From: an uncultured candidate division Zixibacteria bacterium
GTDB lineage: Bacteria; Zixibacteria; MSB-5A5; RBG-16-43-9
DNA length: 64,000 nucleotides
NCBI GenBank assembly: GCA_963713865.1
Contig: OY970208.1
Coordinates: 1-64,000 of the forward strand
Direction of reading: 5' to 3'
The translations under genes and the position numbers were made by a program. Each line of letters begins with the position of its first letter. Position 1 is the stretch's first letter. The notes below the pieces were generated by a model. That model worked only from the letters and a program-made list of their open reading frames with translations, was not told the origin of the DNA and did not search any database. Of the stretch, positions 1 to 64,000 are shown one piece after another.

Positions 1-62
1 TAGAGTTTGGCCGCAAGAAGCTCCGTAGAAGGATAGATATAGTTACTGAAGGCCAGGAATAG
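1..62 (+). CDS. 3' end of an upstream gene, possibly gas vesicle protein GvpO (partial)
   Basis: Frame from position 3 reads EFGRKKLRRRIDIVTEGQE*; basic C-terminal motif plus position directly before gvp genes. Weak. Confidence 0.3.
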   Translation, partial: EFGRKKLRRRIDIVTEGQE

Positions 63-183
63 GTAGATAGCTCAAACAGGGAAAAACGATGACAAAAAAC
101 CGTTCTTATTTAAGTTGAAAAGCGCAAGCAGTTCTGATGTTGGGAAAAATTATGATTAAAGTTTCAGAAAGAAGTGGTTTAAA

Positions 184-489
184 ATGGCATTAGAGGCAAC
201 CAAAGAGACGGGCAGTACTTTAGTGGATATAATAGATAGGATTCTGGATAAGGGATTGGTGATCAATGCTGATATAATGGTATCCGTGGCTGGGGTTGAG
301 CTTCTAGGTATCAAAATAAGAGCAGCTTTAGCCTCATTTGAAACAGCTGCCAAGTATGGTTTGGAGTTTCCATCAGGAACTAATATGGAAACGGAAGCCT
401 GGAAAGAGATAAGGGCTGCCGAAAAGAACTGTCCTCAAGACGAGAGGAAGGTAAGTACCGAGAAGTCTATCATCACTGGCTGCCTCTGA
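184..489 (+). CDS. gas vesicle structural protein, GvpA/GvpJ family (probably truncated by a premature TGA)
   Basis: TLVDIIDRILDKGLVINADIMVSVAGVELLGIKIRAALASFETA is the GvpA/J signature; frame continues past TGA as CGWKSV to TAG at 593. Confidence 0.9.
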   Translation: MALEATKETGSTLVDIIDRILDKGLVINADIMVSVAGVELLGIKIRAALASFETAAKYGLEFPSGTNMETEAWKEIRAAEKNCPQDERKVSTEKSIITGCL

Positions 490-627
490 TGTGGCTGGAA
501 AAGTGTCCTAACAAAAGCCAGGCAGGTAAATCGTAAGATGGCTAAACTCAATGGTAAAGGTAGTATTTCTCTTGGATTATTAAGAGGACTTAGTTGGATT
601 TCGATCCTATAACAAAGGCGATATAGA

Positions 628-810
628 ATGAGGCTGGTCAACATGCCACGTATCAAATAGAAGAAGGAAAAAAGTAGAAAAAACCATGCGGTGAGATGTC
701 CTGTCTGAGGGAGACGAGTTGCAAAAAAAGAGTTGGTGAAAAGGGGATGTTAGGGGTGTGATTGGCGAAAAGATAAAACAAAAAACTTGACTCAGCTCCC
801 AGCAGGATAA
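628..810 (+). pseudogene. decayed small Zn-ribbon-like ORF
   Basis: Reads MRLVNMPRIK*KKEKSRKNHAVRCPV*GRRVAKKELVKRGC*GCDWRK...; CxxC-like pairs interrupted by in-frame stops. Confidence 0.45.
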
Positions 811-903
811 ACCACTCCGGCGGTAAAACTGAAATTGTATAAAAGAAACTTTCGGGAAAACGTTATTATAAGCTGGGTATAAAATTTAAGGGGGGATAAA
901 CCC

Positions 904-1494
904 ATGAGAAGAGTACATAAAAAGAAAAAAGTTGACCAGGATGAAAAAATAGGGGAATTTTCTGAAGAGGTTAGTGCATTAGAGGGGATGGCAGAAGGTG
1001 TGCTTAAAGGGGTAGGCGAGATCATCCCGGGATTGGGTGGGTTGCTGAAGGGATTGGAAAAATCACCTGCCTTTAAAGAAAGACTAAAGAAGGTTAATCA
1101 GGAAATTGAGCGTAAGCTGAAAGAAACACCACTAAATAGAGCAGGAAACAGGGGTCCACATACGGATAGTAGTTTTTCTACCAGACCCTTATTCAATGAA
1201 GAAGAACTTCCCTTTGGAAGAAAGGAGAAAAAGTCACCTACCGCTCCTCTACAACCTAAGGAGCCGGTGGTAGATGTTTTTGATGAAAGAGATCATTTAA
1301 GAATAATTGCTGAATTACCGGGAATGGCTGAAAAGGATATAAATACAAATTTAGAAAAAGACGTGCTTACAATTGAGATCAATTCACCTGGCTGGAAGCC
1401 AGAGCACGAGGTAGCTTTGCCTTATGCTCCAAAAGGCAAACTGGAGAAGTCCTTTCGAAACGGCATTTTAGAAATTAAAGTCGGAAAAGATTGA
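904..1494 (+). CDS. Hsp20/alpha-crystallin family protein (GvpH-like)
   Basis: C-terminal PVVDVFDE..IIAELPG...FRNGILEI alpha-crystallin motif; within gvp cluster. Confidence 0.8.
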   Translation: MRRVHKKKKVDQDEKIGEFSEEVSALEGMAEGVLKGVGEIIPGLGGLLKGLEKSPAFKERLKKVNQEIERKLKETPLNRAGNRGPHTDSSFSTRPLFNEEELPFGRKEKKSPTAPLQPKEPVVDVFDERDHLRIIAELPGMAEKDINTNLEKDVLTIEINSPGWKPEHEVALPYAPKGKLEKSFRNGILEIKVGKD

Positions 1495-1497
1495 ATC

Positions 1498-1821
1498 ATG
1501 ATAGATATAGATGCAGATAATTTAAAGCATGGTGTGTTAGGATTAGTCATTGCTTTGGTGGAAGTTATACGAGACGCACTGAGAATTCAAGCTATTAAAA
1601 GAATGGAAGGGGGAAGTCTTAAAGAGGATGAGATTGAGAGATTGGGTGAGGCGCTTATGGAATTGGACACAGCCATTGAACAGATAAAAGTAGAGCAGGG
1701 AATTGCTCAATCCGTTCAAAGCGTTAGAGATGGATTAGACAGTATCGTGGACGATTTACTGGACAAGATGGTAAACCCGGAGATATGGAAGGACGAAGTT
1801 TATGAGGAACAACTGCAGTAA
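1498..1821 (+). CDS. gvpK: gas vesicle protein GvpK
   Basis: GLVIALVEVIRDALRIQAIKRMEGGSL...EIERLGEALMEL matches the GvpK pattern. Confidence 0.85.
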   Translation: MIDIDADNLKHGVLGLVIALVEVIRDALRIQAIKRMEGGSLKEDEIERLGEALMELDTAIEQIKVEQGIAQSVQSVRDGLDSIVDDLLDKMVNPEIWKDEVYEEQLQ

Positions 1822-1841
1822 CCATAGGGGAGGTCTTGAAT

Positions 1842-2672
1842 ATGCCGGATGATGAAAGGCTAAAAGTGGTCGTGACAAACGAGAGCAAAACCGAAAGCGA
1901 AGATGATGCAAGGTACCTTTATTGTGTGGCAGACAGCGGCGTGCAATCAGGTTTGGGAAAAATCGGTTTAGCCGGCAAAGAAGTCTACACCATACCTTTC
2001 CTTGATCTGTGTGCTGTGGTTCACAATTGTCCCTCTGAACCATATAAGTCTGAAAACAGCGAAACGGTAAGGAATTGGGTGGTGACCCATGAGAAAGTGG
2101 TGGAGATTGCCTGGGGAAAATTTGGCACTGTTCTGCCAGTTGGTTTCGACACTATTATCAAAGGTGAAGAAGATATTAGTCCGGAGGAAAACATAAAAAA
2201 CTGGTTAAAAGAAGATTATGCGAATCTTAAAGAAAAAATGGATAAAATTAGAGGTAAGGCTGAATACGGGGTTCAAATTTTCTGGGAGTCAGAGTTTGTT
2301 GCGGATGAAATAGGAAAAACAAATGAGGAGATCAAAAACCTGAATCAGGATATAAAATCTAAGTCTAAAGGGGCAGCTTATATGTTCAGACATAAGTTGG
2401 AAAATCTTTTGAAGAAGGAGATGGAGAAAAAAGCGGATATCTATTTTAAAGGCTTCTATGCCAGGATTAGAAAGTGTGTGGATGAGATCAGAGTGGAGAA
2501 GACAAAGAAAACAGATGAAAAAAACCAGATGCTTATGAATCTCTCCTGTTTAATAGATAAGGAGAACTCCGAAAGACTGGGAGAGGAATTAGAGAAAATA
2601 AATAAGGAGGAGGGATTCGGAGTCCGTTTTACCGGACCCTGGCCTCCTTACAGCTTTGTTGTTTTTGGCTAA
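1842..2672 (+). CDS. gas vesicle protein GvpL/GvpF family
   Basis: N-terminal YLYCV, HEKVVE...VLPVGF and C-terminal FTGPWPPYSFV motif; GGAGG RBS upstream. Confidence 0.9.
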   Translation: MPDDERLKVVVTNESKTESEDDARYLYCVADSGVQSGLGKIGLAGKEVYTIPFLDLCAVVHNCPSEPYKSENSETVRNWVVTHEKVVEIAWGKFGTVLPVGFDTIIKGEEDISPEENIKNWLKEDYANLKEKMDKIRGKAEYGVQIFWESEFVADEIGKTNEEIKNLNQDIKSKSKGAAYMFRHKLENLLKKEMEKKADIYFKGFYARIRKCVDEIRVEKTKKTDEKNQMLMNLSCLIDKENSERLGEELEKINKEEGFGVRFTGPWPPYSFVVFG

Positions 2673-2690
2673 GTTAAAAAGAGAATAAAA

Positions 2691-3299
2691 GTGGAGCCAG
2701 TTCGAGATACGCAGGCAACTTTAGTCGACCTCTTAGATAGAATTCTGGACAAAGGTCTGGTGATATACGCAGATATTATCATTTCTGTGGCGGGGATTCC
2801 TTTAATTGGGGTTAACCTGAGAGCGGCTTTAGCCGGGATGGAGACAATGCTAAAATATGGTGTGATGGTGGAGTGGGATGGAAGATCCAGAGCCTGGGAG
2901 AGAAGGGAAAGAAAGAAAAAGGAGGTTCCTTTAACTAAAGGGGAGGAGATTATTCTGGAGATGTTCGGCGCCTGTCGTGATACAGAAGGAATATATACTA
3001 CCTGGAGGTCGGGTTTACTTCATCTGACTGATAAAAGACTTTTTATATATCAAAAAATTTTTGAGGAAGTATTGTTCCAAACCACTCTGGATGAGATAAG
3101 AGGGGTGGCGATGAAAAAGGAAACAGATTTTTCCAAAGAACCAGTAGAAGTGCTTTATCTTTTAATCCACAATAATCGTGTAGCTCAGTTCAGGACTGTG
3201 GATACTCGTAGATTAAAGGAAGCTATAGAGGAAAGGATGAAAATTAAAGGACTTCCTTTCGAGGAGAATCCAATCCTTCCTGAGTTTGACAGAAGATAA
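2691..3299 (+). CDS. GvpA/J/M-family gas vesicle protein with C-terminal PH/GRAM-like extension
   Basis: TLVDLLDRILDKGLVIYADIIISVAGIPL N-terminus; extension has GLLHLTDKRLFIY (PH-fold-like, inferred). Confidence 0.8.
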   Translation: MEPVRDTQATLVDLLDRILDKGLVIYADIIISVAGIPLIGVNLRAALAGMETMLKYGVMVEWDGRSRAWERRERKKKEVPLTKGEEIILEMFGACRDTEGIYTTWRSGLLHLTDKRLFIYQKIFEEVLFQTTLDEIRGVAMKKETDFSKEPVEVLYLLIHNNRVAQFRTVDTRRLKEAIEERMKIKGLPFEENPILPEFDRR

Positions 3300-3420
3300 T
3301 GAAATCCGGAATGGTCATCATAGAGTTCTTTACTTTAGTAAGGGATTAAACTTTCAGCGTGCCGACCTGAACAAGGTTATAGGTTTTTATCGCTGGATTT
3401 AAAAAGCAGGGGGCTATTAT

Positions 3421-3912
3421 ATGTTCAAAATAATTGGAAAGAACAGGATAACAGGAACAATCATATTGACGCTGTTTGTTATTTTCTTCTTAGCGTCTCA
3501 GGATGTTCGTGAATCTGTACCAGCAGTTAATTCCCTCAACGATCAACTTCTGGAGATTATAAACAACCTTCAAAACGAATTGGCTGATTATAAAGATAGA
3601 GAGTCCATACTCTTGAGACAGATCAACAAAGAAGAGTATATTGTCACCGCTTATCTGGCCATTGATTCCACAGAGGGTCGACATTCAGGCTTAACCGTAA
3701 CCCGCATTGCAGCTAAACCCTATTTCACCGTGGCAGTGGATCCAACGATAGTACCGATTAATTCCTGGATCTGGATTGATGGCTGGGGATGGTGGAAAGC
3801 TCAGGATACCGGAGACAAGATAAAAGGTCGCAAGATTGATTTGTGCCTTTCCTCAAGAGAGGAAGCAAAAGAATTTGGAGTGAGAAAGATGGGGATTATA
3901 ATATTGAAATAA
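3421..3912 (+). CDS. 3D-domain (MltA-like) cell-wall protein with N-terminal TM and coiled coil
   Basis: VTAY...AVDP..VP...AQDTGDKIKGRKIDL, three-Asp 3D motif. Confidence 0.85.
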   Translation: MFKIIGKNRITGTIILTLFVIFFLASQDVRESVPAVNSLNDQLLEIINNLQNELADYKDRESILLRQINKEEYIVTAYLAIDSTEGRHSGLTVTRIAAKPYFTVAVDPTIVPINSWIWIDGWGWWKAQDTGDKIKGRKIDLCLSSREEAKEFGVRKMGIIILK

Positions 3913-3927
3913 AAATCATTGAGTGAC

Positions 3928-5357
3928 GATAATGTAAATTATTGTGGGCACTTTCAGGGCTTAGAAGTTCTTTGGAATTTGAATAGGAATGGCATACCTT
4001 AATGGTTAGTGCAATAATCAACCATTAGTCGTCCTCGTGGGGGACAAGGAGGTATGCCTTGAGAAGTATAGATTTCTCAGAGGATAATTTAGGGATTCAG
4101 TGGTCCGCCTGAGGCGGATAAACAGGAATCTAAGAGAGCTGGGGATAATGGAGCGGTTTGATGATTTTGAGGTTAAAGTGCGAGAGATTATCCAGAACTT
4201 TATCCAGGAGAGCATATACCATGAGTTTACACTTCAGATAGGTGCAGATAGATATATGAGCGGACCAAATCGAGGTTATCTACCCGTAAAGGAGAGTATG
4301 AGAGGTTTTTGACTACCACCATTGGAACCTCTCAGATAAGTATTCCCAGGGCAAGGGGAGATTTGAACATAGATTATAAGCTCTTTGACAAATACCAGCA
4401 GAGACATGAGAAGTTTGACAATATGGTTATTCTGTCTCTGCTTTTAGGTTTTTCTACCCGTAAACAGAGGAAGTTCTTCAATGCATTTATAGGTGATGCG
4501 ATAAGCCAGACCACTGCTTCCAAGTTGCTCAAGAATTTAGAGGAGGGCTTAAAGGAGTTCAGGACAAGGCCCATAGAAGACAGATACAAGTATCTGATCA
4601 TAGATGGACTTTGGGCCAAGGTGAAAGAGGAGCGTATTCAAGAGAGGGTGATTTTATTCATCTTGGGCATAACCTTAGACAACAAGAAGGAGATCCTTGG
4701 CTTCAAGCTGGCTAAAGGGGAGAGAGCGGAGGAGGTAGTTGCTCTGCTTAATGATCTTTACCGTCGCGGTTTGGAAGGGAAGTATTTAAAACTGATCTCC
4801 AGCGATAGGTCCAAAGGTATCAGGTCGGTTATAAACATAGTCTAACCCTATGCCAAATGGCAGCTTTGCTACGTGCACAAGCTTAGAAATCTAACCAAAA
4901 ATATCCGGCATAAGCGAGGACATCGGAAGAGAATGATGGGACAAGCAAGAGAGATATAATATAAGGCTTCTTCCAAGATAGAGGCCATAAAAAGTTCAAT
5001 CGATTTTGCCTGGAATGGCAGGGAGTAGAACCTTATGCCGTTAAATGTTTTCAGGAGAACTTCTATGAGACCTTGGCATATTTTGATTTCCAGGATGATA
5101 AAAACCTCATAAGCACAACTAATTACCTGGAGAGAGAGATTTAGAGGAGGTTCAAAGGCGAATAAAGATCCAGGGTTATTTTAAATCAGAGAGAAGCCTT
5201 AATCTGTCGGTGTATGGCATTATAAGCTTATTTAGAGTCGATAAAAGCTTTACGACCCGTAGGGAAGAAGAACGTCAACCTAAGGGTATGCCAGACTATG
5301 CTTTTCACATTATAAAAGAACCTAAATACCAAAGTGCCCATTTTTCTTGACATTACC
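3928..5357 (+). mobile_element. IS256-family insertion sequence, degraded (~1.43 kb)
   Basis: Imperfect 27-bp terminal inverted repeats GATAATGTAAATTATTGTGGGCACTTT (3928-3954) and AAAGTGCCCATTTTTCTTGACATTACC (5331-5357); no clear target duplication. Confidence 0.85.
4100..5300 (+). pseudogene. IS256-family transposase, fragmented
   Basis: Fragments contain IPRAR, YLIIDGLW, GITLDNKKEILG, LYRRGL, SSDRSKG; after TAA at 4843 it continues PYAKWQLCYVHKLRN (CxxH motif), later STTNYLER; several frameshifts. End approximate. Confidence 0.85.
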
Positions 5358-5373
5358 TACAGCCAGTTTTATA

Positions 5374-5402
5374 TTGACATCTAACCTTAAAAAAACTAAA
5401 TT
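5374..5402 (+). promoter_or_regulatory. sigma70-type promoter of comM/yifB
   Basis: TTGACA-17 nt-TAAATT. Confidence 0.55.
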
Positions 5403-5469
5403 CCTTTCAAATCAGATTTTAAACGGTGGCAGATTTAGATTACATAATCTTTAAAAATAAATAAAAACT

Positions 5470-7005
5470 ATGTTAGCCAGAGTCTTATCCAGCGCAGTTA
5501 TCGGGATTGAGGCTTATATAGTTGAGGTGGAAACAGATTTATTCCCTCAACTCCCTTCTTTTGCTATGGTGGGCTTGCCGGATAATGCGGTCAAGGAAAG
5601 TAAAGAAAGGGTTCAGTCTGCCATAAAAAATTCAGGTTATTATTTCCCCGGGAAAAAGATAACTGTAAACTTGGCTCCTGCAGACGTGAAAAAAGAGGGT
5701 TCTTCATTTGACCTGCCAATTGCAGTAGGGATTTTGATCGCTACCGGACAGATTAACCGGGAAAAATTCGACGAATATATAATTTTAGGTGAGCTTTCTT
5801 TAGAGGGAACCTTAAGACCTATCCACGGTGCCCTGCCTATGGCTTTATCTGCCCAGAAAAACGGGATCAAAGGGATGCTTTTACCAAGGGAGAATGCTAA
5901 AGAAGCCGCTATGGCAGAGAAGCTTGAGGTTTATCCAGTTGAATCATTAAGGCAGGCCATAGAATTTTTAGAAAACGGAGATACGATCAAGCCTTTTAAA
6001 ATAGATATTCAGGAGGTCTTTGAAAAATCTTTAGAATATCCGATTGACTTCTCAGATGTTAAAGGACAGGAACATACCAAAAGAGCATTAGAGGTTGCAG
6101 CCGCAGGAGGGCATAATATAATTCTAATCGGACCCCCTGGCTCAGGCAAGACTATGCTTGCCCGCAGACTGCCGACTATACTTCCAAATTTAACCTTAGA
6201 GGAAGCACTTGAAACCACCAAGATACATTCGGTAGCCGGAATATTACCGCCGGATACGGCTTTGATTGCTACCCGTCCTTTTCGCTCACCACATCATACC
6301 ATAAGCGATGCGGGTTTAATCGGTGGTGGTAGAATCCCTCGTCCCGGTGAGGTGAGCTTAGCTCATCACGGGGTCTTATTCTTAGATGAGATGCCGGAAT
6401 TTCATAAAGACGTTCTGGAAGTCCTCAGACAGCCGATGGAAGATGGACGAGTTACCATCTCCAGAGCCTCGATGGCTTTGACCTATCCATCCCAGGTTAT
6501 GCTTGCCGGCGCAATGAACCCCTGCCCCTGCGGCTATCACGGCGACTTAGCCCACGAATGCACTTGCTCACCTATGCAGATCCAGAAATATATGAGCCGC
6601 ATATCCGGACCCCTGATGGACCGGATAGACATCCATATCGAAGTCCCGGCAGTTAAATTCAAAGACCTTTCCGGACAGCCAACCGGAGAACACTCAAGAG
6701 TCATCCGGGATAGGGTAAACAAAGCTCGAAAAGTTCAGTTGCAAAGGTTCAAAGAAGAAAAACATATCTTCTGCAACGCCCATATGGAATCAAAGGAGAT
6801 AAGAAAATATTGTATCATAGACGATGAATCCAAAGAGCTTCTGAGAATGGCAATAACCAAGCTCGGTCTTTCCGCCCGCGCCTACGACCGCATCCAGAAA
6901 GTCTCCCGAACCATAGCCGACTTAGAAGGCGCAGAAAATATCCTGCCCCAGCATATAAGCGAGGCAATTCAATACAGAAGTTTGGATAGGAATTTGTGGA
7001 TGTGA
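5470..7005 (+). CDS. comM: YifB/ComM Mg-chelatase-like AAA+ ATPase
   Basis: VGLPDNAVKESKERV, GPPGSGKT, RPFRSPHHTIS, GEVSLAHHGVLFLDE, NPCPCG, LSARAYDR. Confidence 0.95.
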   Translation: MLARVLSSAVIGIEAYIVEVETDLFPQLPSFAMVGLPDNAVKESKERVQSAIKNSGYYFPGKKITVNLAPADVKKEGSSFDLPIAVGILIATGQINREKFDEYIILGELSLEGTLRPIHGALPMALSAQKNGIKGMLLPRENAKEAAMAEKLEVYPVESLRQAIEFLENGDTIKPFKIDIQEVFEKSLEYPIDFSDVKGQEHTKRALEVAAAGGHNIILIGPPGSGKTMLARRLPTILPNLTLEEALETTKIHSVAGILPPDTALIATRPFRSPHHTISDAGLIGGGRIPRPGEVSLAHHGVLFLDEMPEFHKDVLEVLRQPMEDGRVTISRASMALTYPSQVMLAGAMNPCPCGYHGDLAHECTCSPMQIQKYMSRISGPLMDRIDIHIEVPAVKFKDLSGQPTGEHSRVIRDRVNKARKVQLQRFKEEKHIFCNAHMESKEIRKYCIIDDESKELLRMAITKLGLSARAYDRIQKVSRTIADLEGAENILPQHISEAIQYRSLDRNLWM

Positions 7006-7011
7006 AGTATT

Positions 7012-7947
7012 ATGTTTGGGTTAAGCGATCAACAAATTATTATCATAATCGCAAGTGCTGTAGCTATCATATCTTTTGCACTAAGTCATATCAAAATTGC
7101 GAAAGCATTGAAGATACTTTTTTCTTGTCTTTTTCTATTATGTATCGTCTCTTCATTGATCCTCAATTTACTTTATTTACAAAAGAAAGAAATCAAAGAA
7201 TTAGCCCTTGAGACAAAAATTGATCAAATCGACACTCATCTGGAAGCCTCATTGACTTTTTCAGAGTACATCCAGGCCGCAAGATTAAATAGGCGAATGG
7301 GAAGGATAGACGAGGCAATTTATGATACTGAAAGGGCGCTGGAAAAGAATCCTAATTCAGAAACTGCGCTAAATCTCCTCGGGGTTTTATACCTTGATAA
7401 GGAATACTACGACAAATCTATAGAAGCTTTTGAAAAGATAAAAAAAGGCTTAGCCGACTCTACTATAGTTATGAAAGCAGGAGAATATATGTATCATAGA
7501 AATTTTGGACACGCCTATCTAACAAAAAAAATGTGGAAAGAAGCAAAAGAAGAATTTCTTAATTGTCTATCCATAAATCAAAGAGAGATGTACTGCTATA
7601 TTGGTCTAGCTAATACATTAGAAAAACTCAATGACTGGAAAGGACTTTACGATTTATGTAAAAAAAGTATAATCTTCTTTCCTAATTCAGCACTATTGGA
7701 TAACTTTTTAGGAAAAGCATGTATTTTTATGTCTAAGTTCGATGAAGCCGAAGTAGCATTTCTTAATGCAATTCAAGCTGATTCAACATTTGAACAACCT
7801 TACCTAAATCTTGCACTAATTTATTTTCTTAAAAATGAACCAGATAAATCTGAGAGATTTCTTAAGGATGCTTTACGTGTAAATCCAGCCTCAGCAAAGG
7901 AAGTGAAGGACTTGAGATCAAAGTTTAAGAAAGTAATAAAAAGATAA
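7012..7947 (+). CDS. membrane-anchored TPR protein
   Basis: Two N-terminal hydrophobic helices and multiple TPR-like repeats; AT-rich. Confidence 0.8.
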   Translation: MFGLSDQQIIIIIASAVAIISFALSHIKIAKALKILFSCLFLLCIVSSLILNLLYLQKKEIKELALETKIDQIDTHLEASLTFSEYIQAARLNRRMGRIDEAIYDTERALEKNPNSETALNLLGVLYLDKEYYDKSIEAFEKIKKGLADSTIVMKAGEYMYHRNFGHAYLTKKMWKEAKEEFLNCLSINQREMYCYIGLANTLEKLNDWKGLYDLCKKSIIFFPNSALLDNFLGKACIFMSKFDEAEVAFLNAIQADSTFEQPYLNLALIYFLKNEPDKSERFLKDALRVNPASAKEVKDLRSKFKKVIKR

Positions 7948-7968
7948 ACTTTGTTCTCGCCTTAAGAT

Positions 7969-8028
7969 CGTAGCGTCGGGTTTTATGCCCGACGATCAAA
8001 CACGTTTGGGATAAACCCAGACGCTACG
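7969..8028. repeat. REP doublet (family D, GTAGCGTC...GACGCTAC)
   Basis: Two hairpins between GTAG and CTAC tags; related copies at 9919-9976, 10826-10850, 39057-39081, 46444-46494. Confidence 0.85.
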
Positions 8029-8039
8029 AAAAGAAGAAT

Positions 8040-8068
8040 ATCCCACCTTGAGGGCAAGGCGGGACTAC
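8040..8068 (-). repeat. REP family B (GTAG-TCCCGCCTTG-CCCT-CAAGGTGGGAT)
   Basis: Related copies at 8769-8794, ~9980-10000 (partial), 11859-11888, 14942-14970, 32551-32573, 37571-37599. Confidence 0.85.
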
Positions 8069-8239
8069 GAGGGGAAGGAGGAACCTTCTACACGGTAGAC
8101 TCATCTTACCCCAATATGGGTCAACAATTCTCTCCTTATGGAAAAGGCAGGGATACCAAGTAAAATTATAAAACTTGCTTTAAAGGAAAATTCAAAAAAC
8201 AACATAGAGAAGAAATTATACTAGGAGGAGAATAGTACT

Positions 8240-8767
8240 ATGAGTGAGATTCCAGAGAACAAAGATAAGGCCAGAACTGAGATAGAGAAGCATGCACATA
8301 TTGCTTACCGTGTAGCTGTGGATCAATTGATTAACGAAGGAAATCTATTCTGGAGTAGATTCAATGTGCTTATAGTAGCCAACAGCGTTATTGTTGCTGC
8401 AATTGGCTTCACCTTTAAGGCCAACCAACCACTAATACTTTTAGCTGTTACTTTACCGATAATGGGATTAGTACTATGCTTTTTGTGGTTTTTGATGACA
8501 AAATCTGGATTTAATGTGTGTTATAATTACAGCTTACAATGTCGCGAATTTGAGGAGAATCACCTAGCTGAGTCTGCAAGACCAATCACAAAAGCTATTC
8601 GTTATTCATGCGGGGAAACAATTACTTATAGTATTCCTAACGCTCCTATTCTGACAAAGATAGACAAGCTGACACGAGTGCTGGACATACGAAGAGTCTC
8701 GTATCTTATCATAGTTGTTTTTGCAATAGTTTATTTGATATCACTTGTACAGTTTTTGAAAAACTGA
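8240..8767 (+). CDS. hypothetical 3-TM membrane protein
   Basis: Strong AGGAGG RBS; EGNLFWSRFN followed by two TM helices and a C-terminal TM. Confidence 0.75.
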   Translation: MSEIPENKDKARTEIEKHAHIAYRVAVDQLINEGNLFWSRFNVLIVANSVIVAAIGFTFKANQPLILLAVTLPIMGLVLCFLWFLMTKSGFNVCYNYSLQCREFEENHLAESARPITKAIRYSCGETITYSIPNAPILTKIDKLTRVLDIRRVSYLIIVVFAIVYLISLVQFLKN

Positions 8768-8810
8768 TATCCTACCTTGAAGGCAAGGTGGGATTATTTA
8801 ATAAACTAAT

Positions 8811-9446
8811 ATGGCTTATCATAATTCTATATTACATTCGGTCGTCATAATAGTAGTAATGCTTTGCTGGCTGGTTTTCGCCGGAGTATTCGTTCTTCGC
8901 AAGAAGTCCAGGTCGGGTCCGGCACAAAAGCGGGATCAATCCTCTCTAGCCGGAATAGCCATCCAGATTATGGCATTCTTGACAGTTTGGGTTGCGCGAC
9001 GTCCTATATCCAGTGATCTTCTAAAGTTCGGAAGAGTTGTGGAGGCGATGCTGGCCGTGGTGGCAATCGGGCTGGCAATCGGTTCGGTCTGGATGACTTT
9101 GGCCGCTGTGCTTGCTCTAAACCGTCAGTGGAGTCTCAGCGCACGGCTGGTCGAGGGGCACAAACTGATAACCACAGGACCATACCGGTTGGTGCGTCAC
9201 CCCATATATACCGGCATGCTGGGGCTTATGCTTGCAACCGCTTTAGCATTAAGCCACTGGATCTTCATCCTCCCGGCCACAGCCGTTTTTGTAGTGGGAG
9301 CACTAATTCGGATAAGGAGTGAAGAAAAGCTGCTGCACAAAACGTTTGGTGCGGAATTCGAGGCTTATGCGCAGCAGGTGCCGATGTTGATACCTCGCTT
9401 TTCCTTATGGATATTACCATCTGCAATGAAAAGTCAACGAGGATGA
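8811..9446 (+). CDS. isoprenylcysteine carboxylmethyltransferase (ICMT/PEMT) family protein
   Basis: HKLITTGPYRLVRHPIYTG and EEKLL...FG.EF..Y motifs; visibly more GC-rich than neighbours. Confidence 0.9.
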   Translation: MAYHNSILHSVVIIVVMLCWLVFAGVFVLRKKSRSGPAQKRDQSSLAGIAIQIMAFLTVWVARRPISSDLLKFGRVVEAMLAVVAIGLAIGSVWMTLAAVLALNRQWSLSARLVEGHKLITTGPYRLVRHPIYTGMLGLMLATALALSHWIFILPATAVFVVGALIRIRSEEKLLHKTFGAEFEAYAQQVPMLIPRFSLWILPSAMKSQRG

Positions 9447-9493
9447 CAACGTCCTCGCTAAGCGAAAAGTTTTAACCAAAGAGGATATAAGAA

Positions 9494-9832
9494 ATGCCTA
9501 AGAAAAATTTCTTTCCAAAGATGATTACAAAACTACCAGAAGCTGATATTCCTATCGAGGGAGTAAATTCACATCTTTTTCAGAGTCAAAACCAGCAGTT
9601 TATCTTTATGAGTTTTAAAAAAGATGTACCAGTGCCAGAACATGCGCATGAAGGACAATGGGCAGTGATTTTAGATGGTGAAATCGAATTGACAATAGAC
9701 GGCAAGATATACAATTTTAAAAAGGGAGATACATACTATATTCCCAAAGGTGTCAGACACAGTGCAAGAATTAGAAGAGGTTACAAGGACTTAACGTTGT
9801 TTGACCAAAAAGACAGATACAAAGTAAAATAA
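9494..9832 (+). CDS. cupin domain protein
   Basis: PEHAHEGQWAVILDGEI...GDTYYIPKGVRHSA. Confidence 0.9.
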   Translation: MPKKNFFPKMITKLPEADIPIEGVNSHLFQSQNQQFIFMSFKKDVPVPEHAHEGQWAVILDGEIELTIDGKIYNFKKGDTYYIPKGVRHSARIRRGYKDLTLFDQKDRYKVK

Positions 9833-9918
9833 AATTGTCTAAAGAGCACATAACACCGTGTTCGTGGCTCTATGTTTCTTGTAGATGTTATTATCCATCG
9901 TGTTCGCCCAAATAATTC

Positions 9919-10139
9919 GTAGCGTCCTCATTCCTGTGAGGACGATTATTCGTTGCCACGGGAGTGGCAACGCTACAGGTTGAAGGCAAGGCGGTGATAC
10001 CGAGGTTTTTAGAGGCGAACCTGTCCTTCGCTTATGATCAGGATGGTGTCTTCGACCCTGAGGCTTAGACCCGAAGGAAGCTTGTCGAACCATATGTTCG
10101 CCCAAATAAATCAGGGCAGACACAGAGGTCTGCCCCTAC
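9919..10139. repeat. cluster of REP doublets with nested insertions
   Basis: Family D doublet 9919-9976; partial family B; 10010-10139 AGAGGCGAACC...TGTTCGCCC...GGGCAGACACAGAGGTCTGCCCCTAC with internal inserts. Confidence 0.75.
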
Positions 10140-10198
10140 AGAAAAACAATCCCGCTTCGTGTGTAAAGAAATGGTGCCAATAATGAAAGGAAAACCAA

Positions 10199-10790
10199 AT
10201 GTTTCACAATATCCCGAAAGCGATTAAAGAAAGAATGGCTTATTTAGAATCCCTTGATAAAGAAGATAGGTTGGCTAGAAAATCTCCTTTGGAAAGACTA
10301 AGGCAGATACCTCCTGAGACCGGAAAATTCATAGCCTTGCTGGCTGCCACTGCTCCAGAAGGAACTTATCTGGAAATTGGCACGAGTGGCGGCTATTCTG
10401 CTATGTGGCTATCTTTAGCCTGTAAAGAACTGGGTAGAAAGCTTATTACTTTTGAAGTGCTTGAAGAAAAAGCTAATTTAGCCCGTGAGACATTTAAAAT
10501 AGCCGGTTCTGGAGAATGTAATTGAGCTTGTAAGAGGAGATGCCAGGAAATACCTACAGAACTACAAGAACGTTGCTTTCTGTTTTCTGGATGCGGAAAA
10601 AGAAGACTATTATGATTATTATGAGAAAATAGTCCCTAATCTGGTAACCGGGGGTCTGTTAATCGCGGATAATGTCATAAGTCATAAGGAGATTTTGGAG
10701 CCAATGCTAAAAAGAGCATTAAAGGATGAACGTGTAGATGCCCTGGTCGTGCCGGTTGGAAGAGGGGAATTGGTTTGCAGGAAAATATGA
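10199..10790 (+). CDS. class I SAM-dependent O-methyltransferase (apparent +1 frameshift at ~10507)
   Basis: [10 protein letters not shown]; removing one T in GGTTCTGG restores [13 protein letters not shown]...FLDAEKEDY...GGLLIADNV to TGA at 10790. Confidence 0.85.
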
Positions 10791-10794
10791 GGTT

Positions 10795-10850
10795 GTAGAG
10801 ACGCATCGCATGCGTCTCTTTTTTTCGTCCGGGATAAACCCGGACGCTAC
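10795..10850. repeat. mixed REP doublet (family C GTAGAGACGCAT..ATGCGTCTCT plus family D); first hairpin is followed by a T-run and is terminator-like
   Basis: Family C also at 16820-16846, 61496-61518, 61752-61775, 61794-61821. Confidence 0.85.
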
Positions 10851-10934
10851 TCTTTTATCCGCTATCTGTCATTTTTCCTCTTGACTTAACCTTTTTCCCT
10901 TCAGATATTCTTTTCAATAGCAAGGAGTTTAAAA

Positions 10935-11849
10935 ATGAACATAGTTACCTATCGAGAATTAGAAACTAAAGATCCTTTTATGTTATTGATGGACCAGGCT
11001 TTCTGGTGGCCCCTCTCCCCTGCTCAGCTTGAGAAATTAACCAACCTGGATATCCGGCTAAAAAACGGCCCGATAGGATTCTGTGCAGTCGAAGATCGAA
11101 AACTGGCCGGCTATGTAGGTGTAATGGATATTCCTACAAAGACGATTTCCGGGAAGGAAGAGACTGTCGGGGGAATCTGGTGCGTGGCGACCAATCCCCG
11201 CTTTGCTAATAGAGGAATCTGTAAAATCCTGATGGATAAAGCACACCAGTATTTCCTGGAGAAAAAATATCATTTTTCCTTCCTGACCACCAGCCGGATC
11301 ATAATCGCTTATGCCATCTATGTGAAGATGGGATATGTTGAAGTGGAAAAGGTTAACAACTATCCGGAAGTATATAAGGTTCTCCAGGAAAACAAACCCG
11401 AGAAAAAAGTTGAAACCAAGTTAGACCCTGAAAAAATCTTTGACCTCTATCAGAAGTCTGTCAGGGATAAAACCGGATTTGTGGTGAGACAGAATGATTT
11501 TTTAGCTGTTTCCTCGGAAAGGAAACGTTTCGATGAGAAAAAATCGGTTCAAATCGAAAACGGCTATGCCTTAGTTGGAGGTCCCAGAGAAGTTTCCAGG
11601 ATTATGGAATTGGTCAGCCTGGATGAACGAACCTATCATAAGCTGCTTGACCAGGTCGAATCTATGACCCCGAATGGGGTAATCGACCGGATGATCACGG
11701 ATGAAAAGCTTTTGGAAATTTATAAAGACAGAGGATACAGCATTGAAAAAGGGGACCATGGAGTTTTTATGGTCAAGAGATTAGGGAAGTTCGACTTCGA
11801 GGAAAAATACGGAGATGCTTTTCATATAGGAATGATGGATCTGTTTTAA
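10935..11849 (+). CDS. GNAT family N-acetyltransferase (Eis-like)
   Basis: GGIWCVATNPRFANRGICKILM acetyl-CoA motif; AAGGAG RBS. Confidence 0.85.
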   Translation: MNIVTYRELETKDPFMLLMDQAFWWPLSPAQLEKLTNLDIRLKNGPIGFCAVEDRKLAGYVGVMDIPTKTISGKEETVGGIWCVATNPRFANRGICKILMDKAHQYFLEKKYHFSFLTTSRIIIAYAIYVKMGYVEVEKVNNYPEVYKVLQENKPEKKVETKLDPEKIFDLYQKSVRDKTGFVVRQNDFLAVSSERKRFDEKKSVQIENGYALVGGPREVSRIMELVSLDERTYHKLLDQVESMTPNGVIDRMITDEKLLEIYKDRGYSIEKGDHGVFMVKRLGKFDFEEKYGDAFHIGMMDLF

Positions 11850-11930
11850 AAAAAAGCTGTATCCCACCTTGTGGGCAAGGTAGGATACTGAGTTTTTATG
11901 CGATACGCCTAAATCTTGCTAATATGAGAG

Positions 11931-12005
11931 TGTCATTCTGACCCCGCCTTTGGTGGGGGAAGAATCTCGTGGATTCTTCGGTCACTTCGTTTCCTCAGAA
12001 TGACA
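11931..12005. repeat. TGTC/CGTC-type long palindromic repeat
   Basis: TGTCATTCTGA...GAAGAATC...GATTCTTC...TCAGAATGACA, with nested CCCGCCTTTGGTGGG hairpin. Confidence 0.8.
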
Positions 12006-12053
12006 ACATTATCCAAGTTACCCATAAAATGGGTTGATTTTAAAGGAGGTTTT

Positions 12054-14681
12054 GTGTCAAACTTAAAGAAATTCAGAAGTATTATTCTCGTCCTTATTCC
12101 TTTTTTCTTTTTCCCCATCCTCTCTTTTGCTCTACCCGGTTCACCGATCAAAGTTCATTATTTGGATAACGGGATGCAGGTTATCACCAAAGAGGAGCAT
12201 TCCAAGAATTTGATCGCTATCAATATCTTTGTAAAAGGTGGGAGCAGGACCGAAACTCCAGAATTAAGCGGTCTCAGCCATTACTATGAGCACTTGATTT
12301 TCCGGGGTGGAACGGATAAACAGGCTGAGCTTGAAACCAGGAAGGCTTTTCAGAGCCTGGGTCAGTTTTTCGGTTACACCAGCGAGGACGTTACCTGTTA
12401 TTATATGGTTACTCCCAAAGAAAATCTGGATGAGGCTTTATGGCGGTATGCAGATGCAGTTATGGATTTGAAGGTTACCCAGGAGAAAATAGAAACTGAA
12501 AGGCAGGTGATTCTCGAAGAGTACAATATGGATGAGGATAGACCGGATGATGCAGTCTGGCAGCTTTTGGAAAAAAATGCCTTTTTGGTTCATCCATATG
12601 GACAGACGATTATCGGCTCCAGAGAGGTTATAAAAACTGCCAATTTGGACCGGTTCAAAACTTTCTACCAGGAAAGATATGTGCCCAATCAGATGGTAAT
12701 GGCAATCGTAGGCGATTTTAATACCGATGAGATGATGGCAAAGGTAAAATCCTTTTTCGGTAAATACCCTAAGGGAAAAGAATCTTTTGAATTAGGTAAA
12801 GTAGAGCCTGAGCAGACTGAGTTCAGGCAGGCATATAAAAGAATGAAAACAAGCTCCAGTAATCTATACATTGGATTTCATATTCCGGAAGCGGCTCATC
12901 CTGACATACCGGCTTTAGAAGTACTGCAGGCGATCTTAACCCAGGGCGAAAGCTCCAGGCTCTATCAAGTTCTGAAAAAGGAAAATAACTTAGTTCTTTA
13001 CGTAAATTCTTATGTGGACCAGAGGAAAGATCCTGGGCTTTTTGATATCTATGCGCAGTTAGATCCCGGCAATGAAAGAAAGGTCGTGGAGATTATTTTC
13101 AAAGAAGTGAACAAATTATGGCAGGATGATGTCTCGAAAGAAGAATTAGATAAAGCTAAATCTCAAATCGAAAACTCCTATTATTTCGATAACCAGACCT
13201 ATATCAGCCAGGCCCAGCGTCTGAGCTATTATGCGGCCAACAGCGATCTGTTGTTAGAATCATCTTATTTGGACCGGATCAGAAACACCACTGCCTCTGA
13301 CATAAAAAGAGCGGCTGTAAAATATCTAAAGCCCGTTAACGCAGTTTTAGCCATGGTAAAACCTGAAGATGCGAAAGACTCTGATTTTTCTGATCTGGCA
13401 GATAAATACAGCTCGCTTTTACCAGCTTTGACAGAAGAGAACACAAAAACGAAACCAGAGAAACTGGTTTTGTCCAATGGTCTGACCATACTGTTAAAAG
13501 AAGACCATTCCTCTAAAACCATCGCCTTGGAAGGTTACATCAAAGGAGGAGTCTGGTTAGAAAAAGAAAAAAATGCCGGCATCTGCAATTTTACTACCGC
13601 AATGCTCCTTAAAGGGACAAAAGATAATAGCGCAGACCAGCTTGCCCAAAAAATCGACAGCCTGGGTATCGATCTTAATACCCAGACCACCCTGGACTAT
13701 TCCAGGCTCTCCCTTTTGACCACCCCTGAGACTTTTAAAGACGGCTTAAACCTCTTTGTGCAGGCTTTGTTTTACCCTGTTTTCCCGGAGAAAGAGTTAG
13801 AGAAAATGAGAACCGATATAATCGCTCAAATCCGTAGAGTCAGGGATTTAAGTTACGATTTAACCAATCAGGAATTCGTTAAAACGATTTACCATAAATC
13901 GCCCTACAAAAGACCTGTCCCTGGAGATGAGGAAACGGTAAATAAACTATCCTCAGAAGACTTGAAAAAATTCCATAGCCAAACCTTTGTCCCTGCGAAC
14001 ATCATCTTATCTTTAGTTGGAGATTTCAATCCACGGGAGATGAAAAATCTTGTAAAATCCAGCTTTGAAAAAATCCCCTCTGCACCTGCTCCGAAAATCT
14101 CCTTGATCGACGAGCCCTCTCAGAAAAAGGAAATATCGGAGATGATTCCGCAGGAGAAACTTCAGACCACATTCAACCTGGGAAGGATGGGGGTTTCCGT
14201 AACCAACCCTGACTTTCTGCCCCTGAAGTTAGTTGAAAGGATTTTAAGCTCCCGTCTCTTTTTCAAATATGTTTACGAAGAAGGGATGGCTTACCGGATG
14301 TGGACCTATATGCAGTCCCGTTTAGGCTCTGCCCCCTTCACGTTTGAGATGGGAGTATCTCCTGAGAATTTCTCAAAAGCCAAAAATGGAATTTTAAATG
14401 AGGTTAAAGCTTTATTGAAATCGTCCCTTTCGGATAAAGAGGTAGAAACCGCTAAAGCCAACCTGCTCTCCGGATTTTATCTTTCCCAGCAGACCAACAC
14501 CGACCAGGCAAAAACTATGGCTTTTTACGAGTTGTCAGGCTTAGGGTATCTTTATGGAGAGCAGTATCCGGATCTGGTGAACAAAGTTAAAGCTTTCGAG
14601 ATAATGAAAATGGCTAAAAAATATTTAGACCCTGAAAAGTTCACCTTGGTCGCAGTAGGAAAAGTAAAAAAGAATGAATAG
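12054..14681 (+). CDS. M16 family (PqqL/pitrilysin-like) zinc peptidase, secreted
   Basis: Inverted zincin HYYEH, two M16 halves, signal peptide; GTG start after AGGAGG preferred over the track start inside the repeat. Confidence 0.92.
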   Translation: MSNLKKFRSIILVLIPFFFFPILSFALPGSPIKVHYLDNGMQVITKEEHSKNLIAINIFVKGGSRTETPELSGLSHYYEHLIFRGGTDKQAELETRKAFQSLGQFFGYTSEDVTCYYMVTPKENLDEALWRYADAVMDLKVTQEKIETERQVILEEYNMDEDRPDDAVWQLLEKNAFLVHPYGQTIIGSREVIKTANLDRFKTFYQERYVPNQMVMAIVGDFNTDEMMAKVKSFFGKYPKGKESFELGKVEPEQTEFRQAYKRMKTSSSNLYIGFHIPEAAHPDIPALEVLQAILTQGESSRLYQVLKKENNLVLYVNSYVDQRKDPGLFDIYAQLDPGNERKVVEIIFKEVNKLWQDDVSKEELDKAKSQIENSYYFDNQTYISQAQRLSYYAANSDLLLESSYLDRIRNTTASDIKRAAVKYLKPVNAVLAMVKPEDAKDSDFSDLADKYSSLLPALTEENTKTKPEKLVLSNGLTILLKEDHSSKTIALEGYIKGGVWLEKEKNAGICNFTTAMLLKGTKDNSADQLAQKIDSLGIDLNTQTTLDYSRLSLLTTPETFKDGLNLFVQALFYPVFPEKELEKMRTDIIAQIRRVRDLSYDLTNQEFVKTIYHKSPYKRPVPGDEETVNKLSSEDLKKFHSQTFVPANIILSLVGDFNPREMKNLVKSSFEKIPSAPAPKISLIDEPSQKKEISEMIPQEKLQTTFNLGRMGVSVTNPDFLPLKLVERILSSRLFFKYVYEEGMAYRMWTYMQSRLGSAPFTFEMGVSPENFSKAKNGILNEVKALLKSSLSDKEVETAKANLLSGFYLSQQTNTDQAKTMAFYELSGLGYLYGEQYPDLVNKVKAFEIMKMAKKYLDPEKFTLVAVGKVKKNE

Positions 14682-14709
14682 AAAACTTTAAAAAACAAGG
14701 AGGTGTGAT

Positions 14710-14925
14710 ATGAAAACAAATGAAGGTGGTGCGGACAGGCTCATCCGCATAATAGCAGGTGTTGTCCTTTTCATGCTCGGCTGGGGGATTTTAAAAAATA
14801 ATCTCCTGGGCATAATTTTTGATATCCTGGGAATAATTCTCTTTGTTACCGGTATAACCGGTTTCTGTGGACTATATAAGCTCTTGGGAGTCAGCACCAA
14901 AAAAGAGGAAACCCCAAAAGCTTAA
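14710..14925 (+). CDS. DUF2892/YgaP-family membrane protein
   Basis: MKTNEGGADRLIRIIAG...TGITGFCGLYKLLGVST. Confidence 0.9.
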   Translation: MKTNEGGADRLIRIIAGVVLFMLGWGILKNNLLGIIFDILGIILFVTGITGFCGLYKLLGVSTKKEETPKA

Positions 14926-15118
14926 CTGGTCAAACTAATCGGTAAACCCACTTTGCCCTCAAAGTGGGTTTTAGCTTTGACTTTAAAGTAAAGATGTGAC
15001 TACTGCTAAATATAGCGTACATTCTGGAGTTAAAAACCTTTGAACTTTTAATCCTTTGAGCATTTAAACTATTGAAGCTTTAATTCGGAAAACCCCAAAT
15101 AGTAATAGATACAGTATA

Positions 15119-16024
15119 ATGAACTCTGCTTCTATTAAAAAACATATCCTTTTCCCTTCTTTTTTAATTGCCCTTTTATGTTTTATCTGGGGCTCTACCT
15201 GGCTCGGGATCAAGATAGGCTTGGAAGATTCACCCCCGTTTTTATCTGCAGGTTTCAGATTTCTTATAGCTACGAGTTTCCTCTATATCTGGGCAAAGAG
15301 CAAGGGTATAAGATTTTCTAATTACAGGGGTCAGATACTTAAAATCCTGATCCCGGGTTTTTTCATGTATTATCTGTCATATTCTTTGGTTTACTGGGGC
15401 GAGCAATATATAAACTCAGGCTTGACCGCAGTCCTTTTTGCCAGTCTCTCTTTTTTTGTGGCGATCTATGCTACCCTGCTTTTAAAAGGGGAAAAATTAA
15501 ACAGATATAAATTATCCGGACTCGTAATCGGGTTCATCGGCATCCTATTAATCTTCTGGGATAGCTTGAGTTTTTCAGAAAAGAATATTTTCTTAGGAAT
15601 GGCTGGAATTATCTTGAGTGCCGCCTGCTCAGCCTACGCCTCGGTCAGGGTAAAAAGGGATTTGTACTCGGTGGAGCCAATCGTCATCTCAACATACCAA
15701 ATGGGCTTGGGCACATTACTACTTTTGAGTTCAGGCTTTCTCTCGGAAAGACTTTATGATTTTAAGCTGACCTATAAATCTATCGGAGCATTGCTTTACC
15801 TGTCTTTTATCGGTTCAGCCTTTGCTTTTATGACCTATTACTGGTTATTGAAGAAGATAGAAGTTACCAAATTATCTTTGATAGCTTTTATTACACCTAT
15901 TGTTGCGCTGATCTTAGGTTTTTTGATTTTAAAAGAAACCATAACTGGATATTTGCTTTCCGGGACAGTTTTAGTTAGTATAGGTATCTGGCTAGTTACA
16001 CGATATAGCGTAACCGACCAGTAA
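15119..16024 (+). CDS. EamA/DMT family transporter
   Basis: IWGSTWLGIK, SPPFLSAGFRF, ten TM helices in two EamA repeats. Confidence 0.92.
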   Translation: MNSASIKKHILFPSFLIALLCFIWGSTWLGIKIGLEDSPPFLSAGFRFLIATSFLYIWAKSKGIRFSNYRGQILKILIPGFFMYYLSYSLVYWGEQYINSGLTAVLFASLSFFVAIYATLLLKGEKLNRYKLSGLVIGFIGILLIFWDSLSFSEKNIFLGMAGIILSAACSAYASVRVKRDLYSVEPIVISTYQMGLGTLLLLSSGFLSERLYDFKLTYKSIGALLYLSFIGSAFAFMTYYWLLKKIEVTKLSLIAFITPIVALILGFLILKETITGYLLSGTVLVSIGIWLVTRYSVTDQ

Positions 16025-16107
16025 AAGTGAATCCAAGTTTGCTATTAGGAATCAGCAAATTCTACTTGGACGTAACCTGGGGATATTAATGAAAGTGAGG
16101 GGTTAAA

Positions 16108-16731
16108 ATGACAACCTTGGATAGTATAATCGACCGGCAGATAAAAAGATGGGAGCTTGAGAAAAAAAGAAGAGAGGATGAACAAAAATCTCAGGAAAAA
16201 GTGATCCTCCCCCGACCGGTAATCACCGTTTCCAGAGAAAGAGGAAGCCGGGGTACCTACCTCGCAAAAATGTTAGCCGAGAAGCTTAACTATCAGCTGG
16301 TCCACCGGGAGATAATAGATTATATCGTTAAAGATTCGGGAGTAAGGCGCAGGCTCATAGAGTCATTATCTGATGAAATCGGTTTTAGCCATTGCCCAGC
16401 ATGGTGAAACGGTTATAGTTGGGCGCGGGGCAAATTTTATCCTCGGGTTAAAAAAGGTTTTCATATCTGGGTAGTGGCTCCGCTGGAAAAAAGAATGGAA
16501 AACCTGATCGGATACAAGCATTTTAATGCAGCCGAAGCCAAAAAGGAAATCGAGCGTGGAGATAAAGAGCGAAAAGAATTTATTCATACCTTTTTCGGGA
16601 AAAATATCGATGACCCAACTTGCTATGACCTTATACTTAACTCGGCAAATTTTCAGATGGAAGAAGCTCTAGATGTGATACTAAAAGCTTTCGAATCTAA
16701 ATTCAAGAAAAGGGATGAATCTAAAATCTAA
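16108..16731 (+). pseudogene. cytidylate kinase-like family protein with internal deletion/frameshift
   Basis: VITVSRERGSRG N-part; other frame resumes near 16367 YLMKSVLAIAQHGETVIVGRGANFIL...YDLILNS. Confidence 0.75.
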
Positions 16732-16865
16732 AACACTGAAAAGACCTCTGGATTGATGATAAGTCCTCCTGCTGGAAGTAAATAAAACGCTCGGAATAAA
16801 TCAGCCGTTACATTTTCTGGTAGAGACGCATATTATGCATCTCTACTTATCAGGCGACCCTGAAA

Positions 16866-17017
16866 GGGAGTGTTGATAAAGTGTTTTTGGAGTGCAAAAG
16901 CTTGCTTTTGCGATTTTTTTGAAATTTAGATCTCTTTAGATTTCAACTACTTAGATTTTTGAGAAAAATAGCACCAGCAAGCTGGTACACTCCGATTCAT
17001 GGTTTTTCAATAGTCCC
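16866..17017. mobile_element. MITE-like element inserted in a REP hairpin loop
   Basis: Terminal IR GGGAGTGTTGATAAA / TTTTTCAATAGTCCC; TGAAA duplicated at 16861-16865 and 17018-17022; internal GGAG-tagged hairpin pair. Confidence 0.65.
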
Positions 17018-17036
17018 TGAAAGAGTTGCACTACCT

Positions 17037-18582
17037 TTATTCCCACTCGATCGTGGCTGGGGGCTTGGAGCTTATATCGTAAACTACCCGGTTTATCCCC
17101 TTGACTTCGTTTATGATTCGATTCGAGATTTTCCCGATTAAATCGTAAGGGAGAGGTGCCCAGTCAGCAGTCATTCCATCCAGGCTGGTAACTGCTCTTA
17201 AGGCCACTACATTTTCATAAGTCCTCTCATCACCCATTACCCCAACTGACTGTACTGGCAGAAGCACACAAAAAGCTTGCCAGAACCCGGTGATAATATT
17301 TCGAGCTTTTCAATTCCTGGATGAAGATCTCATCTGCCTCTCTTAAGATATCTAATCTCTCTCTGGTTATCTCCCCTAAAATCCTTACTGCCAAGCCCGG
17401 CCCGGGAAAAGGGTGTCTTCCCAGGATATTCTCGGGCAATTGCAGCTCCCTGCCTATTTTTCTGACCTCATCTTTGAATAGCTCTCTCAAAGGCTCGATC
17501 AATTCTAAATTCATCTCCTCCGGCAGACCGCCTACATTATGATGGGTTTTAATGGTGGCAGAAGGTCCTTTAAAAGAGGTGGACTCGATCACATCCGGGT
17601 ATAAAGTCCCCTGGGCTAAAAATTCCACCTCTCCTATTTTATTAGCCTCCTCTTCAAAAACCTCAATAAAGGTTCTGCCGATAATTCTTCTTTTTTCCTC
17701 AGGATCGACTACTCCTTTTAATCGGGAAAGGAATCGCTCAGTTGCATCCACGAAATTTATATTCATATTAAAACCTTTAAAAGCTTGTTTGACTTCTAAG
17801 GCTTCTTTTTTCCTCAACAAGCCATTGTCAACGAAGATACAGCTGAGTTGTTTTCCAATGGCTTTGTTCACCAAAACCGCGCAGACGGAGGAGTCAACCC
17901 CTCCGCTTAATCCTAAGACAATTTTCCCTTTGCCCACTTTTTCTTTTATCTCGTTTACTGCAGATTTAATGAAAGATTTCGGGGTCCAGTTCCCTTTGCA
18001 TCCGCAGATGTCGTATAAAAAATTTTGAATTGTCTTTATCCCGTTCTGGGTATGAGCAACTTCAGGATGGAACTGAACGCCAAATATTCTTTGTTCAGGA
18101 TTCTTAACCGCCGCCAAGGGTATGTTCTCAGATGAGGCTAATCTCTTATACCCTTTGGGCAATTTATTGACGAAATCTCCATGGCTCATCCAGACTGAAA
18201 GTCTTTTCTTTAATCCTTTGAAGAGATCCTGATGATCTATGATATTTATTATTGCTTTGCCATACTCTCGTCTTTTGCTCTTCTCAACTTTACCTCCAAA
18301 AAGATGGGCTAAGAGCTGAAGACCATAGCATATTCCTAAAACAGGGACATTTAACTCAAATACCTTTTTATTGCATACCGGAGCGTTTTTATCAAAGACA
18401 CTGGATGGCCCACCGGAGAGAATAATCCCTTTTAGATTTTTATCTTTAAAGAAATCCGGATCAACTTTGAAAGGTAAGATCTCACAATAAACCTGACTTT
18501 CTCTGATCCGGCGTGCAATAAGCTGGGTATATTGCGAGCCAAAATCCAAGATAATTATGGTTTCGTTTCTTTTCAGCATCAA
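17037..18582 (-). CDS. guaA: GMP synthase (glutamine-hydrolyzing), apparent +1 frameshift at ~17284
   Basis: [34 protein letters not shown]; one-base removal restores [20 protein letters not shown]. Confidence 0.95.
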
Positions 18583-20210
18583 TTTAGTACCACTTTTCCT
18601 ATGGATCCGACTTCGGATAATATGGTATCTTTCTTCCAGTTCTGATCATCTTTATCAGGATAATCCTGGTTGTAATGTAGTCCTCTGCTTTCTTTACGTA
18701 AAAGGGCTGAGCGGATGATAAGTTCTGCTACTATAGAGATACTTCTTAATTCTACAACCTCATAGGTAACCGGGTTTCTATGGTAGAACTGGTTGATCTC
18801 TTTTAGCAGGATATCGATGCGGTCTTTTGCCATTTGTAGCCGACTGTTAGACCGTACGATTCCCACTAAATTCCACATAAAAGATTCTATCTCCTGCCGG
18901 GCATGGGAGATGATCACCCATTCCTTCTGGTCAAAAACCCCTTTGGTGCTCCATTCAGGTATCTGGGGAAACTCGAAACTTTTCTCCTCTCTGAATTTCC
19001 GTTTTGAGCTTTCGGCTGCAAAATTAGCAAATGCTACTGCCTCCAATAGCGAATTAGAAGCCAGTCGATTCGCTCCGTGCATCCCGGTCATGGTTACCTC
19101 GCCACAAGCATAAAGATTATCTATATCGGTTTTTCCTCCCAAATCGGTTATCACTCCTCCGCACATGTAATGAGCGGCCGGGACTACCGGTATCCAGTCC
19201 CTGGCTATATCTATACCCAGAGATAAACAACGGTTGTAGATATTCGGGAATCTGTTCTGGATGAATTCTTTATCCAGATGCGTAATGTCTAAATAGACGC
19301 AAGGATCACCACTTTTCTTCAGCTCAGAGTCTATGGCCCGGGCAACCACATCCCGGGGAGCAAGCTCTTTTGAAGGATGATAGCTGTCCATAAAAGTTTT
19401 CCCGGACTTTAATCTCAGCTTTCCGCCTTCCCCTCTTACTGCTTCAGAGATTAAAAAGGAGTTACCTTTAGGGTGATATAAAGAGGTAGGATGGAATTGA
19501 AAGAATTCCAAGTTTGCTACTCTGGCTCCTGCCTGATAAGCCATAGCCACACCATCTCCGGTGGCAATATCCGGGTTGGTGGTATGAAGATAGACTCTGC
19601 CAGCACCCCCGGTGGCTAAAAGGGTAATCCGGGATAAGAACTTATTTACCTTGTTTTTTTTGATATCCAGAACGTATGCTCCCCAGCATTTAATCTTTTC
19701 CCCTGGTTTACTTTGATAATCTTTAAGATGATGCTGGGTAATTAAGTCTACCGCTATGTGGTCTTCATAGATCGTGATATTTTTTTTATTTTTGACTGCC
19801 TTGATAAGTGCATTTTCAATTTCCTTGCCGGTAAGGTCAGTAGCATGTATAACCCGGTTACGAGAATGTCCACCTTCCCGTCCCAGATCAAACCCTATTT
19901 CTTTCTTGGTGAAGTTCACTCCTATTCTAATCAATTCCTGAATTTCCCCTGGACCTGCTTCCACCACTTTTTTTACCACCTCAGGATTTGAAAGTCCTGC
20001 TCCCACTTTTAAGGTATCCTGGATATGAAGATCAAATGAATCGGTTGGAGAAAGGACTGCGGCGATCCCTCCCTGGGCATAATTGGTGTTAGACTCTGTA
20101 TCCTTTTTCTTGGTGATTATGGCAACGCTTCCAAACTCTGAGACCTTCAGAGCATACGAGAGGCCAGCTATGCCTGAACCGATAATCAGGAAATCTGTTT
20201 TTATCTCCAT
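18579..20210 (-). CDS. nadB: L-aspartate oxidase
   Basis: [50 protein letters not shown]. Confidence 0.95.
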
Positions 20211-20213
20211 AAC

Positions 20214-21287
20214 TTAAATATTTAAAATCTCCCAGAGCTTTTCTTCTCCGGAGATAATTTTTAATTCTATCTGCACCACTAAAAGAGGTGGGTTCTGGCT
20301 TTTGATCTCTGGAAGCCGGATCGAATCTTTCTCTGTGGTAATTAAGAACTCGGCACCAGCTTTTTTCCTTTCCTCTTCGAGTGAAAGAAAGTCATTCTGA
20401 GAATAAATATAATGGTCTAAAAAGAAAAATGCATTCAAAATCTCAACTCCTGAGGATTTCAGAGTTTTCTCAAAAGAAAATGGGTTTCCGATGCCGCAGA
20501 AAGCCAGCACCTTTTTACCCTTCAACTGGTTCAAGCTAATTTCAGTTTTATTTACCCAGTTTATAATTGAGGTGACTTCCAAAATGCTTTCTACAATTGG
20601 TGCCTGAGGGTTAAATTTTTGCAATATCTTCTTTATATTATCCGTGTGTACGGATTGATCGACTCTGGTAAGAACGAAAAGGTTTGCTCTTTTAAGAGAG
20701 GATAACGGTTCTCTGAGCCTGCCTTCTGGAAAGAGTTTTTCTTTTTCTAAATCGATCGAGGCATCGACCATCACAATATCCAGATCTCTTTTCAATCTCC
20801 AGTGCTGGAATCCATCATCTAAGATCAGGACTTCAGCTTTATATTTATCCTGAGCGATTTTGCCGGAGATATATCTGTCCTTGCCTATAATTATCGGAGT
20901 TTCAGGCAGATGATTGCTCAAAAGGTAGGGCTCATCTCCTGCTTCTTCCCACTCGAAATCCGGGGACTCACTTCGCCTTAGCTCTTTTGTTCCTTTTGAT
21001 CTTCTTTTATATCCCCGGGTCAATATTGCAAAATTCATTCTTTTATCTTTAAGTTTCCTTGCCAGATAGAGAACAAAAGGTGTTTTACCTGAACCACCCA
21101 AGGTGATATTACCCACACTTATTACCTTAACCTTCAACTCTTTCGTTTTAAGAAAACCTGAACGATAGAATAGTTTTCTGAGAGTATATCCTGAATAGTA
21201 GAGAGATGAAAGAAATCTCAAAAGAAGTAAAAATATCCCTCTTTTGTCATTTGAATCCCAGAAGGATAAATATTTATTTCTTCTCAT
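20214..21287 (-). CDS. lpxK: tetraacyldisaccharide 4'-kinase
   Basis: VISVGNITLGGSGKTP, GDEP, ILDDGFQH, LITTEKD. Confidence 0.95.
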   Translation of the reverse strand: MRRNKYLSFWDSNDKRGIFLLLLRFLSSLYYSGYTLRKLFYRSGFLKTKELKVKVISVGNITLGGSGKTPFVLYLARKLKDKRMNFAILTRGYKRRSKGTKELRRSESPDFEWEEAGDEPYLLSNHLPETPIIIGKDRYISGKIAQDKYKAEVLILDDGFQHWRLKRDLDIVMVDASIDLEKEKLFPEGRLREPLSSLKRANLFVLTRVDQSVHTDNIKKILQKFNPQAPIVESILEVTSIINWVNKTEISLNQLKGKKVLAFCGIGNPFSFEKTLKSSGVEILNAFFFLDHYIYSQNDFLSLEEERKKAGAEFLITTEKDSIRLPEIKSQNPPLLVVQIELKIISGEEKLWEILNI

Positions 21288-22560
21288 CTTTTTCGTTCCC
21301 GGATAATAGCTCTAACAGGAGTTGTACTGTTTTATCTGAGATCCCAGACTGGGAAGATAAGGCCTCCTTAGCCTTTTTACCAAGCTCTTTACGGAGAGTC
21401 TCATTTTTTAAAAGAGAAAAGGCTTGCTGATAAAATTCCTCTTCATCTTTTACCATAATCCCTCCCCCGGATTTCAAAAGAAGTTCAGATGCAGATTTGA
21501 AATTTTCAATATGAGGTCCGAAAAGAACGGGTATCCCATAGCTGGCTGGCTCCAGGATATTATGCCCGCCAATGGGGATAAGGCTTCCACCCACAAAGGC
21601 TAACTCTCCGATGCTGTAAAGTTTTTCCAGCTCACCCATAGTGTCCAGGAGAATTATTTCAGCTACTTTATCTTTCTGGATTGAGCTTTTTTTAATATAG
21701 GATAAATTGCAACCGGAGAGAAGCTCCTCTATTTCGCCTAATCGCGAGAGATGACGGGGGGCTAAAAGCAGAACCAGTTCTTTATGTTCCTCCCTCAACC
21801 TCTTAAAAGCAGAGAGGATTATCTTTTCTTCCTCTGGATGGGTGCTCCCGGCTATGATAAGTCTATCCTTTTTTAGAAGTCCCAGTTTTTTTCTAAGATT
21901 AACTTTATCGTAGCCGTTTATACCTAAGATAATCCGGTCAAATTTTAGATTGCCAATGATTTTAGTTTTATTTTCATCTGCTCCTAACTCCCGGAACCTT
22001 TTAAAATCTTCTGAAGATTGTATTAAGAACTGGTCAAAATAGGATAAGACTAACCGAGAAAAACTTTTTATCCGGTGATATCTTTTAAAAGATTTTTGAG
22101 AGAGACGTCCGTTGATCAAGCTAAGCTTACAACCATATTTTTTTGTTTCTCTTATCAAATTAGGCCAGAGCTCGGTTTCCACTAAGACTAAAAGGGAGGG
22201 GTTAAGTTTTTTTAATACCTTTTTCAAAATGAAGGGGAAATCCAGAGGGAAATAGAAGATCAAATCCGCTTGAGTCAGACTTTCTCGCGCCTGTCTCTTA
22301 CCGGTTTTCGTCACAACTGAAACCGCTATGGAGAAATCAGGTTTAAGTTTCTTTAGCTTGGGTAGAATTACCGCTAAAGCTTTTACCTCTCCGACTGATG
22401 CGGTATGAAACCAGATCAAGGGAGCGGGTAACTTTTTGGAAACAGATATTATCCCCAAACGCTCTAAAATTCCATGCCTTCCAAATAACCCTCTCAAAAT
22501 TAAATAGGGGAAAATCAGGATAAAAATCAGAGTGTAAAAAAGGGTATAAACGAAATACAT
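21274..22560 (-). CDS. waaA: Kdo transferase
   Basis: WFHTASVGE, ETELWPN, GNLKFD, AGSTH, APRH, GGHNILEPA. Confidence 0.95.
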   Translation of the reverse strand: MYFVYTLFYTLIFILIFPYLILRGLFGRHGILERLGIISVSKKLPAPLIWFHTASVGEVKALAVILPKLKKLKPDFSIAVSVVTKTGKRQARESLTQADLIFYFPLDFPFILKKVLKKLNPSLLVLVETELWPNLIRETKKYGCKLSLINGRLSQKSFKRYHRIKSFSRLVLSYFDQFLIQSSEDFKRFRELGADENKTKIIGNLKFDRIILGINGYDKVNLRKKLGLLKKDRLIIAGSTHPEEEKIILSAFKRLREEHKELVLLLAPRHLSRLGEIEELLSGCNLSYIKKSSIQKDKVAEIILLDTMGELEKLYSIGELAFVGGSLIPIGGHNILEPASYGIPVLFGPHIENFKSASELLLKSGGGIMVKDEEEFYQQAFSLLKNETLRKELGKKAKEALSSQSGISDKTVQLLLELLSGNEKDEKK

Positions 22561-22561
22561 C

Positions 22562-23239
22562 TTATTCTCTCACAGATTTATTCCCGGGCTCAAAGTAATT
22601 ATCTGCTTTCTCGGTCAGCAGGTTGAGATTTTCCTGTAGTTCTGAATTTTTCAAATCGACTTCTTCTGGTGTAAGATCAACCGATACATAAATAGGTTTA
22701 CCTATGATTATGACTGCTTTAGAAAATGGTTTGGGGATGATGAATCTATCCCAGCTTTTCAAGGTCCATACTCTTTCTGCTGAATTGGTGATTGGGATGA
22801 CGGGGATTTCGCTTCTCTGGGCTATATAGGCTGTTCCGGGTTGAACCTGGAAGGCAGGTCCTTTGGGTCCATCTGGAGTGATGGCAAGATCATAACCGTT
22901 TTTAGCTTTATTAGCCATCTGTAAAATAGCTTTAAATCCTCCATGCGAGCTTGAGCCTCTGACTGTTCCGAATCCCAATCTCTTAATTATGCGGGCGATT
23001 ATCTCCCCATCCTGGTGCTGGCTTATCAGCACCTGGACTTTCTTACCCCTGTGAGAATAGGAGAGGATTAACATCCTTCCATGCCAGAAAGCATAAAGTA
23101 CTTTCCCTTTTTTCTCTCGTATGGTTTTAATGTTTTCTTCTCCGATCCATTTTATCTTCAAGCTTTTCCCCAAAAGCAGGATGAAAAGAGGCCCCAAAAT
23201 CGAGACAATAGATAAAAAGATTTTTTCTTTTAAGCTCAT
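22562..23239 (-). CDS. DUF374 lysophospholipid acyltransferase family protein
   Basis: FWHGR, S.H.DGE, RGSS, ITPDGPKGP, SWDRF..PKPF. Confidence 0.9.
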   Translation of the reverse strand: MSLKEKIFLSIVSILGPLFILLLGKSLKIKWIGEENIKTIREKKGKVLYAFWHGRMLILSYSHRGKKVQVLISQHQDGEIIARIIKRLGFGTVRGSSSHGGFKAILQMANKAKNGYDLAITPDGPKGPAFQVQPGTAYIAQRSEIPVIPITNSAERVWTLKSWDRFIIPKPFSKAVIIIGKPIYVSVDLTPEEVDLKNSELQENLNLLTEKADNYFEPGNKSVRE

Positions 23240-23246
23240 ATCATAA

Positions 23247-24379
23247 TCAAGATAACATCTGATTTACAATCCGGGCACCTCTGCGGTAGGCACTTTTTCT
23301 CCCAATCCTGTTTTCACCTCATTCAACTCTATTTTTATCCTTTTATATTTTCCTTTATCTTTCAAAATCTTTTCCATCTCATCTGCAATTTTTTCAGGTT
23401 TAACCTGGGACTGAATAAACTCCGGCACTATCTTTTTACCTGCTACGATATTGACCATACCGATATGAGGAATTTTCACCAATACCTTAGCTAAAAGATA
23501 GGTGAGAAAACTGGTCCTGTATAATACGATCATCGGGGTGCAGGAGATGGCTGATTCCAGGGTAGCAGTACCTGAGGTGACTAATAAAAGATCCGAGTGA
23601 CTCATCAGGTCGTAAGTTAAATCCTCAAGAAGTTGAATGTCGGAGTTCTTCTTTTTCAAAAAATCATAGGCTTTTAGTTTGTCGATGGTAGGAGCCAGGC
23701 CAATTGCTATCTGTAGATTTTTCATTCTTTTTTTCAAAACAAGACAGGAGTGAACCATAACCGGAAGGATTTTTTCGATTTCCTGCCACCTTGAGCCGGG
23801 TAGAAGTCCAATCAGGATTTCATTCTCCTTTATTTGTAATTCATTTCTGAAATCTTCTTTTGAAAGAGAAGGTTTAACCAGGTCTAACAGCGGATGACCG
23901 ATAAAATTGACTTCTACACCAGCATCTTTATAAAGCTTTTCCTCGAAAGGGAAAAAAACCACCATCCGGTCAACCAATTTTTTTATAGTATTAACCCTTT
24001 TCTTGCCCCAAGCCCAGACCTGGGGACTGATGTAATAAAGAATAGGGATTTTTCTCTTTTTCACCTCTTTTGCAAACCTTAAATTAAAACCAGGATAGTC
24101 TATCAGGATAACTAAATCAGGTTTACACTGATCTAAATGATTAATTAGTTTTTTCTTGAACTCTTTAATTAACCCCAGATTCTTTATAACCTCATAAAAA
24201 CCCATAAAAGCAAGTTTTTCTATGCTGAATAGAAGGTTCATCCCTTCTTCTTTTAGCTTGACTCCGCCAACTCCGGAATATTCTATGTTTGGATTTATCT
24301 TTTTAAGCCCCCGGATAAGTCCTGCCCCGTGCAGATCACCTGAGGCTTCTCCTGCTACGATCAAGACATTTTTTTTCAT
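23247..24379 (-). CDS. lpxB: lipid-A-disaccharide synthase (apparent -1 frameshift near C-terminus, ~23290)
   Basis: AGEASGDLHGA, IDYPGFN, SPQVWAWG, LLPGSR, SGTATLE; adding one G restores LGEKGAYRRGARIV to stop at 23247. Confidence 0.93.
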
Positions 24380-25374
24380 CTGATTTTCTGAAGATGAAAA
24401 GCTGATTTCTTCTTTATCTCTAAGGCTAACTCTAAAGCTTGTTTAGCCTGTTCACCGGTAACTAAAGGAGTAGCTCTTGTCGCTATTGCCTGAAGAAAAG
24501 AGGAAAGTTCAGAGGTAAGCATATCCTCACTTTTGATCTCAGGCTTTTCGTAGATGATGGTTTTGCCGGTTTTCTCTATGGGGATTTGTCCAACTACTGT
24601 TTTTCCCAGAGTGGATTCCTTATTCTCAGTTTTAACTAATCTATAGACCTCAGCTTTTTTTTCTAAAAAGTCCAGGGAGATATAGGCATTCTTCTGGAAG
24701 ATCCTCAATTTACGCATAGGACGAGCTGAGATGCGGCTGGCAGTTATATTTGCCACACATCCATTTTCAAAAGTTATCCGGGCGTTGGCAATATCCTCAG
24801 TTTCAGTTATCACTGCCACCCCAGATGCTTCCACGGACATTATTTTATCTTTTACCAGATAAAGGATCAAATCCAGATCGTGGATCATCAAATCAAGGAT
24901 AACTGCAACATCGGTTCCTCTTTCCACAAAGGAGGATAAGCGATGAGATTCTATGAATTTTGGCTCCAGTTTGATATTCTCTATAGCTCTGAAAGCCGGG
25001 TTAAACCTCTCGATGTGGCCTACCTGAAGAGTTAGATTTTTCTTTCTGGCTATCTGAATCAGCTCTTCTGCCTGTTCAACTGTTTCGGTGATCGGCTTTT
25101 CGATTAATATATGGATACCTTGATTTAAAACTTTTTTGGCTACTTCATAATGAGAAGAGGTGGGAACCACCAGACTCACTGCTTCCACTTTTTGAAGAAG
25201 CTGATCCAGTTCCATAAAATAAATAGTCTTATATTTTTCTGCCTTACTTTTAGCTTTTTCCAGGTTTGAATCATATATCCCGACAAGCTCAGCCTGGGGA
25301 AGCTCTGAGTAGATTCGAGTATGATGCTCCCCTAAATGTCCTACTCCAATTACTCCGACTTTTATTCTTGACAT
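24376..25374 (-). CDS. Gfo/Idh/MocA oxidoreductase, GnnA-like
   Basis: GVIGVGHLG, IEKP, VGHIERFNP, DVAVILDLMIHDLD; located between lpxA and lpxB. Confidence 0.85.
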   Translation of the reverse strand: MSRIKVGVIGVGHLGEHHTRIYSELPQAELVGIYDSNLEKAKSKAEKYKTIYFMELDQLLQKVEAVSLVVPTSSHYEVAKKVLNQGIHILIEKPITETVEQAEELIQIARKKNLTLQVGHIERFNPAFRAIENIKLEPKFIESHRLSSFVERGTDVAVILDLMIHDLDLILYLVKDKIMSVEASGVAVITETEDIANARITFENGCVANITASRISARPMRKLRIFQKNAYISLDFLEKKAEVYRLVKTENKESTLGKTVVGQIPIEKTGKTIIYEKPEIKSEDMLTSELSSFLQAIATRATPLVTGEQAKQALELALEIKKKSAFHLQKIR

Positions 25375-25406
25375 AATTTATTCCCTTAAAAAATTCATAA
25401 CCATAT

Positions 25407-25521
25407 CTGTCATTGCGAGCTCCGATTTATCGGAACGAAACAATCCGTCTACTTCTCATGTAACAGATTGCTTCGTCTCCCGCCTCTGGGCGGTCCGCCT
25501 ATGGCGGACTCGCAATGACAG
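25407..25521. repeat. TGTC/CGTC-type long palindromic repeat with nested mini-hairpins
   Basis: Perfect 13-bp IR CTGTCATTGCGAG / CTCGCAATGACAG, inner CGAAACAATC / GATTGCTTCG, inserts TCCGATTTATCGGA and two CCGCC..GGCGG hairpins. Confidence 0.85.
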
Positions 25522-25724
25522 GTCATGATACTATCGCGAGCTGGTTATTATATAATAAATCTGTGAAGATTAGTCAATCTGCTTTCAGATAATCTTTAGT
25601 TAAGCAGTTCTGCAGTTCAGCTCGGTTCACTGCTCTATTTTCGACCCTGAAGCTCAGGTCTGAAGGGAACTCGTCGAAGAACAAACATGCACAACCTGCA
25701 ACGTAACGACCCATCTTGAGATTT

Positions 25725-25756
25725 GTAGGGACAGAACATTGTTCTGTCCTTTTTTT
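25725..25756. repeat. REP family A (GTAGGGACAGAACAYTGTTCTGTCC), T-run follows
   Basis: Copies at 39024-39048, 46555-46579, 51365-51403, 56729-56754. Confidence 0.85.
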
Positions 25757-25836
25757 ATAATAATTATTGGGTGGAATTATTATTTAACCCAGGTTGAGGG
25801 CAGTTTAGTTTTACCATTCAGACAAGAATGTCTGAC

Positions 25837-26607
25837 CTACTTTATTATCCCTCTTTCACTCTTCTCTATGAATTCTAAGAGGTGTTGTATTTCGGGGATA
25901 GGCTCGATTTCTGACTTTATTTTTTCGACTGCTTGAGTGGTGTTGTATTTAGATTGAAAAAGGATTCTGCAGGCTTTTCTTAAAGTCAAAAGAGTGTTTT
26001 CAGGGAAGTTTCTTCTTTTAAGCCCGATAATATTTAAACCCATATAACGTAGGGGATAACCTCCTGCCAGAATATAAGGGGGAACGTCTTTGGGGACTCT
26101 GAATCCTCCTCCGATGATAGAATGAGCTCCAATTTTGGTGAACTGATGGACTGGCACAACTCCACCAATGATAGCGTAATCCTCTATTGTTACATGTCCG
26201 GCTAAGTTCACCGAGTTGGCTAAGATGACATTATTACCCACTATACAGTCATGAGCTATATGGGCATAAATCATAATAAAGCAATTGGAGCCAACTGTAA
26301 CTTTTCCCCGGTGTTTAGTCCCGCGATTCAGTGTAGCATATTCACGGATGACCGTATTTTCACCAATTTCTAAAAAGGTCTTTTCTCCCCCGAATTTTAA
26401 ATCCTGAGGGGGTGAACCTAAAACTGCCCCATGGTGGATTCTGCAATTTTTCCCAATAATTGTTCCAGAGTCGATTAAAACATTTGAGCCTATCTGAACA
26501 TTATCCCCAATTAAAGTCCCCTCATTGATTATAGTAAATGGACCGATGGAAATATCCTTGCCTAATTCTGCTTTAGGGTCAACTATGGCTGTGGGGTGAA
26601 TGTTCAT
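25837..26607 (-). CDS. lpxA: acyl-ACP--UDP-N-acetylglucosamine acyltransferase
   Basis: IHPTAIVD, hexapeptide repeats, PQDLKF, IREYAT.NRGT, HIAHDC. Confidence 0.95.
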   Translation of the reverse strand: MNIHPTAIVDPKAELGKDISIGPFTIINEGTLIGDNVQIGSNVLIDSGTIIGKNCRIHHGAVLGSPPQDLKFGGEKTFLEIGENTVIREYATLNRGTKHRGKVTVGSNCFIMIYAHIAHDCIVGNNVILANSVNLAGHVTIEDYAIIGGVVPVHQFTKIGAHSIIGGGFRVPKDVPPYILAGGYPLRYMGLNIIGLKRRNFPENTLLTLRKACRILFQSKYNTTQAVEKIKSEIEPIPEIQHLLEFIEKSERGIIK

Positions 26608-26641
26608 ATTATCTGATATTTTATAAAGAAGATAAAAAGAG

Positions 26642-28048
26642 CTATTTATCCATTATGGTTGCCAGAAGAATTGCTTCCGCAGCCAGCTCATCGCCCAGGA
26701 AAGCTTTCCCCTGCATCTTGCAGGCCCCTCCTTTTCGATATTGAATCATATCCAGCTCAAAACGAAGCTGGTCTCCTGGCAAAACCGGCTTTCTGAACCT
26801 TACCCCATCCATTCCCATAAAGTAAACCACCTTACTTTCCGGATTCTCCACGGTATTCAACAGGAGAATCCCTCCAGCTTGAGCCATAGCTTCAATTATT
26901 AAAACTCCTGGCATAATGGGATGACCGGGGAAATGACCTGCAAAAAAAGGCTCATTTAAAGTAACGTTTTTTATTGCCACTACCCTTTCCTTGGGGATTA
27001 AATCTATGACTCTGTCAACTAAGAGAAAGGGATAACGATGAGGCATTATTTTCTGGATAGCTGTGGCATCTAAAAGATAATCGCCCTTTTTCCTTTTCTC
27101 TTGATATTTAGTGGTTATGAGTTTTTTCTCATAGAGCTGGCGAAGTTTTTTAACTAAAGCCACATTAGCCGCATGGCCTGAGCGGGCGGCTAATATATGA
27201 GCTTTCAGAGGGACACCTATCAGGGAAAGATCGCCTAAGAGGTCTAAGGCTTTGTGCCGGGCAGGTTCGTTGTAAAATCTAAGGGGAACATCGTTCAAGA
27301 TTCCGGTTTTACCAACGAAAACTTCTTCTTTTAAATCGAAAAGCACCTTAAGCCTTTCCAGCTCTTTTTGTCCCATATTATTATCACAAATCACTATGGC
27401 ACTATCCAGTCCCCCGCCTTTGATTAAATCCTTTTCTTTGAGCATCTCCAGCTCATGTAAAAAACAAAAGGTCCTGGCTGGGGCAAATTCCTTGATGAAT
27501 TCCTCTTTCAGGGAAAGTAAAGAAGTATACTGAGTACCTAAAGCTGGATTTCGGTAGTCGATCATAAAAGTAATCCGTAAATCATCCGAAGGGAAAGCAG
27601 CTATGTCAACTCCTCTTTCTTTCTCAGAGTAGATCAAAGGGGTTTCGACCTGAATGAAGTTTTTCAGCATATCCTGTTCTTCAATTTCTGCCTTGAGCAG
27701 GGCATTTACAAAAGGCAGGGAACTACCGTCTCCTACCGGAGGTTCATTATTATCTAACTCGATTATCAGATTGTCTATCTCCAGGCCCACTACTGCAGCT
27801 AAAATATGTTCTACCGTATATACTTTTACATTTCCCTTGCCTAAAGTAGTACCGCGGGTTATATCAACCACATGCTCTATATCAACCGGTATTTCCGGAG
27901 AATCTGGTAAGTCCTTGCGAATAAAGCTGATCCAGTGATTTACTGGTGCAGGCTTGAAGGTTACGGTAGTTTTGTTCCCGGTGTGTAGTCCAACTCCGGT
28001 ATACGTAACTGGTTTTTTAATGGTTTTCTGATATTTTTCCATAAGCAA
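26642..28048 (-). CDS. lpxC/fabZ: bifunctional LpxC deacetylase / FabZ dehydratase fusion
   Basis: GVGLHTG, TVEH, DGSS, APARTF, HKALD, then PHRYPFLLVDRV, FFAGHFPGHPIMPGVL. Confidence 0.95.
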   Translation of the reverse strand: MLMEKYQKTIKKPVTYTGVGLHTGNKTTVTFKPAPVNHWISFIRKDLPDSPEIPVDIEHVVDITRGTTLGKGNVKVYTVEHILAAVVGLEIDNLIIELDNNEPPVGDGSSLPFVNALLKAEIEEQDMLKNFIQVETPLIYSEKERGVDIAAFPSDDLRITFMIDYRNPALGTQYTSLLSLKEEFIKEFAPARTFCFLHELEMLKEKDLIKGGGLDSAIVICDNNMGQKELERLKVLFDLKEEVFVGKTGILNDVPLRFYNEPARHKALDLLGDLSLIGVPLKAHILAARSGHAANVALVKKLRQLYEKKLITTKYQEKRKKGDYLLDATAIQKIMPHRYPFLLVDRVIDLIPKERVVAIKNVTLNEPFFAGHFPGHPIMPGVLIIEAMAQAGGILLLNTVENPESKVVYFMGMDGVRFRKPVLPGDQLRFELDMIQYRKGGACKMQGKAFLGDELAAEAILLATIMDK

Positions 28049-28332
28049 TTCGTTTTTAAAATTTTGATTAATATTAAAGTATTTATTAAGGTTGTCAAGG
28101 GGAAAATGGGTAAAAAAAGAAGATTCACGAAGTCTTGATCTGACAGATAGTTTTAGATGGTATGGAGTTTCATTAAGACACAGATTGCTATGCCCTTGAA
28201 TTTAATTCAATAACAGTGTGGCCGTTGGGTACCCTGACCCGACGGTATAATATAATATTCTTATGGAAAGGGGATTTTCCTCTACCCTAAAAGGGTATAA
28301 TAGTGTGGGATCAAGCTAAATTAATAAAAACA

Positions 28333-28381
28333 AACGCCCGATCCTACAATCCAATTTTAGGATACGAAGGTCGGGCGTTAC
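28333..28381 (-). terminator. REP-like hairpin downstream of the fumarase operon
   Basis: AACGCCCGA...TCGGGCGTT stem with inner ATCCTA/TAGGAT hairpin; T-rich tail on minus strand. Confidence 0.5.
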
Positions 28382-28400
28382 GAATTACCCAATTTTTTCC

Positions 28401-28955
28401 TTAAGCTCGTTGGTATTTTTTCACCCCTTCAACATAAAGATTCCCACCATGACAATCCTGAACTACAATCGCTGGGAAATCTTTAATTTTGAACCGGCGA
28501 ATTGCTTCAGCCCCTAACTCCTCCCAGGCAACCAGCTCATTGGCGGTAATCGACTTGGCAATTAAGGCCGCCGCTCCACCTACTGCGGCGAAATAGACCC
28601 CCTTGTACTTTTTTAAAGCCTCTGCTACTGCAGGTCCCATCTCCCCTTTACCGATCATTCCTTTTGAGCCAGCTTGAAGAATTCTGGGAGCGTATTTATT
28701 CATCCTGCCTGAGGTAGTTGGTCCAGCAGAACCCACCACTTTCCCTGGGCGAGCAGGAGATGGACCAACATAGTAAATCAGCTGTCCTTTCAGATCAAAG
28801 GGCAATTTCTCCCCTCTATCTAACATCTCTGTCATCCTTTTATGGGCCGCATCTCTAGCAGTATATATCTCGCCGGTGATTAATACATTATCGCCTGCTT
28901 TTAAACTCTCAACTACCTGATCATTCAAAGGGGTAGTTATTTTTTTAGCTGGCAT
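28401..28955 (-). CDS. Fe-S hydro-lyase (class I fumarase/tartrate dehydratase) beta subunit
   Basis: TARDAAHKR, GSAGPTTSGRM, MIGKG; ATG at 28955 after GGAGG. Confidence 0.92.
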   Translation of the reverse strand: MPAKKITTPLNDQVVESLKAGDNVLITGEIYTARDAAHKRMTEMLDRGEKLPFDLKGQLIYYVGPSPARPGKVVGSAGPTTSGRMNKYAPRILQAGSKGMIGKGEMGPAVAEALKKYKGVYFAAVGGAAALIAKSITANELVAWEELGAEAIRRFKIKDFPAIVVQDCHGGNLYVEGVKKYQRA

Positions 28956-28992
28956 TTTAACCTCCGATTTTTTTAAATTAATCTCTTTATGT

Positions 28993-29835
28993 TTAGATAA
29001 TAGCTTCTTTATGTCTGTCAGCATGGCACTGAATATTAACTGCGGCCGGGAAAGAAGCTATGTGACAGGGGTAAGTCTCTACATGTACAGCTAAAGCAGT
29101 TATCCTTCCTCCGAACCCCTGGGGACCTATCCCTGATTTGTTTACCTTCTCCAATAGCTCTTTCTCCAGATTGGCATAAAATGGATTTGGATTTTGAGAG
29201 CCAACTGGCCTTAAAAGGGCTCTTTTAGCCATCTCAGCACATTTCTCGAAGGTGCCTCCAATACCTACTCCGACAATTATGGGAGGGCAAGGATTGGAGC
29301 CAGAACCTTCTGACCATATCGATAACAAACTCTTTCACACCTTCTACACCATCAGATGGCTTCATCATCTTAACCTCGGACATATTCTCACTTCCACCAC
29401 CCTTGGGAGCTACGATTATCTTCAATTTATCTCCCTTAACCACATTCATATGAATAACTGCAGGAGTATTATCCCCGGTATTTTTCCTCTCGATCGGATC
29501 CCCAAGATAGACTTCCGCAGATACCCTTCCTTATATCCCTGTCTGACCCCCTCATTAATTGCTTCAAACAGATTTCCATCCTTAACAAAGACCTGATCTC
29601 CCATATCTACGAAGATTACAGCAAAGCCGGTGTCCTGACATAAGGGGAATTCTCCTTCTTTGGCTATATTGATATTTTCCAGAATCTGGCCAAGGGTCTC
29701 CTTTGAGGTTAGCGACTCTTCTTTCTGATATCCCTCTTTCAGAGCCTTTTCCACGTCCTCCCCTAAATTATAATTAGCATCGATACATAAGCCCTTCACG
29801 GTGCTGATAATATCTTTAACCGATATTTCTCGCAT
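28993..29835 (-). CDS. Fe-S hydro-lyase (class I fumarase) alpha subunit, two apparent frameshifts
   Basis: PLCQDTG, YLRKS, PKGGGSEN, NPCPP, HIASFP..VNIQCHA spread over three frames (breaks at ~29502 G-run and ~29303). Confidence 0.9.
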
Positions 29836-29851
29836 AGATACCTCCTTTTCT

Positions 29852-30526
29852 CTATTGCGTTTTTTGGGTTAACTCTAAAATACCGTTAATCAAGTTCTTT
29901 AAACCCATACCCAGCTCGCTCAGATTAGTTTTCATCTGAGAGCCGGAGGTGGTGACTATCCAATTCTCAGAATCTATCACTGCTTCCTGGGCTCTGGTTA
30001 TAATATGATTGACACCCATCTTCTCAAGCTGGCTGGATAATTCTGAATCATTCCCCAGGGTTAAGGTCAAAGGAGAAGTAGCAATATCCCTCAGGCAGGA
30101 AGCTATTACCAGGTTAGCTACTCCACAACCGGCAATCGGCTTCTTCCGCCTGTAAATTTCACGGATTAGTTTTTTCAGCTCCGGCTCAACCTTCAAGAAC
30201 AGGTTCTTCTCATCCGCTTGAGTGAATTTTTTCAACAGTCCTTGTCCTCCTGGAAGTATCAAGGCTGACAGGGTCTCAGCGCTGATCTCTTTTAGCTCTT
30301 TTAACCTATCGTGAGTGATCAAAGCCATCTCGGAGAAAAAATTTGAAGGAACGGTCTGTGGACTTTTTTCACTATTATTAGAACTATCCAGATTATAAGG
30401 CTGAGAAGAGAAAGATATGGTCTTTATTTTCCTCTCCTCTAAAAAATAATTAAGTAATACCACTTCCCAGATATCGGTACCATTATTATAGCCACAGCCG
30501 CTTAAAAAGATGCCAAAAGGTTTCAT
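29852..30526 (-). CDS. ElbB/ES1-like DJ-1 superfamily protein (divergent)
   Basis: LSGCGYNNGTDIWE, LILPGG.G, LTLGND. Confidence 0.75.
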   Translation of the reverse strand: MKPFGIFLSGCGYNNGTDIWEVVLLNYFLEERKIKTISFSSQPYNLDSSNNSEKSPQTVPSNFFSEMALITHDRLKELKEISAETLSALILPGGQGLLKKFTQADEKNLFLKVEPELKKLIREIYRRKKPIAGCGVANLVIASCLRDIATSPLTLTLGNDSELSSQLEKMGVNHIITRAQEAVIDSENWIVTTSGSQMKTNLSELGMGLKNLINGILELTQKTQ

Positions 30527-30600
30527 CTTGAGAAAAATTTAAAATTTTAAAGAGCTGTATCCTTTTTGGGCAAATCCCCAGATTTACTTCTTTCTTCCTC

Positions 30601-30652
30601 GTAATGCGACCCTTTCAGGACCTCCATGGCGAGGCTAAAAGCCTCGCACTAC
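30601..30652. repeat. REP doublet family F (GTAATGCGACCC...CGCACTAC)
   Basis: Related at 46589-46612, 51411-51494 and split at 16853-17034. Confidence 0.75.
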
Positions 30653-30722
30653 GAATTTTTTCCGCAAAAGTGGATGCCCCTCTCTACAGACCTTGTGAAA
30701 TTTTTATCAATTAAGAAAAAAA

Positions 30723-30974
30723 TTAAGCATATACGCTTACCATCTTTTTGTCCCTTCCCTGTCTTTCGAATTTGACCAGCCCGGTTATCCGGGCAAACAG
30801 GGTATTATCTTTTCCCATTCCCACATTCAATCCGGGATGAATTTTAGTCCCCTTCTGCCGGACTAAAATAGAGCCAGCCAAGACCTTTTCTCCAGAGAAT
30901 TTTTTAACACCTAATCTCTGACCCTGGGAATCCCTGCCGTTTCTGGAACTACCTACACCTTTCTTATGCGCCAT
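30723..30974 (-). CDS. rpmA: 50S ribosomal protein L27
   Basis: [23 protein letters not shown]. Confidence 0.98.
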
Positions 30975-31089
30975 TACAAAGCACCTCCTTTCCTACAGAG
31001 CAAAACACTTTTAAAAAAATCGAAATTAAACCCACTCCCCTATATACGGGGAATTTAGTTTGAGAAGTTAATAAACTTTTATCTTTTTG

Positions 31090-31230
31090 GCAAGAAAAAT
31101 CTATCTAAGGCTTTGAAGATTTTTTGATCTTAAATTTGACTGTCGTGTCTCCTTACCCGATTCACCAGAGGCGAACCAGTCCAGTCCTCTTTAGGCGGAT
31201 GGCAAACACATAAGCGGGGCTGGGAGCCCC
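31090..31230. repeat. direct repeat copy 1: clpC 3'-end duplicate plus REP-derived segment
   Basis: 31090-31130 matches 32667-32707 at 39/41 nt; 31097-31230 aligns ungapped with 32239-32372 (about 116/134 by hand count). Confidence 0.9.
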
Positions 31231-31238
31231 GTCTTTTT

Positions 31239-31976
31239 TCAATAAGTAAAGCAGCAACCCATTTCAAGCGAAGAGCCGTTCTTGAAAAGGTAATTTATAA
31301 TATAAACAACATCGCTTACAGTTATCTTGCAATCCAGATTAACATCGCCCGAAGGCAGGTAAGCAGGAGGAGAACCGCCCTTAAATAAATAGTTAACCAG
31401 ATAAATCACATCAGAAACAAAAACATGTCCATCCTGGTTAACGTCACCTGGTAAGATGTTCTGCTCTTGAATACGAAACTCAGAAGGGATAAAATGAGGA
31501 GGAAATACATTAAAAGTCGAATCCGTAAAATTAAAAGGTTCATCTGTAATCGGAATAGTTAGGTCGATAGTGGCTAAACCAGTATCCTGAACCGTGAAAT
31601 ACATATACAGGTATATACCCTGACCAGGAGGCATGTATTCCGGGATAAGATTAGTAATAAAGACCTTTTTCTCCTCATTAATAATGAAAACTCCTGGATA
31701 ATAGGGATCATCAAACCTACCCTCTGCAAAAAGAATGGTATCTAAAGAGATTTCACCGGTCCATTCAAGCGGGATGAACATCCACTCAATAGATTCATCA
31801 TTAAATACATACATTGGCACAACCGCCCTTCCGGTGCAAGGAGAGCAGGGGACATAAGTTCCCCAGAGCAAAAATCTTACTATATCCGGTATCCCTGGAT
31901 CTTGAGCTAGGGTGGGTAAGTAGTTAAAAAAGAAAAGAAACCCTAATATCAAAAAAATTAATAAGGCTTTTTTCAT
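31239..31976 (-). CDS. secreted protein with C-terminal type I dockerin domain
   Basis: Signal peptide; GDVNQDGHVFVSDVIYLVNYLF and GDVNLDCKITVSDVVYIINYLF repeats. Confidence 0.9.
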   Translation of the reverse strand: MKKALLIFLILGFLFFFNYLPTLAQDPGIPDIVRFLLWGTYVPCSPCTGRAVVPMYVFNDESIEWMFIPLEWTGEISLDTILFAEGRFDDPYYPGVFIINEEKKVFITNLIPEYMPPGQGIYLYMYFTVQDTGLATIDLTIPITDEPFNFTDSTFNVFPPHFIPSEFRIQEQNILPGDVNQDGHVFVSDVIYLVNYLFKGGSPPAYLPSGDVNLDCKITVSDVVYIINYLFKNGSSLEMGCCFTY

Positions 31977-32238
31977 ATAAACCTTCTTCCTTGGGACATA
32001 TTTTATACAATATCTACCTTATATATAAATGATAGAATCCACTTGTCAAGGAAAAAATTAAGTTTTTCGAATATTTAAGATTGATTTTGCCCTGTTTTTG
32101 TAGTTAATAGAAATAAACTAAAGGAGAAAAGTTCAAAATTCCGAAAGGTGACTTTTCTCTTTATTGAATCTTTTGAAATTTTATTTTCTTATTATGATGG
32201 TCTGCAAAAAGGTGGGTTCTTTATAACTGTTTATTAAC

Positions 32239-32647
32239 AAATCTATCTTAGGCTTTAAAGATTTTTCAATCTTAAATGTGACCGTCGGGTCCCCCGGCCC
32301 AACTCACCAGAGGCGAACCAGGCCAGTCCTATTTAGGCGGATGGCAAACACTTTAGTGGGGCTGGGAGCCCCACCTACGAATGTTGGAGTGTAAAGTTTT
32401 AGCTTTACATTTTCAACTTAGGTGGTTTGAATAGTAAAAGAATTAGTTTCGGCAAACCTATCCGAGAAGCAGAGACTACGTCTGGCGCCCTACGGGCGGG
32501 CTGGCTCGTAGCCACCGTAGGAAAGATTCGCACTCCAAAACGGTAATCACATCTTGCCTTCAAGGTGGGATTAATTTATAAACGTAACCGTCGGATCTTC
32601 TGACCCGACGGAAAATAAACTTGCCAGGTCAGGGGACCTGGCAAGCA
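32239..32647. repeat. direct repeat copy 2 followed by REP cluster
   Basis: 134-bp repeat, GGAG-tagged pair 32383-32538 with insert 32461-32521, family B 32551-32573, GTAACCGTCGG doublet 32583-32648. Confidence 0.8.
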
Positions 32648-32681
32648 CAAAACTTATACTCTTTAAGCAAGAAAAATCTAT

Positions 32682-35141
32682 CTAAGGCTTTAAAGATTTT
32701 TTAATCTCCCCTTCCTCTCTAACCTTTATCTCAAAATGGAGATTATCCTCTTCTCTCTGGTCCACAACTACGTGGCAATTTTTAACAAATTGACCCCTCA
32801 AAATCTCCTCAGCCAGAGGATCTTCTAAATATTTCTGAATAGCCCTTTTCAAAGGTCTGGCTCCAAATGTTGGATTGTAACCTTTTTCCGCCAAAAACTC
32901 CTTAGCTTTATCCGTTAGCTCAAAGGTGATACTTTTTTCAGATAACCTTTTAGCCACATCCATTAAGAGAATATCGATTATCTGCATTATCTCGTTCATC
33001 CCCAGGGGTTTGAAGATAATCACTTCATCAATCCGGTTTAAAAGCTCAGGATTAAAAGTCCTTTTAAGCTCATCTGTTATCTTCTGCTTCATCTGTTCAA
33101 AGGAGGAGATTATGTCATCTTTTTGAAACCCTAAGGCTTTTCCAGATTTTATCTCCCTTGTGCCCATATTGGAAGTCATAATTACTACGCTATTTTTGAA
33201 ATCAACCTTTCGACCGAAACTATCAGTTAAAGCTCCATCATCCAACATCTGCAAAAGAATATTAAACACCTCTGGATGAGCCTTCTCAATCTCATCTAAG
33301 AGCACAACTGAATACGGTTTCCGTCTGACTTTCTCGGTTAATTGTCCACCTTCCTCATAACCCACATATCCAGGAGGAGCACCTATTAATCTTGAGACTG
33401 AGAACTTCTCCATATACTCGGACATATCTATGCGGATCAAAGAATCCTCATCCTCAAATAAGAAGGTGGCTAAACAGCGTGCTAATTCAGTTTTTCCTAC
33501 TCCTGTAGGACCCAAGAAAATAAAAGAGCCAATGGGCCTTCTCGGATCTCCCAAACCTGCTCTGGACCTGCGTATGGCTTTAGTTATAGCTGTAACTGCC
33601 TCATCCTGGCCTACCAGCCTTTTCTTTATCTCCTCTTCCATCCTCAAAAGCTTTTTGGATTCTTTCTCCTCTAATCTGAAAACCGGGATACCGGTCATCT
33701 TGGAAACAATCTGAGCAATATCCTCTGCCGTTAGAATCACTACCTCTTTGCTTTTTTCCTCTTCCCATTTCCTCTTAAGAGATTCCAACTCCTCTTTTTT
33801 AAATTTCAATTCATCCCTTAACTGGGCTGCTTTTTCAAACTCCTGGTTTTTAACTGCTAAATCCTTTTCTTTCTGGAGCTGGTTAATCACCTGCTCGAAT
33901 TCTCCAAATTCAGGTGGTTTAGTATAGGTGGAAAGATGTGCACGTGAGCCAGCCTCGTCTATTACATCTAACGCTTTGTCCGGTTGGAACTTACCAGAAA
34001 CATATCTATCGGATAGTTTCACCGCAGCTTCAACTGCCTCATCTATAATTTTTATCTTGTGATGTTCTTCATACTTCTGCTTTAAGCCATTCAAAATTTT
34101 AATGGTATCTTGTGTGCTTGGAGGATCAACCATCACAATTTGAAACCTTCTTTCCAATGCACCATCTTTCTCTATATATTTTCTATATTCATTCAGAGTA
34201 GTTGCACCTATGCACTGGATCTCACCTCTGGAAAGAGTAGGCTTGAATATATTGGAAGCATCTAAAGAACCTTCAGCTCCACCTGCCCCTACAATGGTAT
34301 GAAGCTCATCAATAAATATGATAACATCCTTGGAGTTGATGATCTCATTCATTACCGCTTTCATCCTCTCCTCAAATTGACCTCGATATTTTGTGCCAGC
34401 GACCAAGGAAGCCATATCCAGGGTTACGATCCTTTTATTCTCTAAGGTCTGTGGCACCTTTCCTTCTACTATCTTTTGAGCTAACCCCTCGGCAATAGCT
34501 GTTTTGCCCACTCCTGGTTCCCCGATTAAAACTGGATTGTTCTTCTTTCTGCGGGAAAGTATTTGAGAGACCCTCTCGATCTCATTTTCCCTTCCAATTA
34601 TCGGATCTAATTTACCTTTACGAGCCAGTTCGGTTAGATCTCTGCCAAAGTGGTCTAAGGCTGGAGTTTTACTTTTTTTCCTTTTCTTTCCATATGAAGA
34701 AGGTTTTCCGGATTGAATATTTTTGAGTTCTTCATAAGCTTCTTTATAATCTATATCATACATCGAAAGGACCTGTGCCGCAACCCCTTCCTCATCTCTA
34801 AGCAAAGCTAACAGTATATGTTCAGCATCTATCTCTTTAGCTTTCAAAGCCCTGGCTTCCTGACCGGAGACCTCTAAGGTCTTTTTTGCACGAGCAGTTA
34901 AAGGAAGCTGTCCCATAGTCAGAGTTCCGCCTGAAGGCTGGACCACATCTTCTATCGACTGCCTGAGCTCTGAAAGGTCTATCCCTATATTGGTAAGGGT
35001 CTCAACTGCCCTTCCCTCCCCCAGTCTGACTATACCTAAGAGGAGATGTTCTGTTCCAATATAGTCATGCCTCAGCCGGGAGGCTTCATCCCTGGCATAC
35101 TCTATTACCTTTCTGGCTTTTTCCGAGAACATCTCATTCAT
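32682..35141 (-). CDS. clpC: ATP-dependent Clp protease ATPase ClpC
   Basis: Clp_N repeats, [11 protein letters not shown] middle domain, [15 protein letters not shown]. Confidence 0.97.
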
Positions 35142-35204
35142 AAATTTACTCCATCTATTTTAAATACGCTGTCTTCTGATAATTTAAGTGTAACCCAAAG
35201 AAAG

Positions 35205-36271
35205 TCAAAGACTATTTTTACCCTTTTCTCCAAGCTTTTTTCTGATAAACTCTGCTCTCAGAACATCCCGTTCGTTTGGCTCCATCTCTTTATTAAAATA
35301 TTTCTGGAGATGGGCTGGAAAAGAGATAAGTAAAATCTGATTGATGGTGCCCAGAGAGATTTCAGTAAGAGTTCCCATCCCCAATCCCAGTCGAATGGCA
35401 GATAAAAGATTGGTCACTTCATTCGAGGTTATTACCCGTGCATTTTGTAAAATGCCAAATGCTCTCCAGATTTTGTCTTCGATCTGCTCTTTTGCTTCCC
35501 GGTAAAGGGTTTTACGCGAATTATTTCTCATACTCTATAATCTGTTGAGTCACCTTTTCTAAACTTTCGATCAAATCCTCTTCTGATTTCCCCAAGGTGG
35601 TTCTGGTTAGAAATCTGAATGAGATTACCCAGAACTTCTGAACCTTCGCCGTAGAATCCTCTTGCCGTCAAACCTAACTTGGTCACCTGGGAAATTACAT
35701 TTTCTATCTCTTTAGTTAAAACCAGTCCTGGAAGATGGATTAAAACCGAAGCCCGCATTCCGGTTCCCACATTAGTAGGACAAGAGGTCAGATAGCCGAA
35801 ATCCGGGTCGAAATCGAATTCTAAAGTGGAGGATAATTCAGTATCAACTTTATCTGCCAGCTCAAAGGCACCTTTTATTTCCAGTCCAGATTTAAGGGAT
35901 TGAATTCTAAGATGATCCTCTTCGTTTATCATCAAGCTTATCGTCTCTCCCTCACCAATATATAAGGCTTTACTATCACCTTCTCTCACAAACTCAGGAC
36001 TAACCAGATGTCTTTCGATCAGAAAGGTCTTGTCCAGAGGGAAAAACTCGGATGAAGCATAGAATTTACCAGAGTTAAGCATAGAGCTTTTCTGGATAGC
36101 TTTTTGCGCAAAAGAAACAACTTTCCCCCGATCCAAAGCCTTAGCTATTGAAGGAAAAGGGATATTAGAGATATTACGGGCTAACCTAACCCGGCTGGAT
36201 AAAACTATCTCTGAGTTATTCCCTTCGCCAGTTAACCAGGAAGCAGGCTTTCCGGCTAACTCCTCAAACAT
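35205..36271 (-). CDS. mcsB: protein arginine kinase (apparent +1 frameshift at ~35602)
   Basis: SSRVRLARN, MINEEDHLRIQ, YLTSCPTNVGTG; one-base removal restores QISNQTTLGKSEED. Confidence 0.93.
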
Positions 36272-36272
36272 A

Positions 36273-36785
36273 TTATTTTTTCTCCTGTATATTTTTGATT
36301 TTATCCCTTATCTGGGCAGCCATTTCGAAATTCTCTTCATGAATAGCTTTCTTCAACTCTTCCTGAAGTTTTCTTTCTTCTTTTAAGTGTTCCATCTCCA
36401 CACCTGGAAGATTAGGTATTTTACCCCGATGACGATCTGAACCATGGATTTTCCTTAAAAGGTCTTTAAGTTGAGTTCTAAATGATTTATAACAGTTTCC
36501 ACACCCTAACCTGCCTTTGCTCGCAAATTGAGAGAAACTCATCCCGCAGTTAGCGCATTTGATTTCTTTCTCTGTCCTGGCAATAGGTTTTTTCCCTATA
36601 TCCGATAGAGGTGTAATCATACTGGATAAAAACTCGGCTAAGGGAAAAGGGACTCCCTCAAACGGGCTATGAAAACCTCTTTTATCCGCACAGCTTTGGC
36701 AGAGGTTCAAAGTCATCTTCTCCTTGTTGATTATCTGAGTAAGCTGGATAGTAGCTTCTTTTTTTCCGCAGTCATCACACAACAT
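36273..36785 (-). CDS. mcsA: McsA, activator of McsB (four CxxC motifs plus UVR)
   Basis: MLCDDC, LCQSCA, CANCG, GRLGCGNCY, HGSDRHRGK, ENFEMAAQIRD. Confidence 0.93.
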   Translation of the reverse strand: MLCDDCGKKEATIQLTQIINKEKMTLNLCQSCADKRGFHSPFEGVPFPLAEFLSSMITPLSDIGKKPIARTEKEIKCANCGMSFSQFASKGRLGCGNCYKSFRTQLKDLLRKIHGSDRHRGKIPNLPGVEMEHLKEERKLQEELKKAIHEENFEMAAQIRDKIKNIQEKK

Positions 36786-36806
36786 CTTTTCCTCTCCAAA
36801 ATGACT

Positions 36807-37499
36807 CTAAAATTTATATAGTTCTATTTGACCGTCTTTCAATCTAAATATACGATGGGCTCTTTGAGCCAGTTCTAAATTATGGGTGGCTAAGACAAAA
36901 GTCTGGTTTCTATTACGATTGAGTTCGATCATCAGATTGTGCAAACTTTCAGCCGAATTTCTATCTAAATTGCCTGAAGGTTCATCCGCAATCACTAACT
37001 TTGGGTCATTGATTAAAGCCCTGGCAACTGCCACCCTCTGCTGCTCACCACCAGAAAGCTCTCCTGGTTTATGGTGAGCTCTATCAGAAAGACCGACCTC
37101 ATTTAAAATTCTTAAACTTTTTTCTTTTATTTCTTCAGTTTTTTCCCTGGCAATCATCTTAGGTAACATCACATTTTCTAAAGCAGAAAACTCAGGAAGA
37201 AGGTGATGGAACTGGAAAATAAATCCAACTGTTCTGTTTCTAAGATGGGCTAACTCCTTGTCATTCAACGAGAAAATTTCGGTAGAGTTAAGGCTTATTG
37301 AGCCTGAATCAGGTCGGTCAAGCGCACCTAAGATATAAAGCAAAGTACTTTTTCCTGAACCCGAAGGTCCAATTATCGCCACAATTTCTCCCTGAAATAT
37401 CTCTAAATCTATCCCTTTTAATACGTTAAGAATTACCGAACCTGTTTGAAAGCTTCGAAAGATCCCCTCTGCTTTTAAAATCGACTTTTGATTAATCAA
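36807..37499 (-). CDS. lolD: lipoprotein-releasing ABC transporter ATP-binding protein
   Basis: GPSGSGKST, GFIFQFHHLL, LSGGEQQR, ADEPSGNLD. Confidence 0.9.
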   Translation of the reverse strand: MINQKSILKAEGIFRSFQTGSVILNVLKGIDLEIFQGEIVAIIGPSGSGKSTLLYILGALDRPDSGSISLNSTEIFSLNDKELAHLRNRTVGFIFQFHHLLPEFSALENVMLPKMIAREKTEEIKEKSLRILNEVGLSDRAHHKPGELSGGEQQRVAVARALINDPKLVIADEPSGNLDRNSAESLHNLMIELNRNRNQTFVLATHNLELAQRAHRIFRLKDGQIELYKF

Positions 37500-37643
37500 T
37501 TATCTTTCCCTTATATATATTTTCGCCAGTTTTCCAGATATATTTAATTTTTTTCTTTTGTCTCTCAATCATCCCGCCTTGAGGGCAAGGCGGGATTACC
37601 AATTGGTAGAATAGGCATCTTGCCTGTATTGAACCAGTAATTT

Positions 37644-38873
37644 TTATTCATACCTAATCGCCTCTACCGGTAGAAGTTTTGAAGCTCTATAAGCTGGATA
37701 AAGGGTGGCTAAGAAGGTTATGCCCACCGCAGCCAAGGCTACTATAAAGAAATCAAAAAATCGCATATCTATAGGGAGAGTAGCGATGAAATATATCTCC
37801 GAAGGTAAAGACACGACTTTGAAAGTCTTTTGAATCCAGCACAGGACAAAGCCTAAGACACTCCCCAAAACCGTACCAGTCACACCTGCTACCAACCCTT
37901 CAAACATAAAAATTTTCATTATGGAAGGAGAATTAGCTCCCATAGATTTTAAAATCCCTATTTCCTTTCTCTTCTCAATCACCACCATAATCAAGGTGCT
38001 GATAATGTTAAAGGATGCTACGGCCACGATCAGGCTCAAGACGATGAACATCGCATATTTTTCCAGTGTCATCCAGGAAAAAAGATTTTTATGCAGGTGC
38101 ATCCAGTCAGTAGCATAATAATCCGGTCCTAATTTAGAATCAAGCTCCCCTGCTACTCTCTGGGCTTTATAGAAATCTGAAATCTTTACCTGCAATCCAG
38201 TTACCACATTTCCTGAGTTCAATATTTTCTGGGCAGATGAAAGTAAGATATAAGCTAAATTGGAATCATATTCATACATCCCGCTCTCGAAAATTCCTAC
38301 TACTTTAAACTTGGTTGCTTTAGGAGAAAGGAAACCTGCAGAGACAGTTTCCTTATTTATGCTAAACAGGATTACGTTATCCCCCATCTTTACCCTTAGC
38401 CTATCGGCTAAAGTTACTCCTAAGACGATTCCCGGTGGCTCCCCCTGAATCTCTTTTAAATCAAAAGAACCAGCTATCAGGTATTTCTCAATCTCGGTTA
38501 CTTTTTTTTCCTGTTCCGGTTCAATCCCACGGATGACAATCCCGTCTGATTCCTCCTTTGAGGCAATTGCCCCCTTAAAATAGATGAATGGAGCAATTCC
38601 TTTAACCTGAGAATTGGATTTAATCAAAGGGAAAAGCTTCTGATAATCCTCAATCCCTTCACCCTCAGAGGAAAGGATAGTGACATGAGCAGTGGTGCCT
38701 ATAATACGGGAACGGACTTCTTTTTCAAACCCGTTCATCATCGAAAGAACAAAGGTCAAAGCCGCAACCCCGATTAAAACCCCACCGATAGAGATCAAGG
38801 TAATAACCGAAAGATATTTAGACTTCCTTTTCGATCTTAGATATCTTTTGGCGATGAAAAATTCGTATGACAT
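37644..38873 (-). CDS. lolE: lipoprotein-releasing ABC transporter permease LolC/E
   Basis: FIAKRYLRSKR, SMMNGFE, VASFNIISTL...EIGILKSMG, PVEAIRYE. Confidence 0.92.
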   Translation of the reverse strand: MSYEFFIAKRYLRSKRKSKYLSVITLISIGGVLIGVAALTFVLSMMNGFEKEVRSRIIGTTAHVTILSSEGEGIEDYQKLFPLIKSNSQVKGIAPFIYFKGAIASKEESDGIVIRGIEPEQEKKVTEIEKYLIAGSFDLKEIQGEPPGIVLGVTLADRLRVKMGDNVILFSINKETVSAGFLSPKATKFKVVGIFESGMYEYDSNLAYILLSSAQKILNSGNVVTGLQVKISDFYKAQRVAGELDSKLGPDYYATDWMHLHKNLFSWMTLEKYAMFIVLSLIVAVASFNIISTLIMVVIEKRKEIGILKSMGANSPSIMKIFMFEGLVAGVTGTVLGSVLGFVLCWIQKTFKVVSLPSEIYFIATLPIDMRFFDFFIVALAAVGITFLATLYPAYRASKLLPVEAIRYE

Positions 38874-38894
38874 AATTTACTTTTAGTATTTTAG

Positions 38895-39119
38895 GTAGCC
38901 GCAGGTATGAACTACATGGTTCATACCGCAGACTTTAGTCTGCTCTTTTGTTGGAGTGCCTTAATCGTGTTAATTCTGAATATTGCTACATTCAAGATGC
39001 ACTCCAAATAATTTCCTTAAGATGGACAGAACACTGTTCTGTACCTACAAAATCCTCGTCGGGTATAAAACCCAACGCTACTTTCTTTTCCCTATCTACT
39101 ATATGCTGTCTACTATCTA
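38895..39119. repeat. REP cluster (families E, GGAG-type, A, D) and heptamer repeats
   Basis: GTAGCCGCAG..ACTTTAGTCTGC, TTGGAGTGC..GCACTCCAA, GGACAGAACACTGTTCTGTACCTAC, CGTCGGGT..ACCCAACGCTAC, CTATCTA-like x4. Confidence 0.8.
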
Positions 39120-42037
39120 CTTTTCAGCTTCCTCAACCTCTCCTTCGCATCCTCCACTTCCTTTATCCCCGGGTCAGCATTTTTCCAGATATCCAGAAAC
39201 TCCTCATATTTCTCAATCGCTTTCTTGTTCCAGCCGGATTTCTCATAAGCCAAGCCTAAAAGATAATAAGCTTTCACTGCTGTGGTACTCCATACTCTAT
39301 AATCATCATATCTTGAAAGTGCCGTTTCTAATTGAGTCACTGCCTCGTCCAGTCTGCCTATCTTCAAGTAAATTTCCGCAAGACGAAAACGAAGATAAAA
39401 AGAGGGAGTTGGTGAGTCCTTATATACTCTTGCTAAATAGATCAATGCGATGTTTGTGTCCCCCTTAGCTAACTCGATTTCGCCCAAAGTACTCCAGTAA
39501 GAAGACATCAAGGTTGAATCCTTTCCTTCAAGGTCCTTTTTCAGAGCCCGGGCAACCTCCTCAGCTTCGGCAATTTTTCCACTCTTGGCCAGAAGATAAG
39601 CGTAAGCATCCCTCCCATATACCGGGTCATCAGCTTTAGCCGTTTTGATAATTTCCATGCCTATTTTTGTTTCCTTTAGTGCTAAAGCCATCCTCTTCTG
39701 CTCTTCATAGATAGATGCCTTATAGAAATGCTTATAGGATTTCATCTCTCCTTCGACCTGTTCCATTCTGTCTCCGGCAATGCCGTCGTCTAAGACCTTG
39801 AGGGCGTCTTCGAATTTTCCCTGGTATAGGGGAACTAAAAACAAACATAATCTTCCAGTTGACCTCCAAGACCACTCATTGCTGGAAGAAAGCGCCTCAA
39901 AACAACTTTCTACTTTAACATAATCCTCTTTGAAAAGATACATACACCCCAGTTTGTACCTAGACTGATAGAAGTCTGGCTTTATATCCAACGCCTTTTT
40001 GTAAGACTCAATTGCTTGCTCAAGTTTGCCATTGTAGGCATAGAGGTCAGCTCTGGAATCATAAGGATTGGCTTCATCCGGTGCTAAGGAGATATATTTA
40101 TTGATAGCCCAGATGGATTTATCAAAATCTCCAACATCATTGTAGGCATAGGCAAGCCCATTATATGCATCCTTATAAAGAGAATCGATCTCAACGGCTT
40201 TACTAAGATAATGAATAGCTTCTTCAAACTTTCGCAATTTCTGATGAATTCCCCCTAACCTTAGAAATGCCTCCTTCTCATCCGGATAACTTTCTACTAA
40301 CTTTTGCAGTTCTTTAATCGACTGAGAATAATTACGTGATATATATGATTCAAGGGTTTTAATCTTAAGTTTCTCCTTCTGGGTCACCCTATCTGAATAT
40401 TTCGTGGCTTTAGTTAGCAATTCCTTAGCTGCCCTGTTATCGCCGTCATAATTTTTAATTATAGCCAACCTATGATATGCCATTGCAAAAGTGGAATCAT
40501 ATTCCAGAGCTTTCTTGAAACTTTTCTCTGCCTCTGTCCAGTAATATTTATTATAGTAGTCCATACCCTCCAGATAGTAACGATATGCCTCCTGCGAGCG
40601 GGTGGTAACATCTGCTACCGGTTTTTCCTCTTTCTGCTCGGCTGCAGTAGGGGGCGAAAGGTTTTTCCTGATCTCAACCGTTAGTTTATCAACTAAAGAA
40701 AATACATCCTCACTTTTCTCACCGGTGATTTTTTGCGACCCCCTTAGCTGCCCGCTTTTCACATCTACCAGTTGTGCAGTTACCACCATCCGCGGCTTGA
40801 CCTGGAGTATGCTCCCCAAAAGCATCCATCTGGCTCCTGCCCTTGTGGCTACTTCTGTCGCTACATTTCTGTCAATTAATTTAATTCCTTCTTTTCCCAA
40901 TAACTTCAGTATGTCATATAATCTCTGGCTGGAAACCACCTGCGCGGTTTGAGAAAGGTCTGCGATCAAAAGATTAGTTACTATCTCCCCTAATCTGTCC
41001 TTATCCTCTCTGTCCACAAGATTCTCAAAATACATAATGGCTAAAGAATTTTCCTTAGCTACTGCCCCCTTTTCCGGCGCAATCTCAAATTTGAAAGGTC
41101 TGAGAATCAAGAAAAGCAAAACCAGGATGAAAACCACTGAGGCAGGAATAACAATCGGAAGAACTTTCCTTTTGGGCTTGGGTGCAATCGCTTCTTTAGG
41201 AATCTGACCGGTCTTCAGATATTCCAGACTCTTTCTTTCCCTTCTCAAATCCGCTAACAATTCATCAGCGTGCTGATACCTCTCCTCTTTATCCTTGGCC
41301 AAGGCTTTGAAGACTATTCGTTCCAATTCTGCAGATACCTGGTTGTTAAACCTAACTGCTGGTTGTGGCTCCTCGTTAATTATTGAGTAGATAACAGCGG
41401 CTTGATGTTCTCCTGCGAAAGGCAATTTCCCGGTCAAAAGCTCATACAAAACCACTCCAAAGGAGAAAATATCGCTCCTCGAATCCACCTCTTCACCCTG
41501 AGCTTGTTCTGGTGACATATAGGCAAGGGTTCCTAAGGTTGAGCGAGTCTTGGTCAGCTTGGTGGCTCTCTTTAGTTTCGCCAAACCGAAATCCATTATC
41601 TTTACCTGCCCTCGGGGAGTAAGCATTATATTGTCCGATTTGATATCCCTGTGAACTATTCCCTTCTCATGAGCTATAGCTAAACCCTCACAAACCTGAA
41701 TACCGATATCTAAAACCTTCTTTACAGAAAGTGTCTCTTTTTCAATTATCTGTTTTAAAGTCTTACCTTCACAATATTCCATCACTATAAACATCTGCCC
41801 TTCAAATTCATCGATCTCGTGGATGGTAGTGATATTAGTATGACTTAAAGCTGAAGCTGCTTTGGCTTCGTGGATGAATCGTTCCTTCTCAACGGGCTCA
41901 GAGGTCAGATGCGGAGGTAAAAACTTCAAAGCCACCAAACGATCCAGTTTGGTATCTTGAGCTTTATAGACCACACCCATCCCACCTTCGCCCAGCTTCT
42001 CCAGAATTTTATAATGTGATATAACTTTACCAATCAT
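39113..42037 (-). CDS. Hanks-type Ser/Thr kinase with TM, TolB-like and TPR domains
   Basis: GEGGMGVV, VALK, HRDIKSDN, DFG, GTLAYMSPE; TM; SLAIMYFEN; many TPRs. Confidence 0.93.
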   Translation of the reverse strand: MIGKVISHYKILEKLGEGGMGVVYKAQDTKLDRLVALKFLPPHLTSEPVEKERFIHEAKAASALSHTNITTIHEIDEFEGQMFIVMEYCEGKTLKQIIEKETLSVKKVLDIGIQVCEGLAIAHEKGIVHRDIKSDNIMLTPRGQVKIMDFGLAKLKRATKLTKTRSTLGTLAYMSPEQAQGEEVDSRSDIFSFGVVLYELLTGKLPFAGEHQAAVIYSIINEEPQPAVRFNNQVSAELERIVFKALAKDKEERYQHADELLADLRRERKSLEYLKTGQIPKEAIAPKPKRKVLPIVIPASVVFILVLLFLILRPFKFEIAPEKGAVAKENSLAIMYFENLVDREDKDRLGEIVTNLLIADLSQTAQVVSSQRLYDILKLLGKEGIKLIDRNVATEVATRAGARWMLLGSILQVKPRMVVTAQLVDVKSGQLRGSQKITGEKSEDVFSLVDKLTVEIRKNLSPPTAAEQKEEKPVADVTTRSQEAYRYYLEGMDYYNKYYWTEAEKSFKKALEYDSTFAMAYHRLAIIKNYDGDNRAAKELLTKATKYSDRVTQKEKLKIKTLESYISRNYSQSIKELQKLVESYPDEKEAFLRLGGIHQKLRKFEEAIHYLSKAVEIDSLYKDAYNGLAYAYNDVGDFDKSIWAINKYISLAPDEANPYDSRADLYAYNGKLEQAIESYKKALDIKPDFYQSRYKLGCMYLFKEDYVKVESCFEALSSSNEWSWRSTGRLCLFLVPLYQGKFEDALKVLDDGIAGDRMEQVEGEMKSYKHFYKASIYEEQKRMALALKETKIGMEIIKTAKADDPVYGRDAYAYLLAKSGKIAEAEEVARALKKDLEGKDSTLMSSYWSTLGEIELAKGDTNIALIYLARVYKDSPTPSFYLRFRLAEIYLKIGRLDEAVTQLETALSRYDDYRVWSTTAVKAYYLLGLAYEKSGWNKKAIEKYEEFLDIWKNADPGIKEVEDAKERLRKLKSR

Positions 42038-42040
42038 TTT

Positions 42041-44647
42041 TTATTTTGTTTTTTCTTTTATTAATTCCTCAAACGCTGGATAACCAGTTAAATTCTTGTA
42101 CCAAGGGTGCAATTTTATGTATGCAGGACTGTAATAATTAATTTTCACCAAAAAATCCAGCATTTGCACTGCCTCTTCTTTTTGTCCGGTGAGCGAATAA
42201 ACGAAACTAAGAGGTAGAACAATGTCCCGCCCATATGCCCATTCAACAGTGAGCAGGAATTTCCCCAAACTCCTCCTCACTGTCTCTGCTTGCTCTAGAG
42301 CTTTTCTGGATTCTCCTTTTAATGCATAGGCTAAGGCTATTCTTAACCACTGATATATTCATTGGGCAGACCTTGAAATTCCTTGATTAAAGGTTGATTG
42401 AACTGGATACAGGAATCCAAATATATCTCCGCCTGATTCTTATCTCCTCTCATAAGTGCCAGGTAAGCCATTTCCTCAAAGTAATCTGATTCCGGGTTTT
42501 CACGGCGAGCTTCATTTAAGTAAAAAGAGGAACTGTCCTCCTTTCCTGACAACATAAAAATTTGCAGCCAAGTTCTCCAGTGCCCAACTCGAGTGCGGAT
42601 TTGTATTCAGCGCTTTATAGGCCATTCCTTTTGCTTGCTCCAACTCACCCCAGCGTATGTAGCAATCACTCATCTCAGAGTATGTAAACATATTGGGAGG
42701 TTGAACCTCCAATGCTTTGTTAAAATATTCCTCCGCCTTCTTCCTGTCTCCCCATAGTGAGTATAAATTTATCATATCCTCGAATAAGTAGGGTTCAGTA
42801 GGTTTCACCTCTAACGCTTTCACCAAAGCGCTTTCAGCTTTGGGATATTGACCAGTATTAATATACCAATGTCCCAAGGTCCTCCAGGCTTCTCCATAGT
42901 TGGGATTGGCTTTGACCGCTTTTTCTGCCTTTTGTATGGCTTTTTCGGTTTTCCCCTCGGTCCAGTATAGCCTGGAGAGAGCGCGATGAGCCTCAGCTAA
43001 ATTCGGGTCAAGAGCTAATGCCCTTAATCCAGATTTTTCAGCTTTCTCAAACCAGGATTTCTTGGGGTCGACAAGGGCCCCCACATAGCTGGAATAGCAG
43101 TCCGATAAACCGGCGTAGGCCAACGCAAAATTGGAATCAGTTTCCAAAGCTTTCTCAAACATCCTGGTTGATAGCTCAAGACCTTCTGCGTTAGACCATC
43201 CACTCCAATATTCTTCACGTCCCTGCAAATAATAGTTGTAGGCTTGCACATTCTGAGTGGGTTTTTTTTCAATCCTTTCCACTTCAATCGGAGCAAGGGC
43301 GACCTTCAATGCTTGAGCTACTGCCTTGGCTACATCTGCCTGAATGGCAAACAAATCCTCCATCTGCCTATCATAACTTTCTGCCCAAACGTGGAATCCA
43401 TCACTGGCTTTAATCAACTGGCAGGCGATCCTAATCTTTTCTCCGTATTTGCGGACAGATCCTTCCATTACGTAGTTAACCTTTAACTTGTCCGCTACCT
43501 CTCTAAGCTTGACCGTTTTACCCTTGAACTCCTCAACATCACTTCTGGAAAGTACTCGCAAACCCCCTATTTTGGATAACTGGGTGATAATATCTTCAGT
43601 CATTCCAGCCGCAAAATATTCATCCTCTTTGTTCTCGGAGAGATTCTGTAAATAAAGCACTGCTATAGAAGGTTTGCCAGAAACAGTAGGCGGCTCTTTT
43701 TGTTTCAGAAATGCAAAGTAAACTATTATCAGAATCAAAATTCCCAATACCCCAATCAACAATGGAATAGTCTTCCTTTTAACTACCTTTGGAGGCTCGG
43801 CTGGTTTTGTTGTTACGCCAGTTTTAACATACTCCAAATTCTTCCTCTCTTTTCTCAAATCTGCTAACAATTCATCAGCGTGTTGATACCTCTCCTCTTC
43901 ATCCTTGGCTAAGGCTTTGAAGACCATATCCTCTAACTTGGTGGAAACCTGATTGTTGAAACGGGCTATTGGCTGTGGTTCTTCGTTAATGATGGAATAG
44001 ATAACGGCTGCCTGATGCTCACCAGCAAAAGGCAATTTCCCGGTCAAAAGCTCATATAGAACAACTCCAAAAGAAAAAATATCGCTTCTCTGATCTACTT
44101 CTTCACCTTGAGCCTGCTCAGGTGACATATAGGCAAGAGTTCCTAAGGTCGATCGAGTCTTGGTCAGCTTAGTAGCTCCCTTTAGTTTCGCCAGCCCGAA
44201 ATCCATTATCTTCACCTGACCACGAGGTGTAAGCATTATGTTGTCTGATTTTATATCACGATGGACTATCTCCTTCTTGTGAGCGGCGGTTAAACCTTCA
44301 CAAACCTGAATTCCGATGTCTAAAACCTTCTTTATAGAAAGTGTCTCTTTTTCAATCATCTGTTTTAAAGTTCTACCTTCGCAGTATTCCATCACTATAA
44401 ACATCTGCCCTTCGAATTCATCAATCTCGTGGATGGTGGTGATGTTAGGATGATTCAAGGCAGAAGCAGACTGAGCCTCGTGGATAAAGCGTTCTTTTTC
44501 TTCTCCACTTTCGGAAATGTGAGGAGGCAGAAATTTCAAAGCCACGGTGCGTTTTAGCTTGGTGTCCTCTGCCTTGTAGACCACACCCATACCACCCTCA
44601 CCTAACTTTTCTAAAATCTTATAATGTGAGATTGTTTTACCTATCAT
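42041..44647 (-). CDS. Hanks-type Ser/Thr kinase with TM, TolB-like and TPR domains (two apparent frameshifts near C-terminus)
   Basis: Same kinase motifs; SIAVLYLQNLS...EYFAAGMTEDII; continues in ORFs 42343-42555 and 42041-42280. Confidence 0.88.
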
Positions 44648-44659
44648 CTTTTATCCTTG

Positions 44660-44729
44660 GTAGCCGCAGACTTTAGTCTGCACTTTTATTTCTTTCAATA
44701 ACCAAACGCAAGCTAAAGCTTGCGGCTAC
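44660..44729. repeat. REP doublet family E
   Basis: GTAGCCGCAGACTTTAGTCTGC ... GCAAGCTAAAGCTTGCGGCTAC. Confidence 0.85.
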
Positions 44730-44734
44730 AGTGC

Positions 44735-46219
44735 TTATCCTTCCGGCTTCATCTGAGGGAAAAATATTACATCCCGTATAGAGGTGGAATTGGTAAAGAG
44801 CATTACTAATCTGTCAATCCCGACACCCAGTCCACCCGTAGGTGGCATTCCATATTCCATAGCTTTCAGGAAATCCTCATCTAATACCTGCGCCTCTTCA
44901 TCTCCCATCTGCTTGAACTTAGCCTGTTGTTCAAACCTTTCCCTTTGGTCCAGAGGGTCATTCAATTCAGAAAAAGCATTCATCAGCTCAAATCCGGCAA
45001 TAAAACCTTCAAACCTCTCAGTCAAGCCTTCTTTTTCACGATGTTTTTTAGCAAAAGGAGACATCTCCAAAGGATAATCTAATATAAAAGTCGGCTGAAT
45101 CAGATTTGGCTGAACTTTTTCATCGAAGATCGACTCTATAACCTTACCAATCCGGATAGAAGGCTCGCTTTTCAACCCTAAATCCTGGGCAAATTCCCTT
45201 ATCTTTTTTTCTTCTTCTCCAATGAGATTTTCTCCAGTAAACTTCTCAATCGATTCCCAGAAGGAAATCCTTCTCCAGGGAGGAGATAAATCGATTTCGT
45301 TATCTTGAAATTTTATCTTACTGGACTGAAAATTTTCCTGCGAGATGAAGTTGAAAAGCTTCTCGCAGAGCTCCATTATATCATTATAATCCGCATAAGC
45401 CTGATACAATTCCAGCATCGAGAATTCAGGGTTATGATTTTTATCCATCCCTTCGTTCCTGAAATCCTTGCAAACCTCATACACCTTTTCAAGTCCACCA
45501 ATGATTAACCTTTTCAAGTAAAGCTCATCTGCAATCCTTAAATACAAATCTATATCTAAGGCATTATGATGGGTGATAAAAGGTCTGGCAAAAGCACCAC
45601 CATAGATTGGCTGTAAAATTGGAGTCTCAACTTCTAAAAATCCCTGGTTGTCTAAAAATTTTCTCATCGAGGTTAAGATTTTAGTCCTCAGAACAAAAGT
45701 GTTTTTCACGTCAGGATTAGTAATCAAGTCCAAATACCTCTGTCTGTATCGAAGTTCTTTATCTTGTAATCCATGCCATTTTTCAGGAAGAGGATGTAAA
45801 GATTTTGAGAGAAGCTGAAAATCCTTTGCCCGGATAGTTTTCTCACCGGTTTTGGTCAGGAAAACTTTCCCTGTAACCCCGATAAAATCCCCAAGATCGA
45901 AAAGCTCAAACAGCTTATATTTCTCCTCCCCCACCTCATCTAACTTAACATATACCTGAATCTTTCCCTCACTGTCCAGCAGGTGAAAGAAAAGACTCTT
46001 ACCATGAGATCTTAAGGAGATTATCCTGCCACAAGCTTTAACTTCCCTATCTTCAGTTTGCAGTTTCTCAAAATTATCCAGGATTTCTTTAGAGATATGT
46101 GTTCTTTTAAAGAGATAAGGATATGGATTGATATTCTTCTCTTTCAGGGTTTTGAGTTTTTCCCGTCGATGTAAAAGTAGTTCGCTTAACTCTTGTTCTG
46201 ATTTAGGTTGTTCGGACAA
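44735..46219 (-). CDS. lysS: lysine--tRNA ligase (class II)
   Basis: PLPEKWHGL, RYRQRYLDL, FRNEG, HNPEF, YGMPPTGGLGVGIDRL. Confidence 0.97.
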   Translation of the reverse strand: MSEQPKSEQELSELLLHRREKLKTLKEKNINPYPYLFKRTHISKEILDNFEKLQTEDREVKACGRIISLRSHGKSLFFHLLDSEGKIQVYVKLDEVGEEKYKLFELFDLGDFIGVTGKVFLTKTGEKTIRAKDFQLLSKSLHPLPEKWHGLQDKELRYRQRYLDLITNPDVKNTFVLRTKILTSMRKFLDNQGFLEVETPILQPIYGGAFARPFITHHNALDIDLYLRIADELYLKRLIIGGLEKVYEVCKDFRNEGMDKNHNPEFSMLELYQAYADYNDIMELCEKLFNFISQENFQSSKIKFQDNEIDLSPPWRRISFWESIEKFTGENLIGEEEKKIREFAQDLGLKSEPSIRIGKVIESIFDEKVQPNLIQPTFILDYPLEMSPFAKKHREKEGLTERFEGFIAGFELMNAFSELNDPLDQRERFEQQAKFKQMGDEEAQVLDEDFLKAMEYGMPPTGGLGVGIDRLVMLFTNSTSIRDVIFFPQMKPEG

Positions 46220-46267
46220 TTTTCATTCTCCTTTATGATAAATTCTTAATAATTAATCTTCTGTTGA

Positions 46268-46296
46268 AATATAAAGAAAAGGGAATGAGGTGTCAA
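46268..46296 (-). promoter_or_regulatory. sigma70-type promoter of lysS
   Basis: Minus strand TTGACA-17 nt-TATATT. Confidence 0.6.
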
Positions 46297-46310
46297 GGGG
46301 GACAGAAAAT

Positions 46311-46380
46311 AATGACAAATAACAAATGACAGATGACGAATAAAAGATTAAAAATGATGGATGATGGATTAAAAATAGAT
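46311..46380. repeat. degenerate heptamer tandem repeat (10 units)
   Basis: aatgaca aataaca aatgaca gatgacg aataaaa gattaaa aatgatg gatgatg gattaaa aatagat. Confidence 0.7.
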
Positions 46381-46612
46381 CCCCTCTCCTTCAGGAGATG
46401 GTCAGGTTGAAAATCCCGCCATAGGCGGGGGTGAGGTCAATTTGTAGCGTCCATCTGGACGAAAAAAAACGTTTGGGATAAACCCAGACGCTACATTTTT
46501 GCGACTCTTAAAGAGTCTGGCTGGAGCAGGAGTTCAACTCCTGCTCCAAGATGTGGACAGAACACTGTTCTGTCCCTACAAATATTCTTGCGACCTTAAA
46601 AGGTCGCACTAC
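46381..46612. repeat. multi-family REP cluster downstream of sdhB
   Basis: CCCCTCTCC..GGGGTGAGG with nested CCCGCCATAGGCGGG; family D 46444-46494; GGAG hairpin 46521-46549; family A 46555-46579; family F 46589-46612. Confidence 0.85.
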
Positions 46613-46621
46613 AAATTATGG

Positions 46622-47317
46622 CTAATACTTCTTAAACACCGTCTTCATCTTCAACCGGGCAATGGCGCCGCTCGGATCTAAATCCTTGGGACAAACCTTC
46701 TGGCAGTTAAAGACGGTATGGCATCTAAAGACCCCGTTTTCTCTGGCGACAACCGCAATCCTTTCTTTTGCACCTCCATCCCTGGAATCATCCACAAATC
46801 TCAAAGCTTTTAGCAGAGCATGAGGTCCTAAATAGTTTTCATCTTTCCCCGCAACGGGGCAGGAGCCATAACAGGCACCGCATAAAATACAATCCAGCCA
46901 GGCATCGATCCTTTTCCTCTGTTCGATCGACTGAATATACTCCTTCTGGGGTGGGGTTTCCTTAGGGATAAAATATGGCTTGATCTCATTGAAATGCTCA
47001 AAAAAAGGACCTAAATCTGCTACTAAATCTTTCAAGATCGGAAGATGAGATAAAGGTCTTAAAGTGATCTTATCTCCCATTACCGAGATCTGGGTTTTGC
47101 AGGCTAAGCGGTACATATCATTTATGTGCATAGCGCAGGAGCCGCATACCGCTTCCCGGCAGGAAGCCCGGTAAGCTACGGACGGATCCATGTTCTCATT
47201 TATATAGATCAATCCTTCTAAGATCGTCATCCCTTTCTCTGGCTCAAATTTATAATTCTGAAAATAAGGCTCCCCCCCTTTATCCGGATCGTATCTAAAG
47301 ATATTGAATTCAACCAT
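46622..47317 (-). CDS. sdhB: succinate dehydrogenase/fumarate reductase Fe-S subunit
   Basis: SCREAVCGSC, CILCGACYGSCP, CHTVFNCQKVCP. Confidence 0.95.
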   Translation of the reverse strand: MVEFNIFRYDPDKGGEPYFQNYKFEPEKGMTILEGLIYINENMDPSVAYRASCREAVCGSCAMHINDMYRLACKTQISVMGDKITLRPLSHLPILKDLVADLGPFFEHFNEIKPYFIPKETPPQKEYIQSIEQRKRIDAWLDCILCGACYGSCPVAGKDENYLGPHALLKALRFVDDSRDGGAKERIAVVARENGVFRCHTVFNCQKVCPKDLDPSGAIARLKMKTVFKKY

Positions 47318-47318
47318 A

Positions 47319-49019
47319 TTAATATTTCCTCTCCTCGGGTTTATATTTGGTTATCTTGACCGGTGAATAATCCAAACGCGGTCCGGTCTCGGCGAAATAG
47401 GTTAAAGTATGTTTGAGCCAGTTGGCATCATCCCTGGTCTTGAAATCGCTTCGGAAATGAGAACCACGGCTCTCCTTGCGGGTCAAAGCCCCTGAAGCAA
47501 TCGCTTCAGCCACATCCAGGTTCCCTTTCATATCATAAAAACCTATGATATCGTAATTATACCTTTTACCGTTAAAAGCCGGTTTGAGCTTTTTTGATCT
47601 TTCTTTAAGTTCTTTGACCTGCTCCAGGCCTTTAGCCATATCCTGTTCATTTCTGAAAATCCCCAATTTATCCACCATCACCTGTGAGAGCTCACTTTTA
47701 ATCTTATAAGGATTCCCCTCACCCGTTCCTTTTTTCCACTGGGCAACCCGGCTTTCCTCTCTTCTCGAAGCCTCTTCCAACACCTTTATTTTTGGTCCCT
47801 TCTCTTTATCCTTCACATATTCGGAAGCTTTCTTACCAGCTCTGGAACCATAGACGATAGTATCTAAAAGGGAGTTCCCACCCAAGCGGTTTGCCCCGTG
47901 CATACTCACACAGGCACATTCACCAGCTGCATATAACCCTTTCATCCTGCAGGCACCATCGATATCCGTGTCTATTCCACCCATACTGTAATGCGTGCCT
48001 GGAGTTATAGGTATAGGCTCATCGATTGGATCTATCCCGATGAAGTTTAAACATATATCCCTTATCCCGGGCAGCCTCTCCATAATCTTGGCAGCACCTA
48101 AATGCCGTAAATCTAAATGGATTGAGCCATCCGGAAATCCTCTCCCCTGGAGTATCTCTGTCTGGATCGACCGCGAAACTATGTCTCTGGGACCTAACTC
48201 CATCACCGTCTCCGAAACATAATTTTTCATAAACCTTTCACCCTTATTATTGATCAGATAACCACCCTCTCCCCGGCAACCTTCAGTCATAAGAATATGA
48301 GATTTGGCTAAACTGGTAGGATGAAACTGCACGAACTCCATATCTTTTAAAGGGACGCCTGCCCAGTAAGGGGCTGCCATTGCCAGACCGGTATTGGTCA
48401 GGGCATTGGTGGTATTTGAATAGATTCTGCCGATACCTCCAGTACCGAAGATAACCGCATTAGCACCCATTGGAACCAACTCTCCGGAATCAGGATCATA
48501 AGCTATAACTCCATAACAATTATCTCCGTCCGCACCTAAAGCAAAGACCACCCATTCCTCATAAACCCTGACCTTCTCCTTGATAATCTGTTCATATAGA
48601 GTCTGCAGCAAATATAAACCGGTTTTATCGGTCGCATAACAGGTACGGGGGTATCCTGCACCTCCAAAGGGTCGCTGTGCGACTTTCCCTTCAGGGGTTC
48701 GGCTAAAAGGACAACCCCAGTGCTCCATCTCAAAAATAGTCTCAGGTCCTTGATAAGTCAAATACTCTGATGCATCCTGATCAGCTAAGAAATCGCTTCC
48801 TTTTATCGTGTCAAAGGCATGTTTGTCAATCGTATCATCCTTTCCCTTCTCCACATTGGCTAAAGCCGCATTTATTCCGCCTTGTGCTTCGCCCGAATGC
48901 GATCTCATCGGATGGACCCGGGATATTATAGCCACATCCTTGACCTTCTTGGCCGCTTCTATTGCCGCTCTCATCCCGGCTAACCCCCCACCTACTATTA
49001 ATATTTCATGAAATATCAT
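47319..49019 (-). CDS. sdhA: succinate dehydrogenase/fumarate reductase flavoprotein
   Basis: GGGLAG, RSHSGEAQGGI, QFHPT, TEGCRGEGG, HGANRLGGNSL; ATG at 49019 after purine-rich RBS. Confidence 0.95.
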   Translation of the reverse strand: MIFHEILIVGGGLAGMRAAIEAAKKVKDVAIISRVHPMRSHSGEAQGGINAALANVEKGKDDTIDKHAFDTIKGSDFLADQDASEYLTYQGPETIFEMEHWGCPFSRTPEGKVAQRPFGGAGYPRTCYATDKTGLYLLQTLYEQIIKEKVRVYEEWVVFALGADGDNCYGVIAYDPDSGELVPMGANAVIFGTGGIGRIYSNTTNALTNTGLAMAAPYWAGVPLKDMEFVQFHPTSLAKSHILMTEGCRGEGGYLINNKGERFMKNYVSETVMELGPRDIVSRSIQTEILQGRGFPDGSIHLDLRHLGAAKIMERLPGIRDICLNFIGIDPIDEPIPITPGTHYSMGGIDTDIDGACRMKGLYAAGECACVSMHGANRLGGNSLLDTIVYGSRAGKKASEYVKDKEKGPKIKVLEEASRREESRVAQWKKGTGEGNPYKIKSELSQVMVDKLGIFRNEQDMAKGLEQVKELKERSKKLKPAFNGKRYNYDIIGFYDMKGNLDVAEAIASGALTRKESRGSHFRSDFKTRDDANWLKHTLTYFAETGPRLDYSPVKITKYKPEERKY

Positions 49020-49035
49020 CTTTCCTCTCTCCTTT

Positions 49036-49440
49036 TTAGTGTGCCAGAACCCTGGGGACAAATACGACCACCGTGATCACCATCACCAGTAAAAATATTA
49101 TCATTGCCACCCATAAAAGCCCTTTATGCTGTTTGGTCATAAAGAAAAAGTCAGCTATGGTTATCCTTAATCCATTCAACAGATGAAAAGCCACTGCCCC
49201 GACCAAGAAGATCTCCAGAAAATGAAACAGGGGAGTCTGAACGGATTTAGTCCAGAAGTCAAACTTTTCAGTTGAGCCGGTTAGAAAATAAGAGCTGGTG
49301 ACTAAGAAATGAGGAAAAAGATATAAGAAAAGCACTACCCCGGCTATCCGGTGTAAAAACCAGGACCAGGTACCCACATTCGGGTTTAAGTTAATCTCTT
49401 TGAAATAATGCCCTATTAAACCAGGTTTTTTATTATACAT
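49036..49440 (-). CDS. sdhC: succinate dehydrogenase cytochrome b subunit
   Basis: WFLHRIAGV, FHLLNGLRI; three TM helices. Confidence 0.88.
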   Translation of the reverse strand: MYNKKPGLIGHYFKEINLNPNVGTWSWFLHRIAGVVLFLYLFPHFLVTSSYFLTGSTEKFDFWTKSVQTPLFHFLEIFLVGAVAFHLLNGLRITIADFFFMTKQHKGLLWVAMIIFLLVMVITVVVFVPRVLAH

Positions 49441-49442
49441 CT

Positions 49443-49805
49443 TCAGGCTCCTTTTCTCAAAAGTTGATTAACTGCCAGATACCCATAGATGCACATAAAT
49501 ATACCCACTATCCAGAGCAGAACTTTAATCCCTTTGCCTGCACCTTTAGAAGGGCGGTAATCTTCAATTATCCCCCAGAAACCGTTAAAACCGTGAAAAA
49601 TCGCAACCGGCACAAAAAATAGGTAGAAGATCTGCCACCAGGTACTGGAATGAAGCCTGTCTGTTACCACCTGAAAATCCAGGTGCCATTTATCCGTCAG
49701 GTGAAGCACCTTAAGGTGCATAATCAGGAAGAAAGCCAGGAAAAGCCCGGTGATCCTCTGAAGGAACCATCCATAAGCCCCGCCTGAACTTACCCTTTCA
49801 TCCAT
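49443..49805 (-). CDS. sdhD: succinate dehydrogenase hydrophobic anchor subunit
   Basis: WFLQRITG, FHGFNGFWGIIEDY. Confidence 0.88.
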   Translation of the reverse strand: MDERVSSGGAYGWFLQRITGLFLAFFLIMHLKVLHLTDKWHLDFQVVTDRLHSSTWWQIFYLFFVPVAIFHGFNGFWGIIEDYRPSKGAGKGIKVLLWIVGIFMCIYGYLAVNQLLRKGA

Positions 49806-49899
49806 AGAGGAACTCCTTTTTAAAAGTTTGTTACTTTTATCACAAATTGTCTTAATTTACATTTTTCCTTTTCCAAAAGTCAACAAAAAAATAAAAAAA

Positions 49900-51346
49900 T
49901 GTTATAGCAAGATTAAAATGTCCTAATTTCTACAAAGTTAAAATGTCCTGTTTTCATGTTTTAGTTAATAGTAGCTTTTGTTCTTTTTGTTCATAAGGTC
50001 TATATTGTGAATTAACCTTAAACTTCCGCCAGGGATGATCCACTGGAGGTATATAAGCCGTTTTGAGTTTTAATATGGGTAGTTTTGGAGTTTCTTTTTC
50101 TCTCTTAGGCCTGATGATAATCTCTTTAAACTTCAAGATGGTATCTTTATAGGTAATTAGCATAGAGCCATCTATCATATCTTCTACTATCACATTGTTA
50201 GTTCTTACATTATCCTTTATCTGATAGAGCCTGTTATTATGCGCTACCGTGAAGTCGTTCCTTAAAGCCCTTTCGGTCTTAAAGCATAGTATTCGATCCA
50301 GGTTAAGAGCTATGGGAACAGGTCTATGAAGATCAAGCTCTTCTGCCGCCCTAAAGCTGAATCGCTTATTATATATGGGCAGGTAGTATCTTAAGAGTCG
50401 ATTGGCTTCTTCTATGGTCTTAATACCTCTTAGCCTCATCTCCTTTATTAGGCGATCCTGGAAAGTCCTGAATTGTCTCTCTATCCTCCCCTTAGCCTGA
50501 GGAGAATGGGCATAGATAATCTTAACTCCCAATTCCTTAAAAGCTCTGGCAACCTCACTCAACGGCTCTATTCCCTTAAGCTGGTCTTCTATAGAAGGCT
50601 TCTTAGTTGATTTATATGTGGTATGCTTGTCTAAATATATGCTCAGCGGAATACCATATTTTTTGATATAACGTTTAAAACTGTCCATAGCTGGAATGGT
50701 GCCTTCATAAGGATAAAATCTTGCAAAGACATTACCGGTAGCGTCATCCACATAACCCATAAGAACACATTCCGGACCCCTGCTCTCCAGCCAATCATGA
50801 TGAGAACCGTCCAGCTGGATCATCTCGCCAAAATAACGCCTCCTCTGACGCCACTGACGATGAGCCTTTCTCTTTCGACCCCGGTACTCTATCCCTTTCT
50901 CCTTGAGCCAGTTCCTTAAGGTCTCTCGACTTAAACCTATCTTGTCTATCTCTAAAAGCTTCTCTGTCGCTAAGGTCGGACCAAATCCTGCATATCTCTC
51001 CTCATAAAGCTCAAGAACCCTTGTCTTTATCATATCCGGTGTCATATTATGCGATGGTTTTCCTCGAGATCTGTGGACTATACCTCGGTCGCCTTCTTCT
51101 ATCACCCGCTTTATTATTCTTCTGACCTGCCTATCGCTTAAACCTAATATCCCAGCTGCCTCTACTTGAGTTAAACCCTTGTCAATTGCCTGGTGAATCA
51201 CATTTATCCTCTTTAGCTCCTCCTGGCTCATCTTTATTATGTCCTTCCCTGCCATAATATCCTCCTTTGGAAAAAGATACTATGGCAATCTCTAAATAGG
51301 ACATTTCTGCTTTGCTAAAACAGGACATTATTATATTGCGATTACA
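49900..51346 (-). mobile_element. IS1202-like (ISNCY) insertion sequence, apparently intact
   Basis: TGT...ACA ends; ~25-bp imperfect IR each with two AATGTCCT sub-repeats; 16-bp direct repeat CAAAAAAATAAAAAAA at 49884-49899 and 51347-51362. Confidence 0.92.
49954..51255 (-). CDS. ISNCY/IS1202-family DDE transposase
   Basis: N-terminal HTH, FGPTLA.EKL, QLDGSHHDW, DDATG, YLDKH, SPQAKGRIER, HPWR. Confidence 0.93.
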   Translation of the reverse strand: MAGKDIIKMSQEELKRINVIHQAIDKGLTQVEAAGILGLSDRQVRRIIKRVIEEGDRGIVHRSRGKPSHNMTPDMIKTRVLELYEERYAGFGPTLATEKLLEIDKIGLSRETLRNWLKEKGIEYRGRKRKAHRQWRQRRRYFGEMIQLDGSHHDWLESRGPECVLMGYVDDATGNVFARFYPYEGTIPAMDSFKRYIKKYGIPLSIYLDKHTTYKSTKKPSIEDQLKGIEPLSEVARAFKELGVKIIYAHSPQAKGRIERQFRTFQDRLIKEMRLRGIKTIEEANRLLRYYLPIYNKRFSFRAAEELDLHRPVPIALNLDRILCFKTERALRNDFTVAHNNRLYQIKDNVRTNNVIVEDMIDGSMLITYKDTILKFKEIIIRPKREKETPKLPILKLKTAYIPPVDHPWRKFKVNSQYRPYEQKEQKLLLTKT

Positions 51347-51364
51347 CAAAAAAATAAAAAAACT

Positions 51365-51575
51365 GTAGGAACAGAATCCGCCTGAGGTGGATTCTGTCCT
51401 TACTCTTTTTTGCGACCCTGTTCTACGGTGGTTACGAGCCCGCCCGAAGGGCACCAGACGTAGTCTCCGTTATTAGGAAAAGGGCCCGCACTACGATTTA
51501 ATCAGATTCGATTTAATGAACCCAACTCTTTTTTATCGAACAGCCAATAGCTAACCGCGAATCGCGAACCAACAA
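51365..51575. repeat. REP family A and F copies with loop insertions, then heptamer repeats
   Basis: 51365-51403 loop replaced by TCCGCCTGAGGTGGA; 51411-51494 carries a ~57-bp insert; 51534-51575 six 7-mers ending in AA. Confidence 0.75.
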
Positions 51576-51640
51576 ACCCCTTGTATTTTCAGCCATCTGA
51601 AGTTAAATTGATTTGATTTATTTTTATTTTGAGGTAATTA

Positions 51641-53422
51641 ATGTACGATTTAATTTTGCTCCATCCGCCTAGCGTATATGACTTTCGTAAACGCTCGATT
51701 ATGTTCGGGCCCATAAGTGATGTTATCCCTTCTACTCCGGTATTCGATATGTATCCACTCGGATTTGTCTCCCTTTACTCCTATTTAACTCGCAAGAAAT
51801 TAAAGGTCAGGATAATAAATTTAGCTGTGAAGATGCTTTCCAGCCCGGATTATGATGTAGAGCAAGAGATAAAAAATTTAAAGAGCTTAGCCTTCGGAAT
51901 AGATTTACACTGGCTCCCTCATTCTCAAGGAGGACTGGAAATTGCAAAGCTTATAAAAAAATATCACCCAGATTCAAAAGTAATTTTCGGGGGACTATCT
52001 GCCACCTATTTTCATAAAGAGCTTATTCTTTATCCGCAGGTCGATTTTGTGATAAGAGGTGACTCTGCAGAGAACCCTCTTTACAGATTAATTCAGGCAC
52101 TAAAAGGAAAAGAAGGGTTATTCTCCGTGCCAAATCTCACTTACAAGGATAAAATAAATGAGGTTCGGATAAACTCCTTGACTTTCATCCCCGAAAACTT
52201 AAACGGCATTGGGCTGGATTACCCTCATCTGATAAGAGCAATTTTAAGAGACAAAGACCTCTTAGGTTATTTCCCGTTTTATGATTGGGGAAGATACCCT
52301 ATCACCGCTATCTTTACCTGCAAGGGGTGTACTCAAAACTGCACCTCCTGCGGCGGCTCTTCCTTTGCCTATTCTAATTTCTGCCTGAGAGATAAGCCAG
52401 CTTTTAGAGATCCGGAGTTAGTGGTTAAAGACCTACAGAAGACCACTTTTTTCTTCAAGGGACCGATTTTCCTCTTAGGAGACCTGCTTCAGCCAGGAGA
52501 AAGCTATGCTTACCAGATTTTGAGCCTGCTCAAAAAAACGAAGATAAAAAATCAGGTGGTGATAGAATTCTTTGACATCCCCCCTGATAAATTTTTGTAC
52601 CAGGTAGCTCAAGCCATCCCGAATTTCAATATCCAGATCTCAGCCGAATCCCACGACCCGCTGGTCCGATCTTCTTTTCAGAGAAATTATGATAATTCTG
52701 CTCTGGAAAAATTTATTGAACATTCTTTAAAAGCTAACTGTAGAAAATTCGACCTTTTCTTTATGATCGGGCTTCCCCATCAGACCTATGACTCTGTGTT
52801 AGAGACTATAAAATACTGCGATTATCTTCTGGATAAATTTAATTCTCAAAAAAGGCTTTTTCCTTATATCTCGCCTTTAGCTCCCTTTCTTGACCCGGGC
52901 AGTCTGATTTTTGAAAATCCTGAAAAATACGGCTATAAGCTTATATTCCGGACATTGGAGGAACATAGAAAAGCCTTAGAAAGCCCCAGCTGGAGATATA
53001 TGCTCAATTACCAGACTGAATGGATGAGCCGGGAGGAGATAGTCTCTTGCACCTATGATGCCGCATCTAAGATGAATCATATTAAATATAAACACAATCT
53101 GCTTGATGAGAGAACCTATAAAAAGATAGAAAATAGAATAAGAACAGCGGTTCTGGTGATGAGGAAAATCGACCGGATGATCGAGGAGGGGAATAACGTA
53201 CCCGACTTTGGATCCGCAGGAGATGAAGCTGAGCTTAAAAGACTCGAAGCCCGGTCAGATTTAACCTGTGATCCCACGCTCTGTGAAAAGAGCGAGTTAG
53301 AATGGCCCCTGCGCTTTTTCCAGGGGAATATGCAGAAGCGGATGTTTAAATATGCTTTTTATTTTCTAACTCTGCTTAATTTCTTACGAAGACCTTTCTC
53401 AGGACATAAAAGATTAGTCTGA
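51641..53422 (+). CDS. B12-binding domain radical SAM protein (TIGR04190-like)
   Basis: LLHPPSVYDFR...PSTPVFDMYP.G, GIDLHW, CTQNCTSC (CxxxCxxC). Confidence 0.88.
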   Translation: MYDLILLHPPSVYDFRKRSIMFGPISDVIPSTPVFDMYPLGFVSLYSYLTRKKLKVRIINLAVKMLSSPDYDVEQEIKNLKSLAFGIDLHWLPHSQGGLEIAKLIKKYHPDSKVIFGGLSATYFHKELILYPQVDFVIRGDSAENPLYRLIQALKGKEGLFSVPNLTYKDKINEVRINSLTFIPENLNGIGLDYPHLIRAILRDKDLLGYFPFYDWGRYPITAIFTCKGCTQNCTSCGGSSFAYSNFCLRDKPAFRDPELVVKDLQKTTFFFKGPIFLLGDLLQPGESYAYQILSLLKKTKIKNQVVIEFFDIPPDKFLYQVAQAIPNFNIQISAESHDPLVRSSFQRNYDNSALEKFIEHSLKANCRKFDLFFMIGLPHQTYDSVLETIKYCDYLLDKFNSQKRLFPYISPLAPFLDPGSLIFENPEKYGYKLIFRTLEEHRKALESPSWRYMLNYQTEWMSREEIVSCTYDAASKMNHIKYKHNLLDERTYKKIENRIRTAVLVMRKIDRMIEEGNNVPDFGSAGDEAELKRLEARSDLTCDPTLCEKSELEWPLRFFQGNMQKRMFKYAFYFLTLLNFLRRPFSGHKRLV

Positions 53423-54251
53423 ATAAAACAGTTAAAAGCAATACCGCTCCAGAAAAATAAACTAAAATCTTATTTAAAATCCCCTTTTTATACTTGAAAA
53501 GAAATCTGAAAAAACTCAGATGAGCAGATAATATCATTTCGGGTTTAACCTTCTGAGTCGAGCCTCCTTTATAATGAAAAGCTTTAGCCTCAGGGAAAAA
53601 ATAAAGTTTCCCTCCATTCTTTTTCATCCGGTAGCACAAATCCACGTCATTAAAATAAATGGGAAACCTTTCATCTAAAATCCCAATCCTTTCCAAAATC
53701 TTCCTGCTCAGAAGAAGGCAGGAGCCCATTGGCTGGTCAACCTCTCTGGGGGATTGAAAATCAAAATAACCCATCCTCCATCTGCCGAAAATCCTGCTTT
53801 CGGGGAAAAGATAGCTCAAGCCGGAAATCTCCCAGAGGAGGATTGAAAAATCAGGGAACTCCCTGCAGGAAGGCTGAATGGTTCCATTTAGATTCAAAAG
53901 CTGAGGTCCCAGACCATCAATATCTGTATGCTTTTCCATAAAATCAAGCATTAGTTGAAGGCATTTTTCTTTCAACTCCACATCCGGGTTTAAAAGTAAA
54001 ATATACTCGCCTCTGGCAATTTCTATCCCTTGATTATTCCCCCTGGCATACCCCAGATTTGTCTGATTGAGGACAGGTTTAACCAAAGGTTCAAATTCCT
54101 GGACAATCTTTACAGTTTCATCCTGAGATCCATTATCTATAACTATCACCTCTAACTCTATAGAGCCTTTGGTATTGAAAATAGATTGCAGGCAGTTTTT
54201 GATAAACTCTTCACTGTTCCAGGTAACGATGATAATAGAAAGTAAAGGCAT
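53376..54251 (-). CDS. glycosyltransferase family 2
   Basis: SIIIVTWNS, IDNGSQD, LLLNPD, DERF.IYFNDVDLC. Confidence 0.92.
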   Translation of the reverse strand: MPLLSIIIVTWNSEEFIKNCLQSIFNTKGSIELEVIVIDNGSQDETVKIVQEFEPLVKPVLNQTNLGYARGNNQGIEIARGEYILLLNPDVELKEKCLQLMLDFMEKHTDIDGLGPQLLNLNGTIQPSCREFPDFSILLWEISGLSYLFPESRIFGRWRMGYFDFQSPREVDQPMGSCLLLSRKILERIGILDERFPIYFNDVDLCYRMKKNGGKLYFFPEAKAFHYKGGSTQKVKPEMILSAHLSFFRFLFKYKKGILNKILVYFSGAVLLLTVLFRLIFYVLRKVFVRN

Positions 54252-54254
54252 AAT

Positions 54255-55631
54255 TTATTTTTTCACTGCTGCATCAAAGAGTTGAGCCAGTTTTGAAGTT
54301 AAATATTTTCTCTCATACTTTTTCAGTTTTTCTGGATCCGCTTTCAAAAACTGTTTCCCGCTCTCAGATTCCCTATAGTAATTCATTATTATCTCCTCTA
54401 TTCCTGAAATATTTTCCGGTGAAACGACTTTGCCGGCTGAAAGTGTCTCAATCAGCCTGCCTGCTTCTCCATTTTGGGGGACAATTCCCAGGATTGGTAT
54501 CTGAGCTCCTAAATATTCAAATATTTTACCTGTGGTTATCACCGGAGCAGATTCTGCAACACTCAGCAGGGCCAGATCTGATTTAAGTAATTCCACAATA
54601 CCTTCTTTATGAGGCAGATATCCCCTTAATTCCACGATTTCTTTTAATCCATATTCCTCTATTAATCTTTCTATGTTTATCCCTATGGAGATCCCGACAT
54701 CGATAAATTTAATTTTATCTTTATTGAGTCTCCCCTGTTGCAAAAGATTATGCAATGCCTTAAAAAAAGGCTCAGGTGGACAATCAGGGCTGAACGTGCC
54801 GAAATAGATTATCCTGAAAATGATTTTTTCTTTTTCGACTTTTATTTCAAAATCCTTTTGGTCATAGCCGTTGGGGATGAGCTCAATTTTTGGGATTCGG
54901 GGATAGAGGTCTTTAATCTCGGCTGTTATCATCTGATTTACCCCAACCAGTGCATCTGCGTTTTTCGAGAATATCTTTTGCAGATATTTTAAAAGAAACT
55001 TTTTGGAAAAGGGAACACCTTTTCTATTCTCAGTGGCTGAATAGGAGTCACGGTAATCTGCCACCCACTTAATCCGGGTGATTTTTTTCAGGAGTAAACC
55101 TACCAGATGACAGGTTAAAGGAGGAGAGGTGGAGAAAATAAGGTCAATCTTCTCCTTTCTGCAAAGCTTGATTCCATTTATCAGTGCAAAAGGTGACCAG
55201 TCAACTTTATTATCTGGGAAATAGAAAATATCAATAAATTTTAGCAAGCTCGAAGGAAAAAATTTAAATTTTTTCCTTTTTGAATTTCGTAGTTCGACCC
55301 TGCCTGTCCCGCCGCAGGCGGGATCAGGGTCGATTGTTTTTTTCCCGTAACTCTTTTTTCTTTGGAACAATTTTTTGAAAAGAAATATCATTCTTAAGGG
55401 ATCAAGTGAGCCTGTCCTTTTAATCTTTATTTCTTCAGGTAGTTCTTTCAAAAGCGAATCATCCTGGCTGAAATATTGAATATCTTTAACCGTTAGAACA
55501 ATTGGCTCCCAGCCAAAGGATGGAAGATATTTAACGAATTTAGAGACCCTCTGCACCCCTCCCATACCCAAGGGCGGGAAATAGTAAGCAATTATCAGAA
55601 CCTTTTTATTCTGGTCGTTAGTTATATTCAT
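54255..55631 (-). CDS. glycosyltransferase family 4 (with in-frame repeat insertion)
   Basis: IAYYFPPLGMGGVQR, STSPP, WVADYRD, IPNGYD, GKIFEYL. Confidence 0.88.
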   Translation of the reverse strand: MNITNDQNKKVLIIAYYFPPLGMGGVQRVSKFVKYLPSFGWEPIVLTVKDIQYFSQDDSLLKELPEEIKIKRTGSLDPLRMIFLFKKLFQRKKSYGKKTIDPDPACGGTGRVELRNSKRKKFKFFPSSLLKFIDIFYFPDNKVDWSPFALINGIKLCRKEKIDLIFSTSPPLTCHLVGLLLKKITRIKWVADYRDSYSATENRKGVPFSKKFLLKYLQKIFSKNADALVGVNQMITAEIKDLYPRIPKIELIPNGYDQKDFEIKVEKEKIIFRIIYFGTFSPDCPPEPFFKALHNLLQQGRLNKDKIKFIDVGISIGINIERLIEEYGLKEIVELRGYLPHKEGIVELLKSDLALLSVAESAPVITTGKIFEYLGAQIPILGIVPQNGEAGRLIETLSAGKVVSPENISGIEEIIMNYYRESESGKQFLKADPEKLKKYERKYLTSKLAQLFDAAVKK

Positions 55632-56695
55632 CTTCTAAATATTTCTAAGAATTTATTTTCGATCATTTTCATGTTCTCTTCCCACAAAGCTCTTTCTTTA
55701 ATAATCTTCTGATTTTCCATCTGGAGTTTTTCTATGTTTTTGAAATCATTCATCATCCAGACAATTTTTTGAGCTAAAGCCTGGTAATCCCCTGCTGGAA
55801 ATATAAAGCCATTCTTTCCCTCTTCTATCCATTCCCGATTACCCGGAATATCCGATACCACTGGCAAAAGCCCCGAGGCCATAGCCTCTAAAAGGGAAAC
55901 TGAGGTGCTATCCGATAGAGAAGTTGAGATATATATATCCGCTTTCTGCAAACAATTTTCCAACTCCTCCCTGGATACATATCCCTTGAATTCAATATTT
56001 TTTTCTATTCCCAAATCTAAAGATAGTTTGACCAGCTCTTCTTTTTGACTCCCCTCTCCGATTATCCAGAACTTAATATTTTTATGACTCTGATAAACAA
56101 CTAATGGTATTGCCTTAATCAGGGTTTTTAAATCGTAAACCGGTTCAAGACTTCTTATGCTCAATATAATTATCTCCTCTTTATCCTTAAGATAATCTTT
56201 CCGTTCTTTTAATAATTTCTGTTCAACCCCCATCGGAGCAAGAACTATTTTATCTTTTCCCACACCTAAATCATTCAACTCCTGGAATATATTCATTCCG
56301 TCACAGGTTACCAGATCAGCTTTTGAGAGAACATATTTAGTTCTCGTCCTGTGAAAAAAAGTTTTTTTTGAGGAGATAAGAACATCGGAACCCCAGGCTG
56401 ATACCACCAAAGGCTTTCTTTTAGATAACGCTCCTAAAAACCCATAATTGGAAATAAAATGGGCATTGACCAGATTCGGCTCAATTTCTTTGATAATTTT
56501 TTTTAATTGAGGTAGCGCTAAAAGATATTTAAGAAAAGGGTATTCAGTTTTAGGAGAAATAAAAATCTCATAAGCTTTAGTCCCTTGACTTTTTTCTAAA
56601 GAGAAAAGATATGTCTCATACCCCCGATTTACAAAATAATCCACCCATCTTTTAGTATGAAAGCTTCTTGCATCTGAGAGAAATAATAACTTCAT
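55628..56695 (-). CDS. glycosyltransferase family 4
   Basis: SFHTKRWV, SAWGSDV, SVSLLEAMASG. Confidence 0.9.
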   Translation of the reverse strand: MKLLFLSDARSFHTKRWVDYFVNRGYETYLFSLEKSQGTKAYEIFISPKTEYPFLKYLLALPQLKKIIKEIEPNLVNAHFISNYGFLGALSKRKPLVVSAWGSDVLISSKKTFFHRTRTKYVLSKADLVTCDGMNIFQELNDLGVGKDKIVLAPMGVEQKLLKERKDYLKDKEEIIILSIRSLEPVYDLKTLIKAIPLVVYQSHKNIKFWIIGEGSQKEELVKLSLDLGIEKNIEFKGYVSREELENCLQKADIYISTSLSDSTSVSLLEAMASGLLPVVSDIPGNREWIEEGKNGFIFPAGDYQALAQKIVWMMNDFKNIEKLQMENQKIIKERALWEENMKMIENKFLEIFRR

Positions 56696-56750
56696 TTAAA
56701 TTCTTTAACTATCTTCATATACAGAGTTAGGACAGAACACTGTTCTGTCC

Positions 56751-57727
56751 CTACAAAATTCTCTTTAATTTTTCCGCAGTTTTATACCAGAATCTTTTCT
56801 TAGAATAGATAAGATACTCTTTTTTTTCACCCCCCCAGGCTTCTTTGAATCTCACTAAACCCTCTGCACTTTTAGGAGAGCCTCCAAAATTATAATACCT
56901 ATATCCCTGAGAAAGCCCCCACCGGATTGCATCCGAGAATAAGGCATCATTGGGCCTGAGACTCAAAGCCTCAAGCTCGGAGGCACTTCCCAGTAATAGA
57001 GCGTATCTTTGAAAAGGAAATTTATCTGAAAAGCGATGATCTGATTCTCAATTTTAGCCACCCTCCACAAAATCTCTTTTTCAGTTTCAAGGATATTCCA
57101 GATATTTTCATATAAGCCCAGTGGATATTTAGATTTCTTTAATCCAAATCGTTTATCTCTTTTCAGAATTAGATTATAACAATCTCTGATTTTTTCAGAT
57201 GAGGAAAGAGGAACCACCTGCACCCCTTTTTTCTCTGCCTGGATTGCCCCCCGTTTAGCTTTATGCACTGGGTTATTAACGTATTTAGATAAATCCAGTA
57301 TATGTGTATATCCTTTAACTGATTTGTATCCATACTCGCTCAAGCTATTTTGGTTTCCAAAAAAATCTATCACCTCTGCGCTTACTAGCTTGAGTTCCTT
57401 AAACTCATTCTCGATTATTTCATAAAATCCTTTTTCTTTTTCTAAAGCTAAATTCTTTCCGGGTACAAACCCTCCATAGGTACCAAAAGGCATCGAATAT
57501 AACCTTTTCAACCTGTACTTATCAGAGAGGATAAAGGGGAATCCGGCGATATAATCACCTTTTTCGTCTGTACAAACCATAAAAAACGGGGTAAAATATA
57601 CAAAACTGGAAAACCAGATTTTTGCCCAGGAAGACTTATGATAAAAAGTACTGAAAGGAGAACCTGATAAAAGCTCTTCCCACTTTACCTCATCCAGCTC
57701 CCCTAAATAGAGAAGCTTACATTCCAT
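56751..57727 (-). CDS. FemAB-like GNAT protein (apparent -1 frameshift at ~56984)
   Basis: STFYH..SW, SMPFGTYGG, then YNFGGS...GLVRFKEAWG; adding one G restores YWEGASELEALSLRPN. Confidence 0.8.
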
Positions 57728-57733
57728 AATTTC

Positions 57734-59962
57734 CTATTCGCGAATAACCACGATTTTACCAGAACAGCTGCCTCGCTGGTCATCGTACAAAAGAAAAAGG
57801 TAAATCCCTGATGCCACCAATTTCCCTGCCCGATTCCTCAGATCCCATTCCTTGCCAATCCCTCCGATTTTAGATTCAGCCTCTGCTACCCAATCGCCAG
57901 CTACCGTATATATCCTGATTCTGGTTTCAAGCGGGACATCAAAAGTTACTTTTTCTTCCCCACTTCTTATAACTACCGGGTTAGGATAAGGGTGGACCTG
58001 ACAGAGATTCTCTGCTGGAACTTTATACTGATAAGAGGAAAGTCCATTCTCAGTTCCTATCCACACCCTTCCTCTTTTACCATCTATATTTATGAAATTA
58101 ATCTGGTCGTCCACCAATTTACTATTGGTCGTGGTGAATACAAAGACAAAGGAATCCAGATCGTTCATCACCCCTACACCGTTAACCGTGCCAATCCATT
58201 TGTTGTTCATCTCATCCACTGCTATACAATTCACCTGAGGACCTAAAGGCTCTGGCATCTGTACTCCTCTGAACCTGCGAATATCCGGGTCATACCTATC
58301 TAATCCTGCATTAGTCCCTACCCAGAGGCTCCCCTTCAGGTCTATTATAACAGATTTGACTTCACTTCCGGAGAGATAATCTTCTGCCTGGGTATAATAG
58401 TGTAAGGTGTCATCCCTTTTATCCTGGACTGTACCCATATAATCAAGAAAACCCAAACCGGCATTCCGGTGACAGATCCATAGATGCCCTCCTTCAGCGT
58501 AAAGTGAGTTTATCAGACTATCTCTTATCCCGTCTGAAATAAGATATGGTGTCCAGATGTTATTCTGTAAAGCCACCACGCGTCTTCCTTCTATCGCTTC
58601 CCAATTAGCTATCCATTTAGCTCCAGCCCTATCCACCACTACATCACTTACCACCGTGTATAAAGGATTAGGATGAATGGGTCTCAGCTCGCTATTGCTG
58701 GAATCAAACCTGGACCAGGTTCCCTGTGAATCTAATCTGAAAAGCCCATCCCCAAAGGAACCAAACCAAACATTTCCTTCAAGGTCTAATGCCACACATG
58801 CCATCCAGGGCCAGCGTGTAACAAGGGAATCACTAAAAAGGGTATGTAGAGTATCCTGAAATGCTATCCAGTTCACCCCATCAAAGGAAGAGCATCCTGA
58901 ATTCCAGTTTGAACACCAGAGCTTGCCACCCTCATCCACAGCTATTTTATTAAAGATATTTCCAGGAGGACCATCGATTTCGAAGTTTGTCCAGAAGGAA
59001 TTAGCATAAACTGAAATCCCGGACCCTTCGGTCCCTACCCAGATTTTATCGGAATTATCGATTCTTACTGAGTTTAGATTACCGTTCTTTAAACTATCCA
59101 TGTTAACTTGAGACCAGTTTCCATTTTCATAAACATAGACCCCCCAGCTTGTAGCGGTGAAAATTCTACCTGAGTTATAAACTAAATCGCGCACTATAAG
59201 ATTGTCCAATCCCCAAAAAGTCCAGCTTGAATCTGTGCTATTAAATTTAAAAACTCCATCTTTCGTTCCGATATAGACTTCTTCGTTAACATTTAAAATA
59301 GTAAGGATAGAATCGTTGGAAAGTCCTCTTTGACCAGCTACAAAGGAATACCAGTGAGAATAATCTAAGAGATTAGGATCGTCCTTAGGAGCAAAAGCTA
59401 CTCCTTTAGCTGACCCCACCCAAACCTTTGTGGGTGTAAGGGCAATTGAATTGACTTCGGTTTCCTCATCTATATTTCCGAAATGCCGATAAGTTTCCTT
59501 TATTTCCCCTTCGTTTCTGTAAATTAAAAAAAGGCTTACTCCTTTGTTCAACCCCACCCAGAGTTTGTCTTCATCCGGGGCAATATATTTTACATTAAGT
59601 CTTGTTCCGTCCCGGTCGATGAAATCATAAACCCGTAAGGCGAACCCTTCTGAATCGTATTTAGTTAATGTCCCATTCTTAGCTCCAAACCAGAAATTTC
59701 CGGCTGTATCAACTGCAACAGAATAAAGATAATTCCCACCCAAATCTTCCACATTGGTAATCTTCTGATAGGTGTTATCGAAAGTTTTAAATTTTATCAA
59801 CCCTCCAGTAGTAGCCACCCAGAGGAAGCTATCTTTTAAAAGGAGCTGTTTAGCATAATTCATATTAGTATAAGTAGCCCAATCCCCCACTGTAGAATAA
59901 ACCGGACTCGAAAAGATTAAAACCCAGAACCAAATATAAATTAGTCTTTTCATTTTTATCAC
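57734..59962 (-). CDS. PorZ-like beta-propeller protein with C-terminal sorting (CTD/FlgD-like) domain
   Basis: Signal peptide, repeated LWxGT.xG propeller blades, YPNP...IRIYTVAG...WDLRN..G.LVASGIY...GKIVVIR. Confidence 0.8.
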   Translation of the reverse strand: MIKMKRLIYIWFWVLIFSSPVYSTVGDWATYTNMNYAKQLLLKDSFLWVATTGGLIKFKTFDNTYQKITNVEDLGGNYLYSVAVDTAGNFWFGAKNGTLTKYDSEGFALRVYDFIDRDGTRLNVKYIAPDEDKLWVGLNKGVSLFLIYRNEGEIKETYRHFGNIDEETEVNSIALTPTKVWVGSAKGVAFAPKDDPNLLDYSHWYSFVAGQRGLSNDSILTILNVNEEVYIGTKDGVFKFNSTDSSWTFWGLDNLIVRDLVYNSGRIFTATSWGVYVYENGNWSQVNMDSLKNGNLNSVRIDNSDKIWVGTEGSGISVYANSFWTNFEIDGPPGNIFNKIAVDEGGKLWCSNWNSGCSSFDGVNWIAFQDTLHTLFSDSLVTRWPWMACVALDLEGNVWFGSFGDGLFRLDSQGTWSRFDSSNSELRPIHPNPLYTVVSDVVVDRAGAKWIANWEAIEGRRVVALQNNIWTPYLISDGIRDSLINSLYAEGGHLWICHRNAGLGFLDYMGTVQDKRDDTLHYYTQAEDYLSGSEVKSVIIDLKGSLWVGTNAGLDRYDPDIRRFRGVQMPEPLGPQVNCIAVDEMNNKWIGTVNGVGVMNDLDSFVFVFTTTNSKLVDDQINFINIDGKRGRVWIGTENGLSSYQYKVPAENLCQVHPYPNPVVIRSGEEKVTFDVPLETRIRIYTVAGDWVAEAESKIGGIGKEWDLRNRAGKLVASGIYLFLLYDDQRGSCSGKIVVIRE

Positions 59963-59978
59963 CTTATCGTCTCACTTC

Positions 59979-61484
59979 TCACATCTTACGTCTTACTATT
60001 CTTAAAATACTATACGCTAAAACCAAAACAGAAACCAAAGAAACCCCTTTTGCAAACCAGTCCCCATATCTGGTATAGAAAGTGACCTCTTTTCTTTTGG
60101 AAATATTCCCAGTTAATATATCCTGGACGTAGATTTTAGTTTTTTGCTTAATTCTACCATAAGGGTCAACCAACATCGAGACTCCGGTATTGGCACATCT
60201 GGCAATGCTAATCCGGTTTTCAATTGCCCTGTAAACATTTATCTGGGCATGTTGAAAAGGTCCGCTGGTCTTTCCCCACCAGCCATCATTGGTTATGTTC
60301 ACCAGGAAATCTGCTCCTCTTAACACGAATTTTCGAACTAAATCCGGGAAAACCGCTTCAAAGCAAATCAAAGAGGCAAACTTCCCTTTGGGATTATCAA
60401 AGATAACGTAATCTTTTCCCGGAGTATAATCCGAAATGCCAAATTTTATCTTATAGAGCCAGCCCAGGACATTGGTATATGGCACCCATTCGGATATCGG
60501 AACCAAATGTATTTTATTGTATACTCCGAGATTATCCTGAAAGGGAATGCTAAAACTTTCAGGTACAAAATAAAAAGCGGAGTTAAAGTAAAGATATTTC
60601 CCTTTCTCGATATATTCATAATCATTAGTCCCTAAAACCAGCGGAGTCTGCAGGGAATCAACTAAAGATTTAATCAAGGAAAAATATTTAGGCTCAGCCT
60701 TAAGATAACAGGGAGCTGCAGTCTCCGGCCATAAGATCAGGTCAACCTTTTGAGAAACCTTTTTGGTCATATCTACAAAAACTTTAAAGTTATAATCCAG
60801 AAACTTCTCATCCCATTTAATATCCTGGGGTATATTCCCCTGAATTAAGGCTACACTTATCTTTTCACTATTTTCTTTTTGATTCAAAACCGTCTTCCCG
60901 TAAAAATACGGAATTAAAAACAAAAGTAAAACCATAGCCATATAAGTTAAAACCTTCTTAGGATAACCGAAATTTTTAATAAATAAAAATATAAGCAGAT
61001 TAATCCAAACGATCCAGAAGGATACACCATAGTTCCCTATTAAAGAAGCATATTGAATTAAACTTAGATAGTAGGTCTGGGTATAAGATAGATTTAGCCA
61101 GGGAAAACCTATGTCATAGAGTGACCTTCCATATTCCATTAAAATCCATAAAAAAGGCATAAAGAAAATAGCTTTTTCTTTAAAGCTTTTTTGAACCCAG
61201 GAATAGAATAGAAAAAGTAAGGCAGTATAAAAAGATAAAGCCAAAATCGCTCCTATAACTCCCGGAAGCGTCGCCCAGGCAATCCAGAATAGAAGCAGAG
61301 AATTAGTAACCAGCCCCCAGATATAACCCAGTTTAAAAGACTCCCACCCACTCTTATCCTCTAAAGCAAAAAACAGAAAAACTAAAGCAAAATAAGCCAG
61401 AAACCCCGAAGGAAAAGGAGGAAAGGATAATGAGAATAAAATAGCGGAGATTGAAATAAAAAGAAGAGTTTTTTTAGAGGTCAT
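59979..61484 (-). CDS. lnt: apolipoprotein N-acyltransferase
   Basis: GFPW, QGNIPQ..KW, WPETA, YNKIHLVP, ICFE, NITNDGW, RAIEN, ANTGVS. Confidence 0.95.
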   Translation of the reverse strand: MTSKKTLLFISISAILFSLSFPPFPSGFLAYFALVFLFFALEDKSGWESFKLGYIWGLVTNSLLLFWIAWATLPGVIGAILALSFYTALLFLFYSWVQKSFKEKAIFFMPFLWILMEYGRSLYDIGFPWLNLSYTQTYYLSLIQYASLIGNYGVSFWIVWINLLIFLFIKNFGYPKKVLTYMAMVLLLFLIPYFYGKTVLNQKENSEKISVALIQGNIPQDIKWDEKFLDYNFKVFVDMTKKVSQKVDLILWPETAAPCYLKAEPKYFSLIKSLVDSLQTPLVLGTNDYEYIEKGKYLYFNSAFYFVPESFSIPFQDNLGVYNKIHLVPISEWVPYTNVLGWLYKIKFGISDYTPGKDYVIFDNPKGKFASLICFEAVFPDLVRKFVLRGADFLVNITNDGWWGKTSGPFQHAQINVYRAIENRISIARCANTGVSMLVDPYGRIKQKTKIYVQDILTGNISKRKEVTFYTRYGDWFAKGVSLVSVLVLAYSILRIVRRKM

Positions 61485-61530
61485 TAGAAACCATAAAGAC
61501 GTATCGAATGCGTCTCTTTAATTTTTTTAA

Positions 61531-62100
61531 TTACTCTTTTCTGCTTTTATTATTCTGATTTTCCTCATCCAATTGCCATTTCAATGGGTTGTATAAAATA
61601 TATTCCCTGATCTCATGCAATTCTTTTTCATTTCTGATAATATGGTCATAAAATCTGGATTGCCAGGCAAAATTAACAAATCCCTTCTTGTGAATTTTTC
61701 TGACCGTTGCTGATTTAAATCCACGAATGACGTTTGATAAATTGCTCCTTTGTAGAGATGCATTGAATGCATCTCCAAAAGGTATATGCCGGTGTAGAGA
61801 CGCATGGCCATGCGTCTCTACGTTGTTTTCGTTCTGTATTATAACAATCCCGTGCAAATGATTGGGCATTATCACCCATTCATCCAATTTCACATAACCC
61901 CTAATTTTTTCACTATTCTGCCATTCTTCAGCAACTATTTCCCCAATCTCTGACAATTGCATCTTATCACCTATAATATCACCTAAGAAATGTTTTTTGT
62001 CCTTGGTACAGATTGTAACAAAATAATACCCATAGCGAGAATAATCCCAGTCTTTTAGGCGGGTGGATTCAATGCGGTATTGGTTTTTGAATAAGGTCAT
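61531..62100 (-). CDS. REP-associated tyrosine (HUH Y1) transposase, RAYT
   Basis: RL..WDYS..GYYFVTICT, MPNHLHG (HUH), WQSRFYDHIIR, YILYNP; REP palindromes inside and just downstream. Confidence 0.92.
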   Translation of the reverse strand: MTLFKNQYRIESTRLKDWDYSRYGYYFVTICTKDKKHFLGDIIGDKMQLSEIGEIVAEEWQNSEKIRGYVKLDEWVIMPNHLHGIVIIQNENNVETHGHASLHRHIPFGDAFNASLQRSNLSNVIRGFKSATVRKIHKKGFVNFAWQSRFYDHIIRNEKELHEIREYILYNPLKWQLDEENQNNKSRKE

Positions 62101-62179
62101 TTAAAATTTACTTTTAAAAAGAAATTATGATTGCTTCAAAGTATAAAATATATGTCTATATAAATATTTCATTAAAGAT

Positions 62180-64000
62180 TTAACTTGTACATTTTTGTCT
62201 AAAAGAGACAGACCTAAGATATTTTTGAAAATCATTTTTGTTACCTAAATTCATTAAACCTTCTTTTTTTGTATATTTGTTAGATTCCAAATGTGCTTCT
62301 GGTAAGTAATTAAGAAAGTCATGTTCTTTTATTGATCCTCCACATTTTAACGCTGTTATGATATGGAGGCTTTTTCTAGCACGCCCCATGGCGACATAAA
62401 AAGCATTTGTTGTTGTATATTTCATATTGCAGTCATCACAACCCACTATTATTACATGGTCTGCTGATAATCCTTTTGAACTAACTATGGTCATCATCTC
62501 AATTGCATTCATTCTGCTGATTTCTCTAACATCAGCACTTATTTCTTCAATACTTTCCAGTTCTTCTTTAGCTTTCTTAATACACCAATGTTCAATGTCT
62601 TTTTTTAGGTGGTCTCTATTACTTATAGATATATGTTCTGAAAGAATATCGATCTTTTTGTCTAAAGAGATTTTGCAATTATCAAGAATCTTTTTGATAT
62701 TTTCACATTTATTCAATATGTTTTTTACCTTTTCACTGTCTATTTTACAAAAGTCTATTTCATTTTGAGTTGTCTTTATAATTAATTCATATACCTGTTT
62801 AATAGTATATTTCTCATGGTATAATACTTTTCTAAAAAGAAAATTATCCTGCGTTTGATCCACCAGTGAATAATAATCTAAAATCTTATAAAAATCTTCA
62901 GAAAATTCTCTTGTTTCAACTTTGTAGTCTGCAATAATCTGATGAATTTCTTCTTTAAACTTTCCAAAGAAATCAATCTTCTTATCTGGCGTTAAAATAA
63001 GTAAGAAAGCATCTTTTTCTTTTTCATTTTCTAAGTTTGTTTTTCTCTCATCAATCTCCCCCTTATGTTCCGCAATAAAACACTTTATATAGTGAACTGC
63101 ACTGGAAGGTGTAGCACAAGCCACTAATTGAACTTTTTGTACATTTTGGTTTATTTTGCAAGGTAAAAAAATCTTTTCGATTCGATTTGGATCACTAAAT
63201 TGCTGAATAAAATAAGCCACTGTTTTTGTAATATGAAAACTATTCCTGCTACAAAAAGGTAACATTGCTTTTGCAAAATCTTCATTTTTGTAAAGTTCTC
63301 GTATCAAAGCGGCTCTTCCGCATTTAAGTCTTTCATAAAGAACTTGGTCATCGTCTCCCACAATAAGTAATCCTTCAGAGTTTTTAACTAATTGACGAAT
63401 CAAGCTATTTTCTGCCGAGTTAAAATCTTGATATTCATCGATAATAAAAAAATTGTCTTCATTAAGTTGGCTATTTTCTTCTAAAGCAACCCTCGCTCTT
63501 ATTATTAAGTCTGCAAAACCTGTAGCATTGTAAAATTTACATAACTCAAAATATGTCTGTCTTAATCGTTGCCATTCCACTGATTGGTTAAATTCGTTAT
63601 TATATAATTGCTCCTTAAATTTCTTAAAGTTGTAATCATTCTGATCAAGTTTAGGATGAAATGCAAGCACATCTTCCCAGACAATTTTTTCCCATGTTGG
63701 TCCTGTTATTATTTTGAAATAAGTTTTAAATGGCCACTCAGATGTTCCACAATTTTTTTCGACAATACTACGCGCAAATTTGTGTAACGTAAATACTGTA
63801 ATTTGCTTTTTCTGCTTATCAGTTAGCTCCTGTTCCTTGTTTATGGCACCATTTAAATCCTCTGCCAGTTTTTTAACAAAAGTTGTGACAAAAACCTTAG
63901 CGTCTGGATTTTTCTTAAGCCAATATTTAATCCGGTCTAAAAACAGAAGTGTTTTACCTGTCCCAGGTCCTGAAACAATTAATAATTTTTGAGACTTAGT
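62180..64000 (-). CDS. UvrD/Rep-like superfamily 1 helicase (N-terminus beyond window)
   Basis: Frame stays open upstream of the track start, through LLIVSGPGTGKT (Walker A, ~63950-63985); IIDEYQD, VGDDDQ, MTIVSSKGL, FYVAMGRAR; very AT-rich. Confidence 0.85.
   Translation of the reverse strand, partial: TKSQKLLIVSGPGTGKTLLFLDRIKYWLKKNPDAKVFVTTFVKKLAEDLNGAINKEQELTDKQKKQITVFTLHKFARSIVEKNCGTSEWPFKTYFKIITGPTWEKIVWEDVLAFHPKLDQNDYNFKKFKEQLYNNEFNQSVEWQRLRQTYFELCKFYNATGFADLIIRARVALEENSQLNEDNFFIIDEYQDFNSAENSLIRQLVKNSEGLLIVGDDDQVLYERLKCGRAALIRELYKNEDFAKAMLPFCSRNSFHITKTVAYFIQQFSDPNRIEKIFLPCKINQNVQKVQLVACATPSSAVHYIKCFIAEHKGEIDERKTNLENEKEKDAFLLILTPDKKIDFFGKFKEEIHQIIADYKVETREFSEDFYKILDYYSLVDQTQDNFLFRKVLYHEKYTIKQVYELIIKTTQNEIDFCKIDSEKVKNILNKCENIKKILDNCKISLDKKIDILSEHISISNRDHLKKDIEHWCIKKAKEELESIEEISADVREISRMNAIEMMTIVSSKGLSADHVIIVGCDDCNMKYTTTNAFYVAMGRARKSLHIITALKCGGSIKEHDFLNYLPEAHLESNKYTKKEGLMNLGNKNDFQKYLRSVSFRQKCTS

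Follow-up and report, generated by a model that had tools for sequence, protein, structure and literature searches.

How does the 3' end of clpC come to stand three times in front of rpmA, with the gene of a secreted dockerin protein between two of the copies, while both neighbours are left undamaged? The question is raised by a stretch of 64,000 nt from an uncultured Zixibacteria bacterium (hereafter the window), in which an earlier note, made from the letters alone, saw successive att-like insertions at a fixed site, possibly driven by REP elements and their RAYT transposase, and a candidate for an undescribed mechanism. Insertion with long target duplication, reportedly the subject of work by Nobusato et al. 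in 2000, has a mechanism that has been open since that year. In the passages of Furuta et al. (2010; PMC2853133) that deal with it, the target duplications are longer than 30 bp and unique in the genome, some lie over gene 3' ends, and no mobility genes accompany them. The same passages propose amplification through the flanking repeats, with release (Furuta, Abe and Kobayashi, 2010; PMC2853133), and cite amplification of repeat-flanked restriction-modification units.

We propose that the clpC-rpmA locus is probably explained by an ancestral gene insertion with target duplication, followed by homologous recombination between the flanking copies. The triplication and the patchy presence of the gene fit ordinary recombination, not a new cassette-capture mechanism. 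The proposed mechanism covers the recombination that followed the first insertion.

Results

All genes concerned lie on the minus strand. clpC (35141..32682; 819 amino acids; Pfam AAA_2, AAA_lid_9, ClpB_D2-small, Clp_N and UVR) ends in a TAG stop at 32684-32682, and rpmA (30974..30723) encodes ribosomal protein L27 (Pfam Ribosomal_L27, 125.7 bits). The insert has a total length of 1707 nt, and a gene of 245 codons is the sole open reading frame of more than 52 amino acids between the two. No integrase or transposase match falls in the interval, as the earlier note had stated, in a Pfam scan of reading frames longer than 52 amino acids; every Y1_Tnp or tyrosine-recombinase match of the genome is outside it.

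Reading from clpC on the minus strand, its true end (copy 1, or a; 32650..32707) consists of 26 nt through the stop and 32 nt of formerly intergenic DNA. There follow a filler of dispersed REP-type hairpin repeats (32373..32649, no strand assigned), recognised by BLAST against the own genome and containing no credible open reading frame, and repeat unit 2 (32239..32372, minus), which comprises a hairpin h (about 32356-32374), a core called S (about 32277-32352), a linker and the middle copy a* (32239-32272). The upstream region of the inserted gene (31977..32238, minus), recognised by alignment to the upstream regions of its orthologues, carries a promoter (TTGACA at 32049-32044) and leads into the gene itself (31239..31976). 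Repeat unit 1 (31097..31230, minus) again holds a hairpin h (31215-31231), an S core (about 31135-31210), a linker and the start of the copy proximal to rpmA. This third copy (a''; 31073..31130, minus), a pseudo clpC end with two differences in 25 nt, reads directly into ancestral intergenic DNA and the rpmA promoter. The candidate promoter and conserved leader hairpin of rpmA (31034..31093, minus) have a -35 element TTGCCA at 31093-31088, a -10 element TAACTT at 31070-31065 and the hairpin at 31054-31034. An Rfam scan of 30400-33000, with E up to 1, returned no match, and S and the rpmA leader thus belong to no RNA family found there.

A repeat search gave a 58-nt family at 31073-31130, 32650-32707 (86% identical) and 32215-32272 (66% overall), the last being good over 32239-32272 alone, where it is 94% identical to 32674-32707, as expected of the partial copy that the earlier note had placed there. 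Alignment also bore out the recurrence of a 41-nt core at 31090-31130 (39 of 41 positions identical) and the 134-nt ungapped direct repeat that brackets the gene (31097-31230 versus 32239-32372; 87% identical). Against the whole 2.72-Mb genome the 134-nt repeat matches with E = 1.5e-40 and the 58-nt repeat with E = 4.4e-13, and the clpC-end piece is present at the three junction places and nowhere else. The repeated piece is native junction DNA: it joins the clpC 3' end, its left part being the last eight clpC codons and the stop, to the upstream half of the rpmA promoter. The duplication had been said to preserve both the stop and the candidate promoter, and it does so by dividing them. The intact stop is found in copy 1 only, and the full putative promoter (TTGCCA-17-TAACTT) only at the copy adjoining rpmA; copy 1 carries a decayed -35 (TTGCTT) and no -10, and in the middle copy the stop is altered to a TAA-less 'CCTAAG'.

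The inserted gene encodes a secreted protein with a signal peptide, a predicted cohesin-fold domain (about residues 27-170) and a type I dockerin module (176-230), the latter giving the only Pfam match, Dockerin_1 (PF00404; 34.9 bits, cut-off 22.9). Pfam yielded no cohesin match even at an E of 10. Nearly all of the matches listed by Foldseek for the AF2 model (pLDDT 76.8) were cohesins, with a best E of 9.8e-6 and TM by target of 0.66-0.74, and the Atlas feature score to cohesin clusters was 0.91. The protein would, on this modelling, be a cohesin-dockerin protein with a predicted cohesin module. A full-text literature search pairing Zixibacteria with dockerin found no paper.

The junction was compared between the studied genome (G000) and its relatives, with nine genomes in the family and 18 genomes of the order dissected for clpC-rpmA. 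The two genes are adjacent in 18 of 18, with a spacer of 12-16 nt in family f4, and the ClpC C-terminus EIKKSLKP* is kept in all nine family genomes. G008 and G006 have the empty site that the earlier note had proposed to look for. Their junction is single-copy, and this one copy aligns across both G000 copies. In G008, 117 nt separate clpC from rpmA, and copy 1 of G000 aligns to positions 1-80 of the junction. The trees indicate that the single-copy state of these two genomes may be secondary loss. Measured on the G008 junction, the duplication extends over positions 23-80 in G000, G001 and G002 and over 31-64 in G007, and its extent thus differs between genera (58 nt versus 34 nt).

An orthologous gene, at 45-58% amino acid identity, occupies the same junction in G004, in G005 (as two tandem copies) and in G007, where the insert measures about 1 kb. 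Its orthologues are confined to this locus, the other five genomes having only paralogues at about 35% identity. The five locus copies form one clade (support 93/92), and the promoter regions of the gene in G000, G004, G005 and G007 align and are homologous. Within the family the junction is either occupied by the one orthologous gene or free of cargo. The gene is missing from G001 and G002, each with two junction copies, and G002 equals G000 minus one unit. The -35/-10 module adjoining rpmA is conserved in eight of nine rows of the family alignment; the G006 row had been cut at the wrong place, and its copy was read directly. These occupied and empty sites support a fixed-site insertion with target duplication. 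Of the relatives that bear the gene, G004 shows the duplication only marginally and G005 not at all; G003 has only a weak second promoter-like copy, equalled by 3 of 300 shuffles. Since not every gene-bearing relative has a detectable duplication, a single ancient event with one duplication is an inference; the event is old, and the copies have diverged beyond detection in some relatives. Minimum counts on the trees tie, at three losses versus three gains.

The segment of about 100 nt that the earlier note described as REP-derived is indeed joined to both extra copies, as a GGGGCTCCCAGCCCC hairpin followed by the S core, but this core of about 76 nt is a hairpin element dispersed at low copy number. 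Three more copies lie elsewhere in the genome (2078686-2078769, 2532309-2532385 and 1729507-1729582), and the best copy folds at z -3.06 against shuffles. The left side of the middle copy is joined to S and 'TTTAAGAT', as in the rpmA-proximal copy, and its right side leads into the promoter of the inserted gene, an arrangement also found at the true clpC end of G004, G005 and G007. Such a hybrid middle copy is what unequal exchange predicts. Since units 1 and 2 have the hairpin and S in common, they are copies of one another rather than two independent arrivals, which, with a single orthologous cargo at the locus within the family, speaks against the successive att-like insertions suggested earlier. 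The tandem state is deduced from the shared hairpin and S, since the first unit has lost its gene; a search against the own genome gave no similarity to a gene remnant in this unit at an E of 1e-3. A short 'GCTTTAC' match before the hairpin was rejected as a remnant, as it lies in a palindrome and was judged to be chance.

Deletion alleles were found in contigs from four metagenome runs (contigs only; best share of sampled words 0.19), which skip exactly one repeat unit and the gene. A contig of run X6 joins 31192 to 32336 and skips 1143 nt, the repeat spacing being 1142. A 14.7-kb contig of run X2, at 96-97% identity, connects 31019 with 32239 through 75 other letters, and a contig of run X1 joins 31102 to 32694, which is the single-copy form. 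A hybrid middle copy, deletion alleles of unit size and a skipped length equal to the repeat spacing are also what characterises unequal homologous recombination between direct repeats.

The assembly is a single contig derived from a metagenome, in which repeats might have been collapsed or expanded, and no independent contig in the four runs spans the gene body or the whole three-copy arrangement; for the gene body (31531-31772) run coverage is low enough that this absence is uninformative. An artefact is nevertheless very unlikely. Assemblers do not create copies as diverged as these (86-87%), one contig of run X4 covers 31919-32153, and each junction has a counterpart in an independently assembled relative, unit 2 in G002 and the gene in G007, G004 and G005.

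Recombination could also have brought the gene back recently, if immediate ancestors without the gene, like G001, G002 and the X2/X6 populations, took in a circle or fragment (gene, hairpin, S and junction copy) from a diverged relative and integrated it at their resident junction copy by homologous recombination. The closest available sequences are gene-free (G001, G002 and contigs at 94-97% identity), the 134-nt units differ by 13%, above the clpC difference between G000 and G002 (5%), and the gene branch of G000 is long (0.53). Units 1 and 2, for all their divergence, share substitutions in S that are missing in G002, which suggests an origin inside the lineage, and no donor was found; we consider such a re-gain possible but unlikely. 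It would call on the same repeat recombination as our preferred explanation and differ from it in history alone. An internal deletion and odd states in the S of G002 keep the order of the duplication and the G000-G002 split from being dated by these sites.

The filler is made of repeats found throughout the genome: by BLAST, the part at 32561-32677 matches 17 other places, that at 32451-32551 matches 13, and that at 32535-32576 one more. It includes a REP doublet at about 32585-32650, a second REP family at about 32451-32551, and two hairpins (32646-32619 and 32611-32588). A Y1_Tnp reading frame is found 126 nt away from one member of the doublet family. Like REP and REPIN sequences, the filler and S are short, dispersed and able to form hairpins, and they occur in a genome that has Y1 transposase matches. 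The genome has eight Y1_Tnp matches and many REP families, and both extra copies border on S at an identical junction, which would suit a capture in which S or REP elements, with their Y1 transposase, mobilised the gene and duplicated the clpC end. The distribution of S makes this highly improbable, since the occupied sites of G004, G005 and G007 are free of S and of REP elements, a different REP doublet takes the place of S in G001, and none of the three other S copies found in the genome-wide search stands between or beside locally duplicated gene ends. We know of no REP/RAYT activity that duplicates tens of bases of target. S probably colonised the junction after the gene had been inserted, and with the S-free gene-bearing relatives this leaves neither RAYT/REP-driven capture nor successive att-type insertions supported; the filler and S would be passengers at the junction rather than the cause of the duplication.

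The signature is not confined to clpC-rpmA: at least four other loci of the genome show it (czcD-ileS, mnmE, pepF and tdh), and the earlier note's search for analogous loci is in this way answered. In the czcD-ileS slot, 55 nt of the upstream gene's 3' end are duplicated before the start of the next gene, there is no recombinase, and the site is conserved across genera. Its cargo varies by genome (an HNH nuclease, a methyltransferase-based restriction-modification unit, an FRG-domain protein or a small open reading frame), in contrast to the one orthologous gene or none that clpC-rpmA holds within the family.

Such loci invite the reading that the 58-nt piece is an att-like site served by a recombinase encoded elsewhere, each unit being a separate integration. 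The target is regenerated after insertion, three copies stand in a row, copies of one leader separate different genes at the mnmE locus, and in G012, from another family, the clpC-rpmA junction holds a hicBA pair. Set against this, the units are duplicates of each other in hairpin and S, and the inserted gene has its own promoter. The piece, judged by folding, folds no better than shuffles (z 0.68 and -0.04) and has no inverted-repeat signature above them, and a structured att-like site is thus not supported. The five junction repeats, which range from 55 to 152 nt, share no common motif (0 of 10 pairs above shuffles). The genome has only four Phage_integrase matches, which occupy three places at distances of more than 700 kb; two of the matches are parts of a single gene, and one match is partial. 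A site-specific cassette system is on this evidence improbable. A hairpin at the clpC stop was also tried as a structured site and ruled out, as it does not exceed shuffles.

Discussion

The history that we favour would begin in an ancestor of this Zixibacteria family, where a promoter-bearing gene for the predicted cohesin-dockerin protein would have inserted into the tight clpC-rpmA junction. The insertion would have duplicated about 58 nt of target, namely the final 26 nt of clpC, stop included, and 32 nt of spacer that contain the upstream half of the rpmA promoter. The clpC end would then have been kept at the left copy and the full rpmA promoter at the right one, and this overlap with the promoter may have helped to preserve the duplication. 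Later, S, the REP doublet and other REP-type hairpin elements would have settled in the genus's new non-coding DNA. The flanking copies could serve as substrates for homologous recombination, and unequal exchange, or a circle that was excised and then re-integrated, would give the arrangement a-X-a*-X-a'' with its hybrid middle copy. The first X would then have lost its gene and retained the hairpin and S alone, and the reciprocal product, together with exchange between the 134-nt repeats, would yield the gene-free alleles of the relatives.

The locus matches a described process and not an undescribed one. As in insertion with long target duplication, to the extent that the passages on it go, the insert is shorter than 20 kb, has no integrase or transposase and is bounded by unique direct repeats of more than 30 bp (58 nt here and 34 nt in G007) that are a single copy in an insert-less relative. 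In the Haemophilus influenzae cases given there the repeat likewise overlaps the upstream gene's 3' end (PMC2853133). The screens described in these passages required restriction-modification cargo, whereas the cargo here is a cohesin-dockerin gene, but this was a criterion of the screens and not of the mechanism. A junction filled with REP elements and a preserved three-copy state set clpC-rpmA apart from the cases described there.

Other systems resemble the locus in part. Integron cassettes and CALINs share a short gene followed by a repeat of about 130 nt, units in a row and the absence of a recombinase inside them. Here, however, the repeat is a host gene end with a promoter, there is no attC hairpin, the cargo brings its own promoter, and no integrase is near at the level of Pfam matches. 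Islands at gene 3' ends that use a tyrosine recombinase also have a direct repeat that includes the gene end and leaves the gene intact; unlike them, clpC-rpmA has no recombinase gene, and its repeat must also carry the promoter of the next gene.

The locus thus adds a case without restriction-modification cargo, from an uncultured phylum, to insertion with long target duplication. It indicates that an essential and tight junction, in which the clpC stop lies over the rpmA promoter region, can take a foreign gene undamaged. As the empty, single, tandem and deleted states are all visible, it could be used to measure the frequency of junction-repeat recombination. For annotation, short pseudo gene ends beside REP clusters call for caution, as they are insertion scars and not new mobile elements.

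We also offer, as a doubtful but conceivable extension, that in this Zixibacteria family the operon junctions in which the promoter or ribosome site of the next gene overlaps the previous 3' end are recurrent recombinase-free landing places, with duplications of 55-150 nt (clpC-rpmA, czcD-ileS, mnmE, pepF and tdh being the examples), and that the duplicates act as a home-made 'att' for RecA-type recombination. If this were true, enclosed genes could leave as circles, insert again, accumulate in arrays and pass from strain to strain. Homologous recombination would then provide a cassette system for cohesin-dockerin and defence genes with no dedicated enzyme.

The earlier note suggested that such insertions could help to explain how dockerin genes spread. 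Of the 33 single genes that stand between low-copy local repeats, 5 carry a dockerin, versus 60 of 2212 genes overall, a post hoc comparison on crude gene calls. Two of the repeat-bracketed dockerin genes were compared with five relatives, and neither showed a clean empty site. At 510031-511863 synteny is not kept; at 1775897-1778167, where G003 carries an orthologue at 83% and G002 may have a site free of the gene, the repeat is partly dispersed in relatives.

Layout of the clpC-rpmA interval

In the studied genome (G000) the interval is read from the minus strand of the window, with clpC at 35141..32682, a 245-amino-acid open reading frame (ORF; the cargo, a cohesin-dockerin gene) at 31976..31239 and rpmA at 30974..30723. 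A repeat search identified a 58-nt family at 32650-32707 and 31073-31130 (86%), with a partial copy at 32239-32272, and an ungapped 134-nt direct repeat (31097-31230 versus 32239-32372, 87%). Compared with the whole 2.72-Mb genome these gave E-values of 4.4e-13 and 1.5e-40, respectively, and no further copies of the clpC-end piece were found elsewhere in it; the repeats described in the earlier note, which was made from the sequence alone, were confirmed in all details. Along the minus strand (5' to 3'), clpC with the first copy (a) is followed by 277 nt of filler, a hairpin (h), the dispersed element S (core of ~76 nt) and the middle copy (a*), after which come a promoter and the cargo gene, h, S and the rpmA-proximal copy (a''), and then the rpmA promoter, its leader and rpmA. 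Just past the middle copy, the 16 nt at 32223-32238 repeat in inverted orientation (14/16) the promoter spacer 'ATAAAAGTTTATTAAC' found at 31067-31082 in the rpmA-proximal copy; template switching may have left this match, or it may be due to chance. Downstream of rpmA (28401-29835) a class I fumarate hydratase is split into alpha (Fumerase) and beta (Fumerase_C) ORFs.

In the cargo protein a signal peptide is present and Pfam identifies a type I dockerin; the N-terminal domain has no Pfam match. When modelled with 14 relatives (pLDDT 76.8), this domain is predicted to resemble cohesin modules, as solved cohesin modules make up nearly all the Foldseek matches listed (best E 9.8e-6; TM by target 0.70-0.74). 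The domain family occurs in 28 of 34 searched genomes of the order.

The repeated piece

The ClpC C-terminus, EIKKSLKP*, is kept in 9/9 family genomes and rpmA directly follows clpC in 18/18 dissected genomes of the order (with a spacer of 12-16 nt in family f4); the repeated piece is therefore the native end of clpC and does not belong to a mobile element. The right half of the piece derives from the old spacer and carries the -35 box of the promoter TTGCCA-17-TAACTT. Eight of the nine rows in the family alignment show this promoter conserved beside rpmA; the remaining row, that of G006, had been trimmed in the wrong position, and the promoter was seen directly in that genome's own sequence. 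The whole promoter is retained at the rpmA-proximal copy only, and the working clpC end at the first copy only. The pseudo clpC end is A+T-rich and located immediately before the -35 box; its preservation in the three genomes of the genus is unusually good, with 1-2 differences per 25 nt. We infer that it is a putative upstream part of the rpmA promoter, which would explain why a duplication containing coding sequence was retained.

The rpmA 5' leader (31034-31054) contains a conserved hairpin, AAACCCA...TGGGTTT around a CCCCGTATATAGGGG core, with homologous places in G001-G008, the other genomes of the family, as far as their leaders were read (G005 is not clear). It has no Rfam match and is a candidate L27-responsive or processing element.

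States of the interval in relatives

The clpC-rpmA spacer has 117 nt and one junction copy in G008, and 268 nt and one junction copy in G006, the latter with a REP-like insert further down. It is without the gene in G003 (290 nt), and in G001 (324 nt) and G002 (365 nt) it holds two copies and REP filler, also without the gene. The gene is present in G007 (1172 nt), G004 (1175 nt) and G000 (1707 nt), and G005 (1906 nt) has two genes in tandem. Related intervals, where the earlier note had suggested looking, therefore include both single-copy sites (G008, G006) and gene-bearing sites (G004, G005, G007). The tandem genes of G005 (locus L051, 1100-2621) are separated by ~45 nt that contain no junction copy, so they were duplicated by a route other than that proposed for G000 below. 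In G012, of another family (f2), a HicB-like antitoxin and HicA toxin pair lies within the 635-nt spacer (locus L046, 812-1250), following a promoter and leader of the rpmA type, so that the same gene junction has another cargo there.

The cargo proteins of G004, G005 and G007 are 45-58% identical to that of G000 and are present at this locus only; in the other five family genomes only paralogues (~35%) occur, and G000 has such paralogues too, at 2411 kb. A tree of 18 members of the cargo family groups the five locus copies into one clade (93/92); the sequences closest to this clade come from other loci, in families f4 and f2. The regions upstream of the cargo in G000, G004, G005 and G007 can be aligned over ~100 nt, with a TTGACA box in common. 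Gene loss is directly visible in G001 and G002, where both junction copies are retained, and weakly visible in G003.

Using the single-copy junction of G008 as a ruler, the two copies overlap at G008 positions 23-80 in G000, G001 and G002 and at 31-64 in G007; G004 shows a marginal overlap, and none is detectable against this junction in G005 and G003. Because the overlap is clear in the first four genomes and marginal or undetectable in these three, the most economical reading would be a single insertion long ago, followed by decay of the repeats in some lineages. Alternatively, the cargo gene may have been inserted independently in different genera. The tree of ClpC+L27 resolves (G000,(G001,G002)) but not genus g3, and the paralogue clade of the cargo tree gives (G004,G007) and (G006,G008); on these trees the minimum is three losses or three gains of the cargo.

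Origin of the third copy

To its left the middle copy adjoins S and the linker TTTAAGAT, in exactly the manner of the rpmA-proximal copy, and on its right side it runs into the cargo promoter, which is the place of the true clpC end in G004, G005 and G007. The same hairpin and S stand at the end of both units, and therefore the units are copies of one another and not two independent arrivals, so that the successive att-type insertions of the earlier note are not upheld. Unequal homologous exchange between the flanking copies would convert a-X-a'', where X is the enclosed unit, into a-X-a*-X-a'' with a hybrid middle copy, and excision of a circle followed by re-integration would give the same product. 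The first unit now contains REP-type repeats only, with no gene remnant detectable in a similarity search against the own genome.

Alleles short of one unit, the reciprocal products of such an exchange, do exist. G002 corresponds to G000 minus one unit. Among contigs from four public metagenome runs, none of which covers the body of the cargo gene, one from X6 links 31192 to 32336 and so leaves out 1143 nt, against a repeat spacing of 1142; one of 14.7 kb from X2 (96-97% identity) connects 31019 with 32239, the two being separated by 75 other letters; and one from X1 joins 31102 to 32694, the single-copy form. The three-copy form of G000 rests on its own assembly. We infer that the third copy and the patchy distribution of the gene follow from recombination between the repeats.

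The REP-type elements

Two dispersed families make up the filler, and they occur at 17 and 13 other places in the genome, respectively. S has three other copies in the genome; the best S copy forms several hairpins (z -3.06 versus shuffles). One of the genome's eight matches to the REP-associated transposase (Y1_Tnp) has a copy of the filler doublet at a distance of 126 nt. The earlier note had considered gene capture driven by RAYT/REP. However, the occupied sites of G004, G005 and G007 lack S, another doublet stands in its place in G001, and 0/3 of its other copies lie beside a local duplicated gene end. Capture is therefore rejected, and the REP elements are later settlers in new non-coding DNA.

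Relation to a known kind of insertion

What does hold is a recombinase-free insertion with target duplication at the fixed clpC|rpmA junction. The first report of insertion with long target duplication is said to be that of Nobusato et al. in 2000. The term is used by Furuta, Abe and Kobayashi (PMC2853133), who describe inserts without a mobility gene, flanked by repeats of >30 bp that occur once in a relative and nowhere else in the genome, including two Haemophilus cases with repeats overlapping the 3' end of the upstream gene; the authors propose unit amplification through the repeats and possible release, and leave the insertion step unexplained. The clpC|rpmA locus has all of these structural features and is therefore filed under this class, although it differs from the published cases in its cargo, its age, its colonisation by REP elements and the preserved three-copy state.

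Similar loci in the same genome

We screened the genome for low-copy local direct repeats and found the same signature, one copy across a gene stop and the other beyond a recombinase-free insert, at four more places: czcD|ileS, mnmE, a zinc-dehydrogenase gene and pepF. At czcD|ileS (own genome 707538-709185, outside the window; L064, L087-L089) 55 nt of the czcD 3' end are duplicated, as also in G001, G006 and probably G003. The cargo is an HNH/HNH_repeat nuclease in G000, a restriction-modification unit (a 328-aa ORF and an N6_Mtase/specificity fusion) in G001, an FRG-domain protein (PADLOC PDC-S15) with a 160-aa ORF in G006 and a small ORF of 132 aa in G003. Past the first copy there is a conserved 'TGGGATAAT'-like box.

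At mnmE (668315-673771, outside the window) a 73-nt repeat surrounds six ORFs, the last ~70 nt of the gene (673699-673771) being found again at 668390-668460, 5.2 kb downstream; a 63-nt leader module occurs here three times, each before a different ORF. The zinc-dehydrogenase locus (1248890-1249841; L065) has a 123-nt duplication across the stop, around a 115-aa ORF with no Pfam match. The coding sequence of the dehydrogenase is divided between two overlapping ORFs of 140 and 228 aa, and so there is a frameshift or sequencing error. At pepF (peptidase M3; 2502006-2507236; L066) the 3' end and terminator are duplicated (152 nt at 90%), and the duplication continues past a REP insert. The 4.8-kb insert has a higher G+C content (45-55%) and contains OmpA-like, C11-peptidase-like and unassigned ORFs; its identity to the island in G001 is 95-96%, versus 88-90% for the flanks, which suggests recent exchange within the genus.

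A site-specific recombination system using the clpC-end piece seems to us unlikely, since the piece folds no better than shuffles, the four Phage_integrase matches in the genome lie at three places, all far away, and the repeats of the analogous loci have no motif in common (0/10 pairs).

Single genes bracketed by low-copy local direct repeats of 41-320 nt number 33, three of them Y1 transposases. Dockerin genes account for 5/33 versus 60/2212 genes (Fisher p 0.0016), in a post hoc test for which the index locus was retained and genes were called crudely. In the relatives compared, two further repeat-bracketed dockerin genes have no clean empty site. The 186-nt repeat bracketing the dockerin gene at 1775897-1778167 includes a sequence of ~85 nt that recurs in relatives, five times in G007 (C2:6761-9392) at 480-940-nt spacing and three times in G001 (C3:45220-46546), in what looks like an array of small cassettes.
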